From assembly GCA_963771885.1 (NCBI GenBank), contig CAVYVF010000002.1, positions 224,001 through 288,000 of the forward strand: a DNA stretch of 64,000 bases, in the 5' to 3' direction. Of this stretch, positions 1-64,000 are shown piece after piece (positions within the stretch are counted from its first letter, which is position 1; every line of letters begins with the position of its first letter). Source of the DNA: Candidatus Bathyarchaeota archaeon (GTDB taxonomy: Archaea > Thermoproteota > Bathyarchaeia > TCS64). The notes beneath the pieces were generated by a model. That model did not search any database and was not told the DNA's origin. It saw nothing but the letters and a program-made list of their open reading frames with translations. A program made the translations under genes and the position numbers.

Positions 1-920
1 CAGACGAGGCCTTTGAGATCGCTACTATCGCTGGCTCCACCATGGGCGGCGTTGAGGCGGACCGCGTCATGGTCGAGGAGCTCAAGACTGTCCTGGCCTC
101 CTTCGACGCGGATGGAATCATCCTCGTGACCGATGGATTCGCCGACGACGTCATGAAACCCATCCTCCAGAGCCGCGTCCCCGTGACGAGCGTACACCAC
201 GTCATCGTCAAGCACAGTGAGAGAATAGAGGAGACCTACGCCGTCTTCGGCAAGTATCTGCGTATGATAATCGACGACCCCTATTACTCCCGCATTGCGC
301 TAGGGGTCCCCGGAATACTACTACTCATCTATGGTTTCCTCATCGCCTCCAACCAGCTACAGAACGCTGGTGTCGCCGTCGTCTTCGTCCTCGGCGTCGT
401 ATTCTTCCTAAAGGGCTTCGGCATCTATGACCGGATATTAACCTTCAAGCCCAAGCTACCGCCACCCGAGGAACAGCCGATGTACGTCGCACGCATCATA
501 GGCGGGATACTGTCTATAATAGGAATATATCAGGGGCTCAGCTCAGCGATAGGCATCGTACCGACGCCGGTCCTACTCGGCGATATTGGCTGGTGGGCGG
601 GTATGCTGCCCGTGTTCATTTCAGAGTTCACCCTAAAGGGCATCGACCTGTTAATGCTCGGCTTCGGCGTTTACCTTATCGGCGGTGCCATCTTCCACTA
701 CCTCGCTAAGGACGAACTAATAGGACAGAGCATCGTCAGCCTCAACCTCGCCTTCTGGGTTTGGTTGATTTTGAGAGAATCAGCGGAGATACTAAAGAAC
801 CCACAGATAGAGATTACATTCTGGTCGCCACTAATCTTCTACACCTTCGCAAGCATACTCACCACAGTTATACTCGTATTCATAACTTACAGACGGTACA
901 AACGACTACCATTTACATAG
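1..920 (+). CDS. DUF373 family membrane protein (5' truncated by window)
   Basis: ORF 42-920 open from the window start; 'VTDGFADD', 'HSERIEETY' and several hydrophobic segments; usual archaeal position upstream of uppS. Confidence 0.8.
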   Translation, partial: DEAFEIATIAGSTMGGVEADRVMVEELKTVLASFDADGIILVTDGFADDVMKPILQSRVPVTSVHHVIVKHSERIEETYAVFGKYLRMIIDDPYYSRIALGVPGILLLIYGFLIASNQLQNAGVAVVFVLGVVFFLKGFGIYDRILTFKPKLPPPEEQPMYVARIIGGILSIIGIYQGLSSAIGIVPTPVLLGDIGWWAGMLPVFISEFTLKGIDLLMLGFGVYLIGGAIFHYLAKDELIGQSIVSLNLAFWVWLILRESAEILKNPQIEITFWSPLIFYTFASILTTVILVFITYRRYKRLPFT

Positions 921-973
921 GCGGATAATTTAGTCAAGGTTTAAACGGGGTCACCACTCCCCTACTGTGAAGA

Positions 974-1759
974 ATGATGCTCAAGGACCTACTCACAGCC
1001 ATAGGCGTGTACCAGGTCTACGGGCGCTGGCTAAAGATGCAGCTAAATGAAGCTGATATGCCGCGCCATGTCGGCATCATCCTAGACGGCAACAGACGAT
1101 GGGCGCGCGGCCAGAACATGAGCCCATGGGAGGGACACTGGGCGGGCGGAGATCACGTAAAAGAGTTCCTAGAGTGGTGCCTCAACCTCAACATAAACAC
1201 TATAACCCTCTACGCCTTCTCCACCGAGAACTTCAAACGCGACTCGAAGGAAGTCGAGGAGCTCATGAAAGTCTACGAGAAGGCACTCCACGACGTGCTA
1301 GCCTCAGATGTAATCGAAAAGTATAGCGTCCGCGTCACCGCCATAGGGCGCAGGAACCTCCTACCCGAGAACATCCAGAGCCTCATCGGTGAGGTCGAGG
1401 AGCGCACAATAGCGAATGACAAGTTCTACCTCAACGTCGCCCTCGCCTACGGCGGGCGCGCAGAGATAGTCGACGCTACCCGGGAACTAGCCGAGCTTGT
1501 CAAGCAGGGGAAACTCGAACCCGGAGAGATAAACGAGGATCTAATCGGGAAACACCTCTACACCAAACACCTCCCCCAGCAGGAGCCCGACCTAATAATC
1601 AGAACCGGCAACGAGTCCCGCCTCAGCAACTTCCTCCTCTGGCAGGCTGCATACAGTGAGCTATTCATCGTCGACGTCTACTGGCCCGACTTCAGGGAGA
1701 TCGACCTACAGAGGGTAATAAGGGACTACCAGAGGCGAAACAGGCGATACGGGAAATAG
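974..1759 (+). CDS. uppS: cis-prenyltransferase (polyprenyl diphosphate synthase)
   Basis: Motifs HVGIILDGNRRWA, YAFSTENFKR, IRTGNESRLSNFLLWQ, RRYG. Confidence 0.95.
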   Translation: MMLKDLLTAIGVYQVYGRWLKMQLNEADMPRHVGIILDGNRRWARGQNMSPWEGHWAGGDHVKEFLEWCLNLNINTITLYAFSTENFKRDSKEVEELMKVYEKALHDVLASDVIEKYSVRVTAIGRRNLLPENIQSLIGEVEERTIANDKFYLNVALAYGGRAEIVDATRELAELVKQGKLEPGEINEDLIGKHLYTKHLPQQEPDLIIRTGNESRLSNFLLWQAAYSELFIVDVYWPDFREIDLQRVIRDYQRRNRRYGK

Positions 1760-2830
1760 CTAGAAGATAGCATTCTCGATATCCCTTGGGAACTTCGTGA
1801 GTCTCTTGGCACCGCTCTCGGTTATCTGCACAGAGTCCTCTATCCTCACGCCGCCATATCCGCGAATGTAGACGCCCGGCTCGTCCGACACGACGTTACC
1901 CTCGACAAGCTTCCCCGTACCCCTCTGGCTCACCGATGGAGGCTCATGTATCTCAAGCCCAATACCGTGCCCAAGAGAGTGGATATAGTTGGCGCCGAAA
2001 CCCGCCTCCTCGATGACCTTCCGGGAGACTGAGTCAACATCCTTGCAGCCAGCCCCAGGTTTCATCACGGAGAACGCCTCATCGTGTGAGCGTAGAACCG
2101 TATCATACAGCCTCCGCTTCTTCTCGTCGGGTCTCCCCGCGATGAACGTCCTCGTGATGTCAGAACAGTAACCCCTGTAACACGCGCCAATATCGACCAC
2201 TATCATGTCACCTTTCACAATCTTTCTCTCGGTGCTTGACGCATGAGGGTAGGCAGATCGAGGACCCGAACCCACAGTAAACTCAAACGCGTGCGCCTCA
2301 GCACCCTCCCTCATCATCGCATAACTCGCCTCAGCAGCCAGTTGGTTCTCCGTGACGCCGACGGCAAGTTTCTCCCCCAGCGACTCCATAGCAGCATCTG
2401 CGAGCCTCCCAGCCTCAGCCATCAACTTCAACTCACCCGAGTCCTTCACACTCCTCTGCTCCCACACAACATCCTGATCTTGTCTAAAAACAATCTCAGG
2501 GAGCCTAAGCTCGACACGATCAAGAAATGCAATTGGGAGTTCGTCGAAGCCCACGACGGATGCGTGACTCCCCCTCAACAACTCAGCCAACCTGTTGAGA
2601 AGGCAGGAAGCCGTGAACGTCTCAACCGTGCAGTCCCCCACCGTATCCCGCGTAACATTCTCATCGAGGGAGGAGACAAGTAACAAGGGATCGATGTCAC
2701 TCGCCACGACGAGATAACTTCCCCCTATACTACCCGTATAATACCTGACATTCGGAGACCTCGCCGCCACAAATGCATCGAGCCCGTGTTCGCCTAGTTT
2801 ATCTGCTAGTTTGACGATCCTGCTGGGCAT
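1760..2830 (-). CDS. Xaa-Pro peptidase, M24 family
   Basis: YCSDITRT, HSLGHGIGLEIHE, EPGVY, GVRIED; likely ATG at 2830 (MPSRIVK). Confidence 0.9.
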   Translation of the reverse strand: MPSRIVKLADKLGEHGLDAFVAARSPNVRYYTGSIGGSYLVVASDIDPLLLVSSLDENVTRDTVGDCTVETFTASCLLNRLAELLRGSHASVVGFDELPIAFLDRVELRLPEIVFRQDQDVVWEQRSVKDSGELKLMAEAGRLADAAMESLGEKLAVGVTENQLAAEASYAMMREGAEAHAFEFTVGSGPRSAYPHASSTERKIVKGDMIVVDIGACYRGYCSDITRTFIAGRPDEKKRRLYDTVLRSHDEAFSVMKPGAGCKDVDSVSRKVIEEAGFGANYIHSLGHGIGLEIHEPPSVSQRGTGKLVEGNVVSDEPGVYIRGYGGVRIEDSVQITESGAKRLTKFPRDIENAIF

Positions 2831-3083
2831 ATCTATTCTCTGGTAGGGAAGGTTTAAAAAAGCGACGAAGCATATGATGTTCTCATCTGATGAGAGTAAC
2901 CTCCACGGGAGACGATGAACATCAACCATAATCCAACAATAATACGTAATAATACTGCACAAAATAGGCTCATCCCGAACATCAGACTTGAATTATTCAC
3001 AGGATTATGGCAATACAACAAGTCACCCGGGAACAGTTGCCCAGTCAGATGAGGGATCAGTTTACCAATAGAGGGGAAGGAAC

Positions 3084-6000
3084 ACGGTATACATTAGTAA
3101 GATACTGGTCAAGAACTTCAAGTCGTTCGGTGGCCAGATCAAGCTTAACTTCCAACCCGGGTTCAACGTCATAACCGGTCCCAACGGTAGCGGAAAGAGC
3201 AACATCATCGACGCCGTCCAGTTCGTCCTCGGCGAACTCGCCTCGAAAAGGATGAGGGTACCCGACTTCTCCGGACTCATCTACGACGGCGCAGGCGAAG
3301 AGGACCAGAACAAGCCACAGGTCTCCCAGGTCACTATCTACTTTGATAACGCGGATAGGGGGCTAGCCTCCGACAGGAGTCAGGTCAGCATTGGTAGAAA
3401 GGTCGACCGAGAGGGCAAGAGTGACTACTTCCTCAACGGGAAGCGGACGAGCCGCAAGGCGGTGCTTGACCTACTCCACTTAGCCGGTATCACTCCTGGC
3501 GGCTACAACATCGTCCTCCAAGGCACTGCAACTCGGCTGAGCGACCTGTCTCCCAGCGAGCGCATGGACGCCCTCGAGGATCTCATCGGCATAAAGGAGT
3601 ACGATGAGAAGAAAGCCGAGGCTAAGGGCAAGCTTACTGAGGCGGAGAGAAAGATCGAGGTCTCCGCGGCCCGCATCGACGAGGTTAGGAAGAGGGTCAC
3701 CGAGCTTGAGCGCCAGAGGAATGACGCCCTCAGGTTCAACCACCTAACCCGCGAGGAGAAGCGTCTCACTGCCCAGAAGCTCAGCTTCCAGATCAACCAG
3801 CTCGAGGAGAAGCTCGGCGTCCTCATGGCACAAATGAGGGAGCGCGAGACGGAGGCAGCAAAGCTTGAGGAGGAAAAGACCCAACTCAGAGAGGAGAGGG
3901 AGGCCGCCCGCAACAGGATAGAGGAATTCAACCGCGAAGCCTCCGAACGCGGCAACACGCGCCTCCCTATGTTGAGATCGAACCTCGTAAGCCGACAGAC
4001 ACTCAGGACGGGGCTCACGAACCGCCTCAAGCAGATCGAGACTCGCAACTCACAGCTCGCCAACCTCATCGCCCAGAAGGAGCACGAGCTAAAGGTCAGC
4101 GAGGAGGAGATCGAGGAGAGGAAGAAGAGCCTAGAATCCCTCAAGGCGTCCGAGGCGCAGATAATCGAGCAACTCGCCCCAAATAGACGCGAGCTAGAAG
4201 GATACGCGGGTATAATCAACAATGCCCGCCAATCCGCAGGAGAAAACCAGAGGCAATACGAGAAGCTCACGGAAGGCACGATGCCGATGCAGGAGAGCCT
4301 GAGCGGCATAGAGATTGAAATCAACAGTGTAAGAAGCAGCATCGCGACGATGGGGGACAAGGTTTCAGGTCTCGAGGAACGCAAGGTCGATTTCCAGAAG
4401 ACCATCGAGAGTCTCAACGCAAAGCTCGGGGAATACGCCTCACTCAAAGCCCAGGAGGCGAAGCGCCTCGAGGACATGCTGGGCAACATCGAGGGTCAGA
4501 TAAAGCGCCAGCGAGACCTCCGCAGCACGATCGAGAAGGCGAACGACCTCGCAAAGGAAGTCGAGACCACACTCACTGAGTTCTCGGCAAAGCGCGACCT
4601 CTGGCGCCACGTGATTGTAGAGGAGCGCGCCCTTGAGAGGATCAGGGAGATCGGAGAGGCCGGCGCACTCAATGGCTACCACGGTATGCTGCGCAGGCTG
4701 ATAAAGGTCGATCTACCAAACCAGCGCGCTGTTTACTCCGCTGCCGAGACTTGGATCAACGCAGTAGTCGTCGACGATACAGCGACCGTACTTGATTGCA
4801 TCGATAGGCTCAAGAAGACAAAGTTCGGCGTCTGCAAGTTCATAGCGCTTGACCAACTCGGCGCCCCCGAGCCGCTCCCAGCAATAAACGAAGGGGGGAT
4901 CATCGGTCCAGTTTCAGACTTGATCCGCTGCGACGATGTTTACGCTCCCGTCGTCCACCTCATCTGGGGTGACACATACCTAGTAAAGGACGACTCCGCG
5001 GCGCTCAAAGTTGTCGCACAAGGTCATAGAGCAGTAACCACCGCTGGTGACGTATACGAAGCGGGCGGCGGCTTTAAGGGAGGCTTCTACAGGAGGCCCC
5101 CCGACTACGCCAAGCTCATCCCCACAGAAGAGTCCATCGACAACCTCAGCAAGACCATCAAGGATCTCCGTGAGCGTTTGAAGACCCGGATGACGGAGCT
5201 AAAGTCTAGCGGCGGTAGCCTCCGCGGCTTCAACGCCTTCATGGACGGCTCCAAGGAGACCATGACGAAGATAGACGCTGAGGTCGTGGAGACGAATCTG
5301 AGGATCGAGCGCATCCAGAAGAACATAGAGCAGGCTGAAGAGTCTATAACCAAGTACCGCGCCGAGGCAGAACGCCAGAAGGGTCTCATCACGTCACTCG
5401 ACGATAGGAAGCAGCACATTACTCAGCAAATCGAGGAGACAAAGAAGGAGATCGCCAAGCTCAGGGAGTTCAAGCCCAGCGACGTCACCGACCTAGAGAT
5501 AAAGAGCGCCGCTCTCCGCAAGTTCGTTTCGGAGCAGCAGGAGCAGCTAAACAAAGTCCAGAACGAGATCGCCGTCCAGAAGAGCTATATCGAGCGCATA
5601 TTGAGTCTCCGCCTCACCGAGGCATCCGAGCAGAGGCGCAGGATGCTCGAGGAGGTCAAGTCACTCGAGGACGAGCAGATAACCTCTAACCAGCGCCTCA
5701 TCGAGTCCGGCAGGGAGATCGAGACTCTGGAGCGCGACCTCGACACCATCTCCACCGAGGTAGAGGCGACCAGCAAAGTTCTCGACCAGCACCAGAAGAC
5801 ACTCCGCATGGTCAACCAGCGCATAGAGGACCTTGAGAGGCGGCGCGAGGCCGAGGATAAAAGAATTAACCAACTCAGCCTCGACATAGAGCGCCTCAAG
5901 CTGCAGAGCGAGCAGCGACTCGACGAACTCGCCGCGAACGGCTACGAGGACAAAATAGACATCGCCGGTGTGGAGCTAGAGCGGGTCGAGGGACGCCTGC

Positions 6001-6650
6001 AACTCGTCCGCCAGGAAAAGAACGGCCTCGGCGCCGTCAACCAGCTCGCACTCGACCACTACGACGAGTACATGAATAACTACAAGAGCCAGAGCACTAG
6101 GATCAACGAGCTCGAGGAAGAGAAGGCGGGTATCCTCAAGTTCATCGAGCAGGTGGAGAAGGACAAGACCGCCCACTTCATGGCCGCATTCAACGAGGTG
6201 TGCGAAAACTTCAGCCACCTCTTCAGCCGCGTCACGGGCGGCGGCGATGGTAGGCTCGAGCTCCAGAAGCCCGAGGACCCATTCAGTGGAGGCGTAGACC
6301 TCTACCTGCAGTTCCCAGGTAAGCCCATGAGGCTTGGCAGCGGCGCTTCAGGCGGCGAGCGCTCAGTCGCAGCTATTGCCTACCTCCTAGCAATCCAGAG
6401 ATTCCTCAAAGCCCCCTTCTACCTCTTCGATGAGATAGATGCCCACCTCGACGACCTCAACACGAGCAGACTCGCCGAAGTCCTCAAGGACACAAGCAAC
6501 GAAGCACAGTTCCTCATGGTCAGCCTCAAGGACGTGATGGTTCACAAGGCGGACCGCATCTACGGCGTATTCGCACAGGGTGGGAAGAGCCGCGTCCTCG
6601 CCCTCCCCATGAAGGGGCTGCAAAAGGTCGAGGAGACGACTCCGCCTTGA
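3084..6650 (+). CDS. smc: Chromosome segregation protein SMC
   Basis: Frame extends upstream of the ORF-track ATG: VYISKILVKNFKSF...GPNGSGKSNIIDA (Walker A); coiled coils; hinge GDVYEAGGGFKGG; SGGE signature; Walker B LFDEIDAHLD. Start appears to be ACG at 3084. Confidence 0.95.
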   Translation, partial: TVYISKILVKNFKSFGGQIKLNFQPGFNVITGPNGSGKSNIIDAVQFVLGELASKRMRVPDFSGLIYDGAGEEDQNKPQVSQVTIYFDNADRGLASDRSQVSIGRKVDREGKSDYFLNGKRTSRKAVLDLLHLAGITPGGYNIVLQGTATRLSDLSPSERMDALEDLIGIKEYDEKKAEAKGKLTEAERKIEVSAARIDEVRKRVTELERQRNDALRFNHLTREEKRLTAQKLSFQINQLEEKLGVLMAQMRERETEAAKLEEEKTQLREEREAARNRIEEFNREASERGNTRLPMLRSNLVSRQTLRTGLTNRLKQIETRNSQLANLIAQKEHELKVSEEEIEERKKSLESLKASEAQIIEQLAPNRRELEGYAGIINNARQSAGENQRQYEKLTEGTMPMQESLSGIEIEINSVRSSIATMGDKVSGLEERKVDFQKTIESLNAKLGEYASLKAQEAKRLEDMLGNIEGQIKRQRDLRSTIEKANDLAKEVETTLTEFSAKRDLWRHVIVEERALERIREIGEAGALNGYHGMLRRLIKVDLPNQRAVYSAAETWINAVVVDDTATVLDCIDRLKKTKFGVCKFIALDQLGAPEPLPAINEGGIIGPVSDLIRCDDVYAPVVHLIWGDTYLVKDDSAALKVVAQGHRAVTTAGDVYEAGGGFKGGFYRRPPDYAKLIPTEESIDNLSKTIKDLRERLKTRMTELKSSGGSLRGFNAFMDGSKETMTKIDAEVVETNLRIERIQKNIEQAEESITKYRAEAERQKGLITSLDDRKQHITQQIEETKKEIAKLREFKPSDVTDLEIKSAALRKFVSEQQEQLNKVQNEIAVQKSYIERILSLRLTEASEQRRRMLEEVKSLEDEQITSNQRLIESGREIETLERDLDTISTEVEATSKVLDQHQKTLRMVNQRIEDLERRREAEDKRINQLSLDIERLKLQSEQRLDELAANGYEDKIDIAGVELERVEGRLQLVRQEKNGLGAVNQLALDHYDEYMNNYKSQSTRINELEEEKAGILKFIEQVEKDKTAHFMAAFNEVCENFSHLFSRVTGGGDGRLELQKPEDPFSGGVDLYLQFPGKPMRLGSGASGGERSVAAIAYLLAIQRFLKAPFYLFDEIDAHLDDLNTSRLAEVLKDTSNEAQFLMVSLKDVMVHKADRIYGVFAQGGKSRVLALPMKGLQKVEETTPP

Positions 6651-7309
6651 CCGAGAGAAAGGAGAAGCCCTATTACCTCCGCCAGCCCTGGGACATACTT
6701 TTCAGGGAGAACAAGCTTGAGAAAATAAGCCCCTGGGACATAAACCTCGTCACACTCCTCACCAGCCTTCTAGAGGAGATGGAACGCGTTGGCATCGACT
6801 ACAGGATAGCGGGCACAGCTGTGAATAGTAGCGTCTACATTTACCTGAAGAAGGCGGAGATGCTCCTCGCAATGGAGGAGCCCCCCGCTCCGCCGATGGA
6901 ACATGGAGATGTCTATCTACCTCCACCGGTGCCGCTTCCCTTCAGGTTCGAGTTCACAACGACCTCAGTGCAGGACCTCATCAATGCGCTTGAGCGCGCC
7001 CTTCAAGAAGAGAGCAGCCGCGGTGAAGTTCCACGCCTTCCGACGCTGCCAATACCGATCCCCAACTTCCTCGACTTCGAGACCTACCTCCTCGAAGTGG
7101 AGGCTCGGAGTGACGAGCTGCTGGAGAAGATGAAGGCGTCGAATGAGACCGAAAACCGCCTGAGCAAGATGATAGCTGGCTTGGGTTGGCTCGAAGCGGT
7201 GAGGTTATTCATGATGCTCCTCTTCCTCGCACAGAGGATGGAGATAGACCTCGACCAGGACGAGGATGAGACGGATGTAACGGTGAGGGTGAGGGTGAAG
7301 AATCTTTGA
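6647..7309 (+). CDS. scpA: Kleisin ScpA
   Basis: PWDINL, YLKKAEMLL, C-terminal winged helix FMMLLFLAQRMEIDLDQ; overlaps the smc stop. Confidence 0.85.
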   Translation: MTERKEKPYYLRQPWDILFRENKLEKISPWDINLVTLLTSLLEEMERVGIDYRIAGTAVNSSVYIYLKKAEMLLAMEEPPAPPMEHGDVYLPPPVPLPFRFEFTTTSVQDLINALERALQEESSRGEVPRLPTLPIPIPNFLDFETYLLEVEARSDELLEKMKASNETENRLSKMIAGLGWLEAVRLFMMLLFLAQRMEIDLDQDEDETDVTVRVRVKNL

Positions 7310-7860
7310 TGTCGGTATCGGAAAAGCGGCAAGTCAAACTGACTGAGCTCGAGGCGGCGCTCTACTCTGCTGGACACCCGCTCGACATGGAGGAGCTTAT
7401 GCAGGCGCTCGGGAGCAGGTCTGAGAAGATGGTGCTACGCTACGTCGAGGAGCTCGCTAAGAAGCTCGACGCACGCGGCGGCGCGCTCGAAGTGAAGAGC
7501 CTCCCCGGCAACAGGGTCGTCATGCAGCTCCGCCCGGAGTACGGGAAGATGGTGCGCCAGTTTACGAACCGGCCTCTCCTCACTGTCGGTCCCCTAAAGA
7601 CCCTCGGGTACATCGCTTACAACCAACCGATCGAGCAGGCGCAGGTCCTCGACTACCGCGGCGTCCACGTCTACACTCAACTGAAGCTGCTGGAGGATAT
7701 GGCACTGATATCTAGGGAGCGCATGGAGAAGGGGGTCATCATAAAGACGACGCCCTTCTTCGCCGACTACTTTGACCTCAGCCCAGACCCGGGGAGGAGT
7801 AGGCTCCAGATAATCGAGCTTTTCAGTAGCCTGCACCCGGAGCTCGTGGCGAGGGGCTAG
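7306..7860 (+). CDS. scpB: KITE subunit ScpB
   Basis: LEAALYSAGHPL, LKTLGYIAYNQPI, TTPFFADYFDL. Confidence 0.88.
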   Translation: MMSVSEKRQVKLTELEAALYSAGHPLDMEELMQALGSRSEKMVLRYVEELAKKLDARGGALEVKSLPGNRVVMQLRPEYGKMVRQFTNRPLLTVGPLKTLGYIAYNQPIEQAQVLDYRGVHVYTQLKLLEDMALISRERMEKGVIIKTTPFFADYFDLSPDPGRSRLQIIELFSSLHPELVARG

Positions 7861-8883
7861 CAGACGCGGGGAATCGGCTCCCCTATCGGCTTTCGGAGTA
7901 TCCTAGTGCCGCCGACCTGCGTCTTCATGAGAACCATGCCGGGGCGCTCGGCTTTGACCTCGCCGATGATTGCGGCATCAACTCCATATTTTGTAGCCTT
8001 AATTGCATCTAGTGCTGCGTCCGCCTTCTCAGGGGCGACGCAGATGACCGCTTTGCCCTCGCATGTGACCTCGTAGGGATCGAGGCCCAGCATATCGCAG
8101 GCGGAGCGGACCGCCTTCTTAACGGGAACCTTACCGTCTTCGAGCCATATGCTCACCTTCGACTTCTCCGCGAACTCGTTGAGGGCAGCAGTAAGGCCCC
8201 CCCTCGTGGCGTCCTTCATCGAGTGGATGCCTCCTACATCTAGAGCGGCGCTGATGGTCTCGACAGATCGGGGAGACGTCTGAGATAAGCTCCGTCTTGA
8301 AGCTGAGCCCACTACGGACGCTCATGAGTGCCGTACCGTGATCTCCAACGGTTCCCGTCACGATGACCCTGTCTCCTGGCTTGGCTTGACTGTCGAGTAT
8401 CCGAGGCCCGTGGAGCACTCCCACGCCCGTTGTGGATATGACGACCCCATCGAGCGAGCCAGCGGGCATAACCTTGAAGTCACCACTAATTATCGCTACG
8501 CCAGCCTCCTCAGCGGCGGCATTCATCGACGCGACGAGCTTCTTCAGGTCGGCGATGGAGTAGCCCTCCTCGACGATTATAGCATCGAGTATGGCGACGG
8601 GGTTCGCACCCATAACAGCTGTGTCGTTTACCGCGCCGCAGACGGCGAGCTTACCCAGGTCCCCGCCAGGGAAGAAGATGGGGTCGACCGTGTGTCCGTC
8701 CATGGTAAGTATGACCTCCTCACCGCCGATCCTGATTGAGGCCCCATCATCAAGTGCGTCGAGAGGGACGCCGTTGAGCGCCTGTCTCCTCGTGAAGCCC
8801 TTGAGGAACAACTCCTTGATGATAGCGTCCATCGCGGTACCGCCGGCGCCGTGGCTGAGCTTTACGAACTCGTCATTCGCCAA
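7857..8883 (-). CDS. hypE: Hydrogenase maturation protein HypE (frameshift near 8265, probably a sequencing error)
   Basis: LSHGAGG, DPIFFPGGDLGKLAVCGAVND, MKDATRGG, C-terminal PRVC; split between ORFs 8131-8883 and 7857-8312. Confidence 0.9.
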
Positions 8884-9035
8884 ACCGATTCTCAGCCATA
8901 TGTTACGCGATGAGAGATATATCTATCCAAAAACGTGTCAATTCAGCAGCATTAAAGCCCCGAAAACCACACCTTTTTTATACCCCGCTCTCAACTACGG
9001 CTATAGCAACTCGGCTCAAATAGGAGGAGCAGGTC

Positions 9036-9419
9036 ACGGTCTGGAACGATACTTTAACAAAGCGCAAGGCGACGGGCGGCAAGAAGAGGCCTTACAGGGC
9101 ACACCGCATCTACGAGGTCGGCAGGCACCCAGTAGAGACACTCGAGGGCGAGCAGAAGCTCAAGACTGTCAGTGGGCGTGCTGGAATCGAGAAGGTGAAG
9201 ATCGTCCGCGCGAACATCGTAAACGTCTCCGACCCAGAGTCTGGGAAGACGGAGAAGCTCGACATCATCGACGTCGTGAGCAACCCCGCGAACGCGGACT
9301 ACAACCGCCGCGGCGTGATCACGAAGGGCACGATAGTGAGGACCGAGAAGGGACTAGCGAGGATCATTAGCCGCCCCGGCCAGACCGGCTCTCTCAGCGC
9401 AGTCGTCTACAAGGAGTAA
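9036..9419 (+). CDS. rps8e: 30S ribosomal protein S8e
   Basis: Manual translation VWNDTLTKRKATGGKKRPYR...NPANADYNRRGVITKG...SRPGQTG; SD AGGAGG at 9022; no canonical start. Confidence 0.92.
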   Translation, partial: TVWNDTLTKRKATGGKKRPYRAHRIYEVGRHPVETLEGEQKLKTVSGRAGIEKVKIVRANIVNVSDPESGKTEKLDIIDVVSNPANADYNRRGVITKGTIVRTEKGLARIISRPGQTGSLSAVVYKE

Positions 9420-9441
9420 GCTTTTTTCGCCCACGCCCCCC

Positions 9442-9744
9442 TTGGGGGCTAGGTGCTCAGCTTGCAGATCAAAGGGTAAAATAATTCTCTGGCCTATCTA
9501 CTTCGACTCCACAGTTTCATGGAGCAACGGCCGTCGTGTGCCAAAGGTGAATGCTATTCGAGCGCCGAAGACCGAGGACATTGTTAAGGCAGCCGTATCG
9601 GCGGGACTCAAGGCTGAGCTCCAGCCAAACGTCGCCCACCCTCGCTACCCCTTCATTAAATCGGGTTACGTCCTCGTTGACACCAAGGAGCCTAAGGAGA
9701 AGGTCATCAAGCTGATAGCTAGCAAACTGCCCCGCGGCAACTAA
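9442..9744 (+). CDS. srp19: Signal recognition particle 19 kDa protein
   Basis: IILWPIYFDS...GRRVPK...HPRYP; true start may be TTG 9462 with a 1-nt insertion. Confidence 0.88.
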   Translation: MGARCSACRSKGKIILWPIYFDSTVSWSNGRRVPKVNAIRAPKTEDIVKAAVSAGLKAELQPNVAHPRYPFIKSGYVLVDTKEPKEKVIKLIASKLPRGN

Positions 9745-9785
9745 TTCACCCAACGATTATAAGTCTCCCAGACACCGCTTAACGC

Positions 9786-10058
9786 GTGCCCCCAAGAGAG
9801 GAACAGCGAAAACCGCACAGCATAGGCACCGTCATGCATGTCTCCAAGAGTACGGGTCAGCTCATCGTCAGAGCCAAGGAGGAGGCTAGCATAGGCGACT
9901 TCGTCTACGACTCAAAGCGCAAGCGCGTTGGCGTTGTCTTCGACTTCTTCGGTCCAGTCGACGGTCCTTACATCGCCGTCAAGCCGCATGGAGATCCCGC
10001 CGCTTTCGTTGGCGCCGAGCTCTATGTCGAGGAGAGACGTAGGGAAAGGCGACGCTAA
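9786..10058 (+). CDS. gar1: H/ACA RNP subunit Gar1/Naf1
   Basis: IGTVMHVSKS...VGVVFDFFGPVDGPYIAVKP. Confidence 0.85.
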   Translation: MPPREEQRKPHSIGTVMHVSKSTGQLIVRAKEEASIGDFVYDSKRKRVGVVFDFFGPVDGPYIAVKPHGDPAAFVGAELYVEERRRERRR

Positions 10059-11224
10059 CCCCGTAAGTAGTCTCGAATCTCGACGATTTTACCCCCCTTC
10101 AAGAATACTCTAGGTACACGTCTGGCTATGGCGCACGTGACCTCGTGGGGGATCGTTTCAAGCCATGTCGCCATCTCCTCGACGCTAGGAGCACATCCCC
10201 CACCGAAGAGAGTGACCTCGTCACCAATCTCAGCTGCCTCGGCGTCTGTCAGGTCTATCATACACTGGTCCATGCAGACGCGCCCCACTATCGGCACTCT
10301 GTTTCCCTTGAAGTCGACCCAGCCCCTATTTGACAGCGCCCTCCGGTACCCGTCGGCGTAGCCTATTGGGAGCGTGCCAATTATGCTCAGGCGCTTCGCT
10401 TTGTATATTATTCCGTAGCTAATCCCTGCTCCTTTGGCGACGGCTTTGACGTTTGAGAGCCGAGCCTTGAGCGCCATCGCAGGCTTGAGGTTCACTCTCT
10501 TAAGGTTCACGTCGGGACCAGGTTCATATCCGTAGAGCATAATGCCTGGTCGCACCATGTCGAGGGCGTACTCGGGAAGGTCTATGATTGCTGCGCTGTT
10601 TGAGACGTGTCTAATCGGCGGCTCGACGCCGAGCCTTCTCAGCTCAGTGAGGACCCATGTGAACAATTCGTATTGGTGGCGCGTGTAGGTCTTGTCTGCG
10701 GCATCGGAGACAGCGAAGTGTGTGAAGATGCCTTCAAGCTCTACGTTGGGGAGGGCGGCGATCTCGGCGATGGCGCGTATCGCCCCGCTGCTTGGCTGGA
10801 ATCCTAGGCGCCCCATCCCTGTGTCCACCTTGACGTGCGCTGTCGCGACCACGCCGAGCCTCCCCGCGGCTTCATTGAGCGCCTCTGCCTGCTGTGGCGT
10901 GTATACTGTCGCCGACACGTTATTCTCGATGAGCGTCTCGTAGTCGGCGTCGGGTGTGTAGCCCAAGTTCAGTATCGGCGCCTCGATACCGGCCTTCCTC
11001 AGCTCGAGTGCCTCGGTTAGCGCCGCGACGCCAAGCCTGTCGGCGCCGTTCTCGAGAAAAGTTTTCGAGGCTGTGACTGCTCCATGTCCGTAGGCATCCG
11101 CCTTCACCGCCGCGAGTATCTCAGCGCTGCTGTCGGCTAGCCTCCTGACCTCACGGATGTTGTTCGCGAGGGCGTCAAGGTCCACCTCCGTCCACGCAGG
11201 CCGTGGGATGGGCATCGCGTCCAT
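10055..11224 (-). CDS. alr: Alanine racemase (PLP fold III)
   Basis: AVKADAYGHG (PLP lysine), HVKVDTGMGRLG, ISYG, IGYADGY, GRVCMDQ. Confidence 0.95.
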   Translation of the reverse strand: MDAMPIPRPAWTEVDLDALANNIREVRRLADSSAEILAAVKADAYGHGAVTASKTFLENGADRLGVAALTEALELRKAGIEAPILNLGYTPDADYETLIENNVSATVYTPQQAEALNEAAGRLGVVATAHVKVDTGMGRLGFQPSSGAIRAIAEIAALPNVELEGIFTHFAVSDAADKTYTRHQYELFTWVLTELRRLGVEPPIRHVSNSAAIIDLPEYALDMVRPGIMLYGYEPGPDVNLKRVNLKPAMALKARLSNVKAVAKGAGISYGIIYKAKRLSIIGTLPIGYADGYRRALSNRGWVDFKGNRVPIVGRVCMDQCMIDLTDAEAAEIGDEVTLFGGGCAPSVEEMATWLETIPHEVTCAIARRVPRVFLKGGKIVEIRDYLRG

Positions 11225-11302
11225 AACGTGTAATCCATCGCATCTCCCCAATATCGGTTGCCTTCCAGAATTGGTTTTAAGCTAAGGTGAGGATCGTGAT
11301 GC

Positions 11303-12007
11303 ATGGCCTCGGGCAGGATTCTAATAATCCAGAACGACCCCGTGGAGAACCTCGGCTTGTACGAGGCGTTTCTCAGGGAGAAAGCCGAGGTGGATGTAGC
11401 TCACGCCTACTCGATGAAGGTGGGTGAACGATTCCCCGGCACGGATGCTTACTCAGCGTTCATCATTGGTCCCACACCAATCTCAGCAAACGCGGTCGAG
11501 AAGCACCCCTTCCTTGTGTGCGAGTGGGAGTACTTGTCCCGTATTGTGGGGAGCAACAAGCCGGTGCTCGGAGTCTGCTGTGGCGGGCAGATTCTCGCGA
11601 GGCTCCTCGGCGGGGAGGTCGTGAGGAGCCCGAGCAAGGAGGTTGGGGGCTACACTGTGAAGCTGACAGACGCGGGTATTTCTGATCCGCTCTTCCGTGA
11701 CTTCCCTGTGGATGTGCCTGTTTTCCATTGGCATAGTGACATGTTCAAGGTCCCGCCGGGAGGTAAGCAAATTGCCCGCGGTGACCCGTGCCCCATACAG
11801 GCATATGCCTGGAGGAACATACGTGGTGTTCTCTTCCACCTAGAGATTAACCACCACGAGGCGGAGCGTTGGGCGTCCGCCTACCCCGAAGAGTTAGCAG
11901 CTGTGGGGAAAACGAGGGATCAAGTGCTCGAGGAGTGCCGTATGAGGGAAACCGAGATGAGTCGGCTCGCCGAGAAGCTCATCGACAACTTTCTTAATCT
12001 TACCTAA
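11303..12007 (+). CDS. Class I glutamine amidotransferase-like hydrolase
   Basis: LGVCCGGQ nucleophile elbow, FHWHSD, FHLE. Confidence 0.85.
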   Translation: MASGRILIIQNDPVENLGLYEAFLREKAEVDVAHAYSMKVGERFPGTDAYSAFIIGPTPISANAVEKHPFLVCEWEYLSRIVGSNKPVLGVCCGGQILARLLGGEVVRSPSKEVGGYTVKLTDAGISDPLFRDFPVDVPVFHWHSDMFKVPPGGKQIARGDPCPIQAYAWRNIRGVLFHLEINHHEAERWASAYPEELAAVGKTRDQVLEECRMRETEMSRLAEKLIDNFLNLT

Positions 12008-12061
12008 CTGGTAAACCTCATCAACTCGAAGCACCAAATTTAGTCGGTTGGTGTTTCTAGC

Positions 12062-13195
12062 ATGAAGATAACTAAGGTCGAGATAATCCCCGTCAACTTG
12101 CCGAAGAAGAAGGTGCTCTCCCTCTCCCGCTACGGAAAGCTGGGTGAGGGGACGCCCTTCGAGTTCATCTTGACGCGCATCCATACGGACGAGGGCGTCA
12201 CCGGGGTCGGCGAGTGTCCGCCTCTCCCACCACTCAGCCCCGAAAACCAGGGAGTTGTCGCCGAGATGCTGAGGCGCTGGATCGTCCCCAACATCATAGG
12301 GATGGACCCCTTCGACCTCGAGGGCATCTGGGAGAAGATGGACTACTGGGCCCCCACGTACCCAATGGCGAAGGCAGCCATCGACATGGCCCTCTGGGAC
12401 ATCATGGGCAGGAGCCTGAACGTCCCAGTCTACAAGCTCCTCGGAGGGGGATCGAACCCCAAGAAGATACCGAACGCCGGACTTATTGGCATCGACACCC
12501 CAGCAAAGGTCGCCGCCGAGGGGAAGCGCCTCGTAAAAGAAGGCTACACGGCCATCAGGCTCAAGATAGGCCCGAAGAGGGACGCCACATGCGTAAAGGC
12601 GATTCGTGAAGCCATAGGCGAAGATGTAGTACTTCGCGTCGACTGTAACCAGGGCTACGCAGCCCACGAAGCGATCAAAATGATCAGGGAGATAGAGCAG
12701 TGGGGCGTCGAGCTCGTGGAGCAGCCGACCGTCTGGTGGGACTTTGCCTCGATCGCTAAGGTCGCGGGTTCAGTCGACACGCCCATAATGCCACATGAAT
12801 CTCTGTTCTCTATGGCCGATGTGAAGACCTTAATCGATATGGGTGCGATTGGCGTTTTAGGGCTGAAGACCTACCGACCAGCCGGGGGAATAACCAACGT
12901 TAAGCGTATACTCGACATGGCTCGGGTGATGAACATCCCGACACTCATGCACGACGACCTTGAGATGGGAGTCAGTCTTTCCGCTGCATCCCATATAATC
13001 GCGGGCTGCGGGAGGGCCATCACACAGACTTGTGAGCTCAGCGGGTTCCCAGAGTGGATCAACGAGGATGTCATCAAGGAACCCGTGAAGTTGGAGGGCG
13101 GTTACATCGCGCCCCCGAAAGGGCCGGGGCTCGGCTTCGAGCTCAACGAGGCGGTCGTCAAGAAGAACACGACGGGTATAATAGTCGTTCAGTAA
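12062..13195 (+). CDS. Enolase superfamily, MLE/dipeptide-epimerase-like enzyme
   Basis: AAIDMALWD, RLKIG, VDCNQG, EQP, GPGLG. Confidence 0.88.
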   Translation: MKITKVEIIPVNLPKKKVLSLSRYGKLGEGTPFEFILTRIHTDEGVTGVGECPPLPPLSPENQGVVAEMLRRWIVPNIIGMDPFDLEGIWEKMDYWAPTYPMAKAAIDMALWDIMGRSLNVPVYKLLGGGSNPKKIPNAGLIGIDTPAKVAAEGKRLVKEGYTAIRLKIGPKRDATCVKAIREAIGEDVVLRVDCNQGYAAHEAIKMIREIEQWGVELVEQPTVWWDFASIAKVAGSVDTPIMPHESLFSMADVKTLIDMGAIGVLGLKTYRPAGGITNVKRILDMARVMNIPTLMHDDLEMGVSLSAASHIIAGCGRAITQTCELSGFPEWINEDVIKEPVKLEGGYIAPPKGPGLGFELNEAVVKKNTTGIIVVQ

Positions 13196-13293
13196 TTCCT
13201 CAGATATTCTCTTAGGGATTTCACGAGGCGCATGAATACTAACAATTTATATTCTCGCCTTTGCGCACATGTGCAAGGAGTCCAACGACAGTA

Positions 13294-14871
13294 TTGTCCC
13301 TGGAGCCTTGTCCCAGAGTTCTGGTCGGCGGCACACTAATTGATGGTACGGGCCGCCAGCCAATCACCGACAGCATCGTTGTGATGCAGGGCGACTACAT
13401 ATTAGCCGCAGGAAAAAAGGGTAAGATCGAGGTACCGAAGGGGGCCGAGGTCTACGACGTCACCGGCATGACTGTAGTGCCGGGTTTCATCGATAGCCAC
13501 TGCCACTTCTACGGCATGGGTCTCTCGATGATACGGGACGTCCAGCTCCGCGACACACCCTCCCTCGAAGGCGCTTTGACCCGCCTCAAGGAGAAGGCTA
13601 AGGCAGCCAAGAAGGGGGAGTGGATAATCGGCAAGGGCTGGGACGAGTCCAAGTGGCCCGAGAACAGGTACCCCACCAAGCAGGATCTCGACGCCGTCTG
13701 TAAGACAAACCCCATGATGATCGTCAGGATATGCGGCCACATGTTAACCCTCAATACCGCCGCGCTGAAGATGGGGGGAATCACTGGAAAGACCCCGCAG
13801 CCTGAGGGCGGACATATCGACATGGGTGATGACAGAGAGCCCACGGGCATACTCAGGGATTGCAGGCACCTAATAGAGACCTGCATCCCACAGGCGAGTG
13901 AGGAGCAGGCAGTCGAGGGTTTGAAGGTCGCGTCCGAATACGCGCTCAGCCTCGGATGTACGAGCGTAGGCGACGCCGGGTTGGGGGCGGACGCCCTCAA
14001 GGCGTATCAGACAGCGCTCGCAAAGGGCATGCTGAAGGTCCGCGCTTACCTCTTCCTCAACGAGACGGTCCAGAAGCAGAGCTATGAGGTCGGAATCAGG
14101 ACAGGTTTTGGCAACGATATGATAAAGGTCGGGCCAACGAAACTGTTAATGGACGGTAGCCTCGGCGCCCGCACCGCAGCGCTCTTTGAGCCGTACACTG
14201 ACGAGCCCTCTACGAAGGGCTTACTGATAATGCCGCCCGAGGCCCTCGACGAGAAGGCGAAGGCTGCCAACGAGCACGGCAACCAGCTAGCAATACACGC
14301 TATAGGCGACTACGCTATCGAGTGCGTCATAAACAGCATACAGGCTGCCCTCAAAGAGAAGCCTCGAAAGGATCACCGCCACAGGATCGAGCACTGCGAG
14401 ATACTCACCGCGGGGCAGATCGAGAGGATCAAGCAGCTTGGGATAATCCCCGCCGTCCAACCGAACTTCGTCGGCGAGTGGGCGGGACCGGGCAGCATGT
14501 ACGAGCAGCGCCTCGGGGCAAATCGCAACAAGCTGAACAACCCTTACAGGATCATGCTCGACGAGGGTATAATCTTCGCGTTCGGCAGCGACGGTATGCC
14601 CTTCCACCCGATCTACGGTATCTGGAGCGCTGTAAACCACGGCATCAAGGAGGCCAGGATAAAGCTGGTCGAGGCGATAAAGTGCTACACTCTTAACGGC
14701 GCCTATGCGAGCTTCGACGAGAAGCTGAAGGGGAGCATCGAGGTCGGAAAGCTGGCCGACATCGCTGTCGTGGATAGAGACCTTACTAAGATCAAGGCGG
14801 AGGACATACGGGATGCCAAGGTCTACATGACCCTTGTCGGTGGGAAGATCCTCTACCACAAGGGGCTTTAA
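13294..14871 (+). CDS. YtcJ-like amidohydrolase (Amidohydro_3)
   Basis: PGFIDSHCH, DGSLGARTA, HAIGD, RIEHC, GSD, GKLAD; likely TTG at 13294 downstream of AAGGAG. Confidence 0.9.
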   Translation: MSLEPCPRVLVGGTLIDGTGRQPITDSIVVMQGDYILAAGKKGKIEVPKGAEVYDVTGMTVVPGFIDSHCHFYGMGLSMIRDVQLRDTPSLEGALTRLKEKAKAAKKGEWIIGKGWDESKWPENRYPTKQDLDAVCKTNPMMIVRICGHMLTLNTAALKMGGITGKTPQPEGGHIDMGDDREPTGILRDCRHLIETCIPQASEEQAVEGLKVASEYALSLGCTSVGDAGLGADALKAYQTALAKGMLKVRAYLFLNETVQKQSYEVGIRTGFGNDMIKVGPTKLLMDGSLGARTAALFEPYTDEPSTKGLLIMPPEALDEKAKAANEHGNQLAIHAIGDYAIECVINSIQAALKEKPRKDHRHRIEHCEILTAGQIERIKQLGIIPAVQPNFVGEWAGPGSMYEQRLGANRNKLNNPYRIMLDEGIIFAFGSDGMPFHPIYGIWSAVNHGIKEARIKLVEAIKCYTLNGAYASFDEKLKGSIEVGKLADIAVVDRDLTKIKAEDIRDAKVYMTLVGGKILYHKGL

Positions 14872-15079
14872 CCTCATTTTATGGGTAAATTATGCCTCTT
14901 CCTCCACCGAGGAGGATAGGGGTACTATCTGGATTATCTCAATGGCGGTTGAATACGCGATAGCCCTTATTACGCTTCTGCGGGTTATCACCGTAACCTA
15001 AGTAATTGGTAGCATATGTATTGGCTATAACCAGTATCTAGAAATCAAATATATGATACGTTTAGGATAGGAAACTGAG

Positions 15080-15526
15080 TTAATCCGCCGTTTCGATGGT
15101 CTCAAGCTCCTTAATGTAATCAGGCTCAAGCCCATGCTCCTTAGCGCCACTGACCATTAAGCCGAGATACCTCTTCGTAGGCTTAAAGGGACCCTTTGGA
15201 TTCGTCGTTCTGTACGTGGCCGCCTTTACTGCTTTTCCTGTCTCGTCGACGACGTAGATGGTTTGCCTGAAGTAAATACCGTCGGGCACGCCCTCGATGG
15301 AGTCGAGGTGGAGGAGCTCATCGTTATCCACTTCATAGAGTACGCCCCTGACAAGCTTGGCCGCCGCCGGCTCAATACCCGTGACGCCTCCCTTGTAGGT
15401 TCGACTCATGAAGTTGAATTGGACCTCCCAGTTAGGGAGGAACGCCTTACCCTTATAGACCGCCTTGGGGCAATGCCTCTGAAGCGTCGCCGAGTCCAAG
15501 AAGGAACCATATGAGAAGTACAGCAT
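15080..15526 (-). CDS. Gamma-glutamylcyclotransferase family protein
   Basis: YFSYGS, GVLY, LDSIEG, PTKRYL...GAKEHGL...Y. Confidence 0.85.
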   Translation of the reverse strand: MLYFSYGSFLDSATLQRHCPKAVYKGKAFLPNWEVQFNFMSRTYKGGVTGIEPAAAKLVRGVLYEVDNDELLHLDSIEGVPDGIYFRQTIYVVDETGKAVKAATYRTTNPKGPFKPTKRYLGLMVSGAKEHGLEPDYIKELETIETAD

Positions 15527-15575
15527 GGGGCTGATTGGGGATTAATGGTTAAAAGAGTTACCTCGTTTCCGACAA

Positions 15576-16167
15576 TCACTTGGCGCGCTTGTAGTCCTTC
15601 TCGCCCAAGATGTGGCGGTGGTACATCCAGTTCACGTGCCCTGGCGTTAGCTCGACCCTCAACAGGTCACCCTCCGTGGATGAAGCCCTGACGCGTTCCA
15701 TCTCCGCCACAGTCCTGTACCACTCATTAAGCCGTCTGCCCTTATCATCCATCTCTTCGGCGTGGCAGCTGAAATGAGTGTAGCCGTTCTCGTAGCAGTA
15801 GATGTGCACGAGTGTGAAGAGGCTCCCGCCTACCCCCTTGCCCTCGATGAGGCTCGCCATATCGTCGCCGTAGAAGCCACCGGACAGCTCTGCGTCCTCG
15901 TAGCCGAAGAAGAAGGCTAGAGGCTCCCTTCCCTGTCTGACCATCATGAGGAAGAAGCCCTCCTTCTCACCCCTCCTGATCATGTCCCAGACCGTGTACC
16001 TGAGCTCCTCCCTGAACATCTGGGAGTCGATCCTAAGAACCTCGTCTATGAGCACCCTGTCCAGTGTAACATGGACGCTGATCTTTACAGGACTCCCAAG
16101 AAGGGTGCTAAGTCTCTCCTCTACTCTGTCTCGCTGCTTCCTCGAAAAAGGGTGGCTCCTCGCCCAT
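15576..16167 (-). CDS. GNAT-fold acyltransferase-like protein (5' homopolymer frameshift)
   Basis: EGKGVGGSLF acetyl-CoA-binding-like motif A; ATG at 16167 follows the ligase stop, and the frame is restored by removing one T of TTTTT. Confidence 0.5.
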
Positions 16168-16174
16168 GGGGGAG

Positions 16175-17174
16175 CTACTTGATGCCGTACCGCTTAAGAC
16201 CTGCGCCGACAACTTCGCGAATCATGTCGTCGAAGTTCCAGCCGCCTCGCAGCCACATGAAGGGGTAGAAGCTGAAGTCGTCCACCGACGGGTCGGCGTC
16301 GATGCCGGGGAGCGGGTTGATCTCAAGGAAGTATAGTTCGCCGCGGCTGTTGTACCTGAAGTCGAGGCGTCCCCAGTCGTAGCACTGGAGTATCTTAACT
16401 GCCTTAAGGGTGGTCTCTTCGACCTCCCTTCTTGAGCTTGGCGGGTAGCTTGGCAGGGCAGAGGTAGTTGGCTGAGGTATCGTAGATGGTCTTCGCCTTC
16501 TGGCCGAGGACGGTGCCGAGCTCGGGGGCGAACTTGCTGAAATCCATCTCAAAGATGGGAAGGATGCGCGGTTTTTCCTCTCCTATGAAGTTGCCGACTA
16601 TGCCGACGCTGAATTCGCGCCCATCGATGAACTCTTCGGCGAGTATACCCTGCTTGTATACGCCGAGCATCTCCTTGAGTTTCCTGCGCAGCTGCTTCTC
16701 GTCGTGTACCACGTTGTCGATGTTGATGCCGATGCTGCTGCCCTCGTGGCTTGGCTTAAGGATGAGTGGGTACCTGAGCTTGGCGGGAACTGCGTCGTCT
16801 TTCTCGTAGAGGACGGTGAAAGGCGCGGTCTTGACGCCATGCCACTCAAGCACCTTCTTCGTCGTGGGTTTATCGAGGCAGATGGCGGTCGCCATGATGC
16901 CAGCCCCCGTGTATGGAATGCCGAGCATCTCACAGAAGGCGGGGACCTGGCTCTCCCTACTCTCGCCACGGATGCCTTCAGCCCTGTTGAGCACGAGATC
17001 CGGCCTCTCACGCCTGAGTGTCTCGAAGCAGGTCTCATCGGCCTCGATCTGGAGGTACTCCCAGCCGGCGGCCTCGATGGCGTGCTTCACGAGCTCAATT
17101 GTGTGGGGTGGCTCGTACTCGACCTGGAACTCGCCTTTGTCATGGCGAGTGTTACAACAAAAAGCTATCCTCAA
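16175..17174 (-). CDS. D-Ala-D-Ala ligase-like ATP-grasp enzyme (frameshift near 16428)
   Basis: GIPYTG, LDKPTTK, LKPSHEGSSIGI, EEFIDGREFSV, RLDFR, FLEINPLPG. Confidence 0.88.
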
Positions 17175-17184
17175 CTTATTGTGG

Positions 17185-18547
17185 CTAGGGGACGTCCGAG
17201 AGGACCTCCTTGTAGATGCTCAGGGTCTGATTCTTGATCTTCTCTGGCATCGTGATCGCATTCGTGGATGCCGAAGAAAAGTCTTGTAGAGCTCGTCTTC
17301 GCGGCCCTTAGCCTCTTCGAGGAACCTCTGCTCGAACTCCTGAGTCAGGGGGCTCCTGTCCCCGTTCTTCCATGCTAGGTAGAAGGCGAATAGCTGCTCG
17401 TCGCGGCCCCTGCCCGTAAGGGCGTAGGTGTTGACGTCGCTTCCGCCGAAGAGGCTGAAGTACTCCTTACAGTCCTCCGTGAGCATGTTCCTGTTGAGCC
17501 CGACGGTCTTGGGGTCGAAGCCGCACGCCTTGATGAGTAGGTACATCTTGCTGCAGACGCTGCAGCTCATGCACCAGCGTGTGTCGCGGCCAGCTTCGGT
17601 CTCGACGAAGCAGCTCATGTGGTACTTGGCGACTTCGGGGTATCTCTTGTAGAGGGCGTAGACGACTGCGATGTCGTTGAGCGGCTCTATGACGCTCATC
17701 GTGCGGACGCCGCCGTTTGTGAGGAGGCGGGTGATGAGGTCGATGTTAACTGGTCCACTTGTGGCTCTGGTCGAAGGCGGGGTAGCAGATGTAGCCCTCG
17801 CTGTCGTAGTAGTACTCGCTGCAGCTCTGCTCGTTGCCGAAGAGTATGTACTTCGCTCTGGAACGTGTTGGCGATAGGGAGGAGCATCATCGCGTACTGG
17901 GTGTTCTGGAGTCCCCAGCCGATCTCCGTCTTGCCAACGCCGAGGCGTATGCCGTCGCGCAGGTGGCCTGTCGTGTGGATGATCTTGTTCAGCTTCACCT
18001 TGAACTCGTTCTCGAACTCTTTGGCGAGCACGTCCTTGTGCTTCTCCTCGTATAGGAGGAGGGGCTCGACGACGTACGCTGCCTGCGGGTTGAGTCCTAG
18101 TTCGCGGCACACCGCCCACGTGAGTAGGCTGTCCTTGCCGAAGCTGAGGGCGACGACGCTGCTGTCGTCCCTGCTCGGCTGCTTATAGGTCGGGAACTTT
18201 ACGTCGTAGTCGTTGAACTTGATCTTCAGGTTCATGAACTCCTTGATGAGCTCCGACGTGCGTGTCCCGTCTACGTCTGCGCAGCTTGGCAGGTCCATCA
18301 GTAGGTTCTGAAAGAACTGCGTCTGGAAGAAGGGGGCTGAGGTGTTGTACCTGAGCTCGCTCTTCCGGAGGGTCAGGGGGAGGTGGACGGTCTCAGCGTA
18401 GACGAGGTTGTCGAAGAGAACGTCCTTCGCCTCCTGGGGATAATTCTTCCAGAAGCCGTTGGGGTACTTTACGACATACCGCGACCCGCGGAGATTAATT
18501 TCATAACCCGTCTCGATCTGTCTCGCTTCAATGGAGAGGCTAGACAC
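17185..18547 (-). CDS. MurL-like PP-loop ATP-dependent epimerase homologue (three frameshifts)
   Basis: Reconstructed motifs in order: SFGKDS, GNEQSC, DQSHKW, IEPLNDIAV, HMSCF, WCMSCSVC. Confidence 0.6.
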
Positions 18548-18636
18548 TATACATATACCTGCGTGGACTTTCTATCCGGAGACGATAACTCATTAATGCT
18601 ACTTATTATTGCTTACTATTAGGTTAGACCCAGATC

Positions 18637-19612
18637 TTGACTGCAATGTTGCAAGACGGAATTAATCAAGCATGGGATCGGCGACACGATATTTACACAT
18701 TCCCGCAATCTCGAACAGTTGCTTGGATACAGCAATATTTACCTGAAATTTGAGGGCGGCAACCCGACTGGGACGATGAAGGACCGCGCGTCCTACGCCT
18801 GTCTCAGGCTGGCTAAGAGGAAGGGTTACGGGGAGGTCGTCATAGCCTCATGCGGTAACTTCGGCGCGAGCTATCGTCAGCACTATCACGATTCTTCGGC
18901 GTCAAGGTGCACGTCTACATTCCCGAGAAGTACCACACGCCCCGCATAGCATCCATGGAGAAGCTGGGCGGGATCATACACAGGGCTCCCGGCACCTATG
19001 AGGACGTTGTCGCCCTCTCCAGTGAGGAGGCGGCGAAGCGTGGATGGTACAACGGGAACCCCGGTACACCCGAGAACAGGAAGGTATCCATCGAGGCATA
19101 CGCTACGATCTCCTACGAGATCGCAAAAAGGCTAGGGGACGCACCTGACGTGGTCGCTGTCCCAACAGGCAACGGCACGACCATCGCTGGAATCAACCAC
19201 GGCTTCCAGGTCCTCCTAAGGAGAAGGAAAGACAAAGAAAGCACCCGCATTAATTGCTGCTAGTACAACGGGTGGAAACCCCGTAGTCTCCTGTTTCCTC
19301 GAAGGAGAGAGGATGATCAGTGACTTGAAGCCGGACAGCATCGACGAGACCAATGTAAACGAGCCCCTCGTCAGCTGGATTAGCCTTGATGGGCAGGACG
19401 CCCTCGACGCGGTCTGGGAGAGCAAGGGCTGGGCTGTACATATCGCCGACGAGGAGATGATCCGGTACTCGGAGATCCTTCTTCGCGAGGAGGGTCTCTC
19501 GGTGTTGCCCGCTTCCTGTTCATCCGTCGCCGCCCTCCCCCTCTACATCAAGGAGAGAAAGCTGAGGAAGGGCCTTGACCTCGTTGCTTTACTCACGGCG
19601 AGGAACTTCTGA
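18637..19612 (+). CDS. Threonine-synthase-like PLP fold II enzyme (several frameshifts)
   Basis: IGDT, LKFEGGNPTGTMKDRA, ASCGNFG, PTGNGTT, EEGLSVLPAS. Confidence 0.8.
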
Positions 19613-19670
19613 GCCAAGCAAACGCTTATTCCCGGCGGTAGCGCGGTAGAAGTAATTCCGGTGAGAGAGT

Positions 19671-20196
19671 ATGTCTAAGCCGATCTGGATAGCCCGCGAT
19701 CCAGCAAACTGCTCGGGTTGCAGGCGCTGTGAACTCATCTGCAGCATAGAGCACGAGGGCTGGATGTGGCCCGACGCCTCGAGAGTGCGCGTCTTCATGC
19801 CTTTCCCAGGCATCGAGGTGCCCCACCTCTGCGCCCAGTGCATGGACTACCCATGCATAGCCTCCTGCCCAGTGCAGGCACTGTCAAAGGACTCAAACAC
19901 CGCCGCGGTCATCGTCGATCGGGCGAAGTGTATCAGCTGCGGAGCCTGCATAAGGGCATGCCCCGGGACGGTGCCGTATCTGCACCCAGGTGACAACAAG
20001 GCGACCATCTGTGACCTCTGCGGCGGCTCACCCAAGTGCGTCGAGGTGTGCACCGAGGCGGGGTACAACTGCCTCACCATCGTAAACGAGCCCCCTAACG
20101 TTCACAGGAAGATCTACAGCAGGAACCCCTACGACACGGCGAAGGACATCGCAGTGAAGCATGTTCGGGGAGAAGGGCGAGGAGGTAATTAAATGA
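19671..20196 (+). CDS. 4Fe-4S dicluster electron-transfer subunit for AOR (3' 1-nt insertion)
   Basis: CSGCRRCELIC, CAQCMDYPCIASCP, CISCGACIRACP, CDLCGGSPKCVEVC. Confidence 0.88.
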
Positions 20197-22077
20197 GCAC
20201 CATCAAGACGGAGCCCGGCGGATACGCGGGCAAGTGGCTCGACATAGACCTCACCAAGGGCAAGATCGAGACCGTTACATTCCCCTACGAGTATGCTTGA
20301 GCAGTACTTCGGCGGCAGGGGCATGGCGGCGAAGATACTCTGGGACCGCGTCGGAGACAAGTGGAGCGAACTTGACTCACTCTCTCCCGAGAACCCACTC
20401 ATATTCGCAACGGGGCCGATGACCGGCATCTACCCAGGTGCACGCATTTGCGTTAGCGGTAAGAGCCCCGCAAACAACGGCGTCATCGGCAGCACGGCTG
20501 CGACTGAGACCGCCGTAGAGCTGAAGGACGCGGGATACGACGGTATAATATTCACGGGCAAGTCAGAGAACCCCGTCTATCTATTAGTCACTGACAGTGG
20601 AGTGGAGCTCGTCGACGCGAAGCACCTCTGGGGCCTCGACTCCGAGGAGACGCTGATCAAACTCAACAAAGAGGTCAGGGACGCTCTAGCGAAGAAGATG
20701 CCACGGGTCGGCCTCTGGAAGGAGCCGGCGACCATGTACATCGGCCCAGCCGGGGAGAACAAGGTGCGTAACTCGGCGGTATGCACAAAGATATGTCACG
20801 CCGCCGGCTATGGTGGTTACGGGGCGCTGATGGGCTCGAAGAACCTAAAGGCGATCGCCGTCAAGAGCAGGGGTATATTCCCGGCTGTCGACGCACCAGA
20901 GACCGTCAAGGTTCTGTGGAGGAAGGTCCACGCCGACTTGATCGCCGTGTCATCAATGCGCAGGTGGGGCACGGGTGCCATGGGCTATGGAGCCGGATAT
21001 GGAACGAGCAGCGAGCCCATCAGGAACTGGCAGGAGGAGTGGCACGACGAGAAGCAACTCGGCGTAAACCGATACATGGACAAGTACTGGGTCAAGGTAA
21101 AGTGGGCGGACTTCAACTGCACCACTAACTGCATGAAGGTCAGCTGCATAAAGTCAGGTAAGTGGAAGGGCGACATCACCGACGTCCCAGACTACGAGCT
21201 GCAAGCATACTGCGGGACCAACTTCGGCATCTACGACGCCGGCGACAACATCCACCTGAGCACCCTGATGGACAAGCTGGGGCACAGCGGCATTAACGGA
21301 GCGAACACGATCGGATTCGCAGCCGAGCTTTACCAGCGAGGTATACTCACCGAGGAGGACATAGGCTTCAAGCTCGAGTGGGGCGACGTCGAGGCCTTCG
21401 ACAAGCTCACGCGTATGATGGCATACCGACAGGGCATAGGTGACATCCTCGCCGAGGGCAGCTACCGCGCTGCGATAAAGATCGCAGAGATGAAGGGACT
21501 ACCCAGGGATGACGTGCTGAAGTACGTCATCCACGTCAAGGGCATAGAGATCGGCGCCCACGGCACACGAAGCGATATGGACTACACACACGACATGACC
21601 TACGCCGCTAGCGTCCAGGGTGGAGACCACACCGCAAACGTCATAGATGGCTACAACGACATGAGCGGCAATCTCTACTTCGACTCCGCTGTCTACTGCA
21701 GCTTCACCGGGAGGGGACCGAGCGTCGCCCTCCAGTTCGACTTCGCCAAGGCAGTTACCGGCTTCCCAATCAACATCACGAGTTGGAGGAAGGTCAACGG
21801 CCCGAGGATCACAACGCTGCAGAAGGCGTTCCTCCTCATGGGCGGACCTGACCTCATGTGGGAACCGCTAAAGGACGATGACAACCCGCCCCGCTACTAT
21901 GAGCCACTGCCATCAGGGCCCTGGAAGGGCAAGACCACGGACAAGGAGCGCGTCGACCTCAGAATACAGGCCTACTTCGAGACCCTCGGCTGGGATAACA
22001 GGGGCATCCCGAAGAAGGAGACTCTCGAGAGGCTCGACCTCGGCTTCCTAGAGAAACACATGGCGAAGTACCGCTAA
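20193..22077 (+). CDS. Tungsten aldehyde:ferredoxin oxidoreductase family (frameshift near 20292)
   Basis: GGYAGKWLDIDL, FGGRG, KSP, GPAGEN, MGSKNLKAI, DILAEG, GWDNRGIP. Confidence 0.9.
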
Positions 22078-22147
22078 TCCTACTTTCATTTACTCTCATT
22101 CTTTTCACTAGGACACGTTTTAAGCGACCTTTTCGTGTTCATTCCAG

Positions 22148-25018
22148 ATGTCGGTCTTCAATCTGCTCCATCCCCGGCTGAGGGAGGCCCTAACTGAGTT
22201 TGGGCTGGTGAAGCCGACTCCGCCACAGGAGAGGGTGATCCCCCCTATTCTGGCGGGGGAGAATGTCCTCCTCGTGGCGCCAACGGCGAGTGGCAAGACC
22301 GAGGCGGCTATACTCCCGGTCTTCGACGCCTACTTGCGCGAGGGGGACAAGGCCGGCATCAACATCATCTACATTACGCCTCTCCGCGCCTTGAACCGGG
22401 ACATCGACAAGCGTATGATGGCGTGGGCGGAGAGCCTCGGCATCGATGTGCAGGTGCGCCATAGCGACACGACGCAGAAGCAGAGGCGGAGTCAACTCAA
22501 GAAGCCGCCCCAGATGCTGATAACGACCCCTGAGACGCTTCAGGCGATCCTCCCCACGAAGGACATGAGGAAGCACCTCGCCTCTGTACGCTGGGTCATT
22601 ATCGACGAGATACACGACCTCGCCGCCTCGAAGCGTGGAGCACAGCTCACCGTGGGACTGGCTCGCCTTGATGAAGTCGCGGCGAAGCCACCACAGAGAA
22701 TCGGCCTCTCAGCCACCGTCGGCAACCCCGAGACCATCGCCGCATTCCTTGCCGGCCCCCACCCAATTAAGATCGTCGAGGTCACTGTGGACAAGAACTA
22801 CGTCTACGACGTCGAGTACCCTGAGGCCAAGGCGGAGGACTTCGACCTCGCGAGCGACATGAACACGACGCCTATAGCGGCGTCCCGCCTACGCGCCATA
22901 AGGGACCTGGTCAGGGCACATCACTCCACACTCATCTTCGTGCAGGGGCGCGGACAGGCGGAGAGCCTCGGCCACAAGCTCGGGCAGCTCGACCCCGGCA
23001 TAGAGGTCCACCACGGCAGCCTGAGTAGGGAGCAGCGTCATATCGTCGAGGACAGGTTCAAAGCTGGCGAGTTGAAGGCGATCGTCGCCACCTCCACACT
23101 GCAGCTCGGCATCGACGTCGGCAACGTCGACCTGACGATACAGTACAACAGTCCACGTCAAGTATCCACGCTAATACAGCGTGTGGGGCGCGCTGGGCAT
23201 AAGTTGAGCAAGCTCTCACGGGGTATAATCGTCACCGCCTACGGTGAGGACGCGCTGGAGTCCATGGTGACTGCGCGGAAGGCGAAGGTTAACGAGATAG
23301 AGCCGACCGAGCCACATAGGAATCCGCTCGACGTCCTCGCCCATCAGGTAACTGGGATGACGCTCGACTACGGTGAAGTCAACCTAGAAAAAATATATTC
23401 TATTATTATAGGTGGCGCGAACTGCTTCAAAACACTTAGCCGCGGCGATTTTGAAGATGTCGTCGGCTTCCTAAATGCCATAAGGATCGTGAACAGGAGG
23501 GGAGATAAGTTGGAGAAGACGAAGAAGGGACAGAGATATTACTACGAGAACCTCGGCATGATCAACGACGAGAGGCGTTACCCCTTCATCAATGTCGCCA
23601 CCGACAAGGTGATTGGCACCGTCGGCGATGAGTTCTGGACGCTTCGGGCACGCGTTGGCCTTAACGTTATCCTCAAGGGAAAAGTCTGGAAAATTCTGCA
23701 GATCGACGAGGACGAAGGGAGACTCTTCGTGCTTCCCAGTGATGATCCCCTCGGGGCGCTCCCCGGATGGGACGGCGAGCTCATCGGCGTCACAAAGGAC
23801 GTCGCTGAGGAGGTCGGCGACGTCAGGGAGATGATGGGGGAGAGGATCAAAGTGAAAGGGCTAGAGGTGACAGTTGAGGAACTCTCGAAGGAACTCCACC
23901 TCCCTCTCGCGACAGTCGCCGTAGCGGCTAAGGAGGTCGATGCACAGCTAAAAGCCGGCTTCCCGATCCCTAATAAGGGTCTCATACTCGTCGAGTCGTA
24001 CGAGAGATACATCATCATACACACCGCCTACGGAAGCAAGGTCAACACGACCCTCGGCTGCGTCCTCGACGCCATGCTCAGCGAGAGGGACCTAATCCTT
24101 GGCTGGTGGAGCGACGCCTACCGAATACTCATCGAGGCGACTGGCAAGGTAAGTAGGTATGATGTCGACGATGTCGTAAACGTCCTCAAGAGCCTTAAGC
24201 CGGAGGACGCGGAGACTCGCCTCACCGAGTACATGGAGGCGCGGTTTCCCTACGCCTACAACATGAAGTTCATCGCAGAGCGCTTCGGAGCCATACCCCG
24301 TGGCAAATCCTATGGCGCCGAGTCACTAAACCGCCTCTACCGTAGGTATAAAAACAGCCCCATCTACAAGGAGGCGCTACGCGAGGTCTACAAGGAGAAG
24401 CTTGACCTCAACTCCGTGAAGCAGATAGTGGGCGACGCCTCAGCCGGCAGTATACAGATACAGTACGTCCCTGCGAAGGAACCGAGTCCACTCGCACGGC
24501 ACATACTCGAAGCCTACGCCGACCTCGAGGAGCTACTCGACTCCAGCATCACCGTCCCCGACCAACTCGATTACATGCAGAAGAGCGTCCACGCTAGGGA
24601 GGTGAAACTGAGTTGCATGAACTGCAACGAGTGGCACACCGAGGCGAGGATACGGGACCTGCCTGATCGCCCCACATGCATTAAGTGCGGTTCGGGTCTG
24701 CTGGCCGTTCTCCGCCGAGTGGAGGACCCTGAGCACTTCCGGTCCCTCCTCAATCGCATGAAAGTAGGCGAGCAGCTCATACCCGAGGAAACGGATACAG
24801 TCACGAATGGGCGCAAGACCGCCGACATGGTCCTGAGCTATGGGCGCAAGGCTGTGGAAGCGCTCGGTGTCTACGGCGTCGGCCCCGTCACCGCCTATCA
24901 GGTATTAAGCAGGATGCACTCAACCGACACCGATTTCTACTCCGCCTTGTTAAAGGCAAAAATCCAGTACATGCGTACGCGGCAATACTGGGATAACAAG
25001 AAAGAGAAGATGAAGTAG
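22148..25018 (+). CDS. lhr: Lhr-like DEAD/H helicase with C-terminal Zn motif
   Basis: APTASGKT, DEIH, SAT, HHGSLS, QRVGRAGH, CxxC...CxxC. Confidence 0.9.
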   Translation: MSVFNLLHPRLREALTEFGLVKPTPPQERVIPPILAGENVLLVAPTASGKTEAAILPVFDAYLREGDKAGINIIYITPLRALNRDIDKRMMAWAESLGIDVQVRHSDTTQKQRRSQLKKPPQMLITTPETLQAILPTKDMRKHLASVRWVIIDEIHDLAASKRGAQLTVGLARLDEVAAKPPQRIGLSATVGNPETIAAFLAGPHPIKIVEVTVDKNYVYDVEYPEAKAEDFDLASDMNTTPIAASRLRAIRDLVRAHHSTLIFVQGRGQAESLGHKLGQLDPGIEVHHGSLSREQRHIVEDRFKAGELKAIVATSTLQLGIDVGNVDLTIQYNSPRQVSTLIQRVGRAGHKLSKLSRGIIVTAYGEDALESMVTARKAKVNEIEPTEPHRNPLDVLAHQVTGMTLDYGEVNLEKIYSIIIGGANCFKTLSRGDFEDVVGFLNAIRIVNRRGDKLEKTKKGQRYYYENLGMINDERRYPFINVATDKVIGTVGDEFWTLRARVGLNVILKGKVWKILQIDEDEGRLFVLPSDDPLGALPGWDGELIGVTKDVAEEVGDVREMMGERIKVKGLEVTVEELSKELHLPLATVAVAAKEVDAQLKAGFPIPNKGLILVESYERYIIIHTAYGSKVNTTLGCVLDAMLSERDLILGWWSDAYRILIEATGKVSRYDVDDVVNVLKSLKPEDAETRLTEYMEARFPYAYNMKFIAERFGAIPRGKSYGAESLNRLYRRYKNSPIYKEALREVYKEKLDLNSVKQIVGDASAGSIQIQYVPAKEPSPLARHILEAYADLEELLDSSITVPDQLDYMQKSVHAREVKLSCMNCNEWHTEARIRDLPDRPTCIKCGSGLLAVLRRVEDPEHFRSLLNRMKVGEQLIPEETDTVTNGRKTADMVLSYGRKAVEALGVYGVGPVTAYQVLSRMHSTDTDFYSALLKAKIQYMRTRQYWDNKKEKMK

Positions 25019-25019
25019 G

Positions 25020-25364
25020 TTACTCGTCGTCCTTGAGGAATTTCGACTCGTCGTCGCCGGCCTCGAGGGCGAAGTTCATGTGCGCCATGCTCGCGCCTGC
25101 GCCTAGTGCAGCGGCAACTGCTATGACTTCTGCGAGCTCCTCCTTCGTCGCGCCTGCCGCGAGCGCCCTCTTCGCGTGGGCCTCGATGCAGTACGGGCAC
25201 CTCGTGATATATGTGGCAGCGACCGCGCAGAGCTCCTTTGTCTTTACGTCGAGCTTGCCCGGCTCGAAGACTTTCTCGTCGAATTCTCCGAAGGCCTTGA
25301 GCACACCCTGATTCCAGTACTTTGTGACTTCCCTGTTCCTCTTCTTGGCGTAGTAGTATGCCAT
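25020..25364 (-). CDS. Carboxymuconolactone decarboxylase/AhpD family
   Basis: LDVKTKEL...CPYCIEAH. Confidence 0.85.
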   Translation of the reverse strand: MAYYYAKKRNREVTKYWNQGVLKAFGEFDEKVFEPGKLDVKTKELCAVAATYITRCPYCIEAHAKRALAAGATKEELAEVIAVAAALGAGASMAHMNFALEAGDDESKFLKDDE

Positions 25365-25401
25365 AGGGGAACGCTCGCCACACCTTATTCAAGCCTTGTG
25401 G

Positions 25402-26589
25402 TTAACGCATGACGGCGGCGAGCGCCTCGATGCTTCTCTCGACGCCGTCGCCGAGGTGGCTCGCGTTCAGCTCCGCGAGGCGCTCAGCAAATGATTCGTC
25501 TCCCAACATCTCCTCAATGAGGAGAAGAAGCCCGTCCCTCTCGATGTTCTTTTGGTGGATTGCATGGGCGACGCCGAGCTCCTGCGCCCGGCGGGCGTTA
25601 CCGTACTGCTCCGGGTGGTTCGCCACTGGTATTATAACAGCTGGCTTCCCATAGCAGATACTCTGCATCATCGTCTCGTGTCCGCCTCGGGATATGACAA
25701 GATCACAGGCGTTCAGTATGTCGAACTTCTCCTTGACCCAACTAACCTTGATTAATGAACCATTCCTAACTGGCTTGGAGTCGCCATTCGGGTCGCCCAT
25801 AGACATCACGACGCGGTACTCATCGGGAAAGGACTCGAAGATTGGCGAGAGGAGTTTCAGTAGAGGCAGCCTCTCAGCACGTGGGCCACTTATCCCCGCA
25901 TAGACGAGCCTCTGCTCAGGGGCAACATCTAGCTCTGCTCTGACATCGCACCTGTCTCTCGCCTCTTCCGGCCTCTTCGGAAGGATGGCGCCGACGAGTT
26001 CCACCTTCTTCTGGTATGGCCCGGGGATTCGCAGGCAGTCTATGCTGAGCGTGTTGGGGGCTGGGAAGTCGGGTATAAGAATCTTGTCGGCGTAGCCCCA
26101 ACCCCTGCCGATGAGGGTCATTATCACGCCGTCCCCTACTTTGGACAGCATGAACATGTCCTTCTTCATCGGAATGAGTGGTGTGAACTGATTGAGGATG
26201 AGCAGGATGGGAAGGCCAAGCATCTTCGCGGCAAAGATGGATGAGAGGCGGGAATCAGAGACGACGGCGTCCGGCTTAAACGCCTTCATATATTTGATCT
26301 CGGCGTTCACCTGCCTCATGAACGTGGGGAGAGCCTTGACTCCCTGATTGATCGAGGACATCTTCAGATCGATGCTCCCCGAAGAGTCGTTCGACATCGA
26401 GATAGGCGGCGCGGGGAGGACCCTGAACCCCTGCTTCGCCGTATAGTCGATGCCCTCAAGGTATGTTGAGAAGACTATCTCGGCGCCGCGCCTACGCAGC
26501 TCCTGCGCTATAGGCATGTTACGGCTCGCGTGGCCGAGACCAATGCCGCAGGGGCTGAAGTATATCCGGGCGCCGTCGAAGCCAACCAA
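25402..26589 (-). CDS. GT28/MJ1255-like glycosyltransferase
   Basis: GIGLGHASR, ISRGGH, HPEQYGNA. Confidence 0.82.
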   Translation of the reverse strand: MVGFDGARIYFSPCGIGLGHASRNMPIAQELRRRGAEIVFSTYLEGIDYTAKQGFRVLPAPPISMSNDSSGSIDLKMSSINQGVKALPTFMRQVNAEIKYMKAFKPDAVVSDSRLSSIFAAKMLGLPILLILNQFTPLIPMKKDMFMLSKVGDGVIMTLIGRGWGYADKILIPDFPAPNTLSIDCLRIPGPYQKKVELVGAILPKRPEEARDRCDVRAELDVAPEQRLVYAGISGPRAERLPLLKLLSPIFESFPDEYRVVMSMGDPNGDSKPVRNGSLIKVSWVKEKFDILNACDLVISRGGHETMMQSICYGKPAVIIPVANHPEQYGNARRAQELGVAHAIHQKNIERDGLLLLIEEMLGDESFAERLAELNASHLGDGVERSIEALAAVMR

Positions 26590-26598
26590 GTGATGACC

Positions 26599-27216
26599 CT
26601 AGCCGTGTATCTCTTCCCTCTCGATCTCTCCGCCCGGCGTCTTCTCGGCGAAGATAATGGCGGCGAAGCTGCAGACCTCTGTGCCAGGTAGAAGCCACGA
26701 GTCTGGCGGGAGCCCCGCCTTTACGCAGCACTGACTTAGGAACTCCCCGGAGTCCCACCCCCACTCCGTGGCGACCTGCGGGAGTAACAGCCCGCTCCTA
26801 CCGCCCCGCTTGACTATAAGCCCGTGCTCCCCCACCCTGACGCACATCGGGTATCTCTCCGGCTTCTCCACTTTAACGACCTCTGGAGGCGTGAGAACAC
26901 TGACTTCGACTACGATTTTGCCGAGTTCATCCCTTTTTAGTTGGGGGAATCTAGGGTCCTCGAATGCGGCCGCCTCGGCAACTTCGACAACGGCTTCGAC
27001 GAGCGGCTTGATGGGGTAGGGGTAGCCTATGCAGCCCCTGAGCTTCCTTTCCCCCCCGAAGAGTGTGTTGAGGGTGACGAAGACTCCGCATACCTCCCGC
27101 GTCTTCGAGGGCGCGTCGCCGGTGTCCACCTTCTTCCTCGAAAAGTTGGCCTCGATGGTCCCGCGCGCCAGCTTTACGAGGTATGTTCCCTCGCTGAGCG
27201 TAAGGTCGAAGGTCAT
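26599..27216 (-). CDS. AMMECR1 domain protein (AmmeMemoRadiSam protein A)
   Basis: GVFVTL, LRGCIG, DPRF, GLLLPQVA, CVKAGL. Confidence 0.92.
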   Translation of the reverse strand: MTFDLTLSEGTYLVKLARGTIEANFSRKKVDTGDAPSKTREVCGVFVTLNTLFGGERKLRGCIGYPYPIKPLVEAVVEVAEAAAFEDPRFPQLKRDELGKIVVEVSVLTPPEVVKVEKPERYPMCVRVGEHGLIVKRGGRSGLLLPQVATEWGWDSGEFLSQCCVKAGLPPDSWLLPGTEVCSFAAIIFAEKTPGGEIEREEIHG

Positions 27217-27254
27217 GGGGGCTCCTTCTTTCATAGTTCGGGTGTCCGGCGCGT

Positions 27255-27732
27255 TTAAATGGATGCCGGATGGGCCTCGGCGCGTCTTAGCGTCTCCACT
27301 ATCTTTGGCCAGTGGCTTCCCCGCCAGTAGACGCTCCCGCACTGGGGGCAAGCCCAGTAGTCGTCGATGACCCTGTATGTGCCCTCGGGGACCCTGCCCT
27401 CTACGTCTGCCTTAACTACCTTTTCGACGGCGTGATTACATTTCGGGCATCTGGACTGCGTGGGGTCGAACGTGAGACCATAACTCCGCGGATAGCTGTG
27501 CAAGCGCCTCCTCGTCTCTCTCTGATTTGATATATATGGAGTCTGCACCTCTCTTCTTCGCCCTGATAACGAGCACCTCGTCGCGGGTCAGTAGAATCCG
27601 GCTCCAGCGGAGCGCCTCATCGACGAGTTCATCGTCCTCCGTGTCCTTCCTGTACTCGGTGTCATATCCCCCGATCCTGAGCCATCTGGCGAGTGAACCG
27701 AGCATACCGTCTAGGAGGAAGCGGGGCGCCAT
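27255..27732 (-). CDS. Mut7-C RNase (PIN + Zn ribbon), frameshift near 27482
   Basis: FLLDGMLGSLARWLR.GYD, LLTRD, RCPKCN, CPQCGSVYWRGSH. Confidence 0.88.
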
Positions 27733-27756
27733 CAAAACTAGAAATGGGCCGGTGGC

Positions 27757-28320
27757 TTATTCTTCCTTCTCCTCGGCTCGGCAGTCCTCGCAGAGGAACT
27801 CGCCGTCTACACCGCGGAGGTTGGTCGAGTAGGCCTCGCAGCGGTCGCAGTAGCCGACCGTGGAGGGACTGAAGCCTTCGGGGGCGCCATTGATCTTGGA
27901 GTTCTCCCTCATTATCTCCATGATAGTGGGGATTATCCTGATGATATCTTTGTGACTGATTATGCCGACGAGCTGCCCCTTGTACGTCACGCCGAGGCGA
28001 CGAATGTTGAGCTTATCCATCATCCTCATCGCGTCGACTATGGGTGTCTCCGCCTTAACGACGCGGAGTGGACTGGACATAACCTCGCCAGCGGTGACTC
28101 CCTTCGGCGACTTGCCGTCAGCGACGACGCGCAGCACAATGTCCCGCTCCGTGACAATGCCGACGGGCTGCCCCTCAGCGTTGTTTACCACGACTGCGCC
28201 GAGCTTCTGCTCGCGCATGAGCTTTGCGACCTCGGTGATGTCACTGCCCTCTTCGACGGCGAAGACGGGGCTAGACATCGCCTCCCGTACCATCATCTTT
28301 GGTTCTAACTCAAGGCTCAT
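27757..28320 (-). CDS. CBS-pair protein with C-terminal Zn ribbon
   Basis: Two CBS repeats (GIVTERDI, GIISHKDI) plus CDRC...CEDC. Confidence 0.88.
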   Translation of the reverse strand: MSLELEPKMMVREAMSSPVFAVEEGSDITEVAKLMREQKLGAVVVNNAEGQPVGIVTERDIVLRVVADGKSPKGVTAGEVMSSPLRVVKAETPIVDAMRMMDKLNIRRLGVTYKGQLVGIISHKDIIRIIPTIMEIMRENSKINGAPEGFSPSTVGYCDRCEAYSTNLRGVDGEFLCEDCRAEEKEE

Positions 28321-28401
28321 AGCCCCTATGCCTCCGAGTTGACAACGGATTATTGGTATAAAAAGGGTATGAAGTTGTACTCCATAATGGCGGGTGAATG
28401 G

Positions 28402-28740
28402 CTAGAGGAGGCTGACGCCACCACAGTGGTCGCAGACGACGACGCTTCCCGCTCCGACCTTCTCGGCGGAGACGCCGATCCATCCTCCGCACTGGCTGCA
28501 CCGAGCAAGTACGCCCCCACCCACCGAGGATGATGCCTTCACCTCACTCACCTTGCCAAGCCCTGTGATGACCGTGGGGCGCTTGAGGCCCAATCTAGAA
28601 GCCATGAGGCGTATCGAGTTTGGGCTCCTACTCGGAAGCTCTTCGAGGAGCTCGGGGAAGCTCGCTCCACTGGGGTACATACTCCTCAGCTTGTAGACCT
28701 CGGTCTCCGTCCAGACCCTCTGCCTCATCAGCATCGTCAT
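28402..28740 (-). CDS. Small protein: Myb/SANT-like HTH + Zn ribbon
   Basis: WTETEVYKLR...RSPNSIRLMASRLGL; CSQC...CDHC. Confidence 0.6.
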   Translation of the reverse strand: MTMLMRQRVWTETEVYKLRSMYPSGASFPELLEELPSRSPNSIRLMASRLGLKRPTVITGLGKVSEVKASSSVGGGVLARCSQCGGWIGVSAEKVGAGSVVVCDHCGGVSLL

Positions 28741-28759
28741 TATCCTCTAGGATGTTGGG

Positions 28760-28943
28760 GTAGCGCGGGTTGGGGAACCCGATATGGCAGGCCGGTTCGG
28801 CGTCGCGTCGGGTCACCCCGATCGCCTCGCCTCCCCCATTCTCCCCGCCCCGAAGCATCGCCTAGGCCAACCCGGGCTACACTAGGATTGACGACCCGTG
28901 AGGGCTGTCCATCGTGGTGGGTCTTCGGAGCCCCCCGCGCTAC
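28760..28943. ncRNA. Candidate structured RNA or 5' leader of unknown family
   Basis: Perfect 10-bp closing stem GTAGCGCGGG/CCCGCGCTAC enclosing several hairpins, some with GNRA or cUUCGg loops. Confidence 0.4.
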
Positions 28944-29186
28944 GCGATTAGAGCGGTTCGAATCGTATATGATGGTTCTGTTGCAGCGATTGTTCATTAC
29001 GTGGGTGGTTGGCGTAGAAAATTATATCCCTGTTTGTCTCATTGGGGTAAATATCGTCGCGTGGCGTTGAGACCAAAAGCCGTTTACGCCTTCCGGTGAA
29101 AACACGGGGACACGCCCCATGCCACTTGACTTCTCTGAGGAAAAACAGCCAGCATATAAACGCCCAGTGGTTCGACGAAAGGTTTA

Positions 29187-29959
29187 ATGAGAAACCGCCC
29201 GTTGGGATATGCGACTCCTTTGGAAATCCAGTACATTAGCAGGCCCGAGCTTGACCATCCGGATATGATAGCCGCGTGGCCGGGGATGGGTTATATTGCG
29301 AAGATATCCGCTGACTACCTGCGTAGGCGCCTCAACGCCAAGTTGTTCGCCGAGGTCACCTACTATCACAATATGCTCGTCTACAACAACGGTCAAGGCG
29401 AACTTTCCCCGATCAGGCACAGGTTCTACTATTCACCCTCGAGGAACCTGATAATCTGCGTCGGCGACGCGCAGCCATCGATACCCGAGGAGTCGATCAG
29501 GCTCGCGAGAACGTGTCGTAAACCTAGCAGTGGAGTTCGGTGTCCGCCGCATCTGGACCATGGCGGCGTACCCGACTGAGTACACGGATGAGCCCCAGGT
29601 CTACGGCGTCTACACGGATGAGTCAATGAAGGCACCACTCGAGGCGATTGGCGTTAAGATTGTTCAGGAGGAGGGCGTCGTGAACGGGCTCAACGGCGTA
29701 GTCATAGGAATAGCGAAGTCGCGGGGGATACCCGGCGTCTGCCTGATGGGCGACATAAAGTACGCCAACGTGCCCCAGCACCTCTCCTCACGCGCCGTAC
29801 TCATCAAGCTGGCGCCCTGCTCGATATCGAACTCGACACGACGCTCCTCGAGAAGAGGGCGAGGCGCCTCGACGCATCCATCAGAAAGAGGCTCGAGGCC
29901 TTCGAGGAGGAGGCTGAGCTCCCCCGATCTCGGAGAAGAAGCCAGACTACATCAGCTAA
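29187..29959 (+). CDS. PAC2 family proteasome assembly chaperone (two frameshifts)
   Basis: AAWPGMGYIAKISADYL, GDAQP, GLNGVVIGIAKSRGIPGVCLMG, C-terminal DYIS. Confidence 0.85.
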
Positions 29960-29995
29960 CGATACGTAGAAATATGCCGGAGCAGCCATAACGGG

Positions 29996-30277
29996 GTGAA
30001 CACGATGAAGCCCTCTGAGAAGCTCTACTGGATCAAGGCAGGCCTGGCGCTCGTCGCCGCGTTGTTATGCTTCTCCCTTCAGACCTACTTCGCCATTGAG
30101 GGGACGCTCGTCTTCCTACTCGGCGCCCTCCTATACCTCGCCACCTCCGACGCCCTTTCGAGCTACTTCAAGCTGGAGAGGGGACACGGACTCAAGGTGG
30201 GAGCCGGCGCGTACATATTCATCTGGATAATGGTCTGGACGCTCCTATACACGGTGTCCCAGACAGCACCCATCTAG
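29996..30277 (+). CDS. Small 3-TM protein, EMC6/Rab5ip-like
   Basis: 93 aa with three hydrophobic helices; C-terminal GAYIFIWIMVWTLLYT. Confidence 0.55.
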   Translation: MNTMKPSEKLYWIKAGLALVAALLCFSLQTYFAIEGTLVFLLGALLYLATSDALSSYFKLERGHGLKVGAGAYIFIWIMVWTLLYTVSQTAPI

Positions 30278-30278
30278 A

Positions 30279-30656
30279 CTACTTCTTAGCCGCCATTCTA
30301 TAATGAACTAGGTCGGACCACGCAGAGAAGAAACCCGTGTCGAACGGCTTCGGCCTCCCTTTCATGAGAAGCTCCCTGAAGTCTTTGCTGTGCTTCTCGA
30401 GTCCCTCCTCAGTGGTACTGGCCTTGTTGAAGAAGTCCCTATCGTCGCCGGAGCGGGCCGAGATGAGAATACCCTCCAGCGCCTTAATGTAGCCCTCCTG
30501 GAACTCGGGGTTGGCGTTCTTGCGGCTTCGTACCTCGTCAAGTGCCTTGTCGGCGTCACTGAAGCGACGCTCGATGACGGCGTCGAAGAAGACTATGACG
30601 GATTCGCGGGTCTTGCCGGTGGCCGTCATTCCTCGGGGTCTGTCAGATCTCTTCAT
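30279..30656 (-). CDS. Hypothetical protein
   Basis: 125-aa ORF overlapping the radA stop; EGYIKALEG and GFFSAW repeat-like helices. Confidence 0.6.
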   Translation of the reverse strand: MKRSDRPRGMTATGKTRESVIVFFDAVIERRFSDADKALDEVRSRKNANPEFQEGYIKALEGILISARSGDDRDFFNKASTTEEGLEKHSKDFRELLMKGRPKPFDTGFFSAWSDLVHYRMAAKK

Positions 30657-31617
30657 CGCTCTCTATCCCTTGCTCCGTTATCCTGATTGGCACCTCTCCC
30701 TCAGGGAGACTGGGGCTCACAGTAAGTTTGGCTATGCGTATATTATCCCTGCCCTTCCGGAGAAAGATGCGGGTGTGGCTCATGTGGCCGACGATGTGTC
30801 CCCCGACTGGCTGAACGCCCTTCGTGAAGAAGGCGTCCGGCTGGGACATCACCTGATTCGTGATGACTGCGACGGTATTGAATGCCCGGCTAAGCCTCAT
30901 CAGCTTGTGCATATGCTTGTTGAGAAGCTGCTGGCGGTTGGCAAGCATCTCGCGTCCGAGGTACTCACTCCTGAAGTGGCTGGTGAGACTGTCGACGATT
31001 ATGAGGCGTATGTTGTTCTCCTTGATGACCTCGTCAGCGTTGTCTAGGAGGACCATCTGGTGGTCGCTGGTGTAGGCCTCGGCGAATATTATCTTCTTGA
31101 GAGCGGCGTCGGGGTCGAGGCCGAACTTCTTCGCTATCTGCTGAATTCGCTCGGGGCGGAATGTGTTCTCGGTGTCAACGTAGAGGGCTCCTCCGTTGAG
31201 CCCGCCCTGCTCCTCGGGGAGCTGGACGGTGACGCAGAGCTGGTGGCATATCTGGCTCTTGCCTGTGCCGAACTCTCCGTAGAACTCGGTGAGGCTCTGG
31301 GTCTCGAGCCCTCCCTTGAGGAGCTGGTCGAGGCTCAGGCATCCAGTTGTTAACTGCTTTATTTGTTTCCTAATCTCGACGAGTTCGTCTCCTCGGACGA
31401 AGGTGATAGCGATGCTCTTCCGGGCTGCGTCGATGACCTTCCCCGCCGTCTCCTCGCCGATGCCCGCGGCGATCAGCTCCGCGGTCGTCGCCATGGCGAT
31501 GGACTCGACGGTCTTGAAGCCTATCTCTTTGAACTTCTGCGCCGTCGCGGGGCCGACGGAGGGCAGATCCTCAATCGACTGATACTTCGCCTTGTAGTAG
31601 TCGGTTTGATCTGCCAT
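30643..31617 (-). CDS. radA: DNA repair and recombination protein RadA
   Basis: N-terminal HhH (DLPSVGPATA), GEFGTGKSQ, VDTENTFRPER, IVDS, RQQLLNKH. Confidence 0.95.
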   Translation of the reverse strand: MADQTDYYKAKYQSIEDLPSVGPATAQKFKEIGFKTVESIAMATTAELIAAGIGEETAGKVIDAARKSIAITFVRGDELVEIRKQIKQLTTGCLSLDQLLKGGLETQSLTEFYGEFGTGKSQICHQLCVTVQLPEEQGGLNGGALYVDTENTFRPERIQQIAKKFGLDPDAALKKIIFAEAYTSDHQMVLLDNADEVIKENNIRLIIVDSLTSHFRSEYLGREMLANRQQLLNKHMHKLMRLSRAFNTVAVITNQVMSQPDAFFTKGVQPVGGHIVGHMSHTRIFLRKGRDNIRIAKLTVSPSLPEGEVPIRITEQGIESDEEI

Positions 31618-31649
31618 CTGAACCAACCTGCTCTCCGTCTAGTAGCTAT

Positions 31650-31862
31650 TTAAAGGACTTCCCGACTCTCCGAGCCGTCCGGTTCAAGCTCGATGGCAAG
31701 CACGCCCTCGTAGCCGCAGGCTCCGCAGTGCCACTTAGCTGGCAACATCCCAAAATTGGTCGTGTACTTCATGTCACTGCTGCCACATCGAGGACAGAAT
31801 ACTGGCTGTGGCTTGCGATGGGTGATCTTGCCGAGGGTATCTCTAATGCCCCCCGTCGGCAT
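31650..31862 (-). CDS. Small Zn-ribbon protein
   Basis: CPRCGS...CGACGY. Confidence 0.65.
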   Translation of the reverse strand: MPTGGIRDTLGKITHRKPQPVFCPRCGSSDMKYTTNFGMLPAKWHCGACGYEGVLAIELEPDGSESREVL

Positions 31863-31863
31863 T

Positions 31864-32172
31864 TTACTGGACCTCGATGTTCTCCTGTGGGAAACCCAGA
31901 TCTATCAGGACGTCCCTGACTACGTCGCGGTGGTCACCCATGAGCATTATTTGCTCGTCCTTTGCCGTGCCACCGCAGGCGCATTTGTTCTTCAACTGGG
32001 TAGCTATCTTCTTAAGCTGGTCACCCTTCGAGTCGATTCCATCGATGATGGTCCAAGTCTTGCTCCATTTACGGTTCTCTAACCGAATTCTTATCCGCTG
32101 CTGCTCCCTGCTCATCTCCTCGCAGACACAAAGGTCCTTCGGGAGGCCGCAGACGGGACAAATCTCCGCCAT
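31864..32172 (-). CDS. Translation initiation factor aIF1 (SUI1)
   Basis: CPVCGLPKDLCVC, LKNKCACGGT, MGDHR. Confidence 0.92.
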   Translation of the reverse strand: MAEICPVCGLPKDLCVCEEMSREQQRIRIRLENRKWSKTWTIIDGIDSKGDQLKKIATQLKNKCACGGTAKDEQIMLMGDHRDVVRDVLIDLGFPQENIEVQ

Positions 32173-32532
32173 TCTCAAGCATGTCTTAGCGCCCTCCTAC
32201 TAAAAGCTTTACTGTTTTGGGGGAAGACGCGAGAAAATTAGCGTGGTAGGCAGCTGGGCTAAGACTTCTAGTCCATCGTTTTTTCCGGGCGTTTTTCTGG
32301 GGTATTTTCGGTAGATGGGCGATGAACTAGGTTATTCGCGGGTTCGTCTCTGCTAGAGTTACCTATTTTTATGAATTCCTGCTATTGCGGGTTCGCTCGC
32401 GCATATCTATCGCCGGATTCGTCGCGGGTCTCGCATTGACGGCGTTCTTGCCGTTGGGAGAATGGCTGTGGACAATCATTCTCCTAGTGTCGGACTCCGC
32501 CTATTCGACAATTTAGCGAGAAAAAAAGGCGC

Positions 32533-33138
32533 TCAGGTGTAGTTCTGGAGCAGGCTGAACGCCTTCAGGGCGTCCTTCGTATCGAGCACGATGATGGTGT
32601 TCGTGAAGCAGCTGATGAACTCAATGATGTTTATGTCGTGACCGCCCATGAGTTGTGTTATAAAGGCGACGAATCCAGGGGTCGTCTCCACGCGGTCAGG
32701 GCTTAGGAGGACAAGCGCCACGAGGTTGCTCATGACTTGCACTTGCTTCGGCATTTCCTTTCCCAGCGTCGTCTGGTCGACTATGTAGACGAAACTATCC
32801 GTGAGAGATGCGGCGATGAGACAGGGTATGTCAAGCTTTATTGGACTTATTAGAACGGCGATCTTGTCCTGCAGGCGGACCTTCGACTCTTTGAGTATGC
32901 TCCTGACCTCCTCCTCCTGTAACCCGCGCTCCTTGGATAGATCCTCGGCGATGCGTATCACCGCCGCCTTTACCGCTTCGGTGCTACCTTCCCCAATCTC
33001 TTTTTGTAACATCCTGGCGAGAGCGCTATAGTTGACTATCCCCATTTTGAGGGCGTCGAGGAGGCTCGGCCTCATCTGGATCGCCTCGCGGACCCGCCGC
33101 GCCACTGACTTCGTCCCATTATCGTTATTGTTTGCCAT
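32533..33138 (-). CDS. ACT-domain regulatory protein
   Basis: GIVNYSALAR, TPGFVA, INIIEFISCFT. Confidence 0.8.
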   Translation of the reverse strand: MANNNDNGTKSVARRVREAIQMRPSLLDALKMGIVNYSALARMLQKEIGEGSTEAVKAAVIRIAEDLSKERGLQEEEVRSILKESKVRLQDKIAVLISPIKLDIPCLIAASLTDSFVYIVDQTTLGKEMPKQVQVMSNLVALVLLSPDRVETTPGFVAFITQLMGGHDINIIEFISCFTNTIIVLDTKDALKAFSLLQNYT

Positions 33139-33241
33139 AAACGAAACACCTTTGCACTATACTATAAAGATGCGCCCCGTTTTCCCGCACTCCACAGAAG
33201 CGTTTCATTACGGATATCAGTTGCGATTCCCCTTATCTCCC

Positions 33242-33604
33242 ATGGAACCCGGTGGCAGGGCGGCGAGGTTCGAGCGCGAACGCGCCACGATCGAGAACAT
33301 GATCGCTATATACTGCACCGAAAAACACGCGGGACAAGGGCTCTGCGCCGAATGCCGAAAGCTTCTCGAATACTCCACGGCTCGACTCAACAGCTGCCCC
33401 TATGACGAGGGCAAGCCGACATGCAATAGGTGCATAATCCACTGCTACGACTCAGCCCACCGCGAGCAAATCAAGGCAGTGATGAAATACGCCGGATCCA
33501 GAATGCTGCTGTACCACCCAGTACAAGCCCTCCGACACCTCGCTGACGAATTAAACACGCCAAAGAACAGGCTTCAAAACACAGCCAACAAACACAACTC
33601 TTGA
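33242..33604 (+). CDS. YgbA / nitrous-oxide-stimulated-promoter family Cys-rich protein
   Basis: MIAIYC..H, LCAEC, CPY...KPTCNRC.IHCY, VMKYAG. Confidence 0.8.
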   Translation: MEPGGRAARFERERATIENMIAIYCTEKHAGQGLCAECRKLLEYSTARLNSCPYDEGKPTCNRCIIHCYDSAHREQIKAVMKYAGSRMLLYHPVQALRHLADELNTPKNRLQNTANKHNS

Positions 33605-33875
33605 AAAAGGGAGGAGCTGGGTACCTCTAAAAAATAATTACGACTCTGTTACCAAAATAGACGAGAAAACAGCCCTTTCCCAATATAAAAATGACCAAAA
33701 ACGCCCATTAACTGACTTAAAAATACTCGAAAAGTGCATCCAAAATGCTGTTTTTCCGACCAGGTAATGACCTGAACGGCCCGAACGAGGCGCATCGAAT
33801 AATGCGGTCTTTTTACGCACCAACGCGCCTTATATTACACCTGAGACAATTCAACCTTTAACCAGAGGACACACG

Positions 33876-34205
33876 ATGTCGAAGGAAGAGTCACTCGTCG
33901 AGATACTCGAAGCCGCCCTGCCCCTCCCTCCAAAGGTCGTCCTCGGCTACAAGAACCTCGAACCAGTATTCACGAGCGGCGACCTCGCACGCGTCTGCGA
34001 CATAAGCAGGAGCAGTGCCAAGTTCTACGTAAATAAGATGGTCGAGCTCCGCCTCGTCGCTAAAGTCCCCCATAAGCGAATGTACCAGAAGTACCCAAAC
34101 GCGACCACCTTCAGCGCCTGGCTCCGCGACCTTATGAAGCTCGCCCTCGAGCCCCTTGAGAGCGGGCAGCTGCCTCTCCCCGAGGAGAAGGAAGAAGAGG
34201 ATTAG
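33876..34205 (+). CDS. Winged-helix DNA-binding protein
   Basis: FTSGDLARVCDISRSSAKFYVNKMVELRLV. Confidence 0.65.
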   Translation: MSKEESLVEILEAALPLPPKVVLGYKNLEPVFTSGDLARVCDISRSSAKFYVNKMVELRLVAKVPHKRMYQKYPNATTFSAWLRDLMKLALEPLESGQLPLPEEKEEED

Positions 34206-34207
34206 CC

Positions 34208-34663
34208 GTGTCCCTCCGTGACATCGCCAACCCCAAGAAGAGGCGTGAGAGATTCACGCGGACGCTGACGGGCAAGCAGGTGCGCGCGATGAAGAAGCGG
34301 GGCTACGATGCAGAGCGCGAACTCGTGGCGATGATGCGCGAGGTTGGCTTCGACGCGGTCAGGATCCCCGTCAGCGCGCCTAGCACCGAGCCCCTCCCAG
34401 ACGTGTTCGCCGTCAAGGACAAAACCGTCGTCGCCTTCGAGGTAAAGAGCCAACTGAGGTACAGTTACTACAAGGCAGACCAGATCGCCAAGCTCAACGG
34501 CTTCCTCGACATGCACAAGCTTTACCCCCGACGCTACGCTGTGATCGCGGGGAAGTTCAAGTACAAGGGCTGGTGCTTCAATATCGCCGAGCGCCCCGGC
34601 GACTACACGCTCAAGACCGGCGAGGGGCTCACGTTCAAGGAGCTTATCGCCAAGATGACCTAA
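34208..34663 (+). CDS. hjc: Archaeal Holliday junction resolvase
   Basis: GYDAERELV, GF.AVRIP.S, PDVFA, FEVKS. Confidence 0.8.
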   Translation: MSLRDIANPKKRRERFTRTLTGKQVRAMKKRGYDAERELVAMMREVGFDAVRIPVSAPSTEPLPDVFAVKDKTVVAFEVKSQLRYSYYKADQIAKLNGFLDMHKLYPRRYAVIAGKFKYKGWCFNIAERPGDYTLKTGEGLTFKELIAKMT

Positions 34664-34706
34664 CTCTCCATCTTTTTGTTTATATAGCCTGATTCCAGAT
34701 TCACAT

Positions 34707-37118
34707 ATGATTAAAGGGGAACACGGAATGATCCCAGAGCTAACACACGACAAGGCGAGGAATAAGTTCAAGATAAGCGCACTGGACTGCGCAACGACGG
34801 AAGAGCTTGAGCCACTCCACCAGATCATCGGGCAGGACAGGGCTGTGAAGGCTCTCCAGTTCGGCTTGAAGATGAAGGACGGTGGCTTCAACATCTACGT
34901 CTCCGGCCAATCCGGCACGGGAAGGAAGACCACAATCGTCAACTTCCTGCAGGAGAAGGCAAAAGAGATGCCTATCCCACCCGACTGGTGCTACGTCAAC
35001 AACTTCAAGGACCCCAACCAGCCGAACGTCCTCAAGCTCCCCGCAGGGAAGGGAAAAAGCTTCCACAACGAAATGGAAAAGTTCACCGAGGAGGTGAAGA
35101 AGGAGCTACAGAAGGCGTTCGAGAGCGAAGACTACGCCCAGAAGCGGACGAGCAACGTGAAAAAGTTCGACGAGGATAAGGCGAAGCTCTGGCAGGAGAT
35201 TAACCAGAAGGCTAACGAGGCTGGCTTCGTCCTCCAGAGGAGCCCGGTCGGGATCGCAATCATCCCCGTCATAAACGGGCAGCCCATCGCCGACGAGCAG
35301 TTCACCGCCTTACCCCCCAAGATCAGGGAGCAGATAAGGACCCGACGCGAGACTCTTCAGGACGACTTCAGGAGCGCCTTCCGCCAGTTCCGCGACCTCG
35401 ACAAGAACGCGGAGGAAGCCATCGAGAAGTTCAACAAGGAGGTCGCGACCTACGCGATGGACCACCTCCTCGAGGTTCTTCTTGAAAAATATGGCGACAT
35501 CGACGAGGTCAAGGAGTTCCTCGGCAGCGTCAAGGATGACATACTCAATAACCTGACCACGATACTGACGGCGGGTCAACCCCAACAACAGCAGCTCCCC
35601 TTCCTCATGCCGAGCGTTTCAGCCGATCCCACGAACGCCTACAAGGTCAACCTTCTCGTTGACAACTCCGAACTCAAGGGCGCTCCAGTCATAACGGAGA
35701 TGAGCCCGACTCAGCCCCACCTCTTCGGCATCGTCCAGAAGGAGGCACGTTTCGGTGCATTACTCACAGACTACACAATGATACGCGCTGGCTCAGCACA
35801 CAAGGCGAACGGCGGCTTCCTCGTCATTCCAGTCGAGGACCTGCTCATGGACGCGATAGCCTGGGATAGCCTCAAGAAGACCATCACGAGCAGGAAACTC
35901 ACTGTCGAGGACATCGCGCAGCGCCTCGGCTACGTCGCAACGAAGACCCTGACGCCGGAGCCGGTGCCGTTCGACGCTAAGGTGATCCTTATCGGCAGTC
36001 CAGATATCTATTACCTGCTCTACCAGTACGATCGCGACTTCAGGGAGATATTCAAGGTAAAGGCCGACTTCGACACCTCTATGGAGCGGAACGAGAAGAA
36101 CGTCAAGATGTACACCTCTTTCATGTGCACTTTATGCACTAAGGAGAAGATCAAACACCTCGACGCCTCGGGGATGGCCGCAGTTATAGAGTACAGCTCA
36201 CGCCTCGCAAACGACCAGGAGAAGCTCTCGACCTGGTTCGCCCAGGTGGCGGACATCATCAAGGAGGCATCCTACTACGCTGGGGAGGACGGCTCGGAGT
36301 ATATTTCCGGGAAGCATGTCGAGAGGGCGTTAGAAGAGAAGGTCTACAGGAGCAACCTGATCGAGCAGAAGATGGAGAAGATGATAGAGGAGGGGACAAT
36401 CCTCGTCGACACCGACGGTGAGAAGGTCGGCCAGATCAACGGGCTCAGCGTCCTCGCCCTCGGAGACTTCGCTTTCGGCAAGCCGAGCAGAATAACCGTC
36501 AGCGTCGGCGTCGGCAAGAAGGGCATCATCGACATAGAGCGTGAGGCGCAGATGGGTGGCCCAATACACACGAAGGGGGTCCAGATACTGAGCGGGTTCT
36601 TAAACGAACGCTACGCGAAGGACGTCCCACTGAGCCTCACGGCGCGCCTAGTCTTCGAGCAGAGCTACAGCGGTGTCGAAGGCGACTCTGCTTCGAGCAC
36701 GGAGCTCTACGCGCTTCTTAGCGCCCTGAGCGGCAAGCCAATACGCCAGCACTTCGCCGTCACGGGCTCGGTCAATCAGATGGGAGAGGTCCAGGCAATC
36801 GGTGGAGTAAACGAGAAGCTCGAGGGCTTTTACCAGCTCTGCAAGGCGAGGGGGCTCGACGGTCAACACGGTGCTGTGATACCCGCGAGTAACGTCAAGC
36901 ACCTCATGCTCAAGCAGGAGATCGTCGACGCGATAAGGGATGGCAAGTTCCATATCTACCCCGTCTCGACGATCGACGAAGGCATCGAGGTTCTGACTGG
37001 TGTCCCCGCCGGTAAGCTGGGGAAGAGTGGCAAGTACCCAGAAGGGACTATCAATCGCCTAGTCCAGGACCGTCTCGCCGAACTAGCCGAGAAGGTAAAG
37101 GGCTACCACGAGGACTAG
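34707..37118 (+). CDS. Lon-like protease, LonC type (AAA_32 + Lon_C)
   Basis: IIGQDRA, DWCYVNNF, HKANGGFL, FEQSYSGVEGDSASS, IGGVNEK. Confidence 0.9.
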   Translation: MIKGEHGMIPELTHDKARNKFKISALDCATTEELEPLHQIIGQDRAVKALQFGLKMKDGGFNIYVSGQSGTGRKTTIVNFLQEKAKEMPIPPDWCYVNNFKDPNQPNVLKLPAGKGKSFHNEMEKFTEEVKKELQKAFESEDYAQKRTSNVKKFDEDKAKLWQEINQKANEAGFVLQRSPVGIAIIPVINGQPIADEQFTALPPKIREQIRTRRETLQDDFRSAFRQFRDLDKNAEEAIEKFNKEVATYAMDHLLEVLLEKYGDIDEVKEFLGSVKDDILNNLTTILTAGQPQQQQLPFLMPSVSADPTNAYKVNLLVDNSELKGAPVITEMSPTQPHLFGIVQKEARFGALLTDYTMIRAGSAHKANGGFLVIPVEDLLMDAIAWDSLKKTITSRKLTVEDIAQRLGYVATKTLTPEPVPFDAKVILIGSPDIYYLLYQYDRDFREIFKVKADFDTSMERNEKNVKMYTSFMCTLCTKEKIKHLDASGMAAVIEYSSRLANDQEKLSTWFAQVADIIKEASYYAGEDGSEYISGKHVERALEEKVYRSNLIEQKMEKMIEEGTILVDTDGEKVGQINGLSVLALGDFAFGKPSRITVSVGVGKKGIIDIEREAQMGGPIHTKGVQILSGFLNERYAKDVPLSLTARLVFEQSYSGVEGDSASSTELYALLSALSGKPIRQHFAVTGSVNQMGEVQAIGGVNEKLEGFYQLCKARGLDGQHGAVIPASNVKHLMLKQEIVDAIRDGKFHIYPVSTIDEGIEVLTGVPAGKLGKSGKYPEGTINRLVQDRLAELAEKVKGYHED

Positions 37119-37174
37119 AAATCCATCACATTCTTTTTCTTCCACGTCCTCGTTCTTTCTTGAGGCACGTCTAG

Positions 37175-38095
37175 ATGGAGAAGGTCTGGGACGTCATCAT
37201 TGTGGGAGCCGGACCCGCGGGTTTGACCGCGGGCATCTACACGGCGCGCCACGGGCACAGCACCCTATTACTCCACAGTGGAAAGATCGGCGGAAGGGCA
37301 CTCGAGGCGCATAGGGTGGAAAACTACCCCGGCTTCCCACAGGGTCTCACCGGTCCGGAGCTAATGAAGCTGTTCGAGGAACAGGCGATGAGGTTCGGCG
37401 CCGAGATACGACTTGAAACCGTCATCGGGCTCTCTGACGCCGGCGACTACAAGATAGTGTCGACGCGTAGTGGCTACCATCAGGGCAAGACTGTCGTCCT
37501 CGCCACCGGGATACAGCGGAAGCAGCTCTCCGTCCCCGGGGAGATGGAGTTCAAGGGCAGAGGCGTCAGCTACTGTGCCATCTGCGATGGCCCATTCTTC
37601 AGAAACAAGGTCGTTGCAGTCGTCGGCGGGGGACACGAAGCCATCATCGATACCCTCCACCTTACCGAGACCGCCTCCAAGGTTTACGCAATACCTGGCA
37701 AGAAGGGGTACAGCGACAACTACCCGGAGCTCGCCGCTCTCAGGGGCAACTCTAAGGTCGAGGTCATCGAGGGCAAGGACATCACCGAGATAATCGGGGG
37801 CGAATTCGTGACAAGCGCCAAACTCACCGGTAGTGACGCCGACAGCATCAAAGTCGATGGCGTTTTCATCCTACTCGAGCACGTTCCAACCTCCAACATA
37901 CTAGTCGAGGCTGGGATTGACGCAGACGAGGGCGGATGCGTCATAGTTGACAAGAGCCAGCAGACCAACATCCCCGGTGTCTTTGCGGCGGGCGACTGCA
38001 GTTGCACAGGCTGGCAGGTGGTAACCGCCGCCGGCGACGGTGCGAAAGCCGCGCTAACTGCGATGAAGTACCTCAATCGGAGGCCTACACCATGA
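37175..38095 (+). CDS. trxB: Thioredoxin reductase
   Basis: GAGPAG, ENYPG, CAICDG, FAAGD. Confidence 0.9.
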   Translation: MEKVWDVIIVGAGPAGLTAGIYTARHGHSTLLLHSGKIGGRALEAHRVENYPGFPQGLTGPELMKLFEEQAMRFGAEIRLETVIGLSDAGDYKIVSTRSGYHQGKTVVLATGIQRKQLSVPGEMEFKGRGVSYCAICDGPFFRNKVVAVVGGGHEAIIDTLHLTETASKVYAIPGKKGYSDNYPELAALRGNSKVEVIEGKDITEIIGGEFVTSAKLTGSDADSIKVDGVFILLEHVPTSNILVEAGIDADEGGCVIVDKSQQTNIPGVFAAGDCSCTGWQVVTAAGDGAKAALTAMKYLNRRPTP

Positions 38096-38352
38096 TCAAG
38101 ATCGAATACTTCCACAACCCGGTCTGCCCATACTGCCCCGCCGCTGAGACCCTCATAAAAAAGGTCATGGAGGGACTGAAGGACATCGAGTTAGTCTACG
38201 TCGACACTTGGACTGAGCAGGGAATAGCACGTGGGATGGCCCTGAACCTCATGGCTGTCCCAGCCATAGCAATAAACGGCGTAGTAAAGCTGACCGGCTG
38301 GCCGTTCGAAGTCGCAGATCTTATAACATACATCAACGAGGCACGCGTTTAG
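38092..38352 (+). CDS. Thioredoxin/glutaredoxin-like protein
   Basis: CPYC, AVP; ATG overlaps the trxB stop. Confidence 0.85.
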   Translation: MIKIEYFHNPVCPYCPAAETLIKKVMEGLKDIELVYVDTWTEQGIARGMALNLMAVPAIAINGVVKLTGWPFEVADLITYINEARV

Positions 38353-38412
38353 CCTACGATCGGCACATTTTTACACACATCGTCGATGGAACCTAGTTAG
38401 GGGTAGACTCCA

Positions 38413-39669
38413 TTGCGTTACTCGATCGCTGGTATCAAAGCCCGGGAGATCCTGGACAGTAGAGGTAATCCGACAATCGAAGTCGATATAACAACTGAGG
38501 GCGGCGTAACCGGTTCGGCTGCCGTCCCTAGCGGCGCATCGACGGGCATCTACGAGGCGGTCGAGATACGCGACGGTGGCAAGAGGTACGGCGGAAAAGG
38601 CGTACAGAAGGCCGTCGAGGCGGCAACTAAGACGATCCAGCCCAAGCTCAAGGGTGTCGACGTAAGGCGCCAGAAAGAGATCGACTACGCAATGATCACC
38701 CTCGACGGAACTGAGAACAAGTCAATCCTCGGCGGAAACACGATGCTCGGCGTCAGCCTTGCATGTGCCCGCACCGCGGCGGCGTCCGAAAGCCTCAGGC
38801 TCTACGAGTACATCGACAGGAACGCGACGCTGCTCCCCGTACCATTCTTCAACGTTATCAACGGCGGCAAGCACGCCGGGAATCAACTAGACTTTCAAGA
38901 GTTCATGATCGCCCCGACTGGCGCCACGAGCTTCCGCGAGGCGCTCAGGATGGGTGCCGAAGTCTACCAGACGCTCAAGGGGCAGCTACTCAAGACCTAT
39001 GGGAAGAACTCGATAAACGTCGGAGATGAGGGAGGCTTCGCGCCACCAATCAAGACCCCCGAGGAGGCGCTGGACGTGCTTTGGAAGGCGATAAAGGAGG
39101 CTGGATACGACGGGAAAGTGATGATTGGCCTCGACGTAGCCTCCAGCACATTCTACAAGGACGGATACTACACTGTCTCGGGGAAGCGATACAGCTGCAA
39201 CGAACTCATCGAGTTATACAAAGGGCTAGTGAAGGCCTATCCCGTTGTCAGCATCGAGGATCCCCTCGAGGAGGAGGACTTCGAAGGCTTTGCTGAGATC
39301 ACTAAGGCGATCTCGCGCCAGATCGTGGGTGATGACCTCTTCGTCACTAATCCGAAGAAGCTGGCTAAGGGCATCGAGATGGGCGCATGCAACGCTCTGC
39401 TCTGGAAGGTAAACCAGATCGGTACACTCACCGAGGCACTCGAAGCCGCGACGCTGGCGAAAAAGAACGGCTACGGAGTCATGGCTTCACACCGGAGCGG
39501 AGATACTGAGGATCCCTGGGTCGCGGATCTCTCCGTCGGAATCGAAAGCGGGCAGATAAAGAGCGGTGCCCCAGCGCGCGGCGAGAGGACGGCGAAGTAC
39601 AACCAACTTCTAAGGATCGAGGAGTGGCTCGGCTCGAAGGCAAAGTACCCTCGGAATCTCTTCAAGTAG
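38413..39669 (+). CDS. eno: Enolase
   Basis: DSRGNPT, PSGASTG, GDEGGFAP, SHRSGDT, AKYNQLLRIE. Confidence 0.97.
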   Translation: MRYSIAGIKAREILDSRGNPTIEVDITTEGGVTGSAAVPSGASTGIYEAVEIRDGGKRYGGKGVQKAVEAATKTIQPKLKGVDVRRQKEIDYAMITLDGTENKSILGGNTMLGVSLACARTAAASESLRLYEYIDRNATLLPVPFFNVINGGKHAGNQLDFQEFMIAPTGATSFREALRMGAEVYQTLKGQLLKTYGKNSINVGDEGGFAPPIKTPEEALDVLWKAIKEAGYDGKVMIGLDVASSTFYKDGYYTVSGKRYSCNELIELYKGLVKAYPVVSIEDPLEEEDFEGFAEITKAISRQIVGDDLFVTNPKKLAKGIEMGACNALLWKVNQIGTLTEALEAATLAKKNGYGVMASHRSGDTEDPWVADLSVGIESGQIKSGAPARGERTAKYNQLLRIEEWLGSKAKYPRNLFK

Positions 39670-39881
39670 ATTGTCGATTTCGCACTTTCTCGGGCCACAC
39701 TCTGCTGGTCAGCAGTTTCGAGTCCTCTGTAGGTTTCTGCTATACGCTTAGACTCACCGCCTGTTTAGGAAATGTATTGAACCCTAATGGATTCAATTCC
39801 CGTGGGCTCTACCAAATCATGTGAGAGATAAGGCTAGCCGGCGCTGGGTATATAATCCTAGCCTGACAATGCTGTTGTGGC

Positions 39882-40709
39882 TTGAGATCGCTTCCCCCGA
39901 TGTTGACACCTGATGTGGCGTGTCGGATACTCAGTGGGGATACCGAGGTTTCACTAGATCTCGGGCTCAGTATCTCAACCGTTTCATGCAATGGCGATCA
40001 CTACAAAATTATGGGTCATCACGTCTCCCGCATTGATCTGGGGGATGTTGCTGAGAGAGAGAACGCCGTCTTCTTCCCCGAGGGAGATTCACTATTCCAA
40101 GTCGCCATTGCTGATGGTGGATTTTTCAAGCTTGTGCCGACTGGCGGGGCGCCGACGCTCGAGATTGACGGTGTGCGTATGCATAGGACGAAGGATACTA
40201 CCCCCGATGCTGATACAAGGGAGAAGCTAAATATCCTCGGCTTAAGCGGTGGGAAGGTTCTCGACACCTGCATGGGGCTCGGCTACACAGCCATAGGTGC
40301 CGTCGATAGGGGGGCTGAGGTTGTTATCTCCATAGAGCGACAGCCCCCGGTAATCAGGGTCACACAGATGAACCCCTGGTCGAGGCGACTATTCGAAGGC
40401 GATGTATCTCTCATCCTCGGAGACAGCTTCTACGCTATCAACTCCCTCCCAATCGGGTTCTTCGATTGGGTTATCCACGATCCCCCGAGGCTAACCCATG
40501 CGGGTAGCCTTTACAGCGAGGAGTTTTACACAAAACTCTTCAAAGTGATGGTTTCGGGGGGCAGGCTATTCCACTACACCGGGGAGCCGAGGTCACGGTA
40601 CAGGGGCGTCGACCTTCAGAATGGCGTGCAGAGACGTCTGAGGGCGGCGGGGTTCAAGGAGACGGAATACCACCCTGTTGTCATGGGAGTGACCTGTGAG
40701 AAGCCCTAG
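39882..40709 (+). CDS. Class I SAM-dependent methyltransferase
   Basis: VLDTCMGLGYTA, HDPPR. Confidence 0.8.
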   Translation: MRSLPPMLTPDVACRILSGDTEVSLDLGLSISTVSCNGDHYKIMGHHVSRIDLGDVAERENAVFFPEGDSLFQVAIADGGFFKLVPTGGAPTLEIDGVRMHRTKDTTPDADTREKLNILGLSGGKVLDTCMGLGYTAIGAVDRGAEVVISIERQPPVIRVTQMNPWSRRLFEGDVSLILGDSFYAINSLPIGFFDWVIHDPPRLTHAGSLYSEEFYTKLFKVMVSGGRLFHYTGEPRSRYRGVDLQNGVQRRLRAAGFKETEYHPVVMGVTCEKP

Positions 40710-41728
40710 GCTTCGCCGAGGACGCGGAATAGTTCGTCTTGCCTGACTGGTTCTATAGTCTTCTGTGAACCGTCGGAGCGGGTGATCATCCTGCCTTCAC
40801 TCCGTTCCCTAACCTCGCCTATTACGGAACTCTGCACGTTGATGCTCTGAAGGGCTTCGAGAACCTTCTCCGCCTTCGCCTCATCGACCGCAAGTAACAA
40901 CGCGCCTGAGCTGAGCAGCTTGAGGGGGTCGACTTCCAGTGTCTCTGCGATGATCGCCGTCTCGGGGGCAATTGGTATTAGGCTCTCCTCGACGGCTAAG
41001 CCGACGCCAGCAGCGTGTGCCATCTCGAAGAGGCCGTTGAGGATACCACCCTCGGTGGGTGTGTGCATGGAGTGGACGCCGCCCACCTCGACCGCCTTGA
41101 GGGCCTCCGGGACGACGCTCACGACCTCGACCATCTTCCTCGCCCTCTGCAGTGTCCTCATGTCGATCTTCTTGCCAAGTTTCGATTCTAGGTCGGAGGC
41201 GAGGATGCTCGTCCCCTCGAGGCCGACGGTTTTCGTTAGTATGATCTTATCCCCCGGCTTCGCCCCGCTGGTCGTAACGTACCTATTCTTCGGTGCCTCC
41301 CCCATCATGAAGCCCGCAACTATCGGTTTGTCCAGCCCTGCGACGCACTCTGTATGGCCGCCTACGAGCTGGATTCCGAGTTCCTTACATGCGCGGTCCA
41401 TTTCGTCCATTATTATCTCAAGGCGCGACTCCGTCGCCCCTTCTGGGAGCAGGACCGTACTCATGAACCACAGCGGCTTTGCACCTCGGGCGGCGACGTC
41501 GTTAGCGTTGATGTGGACGACGAGTTTCCCTATGTTCACGTCGGCGCCGGTGATCGGATTCGCCTTGGCGACGAGGACCTTGCTCCCCATGTCGATTATG
41601 GACGCATCCTCGCCTATGGCGGCACCCCTTATGACCCTGTCAGAGTGAATGCCAAGGCGGGGGAGCACGCATCTCCTGAGTATGTCATGAGATACCTTAC
41701 CCGTCCTCAACACTCTGTTCGGAGCCAT
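40706..41728 (-). CDS. AIR synthase/HypE-like (PurM fold) protein
   Basis: NANDVA..GAKP, GGHTE, PTEGG, SSGALL; no C-terminal PR.C. Confidence 0.82.
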   Translation of the reverse strand: MAPNRVLRTGKVSHDILRRCVLPRLGIHSDRVIRGAAIGEDASIIDMGSKVLVAKANPITGADVNIGKLVVHINANDVAARGAKPLWFMSTVLLPEGATESRLEIIMDEMDRACKELGIQLVGGHTECVAGLDKPIVAGFMMGEAPKNRYVTTSGAKPGDKIILTKTVGLEGTSILASDLESKLGKKIDMRTLQRARKMVEVVSVVPEALKAVEVGGVHSMHTPTEGGILNGLFEMAHAAGVGLAVEESLIPIAPETAIIAETLEVDPLKLLSSGALLLAVDEAKAEKVLEALQSINVQSSVIGEVRERSEGRMITRSDGSQKTIEPVRQDELFRVLGEA

Positions 41729-41794
41729 CTCTAGGTCGCCTTTCTATTGTTGGGTGGCTGTTTAAAGGTTTCAAGGAGGGATCACTTTCACTCA

Positions 41795-41820
41795 CCTCTC
41801 CACAGTTGATCCACTGGAAC
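41795..41820 (-). promoter_or_regulatory. ORB-like Orc1/Cdc6 binding box
   Basis: Minus strand GTTCCAGTGGATCAACTGTGGAGAGG resembles ORB (TTCCAGTGGAAAC + G-rich tail), about 55 nt upstream of cdc6. Confidence 0.6.
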
Positions 41821-41874
41821 TTACGTAAAGCATAAATCTGCAACCGGGGAGAGGCGAGACAGGGGACACCATCC

Positions 41875-43047
41875 TTGGCGGATCAGAGACTCATCATTGA
41901 CGAGGGCGTGCTCGACATCAACTACATCCCACCCAGCCTCATACACAGGGAGGCTCAGCTACGCGTCCTGCGACTCACCTACGACTTCATGCTCTCCGCC
42001 CCCTATGAGATGAGTCAGAGGGCCATAATCGTCGGCGGCGTCGGCTCCGGGAAGACGGCCCTCGCCAGAGTCTTCGGCAAGGGGCTCAGGGACGAGGCGA
42101 AGAGAAAGCGGCTCAGGGTCGAGTACATACACGTCAATTGCAGGGAGCTACGCGGAAGCCTCTTCATGGTCCTTCGCAGGGTCGTAAAGACTCTGCGCCC
42201 CGAGTTCCCCGAGCGGGGATACGCCCCCAACGAGCTCATGGAGACACTCATGCAGCTCCTAGGCGAGGACAACGGGCAACTCCTCCTCTGCCTCGACGAG
42301 GTCGACGCCCTCATAGACACCGAGGGCAGCGATGCCCTCTACCAACTCACGCGCGTCCACGAGTCCCAGCCCGACGCTCCGAGGCGCCTCAGCCTCCTAC
42401 TAATCACGAAGGACCGCTCGGTCTTCGACAAGCTAGACAAGAGCACCCTCAGCAGCCTGCAGAGGAACCTCATCGAGATGCCCGAGTACTCGGTGCCGCA
42501 GCTCGGCGACATCGTCTCCGCGAGGGCGGAGGCCGCCTTCAGGAAAAGCGCTGTGCCCCTCGAGGTCGTCGACTTCATCGCGGAGCTCGCTTCCTCGGAG
42601 AACGGCGATGCGCGGTGCGCCATAGACCTACTCTGGGGGGCGGGTAAGAGGGCTGAGATGGAAGGCGCCACGCAGGTGAAGCCGGAGCACGTCCGCCAGG
42701 TCAGCCCCGGCATACTCTCCCCCGTCAAGAAGGAGGGACTCAACCACCTCAGCCTCCATGAGAGGCTCACACTCCTCGCCGTGGCGCGGTTCTTCCGCAC
42801 GAGCACCTCCCCCCACGCCACCACTGGGGAGGTCGAGCAGCTCTACAAGATAGCCTGCGAGGAGCGTGGAGAGAACCCACGCGCCCATACACAGTTCTGG
42901 AAGTACCTGGAGAGCCTTAAGAACACGGGGATAATCTCCTCCAAGGTCGACTCGGGCAGCCAGGGCCGCACACAGTTCATAACCCTCGGCAAGGTTACCG
43001 CCGAGGACCTAGAACGCGAGGTGCTCAAGGGCGTTGAGCAGAAGTAG
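41875..43047 (+). CDS. cdc6: Orc1/Cdc6 replication initiator
   Basis: HREAQL, GGVGSGKT, INC, LDEVD, GDAR, C-terminal winged helix. Confidence 0.92.
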   Translation: MADQRLIIDEGVLDINYIPPSLIHREAQLRVLRLTYDFMLSAPYEMSQRAIIVGGVGSGKTALARVFGKGLRDEAKRKRLRVEYIHVNCRELRGSLFMVLRRVVKTLRPEFPERGYAPNELMETLMQLLGEDNGQLLLCLDEVDALIDTEGSDALYQLTRVHESQPDAPRRLSLLLITKDRSVFDKLDKSTLSSLQRNLIEMPEYSVPQLGDIVSARAEAAFRKSAVPLEVVDFIAELASSENGDARCAIDLLWGAGKRAEMEGATQVKPEHVRQVSPGILSPVKKEGLNHLSLHERLTLLAVARFFRTSTSPHATTGEVEQLYKIACEERGENPRAHTQFWKYLESLKNTGIISSKVDSGSQGRTQFITLGKVTAEDLEREVLKGVEQK

Positions 43048-43327
43048 AACCCAGGCCGAGGAGCTCCTCGGCAGCCGGGGCAGGATAAGGACGCTCCAGG
43101 TCCTCGCGGAGAGTGGGGAACTCAATATAAGCGAGGTCAGCCGCCGCACGGGGCTCAACTACACGAGCGTCGAGAGGCACCTGTCTAAGCTGGCGAAGAT
43201 GGGTCTCGTCAAGGAGAAGCGCTACGGCAAGATCAGGATATTCCAGGCGATGTTCCAGACCCTCACGGTCAGGTTCGAGAGGGGTGGCTCGCTGGCGATG
43301 GAGCTGACCCAGCCACAGCCCGAGTAA
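43034..43327 (+). CDS. ArsR-like winged-helix protein
   Basis: LGSRGRIRTL...ELNISEVSRRTGLNY...EKRYGKIRIF. Confidence 0.75.
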   Translation: MSRSRTQAEELLGSRGRIRTLQVLAESGELNISEVSRRTGLNYTSVERHLSKLAKMGLVKEKRYGKIRIFQAMFQTLTVRFERGGSLAMELTQPQPE

Positions 43328-43442
43328 GGCGCATGTGCGACGAGTCCCGTTTCCTCCGTCGCCGCTACGTTTTCGGCTGTTTGGTTGTTTTGGGTTTGGG
43401 GTGTTTCTGGGTCGTTGGTGGCGGAGGTTTCGCCATCGGGGG

Positions 43443-44075
43443 TCACTTGACGTGGCTGCGGAACCAGTCGATCGATAGCTTGGCGACCTCCTCCAGCTTT
43501 CCAGGCTCCTCGAATAGGTGGGTTGCGCCTTCGACTATCTCTAGCCTCATCCCGGGCCTCATCATCCTCTGCGCCTCCCTGTTCAGCTGGAGCACCTCGG
43601 TGTCGAGGCCGCCGACTATTAGGAGCGTGGGAGCGCGTACCTTTGGGAGGCTCTTGCCCGCGAGGTCGGCTCTCCCTCCGCGGGAGACGATGGCAGCGAC
43701 GAGCTCCGGCTTCTCCGCGGCGGCTATCAGGGCGGCGGAAGCCCCAGTGCTGGAGCCGTAGTAGCCTATCTTGAGCGTGTGCCTGCGCCTGAGCCATCTG
43801 GCGGCGATGAGCATTCTAGTAGCGAGCAGGGTGACGTCGAATCTGTACTCCATCGTTATGGAATCGCGTTCCGCCTCATTCTCGGTGAGGAGGTCGACCA
43901 GCAGTGTTGCGAAGCCCGCCTCATTGAACTTCTTGGCGACCCATTTGTTCCTCGGGCTGTGCCTCCCGCTGCCGCTGCCGTGTGCGAAAAGTATTATGCC
44001 CTTGGCGTTGATTGGTTGTGAGTAATCCCCTATGAGCCTTATACCGTCGGACTCGATGGTTAATGACTCGCTCAA
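43443..44075 (-). CDS. Dienelactone hydrolase-family alpha/beta hydrolase
   Basis: HGSGSGRHSPRN, GSSTG, SRGGR, THLFEE. Confidence 0.85.
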   Translation of the reverse strand: MSESLTIESDGIRLIGDYSQPINAKGIILFAHGSGSGRHSPRNKWVAKKFNEAGFATLLVDLLTENEAERDSITMEYRFDVTLLATRMLIAARWLRRRHTLKIGYYGSSTGASAALIAAAEKPELVAAIVSRGGRADLAGKSLPKVRAPTLLIVGGLDTEVLQLNREAQRMMRPGMRLEIVEGATHLFEEPGKLEEVAKLSIDWFRSHVK

Positions 44076-44695
44076 GCCTCGCCATCCCTGAGGATCTTCT
44101 GTGCTTCCTCGTCCTCGACCTGTGTGAAGTCTGAGTAGAACTGGCCTATGGCGAAGAAGGATGTAGGTTGAAGCACTGCTATGACCTCGTCCGCGTGGCG
44201 TTTTAGCTGCTGGACGGTGTCAGGTGGGGCGACGGGGACGGCGACGACGATTGAGGTGGGCTTCATCTCCCTTATGACCCTGAGCGCCATTATCATTGAC
44301 GCCCCCGTGGCGACGCCGTCGTCGACGACGATGACGGTCTTCCCCGCGAGGTCGATGGGTTTCTTGGTTTCCTTCAGCAGTTCAACCCTCTCGCGGGCTT
44401 CCCTCTGCTTCGTCTTCAGCTCCTCGTCTATGTAGTCCCGGGGGACAGTCCGGGCGAGCTCTGGGTTAAGGTAATGGTGATCGGGGCTCGCTGCGCCGAG
44501 AGCGAGTTCCGGGTTGCCGGGGTATCCGAGCTTCTTGATGACGACGATGTCGAGGGGTGCCCTGAGGTGCTTAGCGACCTCCCATGCGACAACGACGCCG
44601 CCCCGCGGGATTCCGATGATTATAATGTCCTTTCCCCGATACTTTTCGAGTGCTATGGCGAGTTTCTTCCCCGCGTCGCGCCTGTCCGAGAACAT
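44072..44695 (-). CDS. Phosphoribosyltransferase family protein
   Basis: FSDRRDAG, IPRGG, VVDDGVATG. Confidence 0.9.
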   Translation of the reverse strand: MFSDRRDAGKKLAIALEKYRGKDIIIIGIPRGGVVVAWEVAKHLRAPLDIVVIKKLGYPGNPELALGAASPDHHYLNPELARTVPRDYIDEELKTKQREARERVELLKETKKPIDLAGKTVIVVDDGVATGASMIMALRVIREMKPTSIVVAVPVAPPDTVQQLKRHADEVIAVLQPTSFFAIGQFYSDFTQVEDEEAQKILRDGEA

Positions 44696-44806
44696 CGTTC
44701 TGACCTCTGATTACCGGGTCGTAATCGGTGTACATCAATCCTTCCCACTTCGGGAGGGTGTAGGTATTTCCATCACGGTTCTCCATGATATCTCGGAGTA
44801 GCTTAC

Positions 44807-45271
44807 ATGAGCGTGTTCAGGACCGAGTACGACGTAAAGGCGAAGAAGGTCTGGCGGTGCCACGTGTGCAACGACATACACTTCGGCGCCGCGCCGCCAG
44901 TCATCTGCCCGACCTGCGGAGCACGCAGAGCCTTCGCTCTCGTCGACCGCGATGAGACGTTGAAGATTCTCGGGGAGAGAGGCGGATCCCTGGCGGACAC
45001 CGCCGCCATCATCGACACTTGGAAAAAGTTCGGCGACAACGGGGAGGAGTACAAACTCGTCGACGACGCTGAGATGGTACAGGGCCTTGCCGAGGGGGTC
45101 CTAAACAACCAGCAGGGACACGGTCTCAGGTACTGCCCGTGCAGGCTCGCCACCGGCGACTTCGACTCCGACCTCAAACTCATCTGCCCATGCAACTTCC
45201 AGGTTCAGAAGACCTGGGCCGAGAAGGGCGAGTGCTGGTGCGGGCTATTCGTGAGGAGGAACAAACAATGA
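44807..45271 (+). CDS. Rubredoxin-like domain fused to ferredoxin:thioredoxin reductase catalytic subunit
   Basis: WRCHVC...CPTCG followed by CPC...CPC...CWC. Confidence 0.85.
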   Translation: MSVFRTEYDVKAKKVWRCHVCNDIHFGAAPPVICPTCGARRAFALVDRDETLKILGERGGSLADTAAIIDTWKKFGDNGEEYKLVDDAEMVQGLAEGVLNNQQGHGLRYCPCRLATGDFDSDLKLICPCNFQVQKTWAEKGECWCGLFVRRNKQ

Positions 45272-45555
45272 GTGCAAATGACAGATTGATCTGGTTCAGC
45301 GGAAGGGAGTGTGTACACTGCAAGAGGATGCGCCCCGTCGTGGAGCAGTTAGAGGCTGAGACGGGGAAGAAGATAACGGAGCTCGAGGTCTGGCACAGCG
45401 AGGAGAACGCCAGCGTGATGAGGGGCTACGGCGACGCCATCAAGAAGGCGTGCGGAGGCGACCTCGGCGTCCCCGCGTTCTTCAACGAGAAGACGAAGAA
45501 TGCCGTCTGCGGGATGGCCACGCTGGAAAAGCTGAAGTCGTGGGCCGAGGGCTAA
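45268..45555 (+). CDS. Thioredoxin-like protein
   Basis: CVHC, GVP; ATG overlaps the FTR stop. Confidence 0.8.
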   Translation: MSANDRLIWFSGRECVHCKRMRPVVEQLEAETGKKITELEVWHSEENASVMRGYGDAIKKACGGDLGVPAFFNEKTKNAVCGMATLEKLKSWAEG

Positions 45556-46833
45556 ACGTCGGCGTCGTCCATCGAGATGAGCAGCAGCGCCGGGTCCTCT
45601 AGGTACCTTTTCAGAGCGTTCATGAACCGTCCCGCGTCGGCGCCGTCCATTATCCTGTGGTCGAAGGATAGGCTTAGGTGGAGGACCTTTCTGATTTTGA
45701 TCTCTCCATCGACGACCTTAGGTACATCGGCAATCCTTCCCGTCCCGAGTATGGCCGCCTCGGGGTAGTTGATTATCGGTGTGCCGTATGTGCCGCCGAA
45801 GACGCCGTAGTTCGTTATCGTGAACGTGCCGCCCTTCAGGTCGCCTAGGTCAACCTTTCGTGTACCAGCTAGTTCCGCGAGCTTCTCCACCTCCTGGGCG
45901 AGCTCGACTATGCTCTTCTGGTCGGCGCCCTTGATGACGGGGACGATGAGGCCGTCCTCGGTGGCGACGGCGAAGCCGATGTTGTAGTACTTCTTGATGA
46001 CGATCTCGTCGGCCTCCTCGTTGTAGGTGGAGTTGAGGACCGGGTTCTCCTTGAGCGCCTCGACTATCGCCTTTATGATGAAGGGCATGTAGGTGAGGCG
46101 AACCTTCTTCGTCTCGAGGAGTATCGCCTTCTTCCTCTCGCGCAGGGCGACGAGCTCGGTGACGTCAGCCTCGTCCATCGCCGTGACGTGTGCCGCCTTT
46201 GGTCTGGCTCTCGATCATCTTCTTCGCCACCGCCCTCCTGACGCCTCGGACTGGGCGCCTCTCGACGTAGCCGTAGATGTCGAACTTGGGGACGATCCTC
46301 GGCCTCTCCCTCGGCGCCTCTTTATGGCCCTTAACGTCCTCCTCGGTGATTCTCCCCTCGGGGCCTGTTCCCTTTACCTTGGAGAGGTCTACCCCGAGTT
46401 GTGCCGCTAACTGGCGGACGGCGGGTAGCGCGAGTACCGCGCCTCCGGCTGGCTCGGTTGCGGCAGCCGGTTGCGCCGGCGGTGCGGTGGGCGCTGCTTC
46501 AGGTGCCTCCGGTAGTTCACCCACAACCGAGACTGAGGGTTTCCTCATCTCGGGCGCGGGGACTGCCATGGCCTCGGGTGCAGATGCCGCCTCGCCCTCG
46601 GCGCCTATCGTGACTAGCACTTCGCCGACCTTGATGACGCCACCCTCGGGGTGGTATATCTTCAGTATCTTGCCCGCGGCAGGTGATGGCATCTCTACGA
46701 CTGCCTTATCCGTCTCCAGCTCGGCGAGGGACTGGTCACGCTTCACGATATCCCCCTCCTTCACGAGCCACTTCCTAACCTCCCCCTCAGTGATTCCCTC
46801 GCCGAGGTCCGGTAGCTTGAACTCTGTCACCAT
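45552..46833 (-). CDS. pdhC: 2-oxoacid dehydrogenase E2 (frameshift near 46198)
   Basis: Lipoyl domain ETDKA, subunit-binding domain GTGPEGRI, catalytic DHRIMDG. Confidence 0.9.
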
Positions 46834-46843
46834 TTCATTCGCC

Positions 46844-47822
46844 TCAGAACGCCATTACCCTCTTTATGCCCCTGTGGACCCTGTCGGGGTCGATGTAGTA
46901 AAAATGCTCCCCCTTGGGAAGGGGCACCGTTATGTCGGGGGCGGTCACCCTCTCCACCGGGGCCTTAAGGTGGAGAAGTGCCTTCTCGCATATAGTCGCA
47001 GCTATCTCAGCGCCTAGTCCGCATGTCTTTGGCGCCTCATGGACTACGACAGCTCTTCCCGTCTTCTTCACTGATGCTATGATTGTCTCGGTGTCCATGG
47101 GGGCGAGTGTGCGCAGGTCGATCACCTCGACGGATGTGCCGTCTTTCTCGACTTTAGAGATCGCCTCCTGAATGATCGGCATCATGGCGCCCCAGCCTAT
47201 TACCGTCACGTCCTTTCCCTCCTTTACCTTCCTCGCCTCTCCGAGTGGAATCGTGAACGCAGCCTCCTCGACCTCCTCCTTGATGAGGCGGTAGTTGCGG
47301 GTGGGCTCCAGGAAGACGACGGGGTCAGGGTCACGTATACTTGAAATCAGCAAGCCCCTTCGCCTCACGAGGCGTCGAGGGAACGACGACCTTTAAGCCG
47401 GGTATCTGGGTGAAGAGCGCCTCGGTACTCTCAGAGTGGTGCTCTAGCGCCTTGACGCCTGCTCCGTAGGGTGTGCGTAACACCATCGGCACCGTTATCC
47501 GCCCCCGCGAGCGGTTCCTCATCCTCGCCGCGTGGCAGATCAGCTGGTCGAGGGTGAAGTAGGAGAAGCCCATGAACTGTATCTCGGCGACGGGCTTGAG
47601 CCCGTTCATCGCCATACCGATTGCGGCTCCCGCTATGCAGGCTTCGGCGAGGGGCGTGTCAATGACCCTCGTGGGGCCAAACTTTTTTATGAGCCCGTCA
47701 GTGACCCTGAAGACTCCGCCGTCCACACCTACATCCTCGCCTAGGACGACGACGCTTGGGTCCGCTTCCATCTCGACGGCGAGGGCGTTTCCGATGGACT
47801 GGACCATGTTCATGACGACCAT
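46844..47822 (-). CDS. pdhB: 2-oxoacid dehydrogenase E1 beta (frameshift near 47358)
   Basis: GEDVG..GGVFR, DTPLAE, EIQF, HHSES, IDLRTL. Confidence 0.92.
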
Positions 47823-48907
47823 CAGTCGGCGCCTCCCAAGCTTAGGTCCTTCTTATGGAAGGCGAGTTGCTCCCTGAGCCGGGGCGGTATATCCTTGTAC
47901 GTGTAGTTGAACACATCGTCTATTGTTTGAGACGGTTGGCTCAGAGCCCGCTCCGACTCTTCCTCGACCTGCTTCGTCGCCTCCGCCACGGCAGTCTTCT
48001 CCATTTCCTCGCCCCATAGGCCCTTGCCTTCGAGGTATTTCCTGAACCTCTTTATCGGGTCACGCGTCTCCCACTGGAGGAGCTCCTCCTCGGTGCGATA
48101 ACGTGTCGCGTCGTCACTGGTTGTGTGGTCACCGAGGCGATAGGTATATGATTCTATGAGAGTCGGGCCTGAGCCCGCCCTCGCCCGCTCAACTGCCTTA
48201 CTTGCGGCGAGGTAGAGGGCTAGGACGTCGTTTCCGTCGACTAGTATCCCCGGGAAACCATATGCGATGGCTTTCTGCGCGATAGTCTTCGACGCAGTCT
48301 GCTGCGCCCTCGGCACGGATATGGCGTATTGGTTATTCTGGCAGATGAATATCGTCGGCGTCTTGAGGACGCCCGCAAGGTTGAGCCCCTCGTGGAAGCT
48401 GCCCTGCGAGGAGCCACCGTCGCCGAAGTAGGTCATGGCGATGGTATTCTCCCCCCTGTACTTTGAGGCGTAGCTGATCCCAACGGCGTGGGGTATCTGG
48501 TCACCCACTGGGACGATACCGGGCATCACAGTGACGCCGTCCGGGTACCTGTTACCCAACTCGTTCCCCGACCAGTAGAGGTAGAGGTTGTAGAGGGGTA
48601 CGCCCCTCCAGATTAGTGCAGTTAACTCCCTGAAGGCGGGGACGATCCAGTCGCCCTTCCCGAGTGCCATCGCGGGGCCTAGCTGGCTAGCCTCCTGCCC
48701 CTTACTCGGAGGATAAGCCCCCAACCTACCCTGCCTCTGAAGCTTCACTGCCTTATCGTCGGCAATACGGGCGGTGAGCATGGTCCGGTAAGCGCGCTTC
48801 AATAACTCCCCGTCAAGCTGGGGTTCGAGGGCTTTGTTGACATTTCCCTCGGCGTCGAGTACCTGGAGCATTTTCCCCTCAAGAGGGTTGTAGTCGTCGA
48901 ACAGCAT
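47822..48907 (-). CDS. pdhA: 2-oxoacid dehydrogenase E1 alpha
   Basis: QRQGR, GQEA, GDG...NNQYAIS TPP motif, HTTSDD. Confidence 0.93.
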   Translation of the reverse strand: MLFDDYNPLEGKMLQVLDAEGNVNKALEPQLDGELLKRAYRTMLTARIADDKAVKLQRQGRLGAYPPSKGQEASQLGPAMALGKGDWIVPAFRELTALIWRGVPLYNLYLYWSGNELGNRYPDGVTVMPGIVPVGDQIPHAVGISYASKYRGENTIAMTYFGDGGSSQGSFHEGLNLAGVLKTPTIFICQNNQYAISVPRAQQTASKTIAQKAIAYGFPGILVDGNDVLALYLAASKAVERARAGSGPTLIESYTYRLGDHTTSDDATRYRTEEELLQWETRDPIKRFRKYLEGKGLWGEEMEKTAVAEATKQVEEESERALSQPSQTIDDVFNYTYKDIPPRLREQLAFHKKDLSLGGAD

Positions 48908-48940
48908 CTGAACTCTGGTTTTTTTTAGGAACGTTTCGAC

Positions 48941-49714
48941 TTAAACGATGCCCTTTTTCAAGGTAGAAGCTGCGTCGTTAGCCATCCTTCCTTCAATTAT
49001 CCAGTCATCCTGTGCATAAACTGAGTCACACAGCCTTTCGGCGAGCTGCGCCTCTTCGGGGGTCAGGCTATCTTTGACAATGCGGGTGCCGAAACGTTTA
49101 CCGAGAAGGTCGACGAGTATCGGCTTCCACGCCTCCACATCTAGAACCGATAAATTTCCCGTCGGCGAGTACCTGCTTTTACGCCGTACTCCCTCGGGGT
49201 GAAGCAGGCTCTTCTCCAGTTTTTCCAGGTTCGCCGATAAGAGCAGCGTCGAGTGACTGAGAACCGTGTCTCTCGACAGGTACGAGGCCGCCCCCGATAC
49301 TTTGAGGCCGTCAAGGTATATGCCGTTCAGCTCGTCGATGCTCAGGCGGGCTATGCCGGATTGTTCGAGGCTTTGTAGCAGCAGGTTTGGGAGCAGCCGC
49401 GTCGCCTCTTTCATGTCCAGGGGCTTCGCCAGGGACTTCCGTGGATAGACTAGGCTTATATTGAGGTTTCCCTCGTCCTGATAGACGGCGCCGCCGCCGG
49501 AGATCCTTCGGCAGACCCTGATGCCGTTCTCGCGGCAGAAAGTTTGATCAACTTCAAGCCCGGGTGACTGCCCGCGGCCGATGACGACTGATGGCGGGTT
49601 GCTCCAGAGTCTAAGGGTCACACGGTTCAAGCAACTGTGTAAGAGGAGGGAGTGGTCTATGGCGAGACCGAGGTAAGGGTCGTCGGGATGATCCTGTATT
49701 ATGCGCCCCTCCAT
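48941..49714 (-). CDS. lplA: Lipoate-protein ligase, catalytic domain only
   Basis: RRISGGGAVYQD, KVSG. Confidence 0.82.
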   Translation of the reverse strand: MEGRIIQDHPDDPYLGLAIDHSLLLHSCLNRVTLRLWSNPPSVVIGRGQSPGLEVDQTFCRENGIRVCRRISGGGAVYQDEGNLNISLVYPRKSLAKPLDMKEATRLLPNLLLQSLEQSGIARLSIDELNGIYLDGLKVSGAASYLSRDTVLSHSTLLLSANLEKLEKSLLHPEGVRRKSRYSPTGNLSVLDVEAWKPILVDLLGKRFGTRIVKDSLTPEEAQLAERLCDSVYAQDDWIIEGRMANDAASTLKKGIV

Positions 49715-49807
49715 ATGCTCTCCCCTGTTTCCTTGGGGAAGCATGGGAGATAAGGCATGCCCGTGTCGCCAAGGTTCATCTTGTGGGCTTCCGTCCCCTC
49801 AGACGAG

Positions 49808-50923
49808 TTGAAGCTCCGATACAAGTTGTTGGTTGGTGTTGCCGCCGTGTTGCTCGCCGCTGGGGGTTGGGTTATCTGGGATAATCTCCCAAAGACTGGG
49901 AGCGGGGGCGTCGAGGTGGTAGCAAGCGGCCTAAGCGTGCCGTGGGCTATCGACTTCGCCCCGAATGGCGACCTCTACTTCACTGAGAGAGGCGGCAGGG
50001 TCTCCGTCATTAGAGGTGGCTCAGTTCAACTCTTAGCCAAGATACACGTCATAACGACATCGGAGGGCGGCCTACTCGGAATAGCACTCAGCCCCGACTT
50101 CGCCTCCACCCCGGACATATATCTCTACTACACCTACCAAGACGCGACGGGCGTCTGGAACCGAGTCGTCAGGATGCGTGAGGAGTCCGGGAGCCTCGCC
50201 CCGGAGGTCATAGTCATCGACAGGATACCCGGAGGCTCCATACACGACGGTGGCAGGATCAAGTTCGGCCCCGATGGCAAGCTCTACGTCACCTGTGGCG
50301 AGGCCGGCTCAGGGAGCAAGGCGCAGGACACGGGCAGCCTCGGTGGGAAACTACTTCGCATCAACCCGGACGGCTCAATTCCCGCCGATAATCCATTCCC
50401 CGGCTCCCCCGTCTGGAGCCTTGGCCACAGGAACCCGCAGGGTCTCGCGTGGGATGAGGAAGGCAACCTCTACGAGGCGGAGCACGGCCCCAGTGGGGAG
50501 AACGGGAACTATGCCCATGATGAAATCAACCGTATAGCCCCCGGCTCAAACTACGGCTGGCCCCGTATCATTGGCTACGAGACTACCCAAGGTCTCATAA
50601 CCCCCATCTATTCGACGGAGTCCAACACCTGGGCGCCATCCGGCTGCACCTTCGTGACAACGGATCGATACCCGGGGTGGAGAGGCGGCCTGCTCGTCGC
50701 TTGCCTCAGGGGCAAGGGCGTGAGGCTCCTCCGTCTGAACGCCGTGGGGGACGGCGTCGACTCCGTCACGACGATGCTCACGAATTATGGGCGCGTGAGG
50801 GAGGTCGTCGAGGGCCCCGACGGCTATATCTACTTCACGACGAGCAATCGGGACGGCAGAGGCATCCCAGCTGCTGACGACGACAAGATACTGAGAATAG
50901 CGACCGTCGACGGCGTTGGCTAG
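49808..50923 (+). CDS. PQQ-dependent sugar dehydrogenase (GSDH), N-terminal membrane anchor
   Basis: EGGLLG, HDGGRIKFGPDG, GHRNPQG, DEIN, NYGWP, GRVR. Confidence 0.88.
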   Translation: MKLRYKLLVGVAAVLLAAGGWVIWDNLPKTGSGGVEVVASGLSVPWAIDFAPNGDLYFTERGGRVSVIRGGSVQLLAKIHVITTSEGGLLGIALSPDFASTPDIYLYYTYQDATGVWNRVVRMREESGSLAPEVIVIDRIPGGSIHDGGRIKFGPDGKLYVTCGEAGSGSKAQDTGSLGGKLLRINPDGSIPADNPFPGSPVWSLGHRNPQGLAWDEEGNLYEAEHGPSGENGNYAHDEINRIAPGSNYGWPRIIGYETTQGLITPIYSTESNTWAPSGCTFVTTDRYPGWRGGLLVACLRGKGVRLLRLNAVGDGVDSVTTMLTNYGRVREVVEGPDGYIYFTTSNRDGRGIPAADDDKILRIATVDGVG

Positions 50924-51901
50924 TTACTCTGTGTAGACGCCGCCTATTGGGGCTCTGCTGGCTCTCCAGTCGGCGCCTGCTGAGTCCTTCTTCACCCTGA
51001 TGTACATGGAGACTTTGGTGGCGAGGGCGTCGGCACCGGCGACGACGACCGCCTCTGGGGTTCTCGGGTAGAACTCGACCTCCTGCTTGTCTCTCTCCTG
51101 GTGGCTCAGGATGGCGTTGAGGAGTTTGACTCTAGTCGCGTCGGGGAAGCCGGGTATCGCGTCGATCTTCCTAGACACCGTCTCGGCGGAGAGGTAAGCG
51201 TGTCCTAGCATGAAGCCCTCCCTGCTCTCAGACATCCCTAGGGGGTCCACGTTCTCACGCAGCACACCCACGTCGTGCAGGAAGGCAGCGGCGTACAAGA
51301 GGTTTCTGTCTAGTGAGGGGTGTATCCTGCAGGCCTGCTCGCAGTACTGGAGCACTTCCCACGTGTGTTCGAGGAGGCCGCCCGCGCATGAGTGGTGGAA
51401 CATGCGTGCTCCGTAGTAGAGTTTGAACCTCTTTGCGAAGGCTGCGTCTCCTGTGAATGAGTCGACGAGTGCCTTGAGATGAGTGTTCGAGATTGTGGAG
51501 AGGAGTGCTGTGGCATATCCCCACATCTGATCCACGTCCTGGTTCGTCTTGGTGACGAAGTTGGAGATGTCGTATTCACCCTCGGCGGCGGGACGAATCG
51601 AACCTCCGTCCCTGCTGCTCACGACTAACTGAGGGAAGCCGAGATGCGTGTTCTTGACGCCGACGATGTGGACGATCGAGCCAAGCCCTATCGTCTCGTC
51701 AAGTAGCTTGCAGTCTATCGTCGAGCCGCTGAAGGCTACGAACTTTATCTCTCCAGAGTTGTCACCGAGGTCTCCGGCGAATATCTCGCCCTTACCGGTG
51801 GCGATGACCCTGCGGGACTTGGTCCTGCACTGTAGGAACGCCTCGACGGGTGTGCCGTCGGGTAATGCTTTGATCTCTGCGCAGTTCAATGCTTTCAACA
51901 A
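50924..51901 (-). CDS. YhaM-like OB + HD domain 3'-5' exonuclease
   Basis: HHSCAGGLLEHT, LHDVG, GH, ILSH, PRTPEA. Confidence 0.78.
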   Translation of the reverse strand: MLKALNCAEIKALPDGTPVEAFLQCRTKSRRVIATGKGEIFAGDLGDNSGEIKFVAFSGSTIDCKLLDETIGLGSIVHIVGVKNTHLGFPQLVVSSRDGGSIRPAAEGEYDISNFVTKTNQDVDQMWGYATALLSTISNTHLKALVDSFTGDAAFAKRFKLYYGARMFHHSCAGGLLEHTWEVLQYCEQACRIHPSLDRNLLYAAAFLHDVGVLRENVDPLGMSESREGFMLGHAYLSAETVSRKIDAIPGFPDATRVKLLNAILSHQERDKQEVEFYPRTPEAVVVAGADALATKVSMYIRVKKDSAGADWRASRAPIGGVYTE

Positions 51902-51944
51902 AACCTATTGCCCCTCGTATTTAGAAGATTGCCCCGGCGGATGG

Positions 51945-53165
51945 TCAGTGGGCCCTTTGCTTCGGCGCTATACCGTAGGTCTCCTTCATCGTGGCGGCGA
52001 GGATTATGACCGTGACGAGGCCGAGGACTATGCAGATGAGGTTGGGAAAGAGGTAACTCCCTGTCACGTCGACGAGGCTACCGTATATGGGGGTTGCGAG
52101 GCTCGACAGAATTGTGCTGAGGCCGTTCATCATGCCCAGTCCGATGCCGGCCCTCTCGGTCGGGAGTACCTCGCTAACTATACTGAAGAAGAGCATCCAG
52201 ACGCTGCCGGCGATGCCCATCAGGAACCAGACTGCGGCATAAATTGGGAGGCCGAGCCCCGCCGGGAGGTAGACGAGGACGACAAGCAGGAGCAGGTTCA
52301 GCCCGAGGAAAAGTATCACGGGGAACTTTCTCTTCTTTAGCCTGTCGCTCACGACTCCGATGAGCAGGCAGCCGATGAAGCCAGCGACTGTGCCTATACT
52401 GCTTACAATGCCCGCCTCTACGTAGGGGAGTGCCTTGTCCTCGACGAGGTACTGGGTTATCCAGGAGTAGAGGACGAACGTGAATCCCATCATCATGAAT
52501 CCTATGAGTGGTGGGTAGAACTCCCGCGTATGCAGCACGTCCTTGATAGAGCCTACTACGTCTATCTTCGTCTTCTGGGGTGCCACTGCCTCGGTCGGAC
52601 CATCTTTTATGACGAAAAAGTTCATCCCCCAGTTGATGACGAGAACGCCGAGCATCACTAGGTAGAGTGTTCTCCAGTCGCCCCAGAGGGTGACCGCAAG
52701 CGGGAGCCCCATGTAGCTTGCGAAGGCCCCGACTCCACTGCTCGCGCTGAGGACGCCTATGGCGGTAGCCCTCTTGTTCAGAGGAAACCACCGGCTGATC
52801 AGCGTAACCGCATTTATGTAGAAAACGCTCGTGCCGACGCCCATTATGAACTGGGCTGCGAAGAGCAACTCGTAGCGGTAGCTCATCCAGAAGAGTACGC
52901 TGCCGACGCATGTGAGGGCGGTGAACCAGACGATGGAGCGGCGGGGACCCAATGTGCTGGCGAGGAAGCCAGCAGGGAACTGCATTACGCCGTATATGAG
53001 GAAGTATCCTGTGATCAGGAAGCCCATGGCGCCGCGTGTGATGGCGAGCTCCTCGATGAGCACCGGTGTCAGGGCCGAGGCAGCGCTCCTCAGGAAGTTC
53101 TCGACGAGGTATGTGACGCTGATTGTGGCGAGAATCGCTAGGCCGATCTGTCTCTCTTTCTCCAA
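51945..53165 (-). CDS. MFS transporter
   Basis: About 12 hydrophobic segments; SRWFP..KRATA, SDRLKKRK. Confidence 0.9.
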   Translation of the reverse strand: MEKERQIGLAILATISVTYLVENFLRSAASALTPVLIEELAITRGAMGFLITGYFLIYGVMQFPAGFLASTLGPRRSIVWFTALTCVGSVLFWMSYRYELLFAAQFIMGVGTSVFYINAVTLISRWFPLNKRATAIGVLSASSGVGAFASYMGLPLAVTLWGDWRTLYLVMLGVLVINWGMNFFVIKDGPTEAVAPQKTKIDVVGSIKDVLHTREFYPPLIGFMMMGFTFVLYSWITQYLVEDKALPYVEAGIVSSIGTVAGFIGCLLIGVVSDRLKKRKFPVILFLGLNLLLLVVLVYLPAGLGLPIYAAVWFLMGIAGSVWMLFFSIVSEVLPTERAGIGLGMMNGLSTILSSLATPIYGSLVDVTGSYLFPNLICIVLGLVTVIILAATMKETYGIAPKQRAH

Positions 53166-53260
53166 GCGGCTTACACTCTGACGGTGTTACTCGCATCTAG
53201 GATAAAAACTGAGTATGTCGTGTGCTTGTGCTTATTACTGCAGTTGAACCTTACTTTAGT

Positions 53261-54158
53261 ATGGTTGTGATAGAGCGCGTCTGTGTCTTCGGGGCGGGTA
53301 CCCTCGGCTGGCAGATAGCCCTTCAGTGTGCGAGCTATGCACACCCCGTGAACCTGTACGACATTTCACCCGAGGCTCTCAAAATCGCCGAGTCGAACAT
53401 CTCGAAAGAGGTTGAATCATGGGTTACGGCTGGTAATGCATCAGTCGAAACAAAGGATAACCCACTTCAGTGGGTGAGGTTCGAGCCGGACGTGAATAGG
53501 GCTGTAAAGGGGGTTGACTTGGTTATCGAGGCTGTCCCTGAGAAGTTGGAGCTGAAGAGAAGGGTCTTCAAAGAACTCGACGCCGCGTGCGACTCACACA
53601 CGATCATATCCACAAACAGTTCGTCGATCCGAGTCTCCCTCATTGAGGATGCGACACAGAGGATGGATCAGGTCCTTAACACCCACTTCTACTCAAATCC
53701 GTGGAGGAGCCATATCGTCGAGCTGATGAGGGGAAGCCAGACATCCGACGAGTACGATGACCCGCGTCGGGGTCTTCATGAGGTCAATAGATATGCTGCC
53801 TCTTGTGGTGAGGAAGGAGAGCACAGGCTTCATCTTCAACAGGGTGTGGCGCGCCGTGAAGAGAGAGTGTCTCCACCTCGTCGACGACGGCGTGGCGTCC
53901 TACGAGGACGTCGACAGGGCATGGATGAGCTACTACGGCACAAATATGGGTCCATTCGGGTTGATGGATAAGGTTGGGCTCGACGTCGTCAGGGATATCG
54001 AGAACGTATACTACGGCGAATCCGGCGACCCTCGGGACGCGCCGCCGATGCTGCTCCTCAACAAGATAGAGAAGGGCGAGCTCGGGGTCAAAACGGGGAA
54101 GGGATTCTACTCGTACCCGAACCCAGCGTTCCTCGACCCAAACTTCATAGAGCCATAA
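53261..54158 (+). CDS. 3-hydroxyacyl-CoA dehydrogenase family (frameshift near 53753)
   Basis: GAGTLG, EAVPE, TNSS, GFIFNR, GPFGLMD.VGLD, GVKTGKGFY. Confidence 0.87.
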
Positions 54159-55124
54159 CTAAGTGGGGCTCATCCCACGTGTTTTTTTGCGGGACCTCAG
54201 TATGTCGACCATGAGCCCGTCTCGCCACTCCTCGAGCTCGTCGTAGCTGAGGTTTTTTACCGATGGCAACTCGTGCACTCCCTCTATCGCCTTCTGCACT
54301 GCAGATTCGGGGGTCTCCGTCCACTTCGCCATCGTCTCCAGCCACTTAGCCTTCGAGACGTCGATGTGCTTCAACAGGTACTCGATGCCGCCCCTGCCGC
54401 CTCCGAGGTGGTACGTGAGGTAGGGTCCCATTATGGCCCACCTGAGACCGGGGCCGTTCACGATCGCCTTGTCCACGTCTTCGACGGAGGCGACCCCCAT
54501 GTCCACGAGGTTGAGGGCTTCGCGCCAGAGTGCTGCTGACAGCCTGTTTGCTATGAAGCCGGGGACCTCCTTCTTCAGAACGACGGGGACTTTCCCTATG
54601 TCCTCCATGAGTCTGAATGTCGTCTTGACGGTCTCAGGGGATGTAAGGTTGCCCGGTGAGAGCTCCACAAGTGGGACCAGGTAGGATGGGTTCCACGGGT
54701 GTGAGACAATGCAGCGTTCAGGATGCCTACTAGCGGCCTTCTGTATCTCAGACATCATGAGGCCGGAGGAGCTGCTAGACAGTATGACGCGTCGATCTGC
54801 GGCCTTGTCCATCTTGTCGTAGACATCCTTCTTCACGGGGTAGCTTTCGAAGACCGACTCTTGGACGAAGTCGGCGCCACTCACCGCCTCTGTCATGTTC
54901 GTCGTCGCGCTCAGTCGCTTGGTTGCCTTCTCGGCGCCTTTCGCGAGCCCAGCTTCCTCGAGGAAGCGCATCTTGACCTCAACCCTTTCCAAGGCATCCC
55001 CGAGAACCTTCTCGTTCACGTCGACGAGTGTGACATTATAGTCCGCGAGGGCGAATAGGCTGGCCCAACCCTGGCCTACGAGGCCGCTCCCGACGCAGGT
55101 AACCCTCTTTATTCCTTCGATCAA
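54159..55124 (-). CDS. L-carnitine dehydrogenase / L-gulonate 3-dehydrogenase-like protein
   Basis: GSGLVGQGWA, QESVFE, SSSSG, HPWNPSYLVPLVE, GPGLRWA..GP. Confidence 0.8.
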   Translation of the reverse strand: MIEGIKRVTCVGSGLVGQGWASLFALADYNVTLVDVNEKVLGDALERVEVKMRFLEEAGLAKGAEKATKRLSATTNMTEAVSGADFVQESVFESYPVKKDVYDKMDKAADRRVILSSSSSGLMMSEIQKAASRHPERCIVSHPWNPSYLVPLVELSPGNLTSPETVKTTFRLMEDIGKVPVVLKKEVPGFIANRLSAALWREALNLVDMGVASVEDVDKAIVNGPGLRWAIMGPYLTYHLGGGRGGIEYLLKHIDVSKAKWLETMAKWTETPESAVQKAIEGVHELPSVKNLSYDELEEWRDGLMVDILRSRKKTRGMSPT

Positions 55125-55138
55125 CTGTGATAACTCTC

Positions 55139-55999
55139 CTACGGCTTCTTTAGGCCGAGGAGCTTCCTAGCCTCGGTGGGGTCGGCGATTGGTCTCTCGA
55201 GTTCCTTGGCTATATTTGCCATCTTTTTGACGAGGTCAGCGTTGCTCTTGGCGAGTTCCCCCTTTCGGATGAAGACGTTGTCCTCGAATCCGACCCGTAC
55301 GTGGCCTCCCTGTATCATTGCGGCTGTGCACATGGGTATCTCGTTCCTGCCGAGGGCGCAGACGCTCCACGTCCAAGTTGAGGGTATCTGGTCGAGGCTG
55401 TAGATGAGGCTCTTCATCGTCGGCAGGAAGCCCGTCCTCCCAACCATGACGAGTTGGATGTGCAGGGGCTCGGGGACGATCTTCTTCTCGGCGATCTTCA
55501 CGCAGGTGTTGATCATGCCAGTGTCATAGACCTCGTGCTCGGGCTTGACCCCCGCCTCATGCATATAGCCGCACCACCTCTCGATCATAGGTACGGTGTT
55601 TAGGAAGACATCCCCTGTGGGGTGGTCTGCCCACCTGTTGATGGTTCCCATGTTGAGGCTCATCATCTCCTCCCCGAGGAGGCACTTCTCCCTCACGAGG
55701 CGGTCCCAGACCTCCACCGGGTTCCCTACCCTGCCTCCGCCGGTGGTGACGTTTATGACGACGTCGATCCTGTCGCGGATGGCTTCGATGTACTTCTTTA
55801 GAACTGGGTTGGGGTCTCCCGAGTACGCTTCCCCGGTCTCGGGGTCTTTTGCATGCAGGTGCACTATGGATGCCCCCGCCTCGACGCTCTTCACTACTTC
55901 TTCCACCATCTCGTCGACAGTCTTGGGAACGTAGGGCGTATCCTTCCTTGAGACATACTCGCCGCCCGATACGGCTGCCGTGATGATCAGTTTCTCCAA
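55139..55999 (-). CDS. Beta-keto acid cleavage enzyme (BKACE/DUF849)
   Basis: IITAAVSG, AGASIVHLHAK, SLNMG, KPEHEVYD, HVRVGFEDN. Confidence 0.9.
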   Translation of the reverse strand: MEKLIITAAVSGGEYVSRKDTPYVPKTVDEMVEEVVKSVEAGASIVHLHAKDPETGEAYSGDPNPVLKKYIEAIRDRIDVVINVTTGGGRVGNPVEVWDRLVREKCLLGEEMMSLNMGTINRWADHPTGDVFLNTVPMIERWCGYMHEAGVKPEHEVYDTGMINTCVKIAEKKIVPEPLHIQLVMVGRTGFLPTMKSLIYSLDQIPSTWTWSVCALGRNEIPMCTAAMIQGGHVRVGFEDNVFIRKGELAKSNADLVKKMANIAKELERPIADPTEARKLLGLKKP

Positions 56000-56083
56000 G
56001 CAAACACCTAGCTAAGAGAACAGGTCAATCTTGTAATAGAATTTTTCAGTCAATCGAGCGTAGAACAAGAAAAAAGATGTAAT

Positions 56084-57313
56084 CTAGGAAGATGCCTTCT
56101 TCGCCTTCGTTAGAACCTCGTAGGCGGTGAGGCACATCGCCTTGGAGCAGGTGACCATCTCGTCGATCCTGACGTGCTTCTCGACCTCGTCGGGGTAGCC
56201 ACGTGGGCCGTATAGGCAGCACTCTATACCTGCCTTGGCGAGGTGGGCGGTGTCGTTGCCGCAGTAGCTTCTCGGCGGGACGGCTCCGATCTTCTCTGGG
56301 TACTTGCCGGTGACTTTCATGTGGTTCTCCTTTAGGAGCCTGACGACCTCGCTGCTTGTGCTCACGCCCATGGGGGGCATGACCATTCCCCCGACGCGCC
56401 ACTTGGGGTCGATAGGGTACTCGAACTCGTATTTGAACTCGGGGTCATCCTTCTTTATATCCTCGAGCATCGCCACCATGCGCGCGTTGATCTCCTCGAT
56501 CTCGTAGCCCGGCGGGTAGCGGAAGTCGACGATGATTGTGCAGAAGTCGGGGATGTTGTAGGGGCCGGCGAGGTCGTACTCACGGTTTCTGCCGCCGATG
56601 ATGCTTCCTGCCACCCATCTGGGTGCGCCGGGTAGGTCGGGGTCTCTTGCCTCGAACTTCATCTTGTCGAGCCTGTCGAGGACCTTCCGCATCTTCGTGA
56701 TGGCGTTAATGCTCTCCTCCATGCGGCTGATGTGCTCGCTGCGCCCGAGGGTGTGTACCGCGAAGTCGTGTACGCCGACGCACTTTGTGAGTATGTTGTC
56801 GACGCTGTAAGGCTCGGGGACTATTGCCATGTCGGTCCAAATACCCCGCTTTAAGGCGTGGACTGTGCCGACGCCTCCTTGGAGTTCTCCGACGACGCAC
56901 TCGACGACTAGGTCGCCGTGGAGCTTCGCTTTGCTCCTTTTGATGGCGAGTGCTGCGCACATCATTGCGGCGTCGCCGCTCTTCATGTTGTGTATGCCTG
57001 CGCCCCAGAGCCTGTTTCCCTCGACCTTGGGAACGTACGGGTCCCACTCCCACGATGCTGTGATTGGGTCGATGTCGAGGTGGCCGTTGAACATCATGCT
57101 CTTCCCGATGCCGTCCCCCTTGAGGCGGGCAACGACCTGGTTGCGCCCCGGCTCGACCTCCTGCAAAGTGACCTCGTCAAAGCCCTGGTCCTCGAACCAA
57201 TCCTTTGCGAACTTGACAGCCGGGCCTTCCTGCCGGGTGAGGCTAGGCTGGCGGATGAGGTCGCAGCCGAGCTCCACTATCTCCTCCTTCTTGAGGTAAT
57301 CGAGAACATTCAT
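56084..57313 (-). CDS. M20 family metallo-hydrolase (ArgE-like)
   Basis: FNGHLD, G..NMKSG, VVGE, YGP; some metal ligands are variant. Confidence 0.82.
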   Translation of the reverse strand: MNVLDYLKKEEIVELGCDLIRQPSLTRQEGPAVKFAKDWFEDQGFDEVTLQEVEPGRNQVVARLKGDGIGKSMMFNGHLDIDPITASWEWDPYVPKVEGNRLWGAGIHNMKSGDAAMMCAALAIKRSKAKLHGDLVVECVVGELQGGVGTVHALKRGIWTDMAIVPEPYSVDNILTKCVGVHDFAVHTLGRSEHISRMEESINAITKMRKVLDRLDKMKFEARDPDLPGAPRWVAGSIIGGRNREYDLAGPYNIPDFCTIIVDFRYPPGYEIEEINARMVAMLEDIKKDDPEFKYEFEYPIDPKWRVGGMVMPPMGVSTSSEVVRLLKENHMKVTGKYPEKIGAVPPRSYCGNDTAHLAKAGIECCLYGPRGYPDEVEKHVRIDEMVTCSKAMCLTAYEVLTKAKKASS

Positions 57314-57353
57314 CTTTTATCGGTGTATGGGCACCGCCACGCCCTTTTAGCCT

Positions 57354-57926
57354 TTAGGAGCTCGAGGCGATGAGCGGCTCGAAAAAGTCTTTCCACCTCT
57401 CCTCCCTAATTACCCGCTCTAGCGTCTCGCTGTAGATGCTGATCATGATTTGCTCCCTGTCACCGGTGTATTCATCATCCTTATGGAGCTCCGCCACCGC
57501 GGAGACGCGTGACGCGACGGCTTCCGCAAGCTCCTCAAGCTCCCCAGTGGTGAATGTGAAGCCTTTATGCGTGAGGTGGAAGACACTTAGCATCCCCCTG
57601 AGCCGTTCGAGGTGGGCATGGATGAAGTATCTTCGTTGGTCAGGAGGTGTTGAGTCCCAGTCCTCGACGAAGAGGAGCGCCGTCGGCTCGTAATACTTCT
57701 TCTTCGCGCCCCTCGCCCCTGCCTCGACGCGTTGTATCTTGATGAGCCCAACCTTGAGCAGTATCTGGAGGTGGTGGCTCACCGAAGGTTCCGTGAGGCT
57801 GGTCGCTACAGCGAGCTCCGTTTGTGTCACCGGCTTTTTTGAGATATATCTGATGAGCTGCCGCCTAGCGAGGTCGGCGAGTAGCCTGATGGTGTCGGGG
57901 TCGCATATCACCCTCACCGCTTGCAT
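57354..57926 (-). CDS. ArsR-family transcriptional regulator
   Basis: LLADLARRQL...TQTELA...VSHHLQILLKVGLI...KKYY. Confidence 0.8.
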   Translation of the reverse strand: MQAVRVICDPDTIRLLADLARRQLIRYISKKPVTQTELAVATSLTEPSVSHHLQILLKVGLIKIQRVEAGARGAKKKYYEPTALLFVEDWDSTPPDQRRYFIHAHLERLRGMLSVFHLTHKGFTFTTGELEELAEAVASRVSAVAELHKDDEYTGDREQIMISIYSETLERVIREERWKDFFEPLIASSS

Positions 57927-58002
57927 GGTGAATCGCCTATAAGTGGCTGGGTAAAGCATATAAAATGGTTAGACGCGTCTAACCTATCTGGGTGGTGGAT
58001 GT

Positions 58003-59217
58003 TTGGAGTCCGTCGTATCACTCATGGTCGCCCTCGCGGGCATGTTCTTTGCCTCATACATCCTCCACTTCCCCCTCGACCGATACAGGATGCCGACGCT
58101 CCTCGCCCCTCTCCTCGTGGGCTTCCTATTCCAGTTACTGCCGAACTCGGGTGTCTGGACGGGGCTTCCCGACACCGAGAGCTTCGCGGTCCTGTCGACG
58201 CTCGGTATCATGTTCCTCCTTCTCACCATTGGTGTTCAACTGGAGCCCAAGGCGATCATGAGCCTCGGGAGGCCGATACTCCTGATAAGCGCCTTGAATA
58301 TGGGCTTCTCCACGCTCCTAGGCTACATTGTTCTGACGTTGTTCGGCTACCCTCCCCTTGTCTCCCTTGTGGTTTCAACTGCCCTCGCGACTGTGGCGGA
58401 GACGACGATCGCGCCCATCTTAGACGAGCTCGGCGTTATCAAGTCCCGTGAGGCGAGCCTGATACTCTGTCCCGGCATAATCGACGATATCGCAGAGGTA
58501 ATACTCGCGTCGCTAGCATCTGTGATGGTGGGTGCGAGTGCAGCCGCCATTGACCCACTCTACATGGTTCTTGGGTTCGCACTTTTCGTCATCGTGGCTC
58601 TGCTACTAAACCAGTTGATCCTCCCACGGCTCGCCAAGTTCGAAGGTGCACCGAACGACAACCACCTGCTGCTGCTCCTCCTCTCATCGATCCTCACCCT
58701 CGTCGCTATCACGCAGAGCTTTGGCCTTGGCGTCCTCCTCGGCTCTATAGTGGCCGGGCTGAGCTTCCAGCGATTCCTGAAAAAACTGGATGCCGACAAG
58801 AGGGTGCTTATGATCCTTCGCGCCTTCAGCTACGGTTTCCTTGGCCCCATCTTCTTCTTCGGTGTTGGTCTTGATACGGGGCTCGGTAGCATGGCGTCGA
58901 GCCTACCACTGACCTTGCTCCTGCTCGTGGCCAACTTCATCGGTAAGTTCCTCTCCGCTTATGCTGTCGGAAGACTCATGGGGATGAACATGAAGAGCAT
59001 CCTTGTTGTCGGTCTAGGACTGAGCGCCAAGTTCAGCATGGGAATAATCCCCGTCCAGATCTTCTTCTCGGCGGGGATCATCGATGAGTTCGTCTTCAGC
59101 AGCTTCATAGCTGTTTCAACTATAACGACAATCATAATCCCCTTCAGCCTCGCCTACATAATCAACAGATGGAGAGGCGAGATATTTGCACACCAAGAAG
59201 GCTGCTTCGTGACTTAG
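58003..59217 (+). CDS. CPA2 cation:proton antiporter
   Basis: Multi-TM; IIDD, PIFFFGVG, GK. Confidence 0.85.
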   Translation: MESVVSLMVALAGMFFASYILHFPLDRYRMPTLLAPLLVGFLFQLLPNSGVWTGLPDTESFAVLSTLGIMFLLLTIGVQLEPKAIMSLGRPILLISALNMGFSTLLGYIVLTLFGYPPLVSLVVSTALATVAETTIAPILDELGVIKSREASLILCPGIIDDIAEVILASLASVMVGASAAAIDPLYMVLGFALFVIVALLLNQLILPRLAKFEGAPNDNHLLLLLLSSILTLVAITQSFGLGVLLGSIVAGLSFQRFLKKLDADKRVLMILRAFSYGFLGPIFFFGVGLDTGLGSMASSLPLTLLLLVANFIGKFLSAYAVGRLMGMNMKSILVVGLGLSAKFSMGIIPVQIFFSAGIIDEFVFSSFIAVSTITTIIIPFSLAYIINRWRGEIFAHQEGCFVT

Positions 59218-59307
59218 GCTTCGCGGCTAACCATTCGCGCGCACTGATCTAGTCGCCAAATTGAAGGTTGAGGTATGGACGGAGACAGAGGCGCGCGTGC
59301 TTAAGGT

Positions 59308-59892
59308 TCACCGCATCACCCCACCATACGCCTTGGCGAGGAACTCCTTTGGATCGTACTGCATAGAGAAGTCGAACTTACCAGACGCCGTCGTGAACTC
59401 GATGTAGTAGGTCTCGACGCCGCTCTCGTCGTCAGTCACTTCGTTGACCCTGACGTTGCTTATAGAGACGTTATCTACCGCCCAGTTGCCCTGCGTCTCT
59501 GCGAGGGCATATTCGGGTGTCTTATCCTCGTACCAGTCGGTATAGGTGTTGAATCCCTGCATCTGTGCCTTCCACTTGCCGAAGAAGCCCTTGCCCTCAG
59601 CCTCCGCGTTGGCGCGGCGCTTTTTGATGGTCTCGTTCATTATCTGCTGAGTCAGCTTGGCGAAGATGCTACGCCTATCGGTGACGATGAGGTTATAGGT
59701 ATCCGTCCTCCCGAGGGACTTGGACTTCATCAGGTTTGGAATTATCACCTTGATTGTTTCTTGGGCTGGCTGCGGCGCGTAGGCGGCTGGGCGCTGCTGC
59801 GGTGACGCGACTAGTTCGAGCCTCTGCCCACAGTTGGGACAGAACTTGTTCTCTGGCTTCACGGGTGTACCGCACTCTGGGCAGAATGGCAT
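59308..59892 (-). CDS. Zinc-ribbon domain protein
   Basis: FCPECG...FCPNCG, then a P/Q-rich linker and a globular domain. Confidence 0.75.
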   Translation of the reverse strand: MPFCPECGTPVKPENKFCPNCGQRLELVASPQQRPAAYAPQPAQETIKVIIPNLMKSKSLGRTDTYNLIVTDRRSIFAKLTQQIMNETIKKRRANAEAEGKGFFGKWKAQMQGFNTYTDWYEDKTPEYALAETQGNWAVDNVSISNVRVNEVTDDESGVETYYIEFTTASGKFDFSMQYDPKEFLAKAYGGVMR

Positions 59893-59938
59893 ACATTCAC
59901 TCAGCCGCGGCGGTTTAATAAACTCATTTTCCAATACC

Positions 59939-61657
59939 ATGATTGTGAGCGCCAACGCCGACGTCGCAGCAGTCCTCTACGAGATAGGGGAGATACTGAC
60001 AATCAAGGACGACAGGTTCAGGAGCCGCGCCTACCTGCTCGCCGCTCAGAGGATAACCAGCCTCACCGAGGATATTAGGAAGGTCAAGGAGAGGGGCGAG
60101 CTAGACAAGATACCCGGCGTGGGAAAGAGCATCGCAGCAACCATCGCAGAGGTGCTCGACACGGGGGAGTCCAAGGTCCTCGAGGAGTTGCGTGAGTCGC
60201 TGCCTCCGGGGGTGCGCCAGCTTATGGAGCTCGAAGGCATAGGCCCCAAGAACGCGATTCGACTCGTAGACGAGTTGAAGATTTCCTCCATAGACGACCT
60301 TGAGAAGGCGGCGAAGGAGGGGAGGATACGCGAGCTGAAGGGCTTCGGGGAAAAGAAGGAGCAGAACATCCTGCAGAGCATAGAGGACCTGCGCGGGCGC
60401 CAGTCCCGGTTCCTCCTCGGCGAAGTGCTGCCAGTCGTCGACGACATGCTGGCGTGGATGAGGGAGTCCCCAGCCGTCCTGAAGGCGGAGGTAGCGGGGA
60501 GCTATAGGCGCAGAAAGGAGACGATAGGAGACCTCGACCTTCTCGTCGCCTCGAACGACCCCGAAGCGGCGTCGGAGAGGTTCGTCTCGATGCCCCCCGT
60601 AGAGCGCATAGTAAGCCACGGCGCGACGAAGAGCACCGTATACCTGAAGAGGCACCTGCAGGTCGACTGTCGCGTCGTATCCCCCGAGGCATACGGCGCC
60701 GCCCTCCAGTACTTCACCGGTTCCAAGGACCACAACGTAAAGCTCCGCACAATCAGCGTTAAAATGGGCTACAAGCTCAACGAGTACGGCCTCTTTCGCC
60801 GCGAAGGCGACACCCTCGTCGCCTCGGAGACCGAGGAGGAGATATACATGGCACTGGGGATGGACTGGGTCGCCCCCGAGATCAGGGAGAACCGGGGTGA
60901 GATAGAGGCCGCGATGGAGCATAAGCTCCCCAAGCTCGTTAAGCTGGATGAGATCAAGGGCGACCTCCACTGCCACAGCAAGTGGAGCGAAGGCACGATG
61001 ACCATACGCGAGGTCGCCGAGAAGGCAAAGAGCCTCGGGCTAAGCTATGTCGCCATAACCGATCACTCGAAGAGCCTCGGCATAGCCCGGGGCCTCGACG
61101 AGAAGCGCCTCGCTGAGCAGGGCAAGGAGATAGACGCATTAAACAAGGAACTAGACGACTTCACAGTCCTCAAGGGGATTGAGTGTGACATAAAGGGGGA
61201 CGGCTCGATGGACCTCACTGACTCCGCCCTCGCCGACCTCGACTTCGTCGTCGGCAGTATTCACAGCGGCTTCAAGAACGACGAGGAGACGATGACGAGT
61301 CGGATGATCGCTGCTATCCAAAACGAACACGTTGACGCGATAGGGCACCCGACAGGACGTATAATTCAGAAGAGGAAACCCTACCCCCTCAACCTCGACA
61401 GGGTGGTCGAGGCCGCGGTGGCCCAGAGGGTCGTACTGGAGATAAACGCATTCCCGGAGCGCCTCGACCTCGACGACGTCTCATGCAGGAAGGCGATGGA
61501 GGCCGGTGCGCAGGTAAGCATAGGTACGGACGCACATGCATTGAACCAAATGGAGTTCCTTCCCCTCGGCGTCTCGGTGGCGCGGCGCGGCTGGCTCACG
61601 GTGAAGGATGTCCTGAACACGCTCACGGCTAGGGAACTTATTCGCCGCCGGGGATGA
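59939..61657 (+). CDS. polX: DNA polymerase X / PHP exonuclease
   Basis: IPGVG, GSYRRRKETIGDLD, YFTGSK.HN, DLHCHS, TDHS, GTDAH. Confidence 0.95.
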   Translation: MIVSANADVAAVLYEIGEILTIKDDRFRSRAYLLAAQRITSLTEDIRKVKERGELDKIPGVGKSIAATIAEVLDTGESKVLEELRESLPPGVRQLMELEGIGPKNAIRLVDELKISSIDDLEKAAKEGRIRELKGFGEKKEQNILQSIEDLRGRQSRFLLGEVLPVVDDMLAWMRESPAVLKAEVAGSYRRRKETIGDLDLLVASNDPEAASERFVSMPPVERIVSHGATKSTVYLKRHLQVDCRVVSPEAYGAALQYFTGSKDHNVKLRTISVKMGYKLNEYGLFRREGDTLVASETEEEIYMALGMDWVAPEIRENRGEIEAAMEHKLPKLVKLDEIKGDLHCHSKWSEGTMTIREVAEKAKSLGLSYVAITDHSKSLGIARGLDEKRLAEQGKEIDALNKELDDFTVLKGIECDIKGDGSMDLTDSALADLDFVVGSIHSGFKNDEETMTSRMIAAIQNEHVDAIGHPTGRIIQKRKPYPLNLDRVVEAAVAQRVVLEINAFPERLDLDDVSCRKAMEAGAQVSIGTDAHALNQMEFLPLGVSVARRGWLTVKDVLNTLTARELIRRRG

Positions 61658-62303
61658 GGCTGTCGAGGATACTGAAGAGCCAGTCACGGCTCGGCGGCCA
61701 CGTCAGGGCAACGGAGAAGACTATGCTTCCGACGACGATCCCGACGCTTGCGAGCCAGCTACCAACGGCGCCGATTAGCAACTCGAAGACCCAGCCCCCA
61801 ACGTAGGCGCCGACACTATAGAGGACGGTCTTCCCCACTGCCTCTAGGGCGAGAAGCTTCGTGAGGGGCAGTCGCCTTGTGCCGGCGAGCATTACTACGG
61901 GCAGGTCGGGCAGCGGCGTCATGGCGACGACGAGGACCGCCCAGAGTCCATACTTCTTTATCCACTTGTCCACGAGTGCCTCCGACTTGCTCCCCGTCTT
62001 CTCAACGGTCTCCGCGACGCCGAGCCCGAGGAGGTAAGGAATAACGTCGCCTACCGCGCCGCCGAGCCCGGCGCATGTGCCAAGGATTATCGGGTGATAG
62101 AAAGGCGTGAGTGCGAGGAAAGCGGGGACAAATATATCACGCGCCACCATCGTGGCGTGGCTTAGCATAGACGCTGCGAAGATGCCGCCGAGGCCCATCG
62201 CCTCGAGGCGTGACGAGTCGGTGAAAAGGAGGAGAAGGAGGTATCCTGAGACAAGGGCGGTAGCGGCGACGCCTCCTATGGTCAGGATTGCCCTCTTGTT
62301 CAT
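61638..62303 (-). CDS. DedA/VTT-domain membrane protein
   Basis: G.AVGD...YLLG, TPLPD, GK. Confidence 0.72.
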   Translation of the reverse strand: MNKRAILTIGGVAATALVSGYLLLLLFTDSSRLEAMGLGGIFAASMLSHATMVARDIFVPAFLALTPFYHPIILGTCAGLGGAVGDVIPYLLGLGVAETVEKTGSKSEALVDKWIKKYGLWAVLVVAMTPLPDLPVVMLAGTRRLPLTKLLALEAVGKTVLYSVGAYVGGWVFELLIGAVGSWLASVGIVVGSIVFSVALTWPPSRDWLFSILDSLIPGGE

Positions 62304-62404
62304 GGTGATCCACCCTTAAGGCTCCGGAATTGAAATGCTTTCCCCCAAGGTTAAAAACAGGGCCTCCAACGAAAACTTATAATGAAAAAAAAATGGTTTT
62401 TGGA

Positions 62405-63016
62405 TTAGAAGGGCTTGGCGAGTATCTCGTGTACCCGCAGTTCTCTGATCCTGTTTGAGGCTGCTGGGGTGACCACTATCGCGGTGTCCGCCCCGGCGTG
62501 ACTGCCACCGATGGCGATCACGGGCTTGTCGATGCCTATCGCGTCGCAGTCGGCGGCCATCATGGCGATCTCGACACCCACCTTCGTGCCTTGGCTGAAC
62601 TGGCGCAGCATGTTAGCGATGACGACGTTGAGTGGGGGAAGAAGGAAGGGGAGGCTCGCCTCTAGCTGCCCCTCCTTCTCGGGTCTCTGGCGGCTGACGC
62701 CGACGTCGACTCCGCCTGTCAGCACGTCGGTGCAGGTGACGACCTTGCCCGCCTCCTCCAGCTTCGCGTAGACGTCTGGTGGCATCATCTGCTTCCCCTT
62801 CTGGGGGTAGCCCGTCTGGTGCCTGACGAAGACGAGTTTGAGGCCGCTGTCCTTGAAGACCTCTATTGCCTTTAGTCCGGTGCCGCCGGTGGAGGTTGAG
62901 ATGACTATTGTGTCTATCTCCCTCTCTTTGGCGCCCGCTAAGGCGATTTTGAGGGTCTCCTCCGTGTGTTCTCTACCTCCCTTCTCGAATATGACCGTGG
63001 TTCTCTTCGTGCTCAT
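62405..63016 (-). CDS. Pyruvate kinase C-terminal-like protein (DUF1867)
   Basis: STSTGGT, FSQGTKV.VEI..MAAD, GADTA. Confidence 0.82.
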   Translation of the reverse strand: MSTKRTTVIFEKGGREHTEETLKIALAGAKEREIDTIVISTSTGGTGLKAIEVFKDSGLKLVFVRHQTGYPQKGKQMMPPDVYAKLEEAGKVVTCTDVLTGGVDVGVSRQRPEKEGQLEASLPFLLPPLNVVIANMLRQFSQGTKVGVEIAMMAADCDAIGIDKPVIAIGGSHAGADTAIVVTPAASNRIRELRVHEILAKPF

Positions 63017-63065
63017 GTCGATCACAGAATAGTGATTGAGAGATGACTGTCTGAGGTAATAAGCG

Positions 63066-64000
63066 TTAGAGGTGACTTTCCCTCTCCCCCACGATAGGGA
63101 TCGGGTTGCCGCAGAACCTGCACTTGTGTAGTTCGAGATTCCACTCCGTTATCTCGTAGCCTATGCGCCCGACGACCGTTTTCCCACACTTGGGGCATAG
63201 AGTGTCCTCGTAACCTTCCCCGGGGACGTTTCCGACGTAGACATAATGAAGACCCTCCGCCCTCGCGATATCGCGAGCGCGTAGCAGCGTCTCCACGGGC
63301 GTCGGTGGAAGGTGGCTGAACTTGTACTGAGGGTAGAAGCGGCTCAGGTGGAGGGGGACGTCTGGGCTCATCTTATCAACGATTCGGCGCGCCATGCCTC
63401 GGACCTCGTCGGCGCCATCGTTCGTCTCTGGTATTATGAGGAACGTGACCTCGACGTGCACGCCCCTCCTATACATCTCCTCAGTCGCATCGACGACACT
63501 CTGCAGGTCAGCGGAGCAGTGCTTCCTGTAGAACTCCTCGCTAAAGCCCTTCCAGTCCACGTTCGCCGCATCTATCACGTCGACTACCCTGCCCAGCGCC
63601 TCGAGGCTGACGTAGCCGTTGGTGACGAGGACGTTCTTTACGCCCTCCTTCTTGGCGAGGCGCGCCGTGTCTTCGACGAAGTCGAGGTTGATGAGAGGCT
63701 CGTTGTAGGTATAACTTATACTCGTACATCCTTGGCGCTTGGCTTCTCCGACGACGTACTCGGGGGACACACGCTTCAGGCCGCCGAACTTCGGGTCAGC
63801 GGTAGAGAGGTGCCAGTTCTGACACCAGGGGCACGTAAAACTACATCCGACGCTGCTTACACTGAGGCTGAGGCTACCCGGGTGAAAGTGGGCGAGTGGC
63901 TTCTTCTCTATGGGGTCTACAGCCATAGCACTGAGGAGGCCGTAAGTGAGGTTGACTATTGAGCCCTTCTGGTTCTCCTTAGTGCCGCAGAAGCCCCGCT
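63066..64000 (-). CDS. amrS: AmmeMemoRadiSam radical SAM enzyme (5' truncated)
   Basis: DPIEKKPL.HF.PG, CSFTCPWCQN, YTYNEP, YVYVGN. Confidence 0.92.
   Translation of the reverse strand, partial: RGFCGTKENQKGSIVNLTYGLLSAMAVDPIEKKPLAHFHPGSLSLSVSSVGCSFTCPWCQNWHLSTADPKFGGLKRVSPEYVVGEAKRQGCTSISYTYNEPLINLDFVEDTARLAKKEGVKNVLVTNGYVSLEALGRVVDVIDAANVDWKGFSEEFYRKHCSADLQSVVDATEEMYRRGVHVEVTFLIIPETNDGADEVRGMARRIVDKMSPDVPLHLSRFYPQYKFSHLPPTPVETLLRARDIARAEGLHYVYVGNVPGEGYEDTLCPKCGKTVVGRIGYEITEWNLELHKCRFCGNPIPIVGERESHL

Follow-up and report, generated by a model that had tools for sequence, protein, structure and literature searches.

What might a gene set resembling a cell wall peptide pathway be doing in an archaeon that lacks murein genes? 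The question is raised by a locus of a Candidatus Bathyarchaeota archaeon (contig CAVYVF010000002.1), contained in a 64,000-nt stretch of DNA that was analyzed as a whole and is called the window here. The original prediction, made from the letters alone, was that a MurL-like epimerase, a Ddl-like ligase, a GNAT protein and a divergent PLP enzyme, with GGCT and alr nearby, make an acylated small peptide containing a D-residue. The predicted layout (Table 1) agrees with measurement. Three co-oriented genes had been described as lying about 10 nt or less apart and followed by GGCT, and on the minus strand successive genes are separated by 10, 7, and 49 nt. The AT-rich spacer of roughly 90 nt in front of the divergent PLP gene measures 89-98 nt (38% GC versus 57% for the window), and alr, placed about 4 kb away, lies at 3.8 kb. 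An alignment of 13 copies shows that the spacer is kept among the closest relatives, and it is presumed to be a bidirectional promoter. A scan for sigma-70 promoters and terminators, which is of bacterial type and not suited to archaea, gave only chance-level matches. Contigs from two RNA runs (X15 and X18) overlap parts of the relatives' GGCT, ligase, MurL-like, and PLP genes, but these are not taken as expression because DNA carry-over is possible and there is no silent control.

Table 1. Features of the locus, in window coordinates
Feature	Coordinates	Strand	Remarks
Alanine racemase (alr)	10055..11251	-	TIGR00492, 387.5 bits; lineage-limited, outside the conserved cassette
GGCT (gamma-glutamylcyclotransferase, AIG2-like)	15080..15526	-	PF13772 and PF06094; accessory, lineage-limited neighbor
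GNAT acetyltransferase	15576..16167	-	196 aa; cassette core in most loci
Ddl-like ATP-grasp ligase, His63-to-Glu group	16175..17174	-	332 aa; cassette core
MurL-like gene	17185..18547	-	GTG..TAG; 452 aa in relatives; QueC-fold PP-loop adenylating enzyme; cassette core
Divergent intergenic spacer	18548..18645		98 nt, 38% GC; presumed bidirectional promoter
Fold-II PLP enzyme, family PRK06381	18646 (or TTG 18637)..19612	+	320 aa from ATG; invariant C-G-N; cassette core

All four core genes are frameshifted in the window. Their lengths exceed whole codons by 4 (MurL-like), 1 (ligase), 1 (GNAT), and 4 (PLP) bases, which correspond to single-base insertions relative to related copies. These fall near 17857, 17752, 17282, and 17257 in the MurL-like gene, 16429 in the ligase gene, 16127 in the GNAT gene, and 18660, 18874, 18882, and 19224 in the PLP gene. 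At nine listed sites (16127, 16429, 17257, 17282, 17752, 17857, 18587, 18660, and 18874) the extra base is missing from contigs of four other public runs, and the adjoining ferredoxin and AOR genes carry similar insertions at 20160 and 20289. Judged from relatives and from these runs, the frameshifts in the window are assembly errors in which a single base was inserted. There is next to no probability that the genes cluster merely by chance or are relics in decay. That idea could draw on the ten coding frameshifts in this assembly and on two further family members (G024 and G030) whose matches are broken, but the cassette is intact in close relatives and in the contigs of the four other runs, linkage outlasts rearrangement of the PLP gene, and dN/dS values of 0.02-0.21 (0.02-0.05 for the MurL-like gene) reveal purifying selection on all four genes. 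Decay is thus ruled out for the lineage.

The gene neighborhood shows that these genes form a system. Among 80 loci examined, 60 were informative, and all four genes occur jointly in 55 of these, from Bathyarchaeia, Asgard archaea, and one spirochete. Such co-occurrence is far beyond chance, with the caveat that the loci are mutually related and the detection profiles were derived from them. The Ddl-like gene is present in 60/60 informative loci, the PLP gene in 59/60, and the GNAT gene in 56/60. The PLP gene takes three different arrangements relative to the others, and its predicted membership in the system is borne out. A 542-aa Ddl-GNAT fusion occurs in one lineage (relative L043), and stand-alone paralogs exist for the MurL-like and GNAT families. 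Two other proposed members fared less well. GGCT was found in 13/80 loci, every one with 83% identity or more to the query, and alr in 9/80, again nearly all closest relatives; both are rejected as core members. They belong to a set of genus-level neighbors that also includes a GATase (10/80 loci), an enolase-family enzyme, and an amidohydrolase, and across lineages no further gene is conserved beside the cassette. In one set of relatives the cassette was not found in the 24 that lie outside family f1, whereas the wider locus survey has it in other lineages. The PLP family model NF004996 was matched in 1 of 301 genomes of one bin's phylum (G062), the sole case being that bin's own contig, which is probably mis-binned. 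The cassette occurs in samples from groundwater, soil, and hot springs, among others, with small-share runs left out of these habitat statements. A literature search found no paper on the cassette.

The source genome is 92% complete, and its gene content agrees with the prediction of an organism without murein. A genome-wide search for Mur-ligase domains recovered only FolC, and no transpeptidase was found genome-wide. The single PF00953 gene matches no NCBIfam family at E<=1e-20. Synthesis of murein or pseudomurein was rejected as the role of the locus, given a score of just 43.7 bits against 500 for NF053643. The proposal of a conserved, nonribosomal, amide-bond-forming cassette in such an organism stands. 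Three genes of the Asp/Glu racemase family accompany alr in the genome.

The identity of the MurL-like enzyme is more complex. An SFGKDSL PP-loop and four cysteines (Cys315/328/331/334) are invariant in the family alignment. The predicted structure (pLDDT 93.9) matches QueC (Z 14.6, rmsd 3.0, 189 aligned residues) and Cap9 (Z 14.1), the top Foldseek match is QatC, and some 125 residues at the N-terminus form an additional domain beyond the span of most fold matches. No MurL structure was among the matches listed by the two fold searches. At the sequence level, MurL (NF041275) is the top NCBIfam family, matched by 55/59 family members with a best E of 2e-10, and the nearest Atlas clusters carry the MurL name (0.97). 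Yet the score is 24.5 bits against a cut-off of 700, and MurD-linked actinobacterial homologs, which also fall under this cut-off, reach 210-474 bits. The enzymes form a clade apart from MurL on long branches. They share with MurD-linked MurL the PP-loop, an N-E pair at 241-242, Ser287, and the four cysteines, but GHVP, HQxSK, CxK, and PFECVG, invariant in just eight actinobacterial MurL sequences, are not retained. Profile comparison (hhalign) places MurL-like proteins of a bacterial operon closer (probability 98.8 over 317 columns) than MurD-linked MurL (93.4 over 112 columns). The intact protein matches no Pfam family at E<=0.05, and hence not PF06508 (QueC); PDB sequence searches with the protein or its profile gave only weak PP-loop matches, and a plasmid collection contained no match. 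The cassette enzyme is only a remote MurL relative and has, in the model, a QueC-type amide-forming fold. What survives of the original MurL assignment is the remote relationship and the PP-loop/four-Cys site; the family cut-off, the MurL motifs, and an adjacent MurD2 or murein pathway do not, and the label "MurL epimerase" is not established.

The PLP enzyme is the better candidate for a source of a D-residue. Over its full length it is nearest to threonine synthases, as predicted, and an intact relative scores 349.8 bits with NF004996 (PRK06381; cut-off 266). It is nevertheless probably not a housekeeping ThrC, a role that was rejected on three grounds. The ThrC motif Y-R-x-E-G-Q-K-T, which contains the substrate-phosphate arginine of threonine synthase, is replaced by V-S-I-E-A-Y-A-T; TIGR00260 gives 76 bits, below 167; and a canonical thrB-thrC-ask-asd operon lies elsewhere in the genome. 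A cysteine invariant in 67/67 family sequences (profile position 13) aligns, by stretch offsets, with Ser84 of human serine racemase (3l6b) and Asp120 of E. coli diaminopropionate ammonia-lyase (4d9g), and fold-II racemases and this lyase are the top matches for the segment. This position in fold-II enzymes is treated in PMC6424897. Such a residue, at the re-face acid/base position, suggests a racemase or D-specific lyase and makes a D-residue in the product plausible, but the position alone does not prove racemization because Thr or Ser occurs there in non-racemases.

The ligase is related to Ddl both by family (PF07478, 118 bits) and by its best Foldseek matches (TM 0.77). It retains K97, K144, S150, K215, R255, D257, E270, N272, G276, and S281 of E. 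coli DdlB. Three residues of the D-Ala pocket are altered among 14 cassette ligases (His63 to Glu in 14/14, Tyr216 to Thr in 13/14 and Ser in 1/14, Leu282 to Phe in 14/14), and there are insertions in the substrate loops. The His63 change suggests that the donor carries a basic or additional amine. An invariant Glu occurs in the loop matching the region of DdlB Glu15, which binds the donor amine, although the register against DdlB is ambiguous. The enzyme groups apart from DdlB with ligases linked to lysine aminomutase (KamA), which adjoins related ligases in 16/29 spirochete matches and 6/11 archaeal regions; others adjoin SbnA/EctB genes. A sister relation to the KamA-linked first ligases gave an AU p of 0.129, and no KamA was found in the source genome. 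The GNAT protein has conserved G111/G113 of acetyl-CoA motif A, and its profile matches amine and N-terminal acetyltransferases (best E 1e-5). PF00583 is above cut-off in two relatives and is also matched by the fusion, while the window's copy is unmatched.

Taken together, these features lead us to favor, tentatively and at somewhat short of even probability, a cytoplasmic cassette that makes a small N-acetylated peptide or peptide amide with a PLP-made nonstandard residue and a C-terminus capped at the expense of ATP. In the PLP enzyme, Lys48 and Cys72, which lies on the opposite face, would act as a pair of acid/base groups and form a nonstandard amino acid, most likely a D-enantiomer and otherwise a diamino acid. 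The ligase would then couple two amino acids via an acyl-phosphate, and the GNAT enzyme, whose fold is evident, would acetylate a free amine with acetyl-CoA. Adenylation of the terminal carboxylate by the QueC/MurL-like enzyme is strongly implied by its fold, and passage of the adenylate to ammonia or an amine could cap or extend the peptide. The osmolyte N-acetylglutaminylglutamine amide (NAGGN) is made by a GNAT, an ATP-grasp, and a PP-loop amidotransferase encoded by asnO-ngg. By analogy, the likeliest role of the product would be as a compatible solute or stress metabolite. Linkage, the ligase-GNAT fusion, purifying selection, the QueC/Cap9/QatC structures, kinship with the bacterial operon, the invariant cysteine, the separate thr operon, and the KamA-linked ligases all argue for this assignment. 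Against it are the absence of a glutaminase domain together with the lineage-limited GATase, the full-length affinity of the PLP enzyme, the stand-alone paralogs, and habitats that give no pointer to salt stress. The MurL names of the nearest clusters also count against it, as does the fact that the sole characterized member of the superfamily is an epimerase (PMC5808125, PMC8788868).

A version of the original prediction is an alternative that we consider fairly unlikely. Here, the ligase attaches an L-amino acid, and the new C-terminal residue is adenylated and inverted to D in one direction by the MurL-like enzyme, as with MurD2/MurL; the GNAT enzyme acetylates the product, and the other residue comes from the PLP enzyme. 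The NF041275 and Atlas matches, the residues shared with MurD-linked MurL, and the ligase changes at Y216 and L282 are consistent with this scheme. So is gene order, in that the MurL-like gene lies directly upstream of the peptide ligase gene in 60/60 loci, much as MurL adjoins MurD2. The distance from the MurL cut-off, the separate clade, and the lost motifs argue against it. The bacterial operon also bears on the matter. It carries the PLP and MurL-like families with another acetyltransferase, which is DgcN-like (DUF1611; 32/32), a creatininase gene, and an ATP-free, enolase-family epimerase resembling DgcA (31/32); this last enzyme would presumably short-circuit any epimerase that spent ATP on the same substrate.

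That operon lends itself to another proposal, in which environmental D-residues are trapped by the GNAT enzyme and ligase as N-acyl or peptidyl forms, converted to L by the PLP and MurL-like enzymes, and released by peptidases. The DgcN-DgcA pair turns D-Glu into L-Glu (PMC10845958), and both the genus-level neighbors and the cysteine aligned with the catalytic Asp120 of the lyase would fit. We regard such salvage or detoxification as improbable, since a route that spends ATP twice and acetyl-CoA as well would be expensive when the genome has racemases, no hydrolase or transporter is conserved beside the archaeal cassette, and the catabolic-looking neighbors occur in just 9-13/80 loci. A longer shot is that the QueC-like enzyme moves the peptide onto a protein N-terminus, cofactor, lipid, or surface glycan. 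Cap9 and QatC attach an acid, once adenylated, to partner proteins (PMC13279940), and the extra N-terminal domain could serve such a function; however, no acceptor protein, glycosyltransferase, membrane protein, or exporter is conserved beside the cassette across lineages.

A broader and somewhat doubtful proposal follows the D-residue further. The "threonine synthases" of PRK06381 could be misannotated two-base (Lys/Cys) PLP racemases that, with the Ddl-type ligase, GNAT, and QueC/MurL-type enzyme, provide Bathyarchaeia and Asgard archaea with a dedicated D-amino-acid peptide route unrelated to murein or pseudomurein. On this view, the PLP and MurL-like enzymes would form a mobile core that sediment bacteria have combined with another acetyltransferase. 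Each enzyme type in the cassette is already known. These archaea abound in sediments, most of them have yet to be cultured, and few specialized metabolites are known from them. The cassette is compact, with four soluble, strongly conserved enzymes of which intact copies exist. It could yield a new compatible solute or a D-peptide from archaea without murein, give a function to a mislabeled PLP family that is possibly a new type of Cys-based racemase, and tell whether a QueC-type amide ligase was the origin of MurL epimerase chemistry.

Several known systems resemble the cassette in part. Like MurL/MurD2, it places the gene for a PP-loop/Cys4 adenylating enzyme beside an amino-acid ligase gene, and GKxS, NE, and SC..WC..C..C motifs are found in both enzymes. 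In contrast to that system, the partner is a Ddl-fold ATP-grasp enzyme rather than a Mur ligase, and GNAT and PLP enzymes are extra. QueC, Cap9, and QatC share the PP-loop and four-Cys site, but the cassette enzyme is only 13-15% identical to them and about twice the length of QueC, and no deazaguanine or defense genes lie nearby. DdlB has the ligase's fold and ten catalytic or ATP-binding residues in common with it, and differs in the pocket and substrate loops. Fold-II serine/aspartate racemases and diaminopropionate ammonia-lyase likewise have a potential re-face acid/base residue preceding G-N, which in the PLP enzyme is Cys rather than Ser or Asp. The DgcN-DgcA pathway (NF041892, NF042940) is linked through the bacterial operon, whereas the archaeal cassette has GNAT and ligase genes instead, and no DUF1611 gene was found in the source genome. 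The asnO-ngg system similarly combines GNAT and ATP-grasp enzymes (at times fused) with a PP-loop carboxylate-activating enzyme; the cassette departs from it in having a Ddl-type ligase, a PP-loop enzyme free of a glutaminase domain, and an added PLP enzyme.

Four genes, encoding the MurL-like PP-loop enzyme, a Ddl-like ATP-grasp ligase, a GNAT and a fold-II PLP enzyme, form a cassette that recurs outside the window. A scan of GTDB genomes for PP-loop relatives returned 155 stretches, and the best 80 of these were used. By record title, most holders among these 80 are Bathyarchaeia; others belong to Thor-, Hod-, Hermod-, Heimdall-, Borr- and Promethearchaeota, with one Nitrososphaeria and a single Spirochaetia chromosome. 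The titles of five records (L076, L077, L096, L105 and L126) name other bacteria; these five are probably mis-binned or mis-titled, since at least L077, L105 and L126 have a Bathyarchaeia-type gene order. Twenty loci with a contig end <1.2 kb away on the upstream side or <3.2 kb away on the downstream side were set aside. In the 60 informative loci, whose counts are not independent trials because the loci are mutually related and the detection profiles were built from them, the ligase gene always directly follows the PP-loop gene; 59 of them have an adjacent PLP gene and 56 have the GNAT gene. All four genes occur together in 55, and the predicted conservation of the set thus held when the neighborhood of the MurL-like gene was analyzed. 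The PLP gene takes three arrangements: divergent and upstream (26 loci), convergent and downstream (26), or upstream in the same orientation (seven). Because this linkage outlives rearrangement, and because ligase and GNAT are fused in one Bathyarchaeia lineage, the genes arguably serve one pathway.

GGCT and alr, originally counted as parts of the system, do not belong to the conserved set. Among the best 80 of 155 stretches, GGCT neighbors the cassette in 13, alr in nine, an enolase-family enzyme in 11, a GATase in 10 and an amidohydrolase in 12, nearly all in the closest relatives. There, a block of alr, class-I GATase, enolase-superfamily enzyme, amidohydrolase-3 and GGCT is retained as in the window; a UbiA-family gene is inserted into it in three loci (L051, L052 and L054). 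A convergent M20/AbgB-like amidohydrolase lies two genes downstream of the three ligase–GNAT fusions, and one Heimdallarchaeota locus has two enzyme genes between GNAT and PLP gene (see table).

The genome that contains the window, on its contig C2, measures 2.46 Mb and is 92% complete, and its closest titled relatives belong to Bathyarchaeia. Reading in all six frames, together with family scans, confirmed the gene identities, orientation and gaps of the original prediction, with intergenic gaps of 10, 7, 49 and 89–98 nt and alr 3.8 kb off. Each break in a cassette gene is one extra base relative to three intact relatives, and the excess over whole codons matches the insertions counted (four in the PP-loop gene, one in ligase, one in GNAT, four in PLP). 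At nine listed insertion sites, the extra base is absent from contigs of four unrelated public runs. Neighboring ferredoxin and AOR genes carry the same single-base error (insertions at 20160 and 20289), and a hypE-like gene is split across frames. The PP-loop gene was matched in 17/17 same-genus and 26/36 same-family genomes, mostly as open frames of 452–473 aa; the exceptions are G002 (388 aa), G025 (at a contig end), and G024 and G030 (internal stops). Judged by relatives and other runs' contigs, the frameshifts are assembly errors and not the genuine decay that had been considered, and sequencing error should be the first reading for split genes in this assembly.

Locations of cassette genes and related features. 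Plain coordinates are in the window; G000 is the window's genome, C numbers are its contigs, and L numbers are fetched regions.
Feature	Location	Strand	Basis or remark
PP-loop (MurL-like) protein	18547-17185	minus	six-frame reading, family scans
Ddl-like ATP-grasp ligase	17174-16175	minus	six-frame reading, family scans
GNAT	16167-15576	minus	six-frame reading, family scans
GGCT	15526-15080	minus	six-frame reading, family scans
Fold-II PLP enzyme	18646-19612	plus (opposite to other cassette genes)	six-frame reading, family scans
alr-to-GGCT block	10055-15526
Split hypE-like gene	7857-8883
Asp/Glu-racemase-family matches (G000)	C7:14434-15084; C23:708687-709337; C6:17166-17816; C23:893307-893883
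Stand-alone GNAT paralogs (G000)	C22:130981-131589; C23:470801-471370; C23:469476-470024		three
Stand-alone MurL-like paralog	G000:C23:402473-403800 (L047); L045, L046, L048, L049		~35% identity
Ligase–GNAT fusion	L041:6689-8101; L043:6696-8321; L044:6715-8316		one Bathyarchaeia lineage
Ddl-like ligase fused to M20-type hydrolase	L325:6673-8886; L326; L327		complete genomes of family f21
MurL-like paralog at a locus where the two paralogs flank the PLP gene	L079:5556-6995
OSBS/N-acylamino-acid-racemase-type enzyme, beta-lactamase-fold hydrolase	L124:10988-13259		Heimdallarchaeota
PRK06381 gene on Chondrinema plasmid	L131:7890-11504
Ligase–KamA cluster on Thioflavicoccus plasmid	L274:1467-6948

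Pfam gave no match for the PP-loop enzyme. In the Atlas it falls among clusters named MurL (0.97; MurL domains on 20–80% of members), and its predicted structure (pLDDT 93.9) resembles QueC (Z 14.6, rmsd 3.0, 189 residues) and Cap9 (Z 14.1), with QatC top in Foldseek. The predicted MurL likeness stands as remote relatedness: a profile alignment with eight actinobacterial MurL homologs (three confirmed adjoining MurD) extends over just 112 columns (probability 93, E 3e-7) and shares the PP-loop, N241-E242, S287 and four Cys. Membership in MurL does not stand. Of 59 aligned members, 55 have the curated profile NF041275 as their best NCBIfam match, yet the score is 24.5 bits where the cut-off is 700, and GHVP, HQxSK, CxK and PFECVG, invariant in the eight homologs, are not kept. 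A FastTree of 55 sequences separates three long-branch groups, namely MurL, a bacterial group from a DUF1611 operon, and the archaeal family with paralogs and metagenomic representatives; of the other two, the bacterial-operon group stands closer to the archaeal family (probability 98.8, 317 columns) than MurL does. PMC5808125 and PMC8788868 describe MurL as dependent on ATP, with release of AMP and a proposed adenylation of the carboxylate; carboxylate adenylation is therefore a well-supported prediction for the PP-loop enzyme. Most relatives also carry a stand-alone MurL-like paralog without ligase or PLP neighbors, and one locus has the PLP gene flanked by both paralogs.

The PLP enzyme is a member of PRK06381 (349.8 bits; cut-off 266), a family labeled "threonine synthase." The window's genome has a separate thrB-thrC-aspartokinase-asd operon, and the ThrC motif Y-R-x-E-G-Q-K-T, whose Arg we take to bind phosphate, is replaced in the cassette enzyme. 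A Cys precedes G-N in 67/67 cassette copies and 84/84 motif-bearing bacterial copies. The first matches to a profile of this segment are DAP ammonia-lyase, serine racemase, a serine-dehydratase-like protein and aspartate racemase, and by stretch offsets the Cys aligns with Ser84 of human serine racemase and Asp120 of E. coli DAP-lyase. The accessible texts describe Ser84 as the re-face base, with S84A abolishing racemization (PMC6424897), and call Asp120 catalytic in DAP-lyase, an enzyme for both L- and D-DAP (PMC4000059). From the invariant Cys at this position, we infer a putative Lys/Cys two-base enzyme, either a racemase or a D-specific lyase. Full-length similarity speaks against this, being greatest to ThrC, where Thr is seen at the equivalent position. 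Cysteine synthases and ThrC have Ser or Thr there and do not racemize, which also counts against a racemase.

The ligase has the Ddl fold (TM 0.77). Relative to E. coli DdlB, it keeps K97, K144, S150, K215, R255, D257, E270, N272, G276 and S281, whereas H63E, Y216T (S in one) and L282F are changed in 14/14 copies; the register at Glu15 is ambiguous. H63E is common to a wider ligase group set apart from DdlB, and cassette ligases are a single clade (SH-aLRT 100) inside a poorly resolved group with ligases linked to the lysine aminomutase KamA. KamA lies within 1.5 kb of 16 of the 29 best spirochaete ligase matches. In the window's phylum, 32 of 251 genomes have matches at E<=1e-60; of 11 regions fetched, six have KamA directly upstream, three are ligase–hydrolase fusions, two are stand-alone, and none contains a MurL-like or PLP gene. 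The one fusion locus scanned adjoins gamma-glutamyltransferase and N-formylglutamate amidohydrolase genes, and family f21 has 12 long-frame matches of this type. On a Thioflavicoccus plasmid, EctB-like transaminase, SbnA, cyclodeaminase, a related ligase and KamA are clustered, a candidate diamino-acid peptide pathway. Because ligases of this group are found time and again next to genes for enzymes that produce beta- or diamino acids, D-Ala-D-Ala is an unlikely product, and the substrate is likely non-standard and probably basic. A GNAT-KamA-ligase-ligase module occurs in other Bathyarchaeia, other phylum members and bacteria (L321-L324, L330 and L331) and adjoins a PLP-DUF1611-MurL-like operon in L206 and L197. 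His63->Glu-type ligases also occur on rhizobial plasmids (L132, L133 and L275), mostly amid transposases, one beside a CapA-family gene. The cassette GNAT has a Pfam GNAT match in relatives and profile matches to amine and N-terminal acetyltransferases; two of the genome's three GNAT paralogs are 0.8 kb apart.

A second architecture is bacterial. Among 301 genomes of the spirochaete's phylum, PRK06381 occurs in 10, with a MurL-like gene alongside in eight; seven of these eight have a DUF1611-MurL-like fusion, then a creatininase and a dipeptide-epimerase-like gene. The operon recurs in the best 80 of at least 601 metagenome stretches. In the 32 of these loci with 4.5 kb downstream, DUF1611 occurs in 32, MurL-like and epimerase genes in 31 each and creatininase in 24; KamA is next door in three of the 80. 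The DUF1611 protein matches the N-acetyltransferase DgcN at 145 bits, below the cut-off of 480; DgcN-DgcA convert D-Glu to L-Glu, per the accessible text of PMC10845958. The stable core thus consists of the Cys-bearing PLP enzyme, the MurL-like protein and an N-acetyltransferase, the last in one of two unrelated folds. A third PRK06381 context, a Chondrinema plasmid with polyphosphate kinase 2, aspartoacylase-family and 2OG-Fe(II) oxygenase genes, has no annotated MurL-like neighbor.

Gene linkage, folds and residue positions are what was shown; the rest we infer, namely all substrates, the step order and the product. In the reading we tentatively prefer, the PLP enzyme would supply an amino acid that is non-standard and probably of D configuration, the ligase would form a dipeptide, GNAT would acetylate an amine, and the QueC/MurL-like enzyme would adenylate the C terminus and cap or extend it as an amide. 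MurL-type epimerization would suit the shared residues but not the missing motifs. The bacterial operon has an ATP-free epimerase, and its MurL-like protein would therefore fit an amide-forming enzyme better than a second, ATP-driven epimerase; we consider epimerization rather unlikely. Salvage of D-amino acids is suggested by the alr-to-GGCT block, which resembles a gene set for salvaging D-amino acids or gamma-glutamyl peptides and is nearly confined to the closest relatives; we judge it improbable. Use of the product as a transferred tag appears slightly less probable still; the best 80 of 155 loci show no cross-lineage conservation of a transporter, glycosyltransferase, precursor peptide or membrane protein beside the cassette. 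That the genes have no function, as broken frames might suggest, is scarcely credible beside pairwise dN/dS values in three relatives of 0.02–0.05 (PP-loop), 0.04–0.09 (ligase), 0.10–0.21 (GNAT) and 0.10–0.14 (PLP). Across these readings combined, a D-residue somewhere in the pathway is reasonably probable.

The four-enzyme pathway is real and apparently undescribed so far. No paper on the cassette was found, judging from titles and abstract starts in a search with most subscription journals outside it; in its accessible text, a survey of QueC-family clusters (PMC13329287) makes no mention of MurL, and three archaeal clusters go unanalyzed in it. The prediction of an organism without murein genes extends genome-wide: in the 92%-complete genome, FolC is the sole carrier of a Mur-ligase domain, no transpeptidase was found, and the single PF00953 gene matches no NCBIfam family at E<=1e-20. 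Three of its four Asp/Glu-racemase-family matches are intact and the fourth is split; one intact gene exceeds the cut-off for cysteate racemase CuyB. Bacteria with MurL lack a D-Glu-forming gene (PMC5808125); the window's genome, by contrast, carries alr and three genes of the Asp/Glu-racemase family. In its working, the PP-loop enzyme resembles an activation step of the MurL or QueC type, yet it is no member of MurL. The cassette itself is a variant of ATP-grasp/GNAT small-peptide synthesis, and its proposed route presumably mirrors the asnO-ngg pathway to NAGGN.
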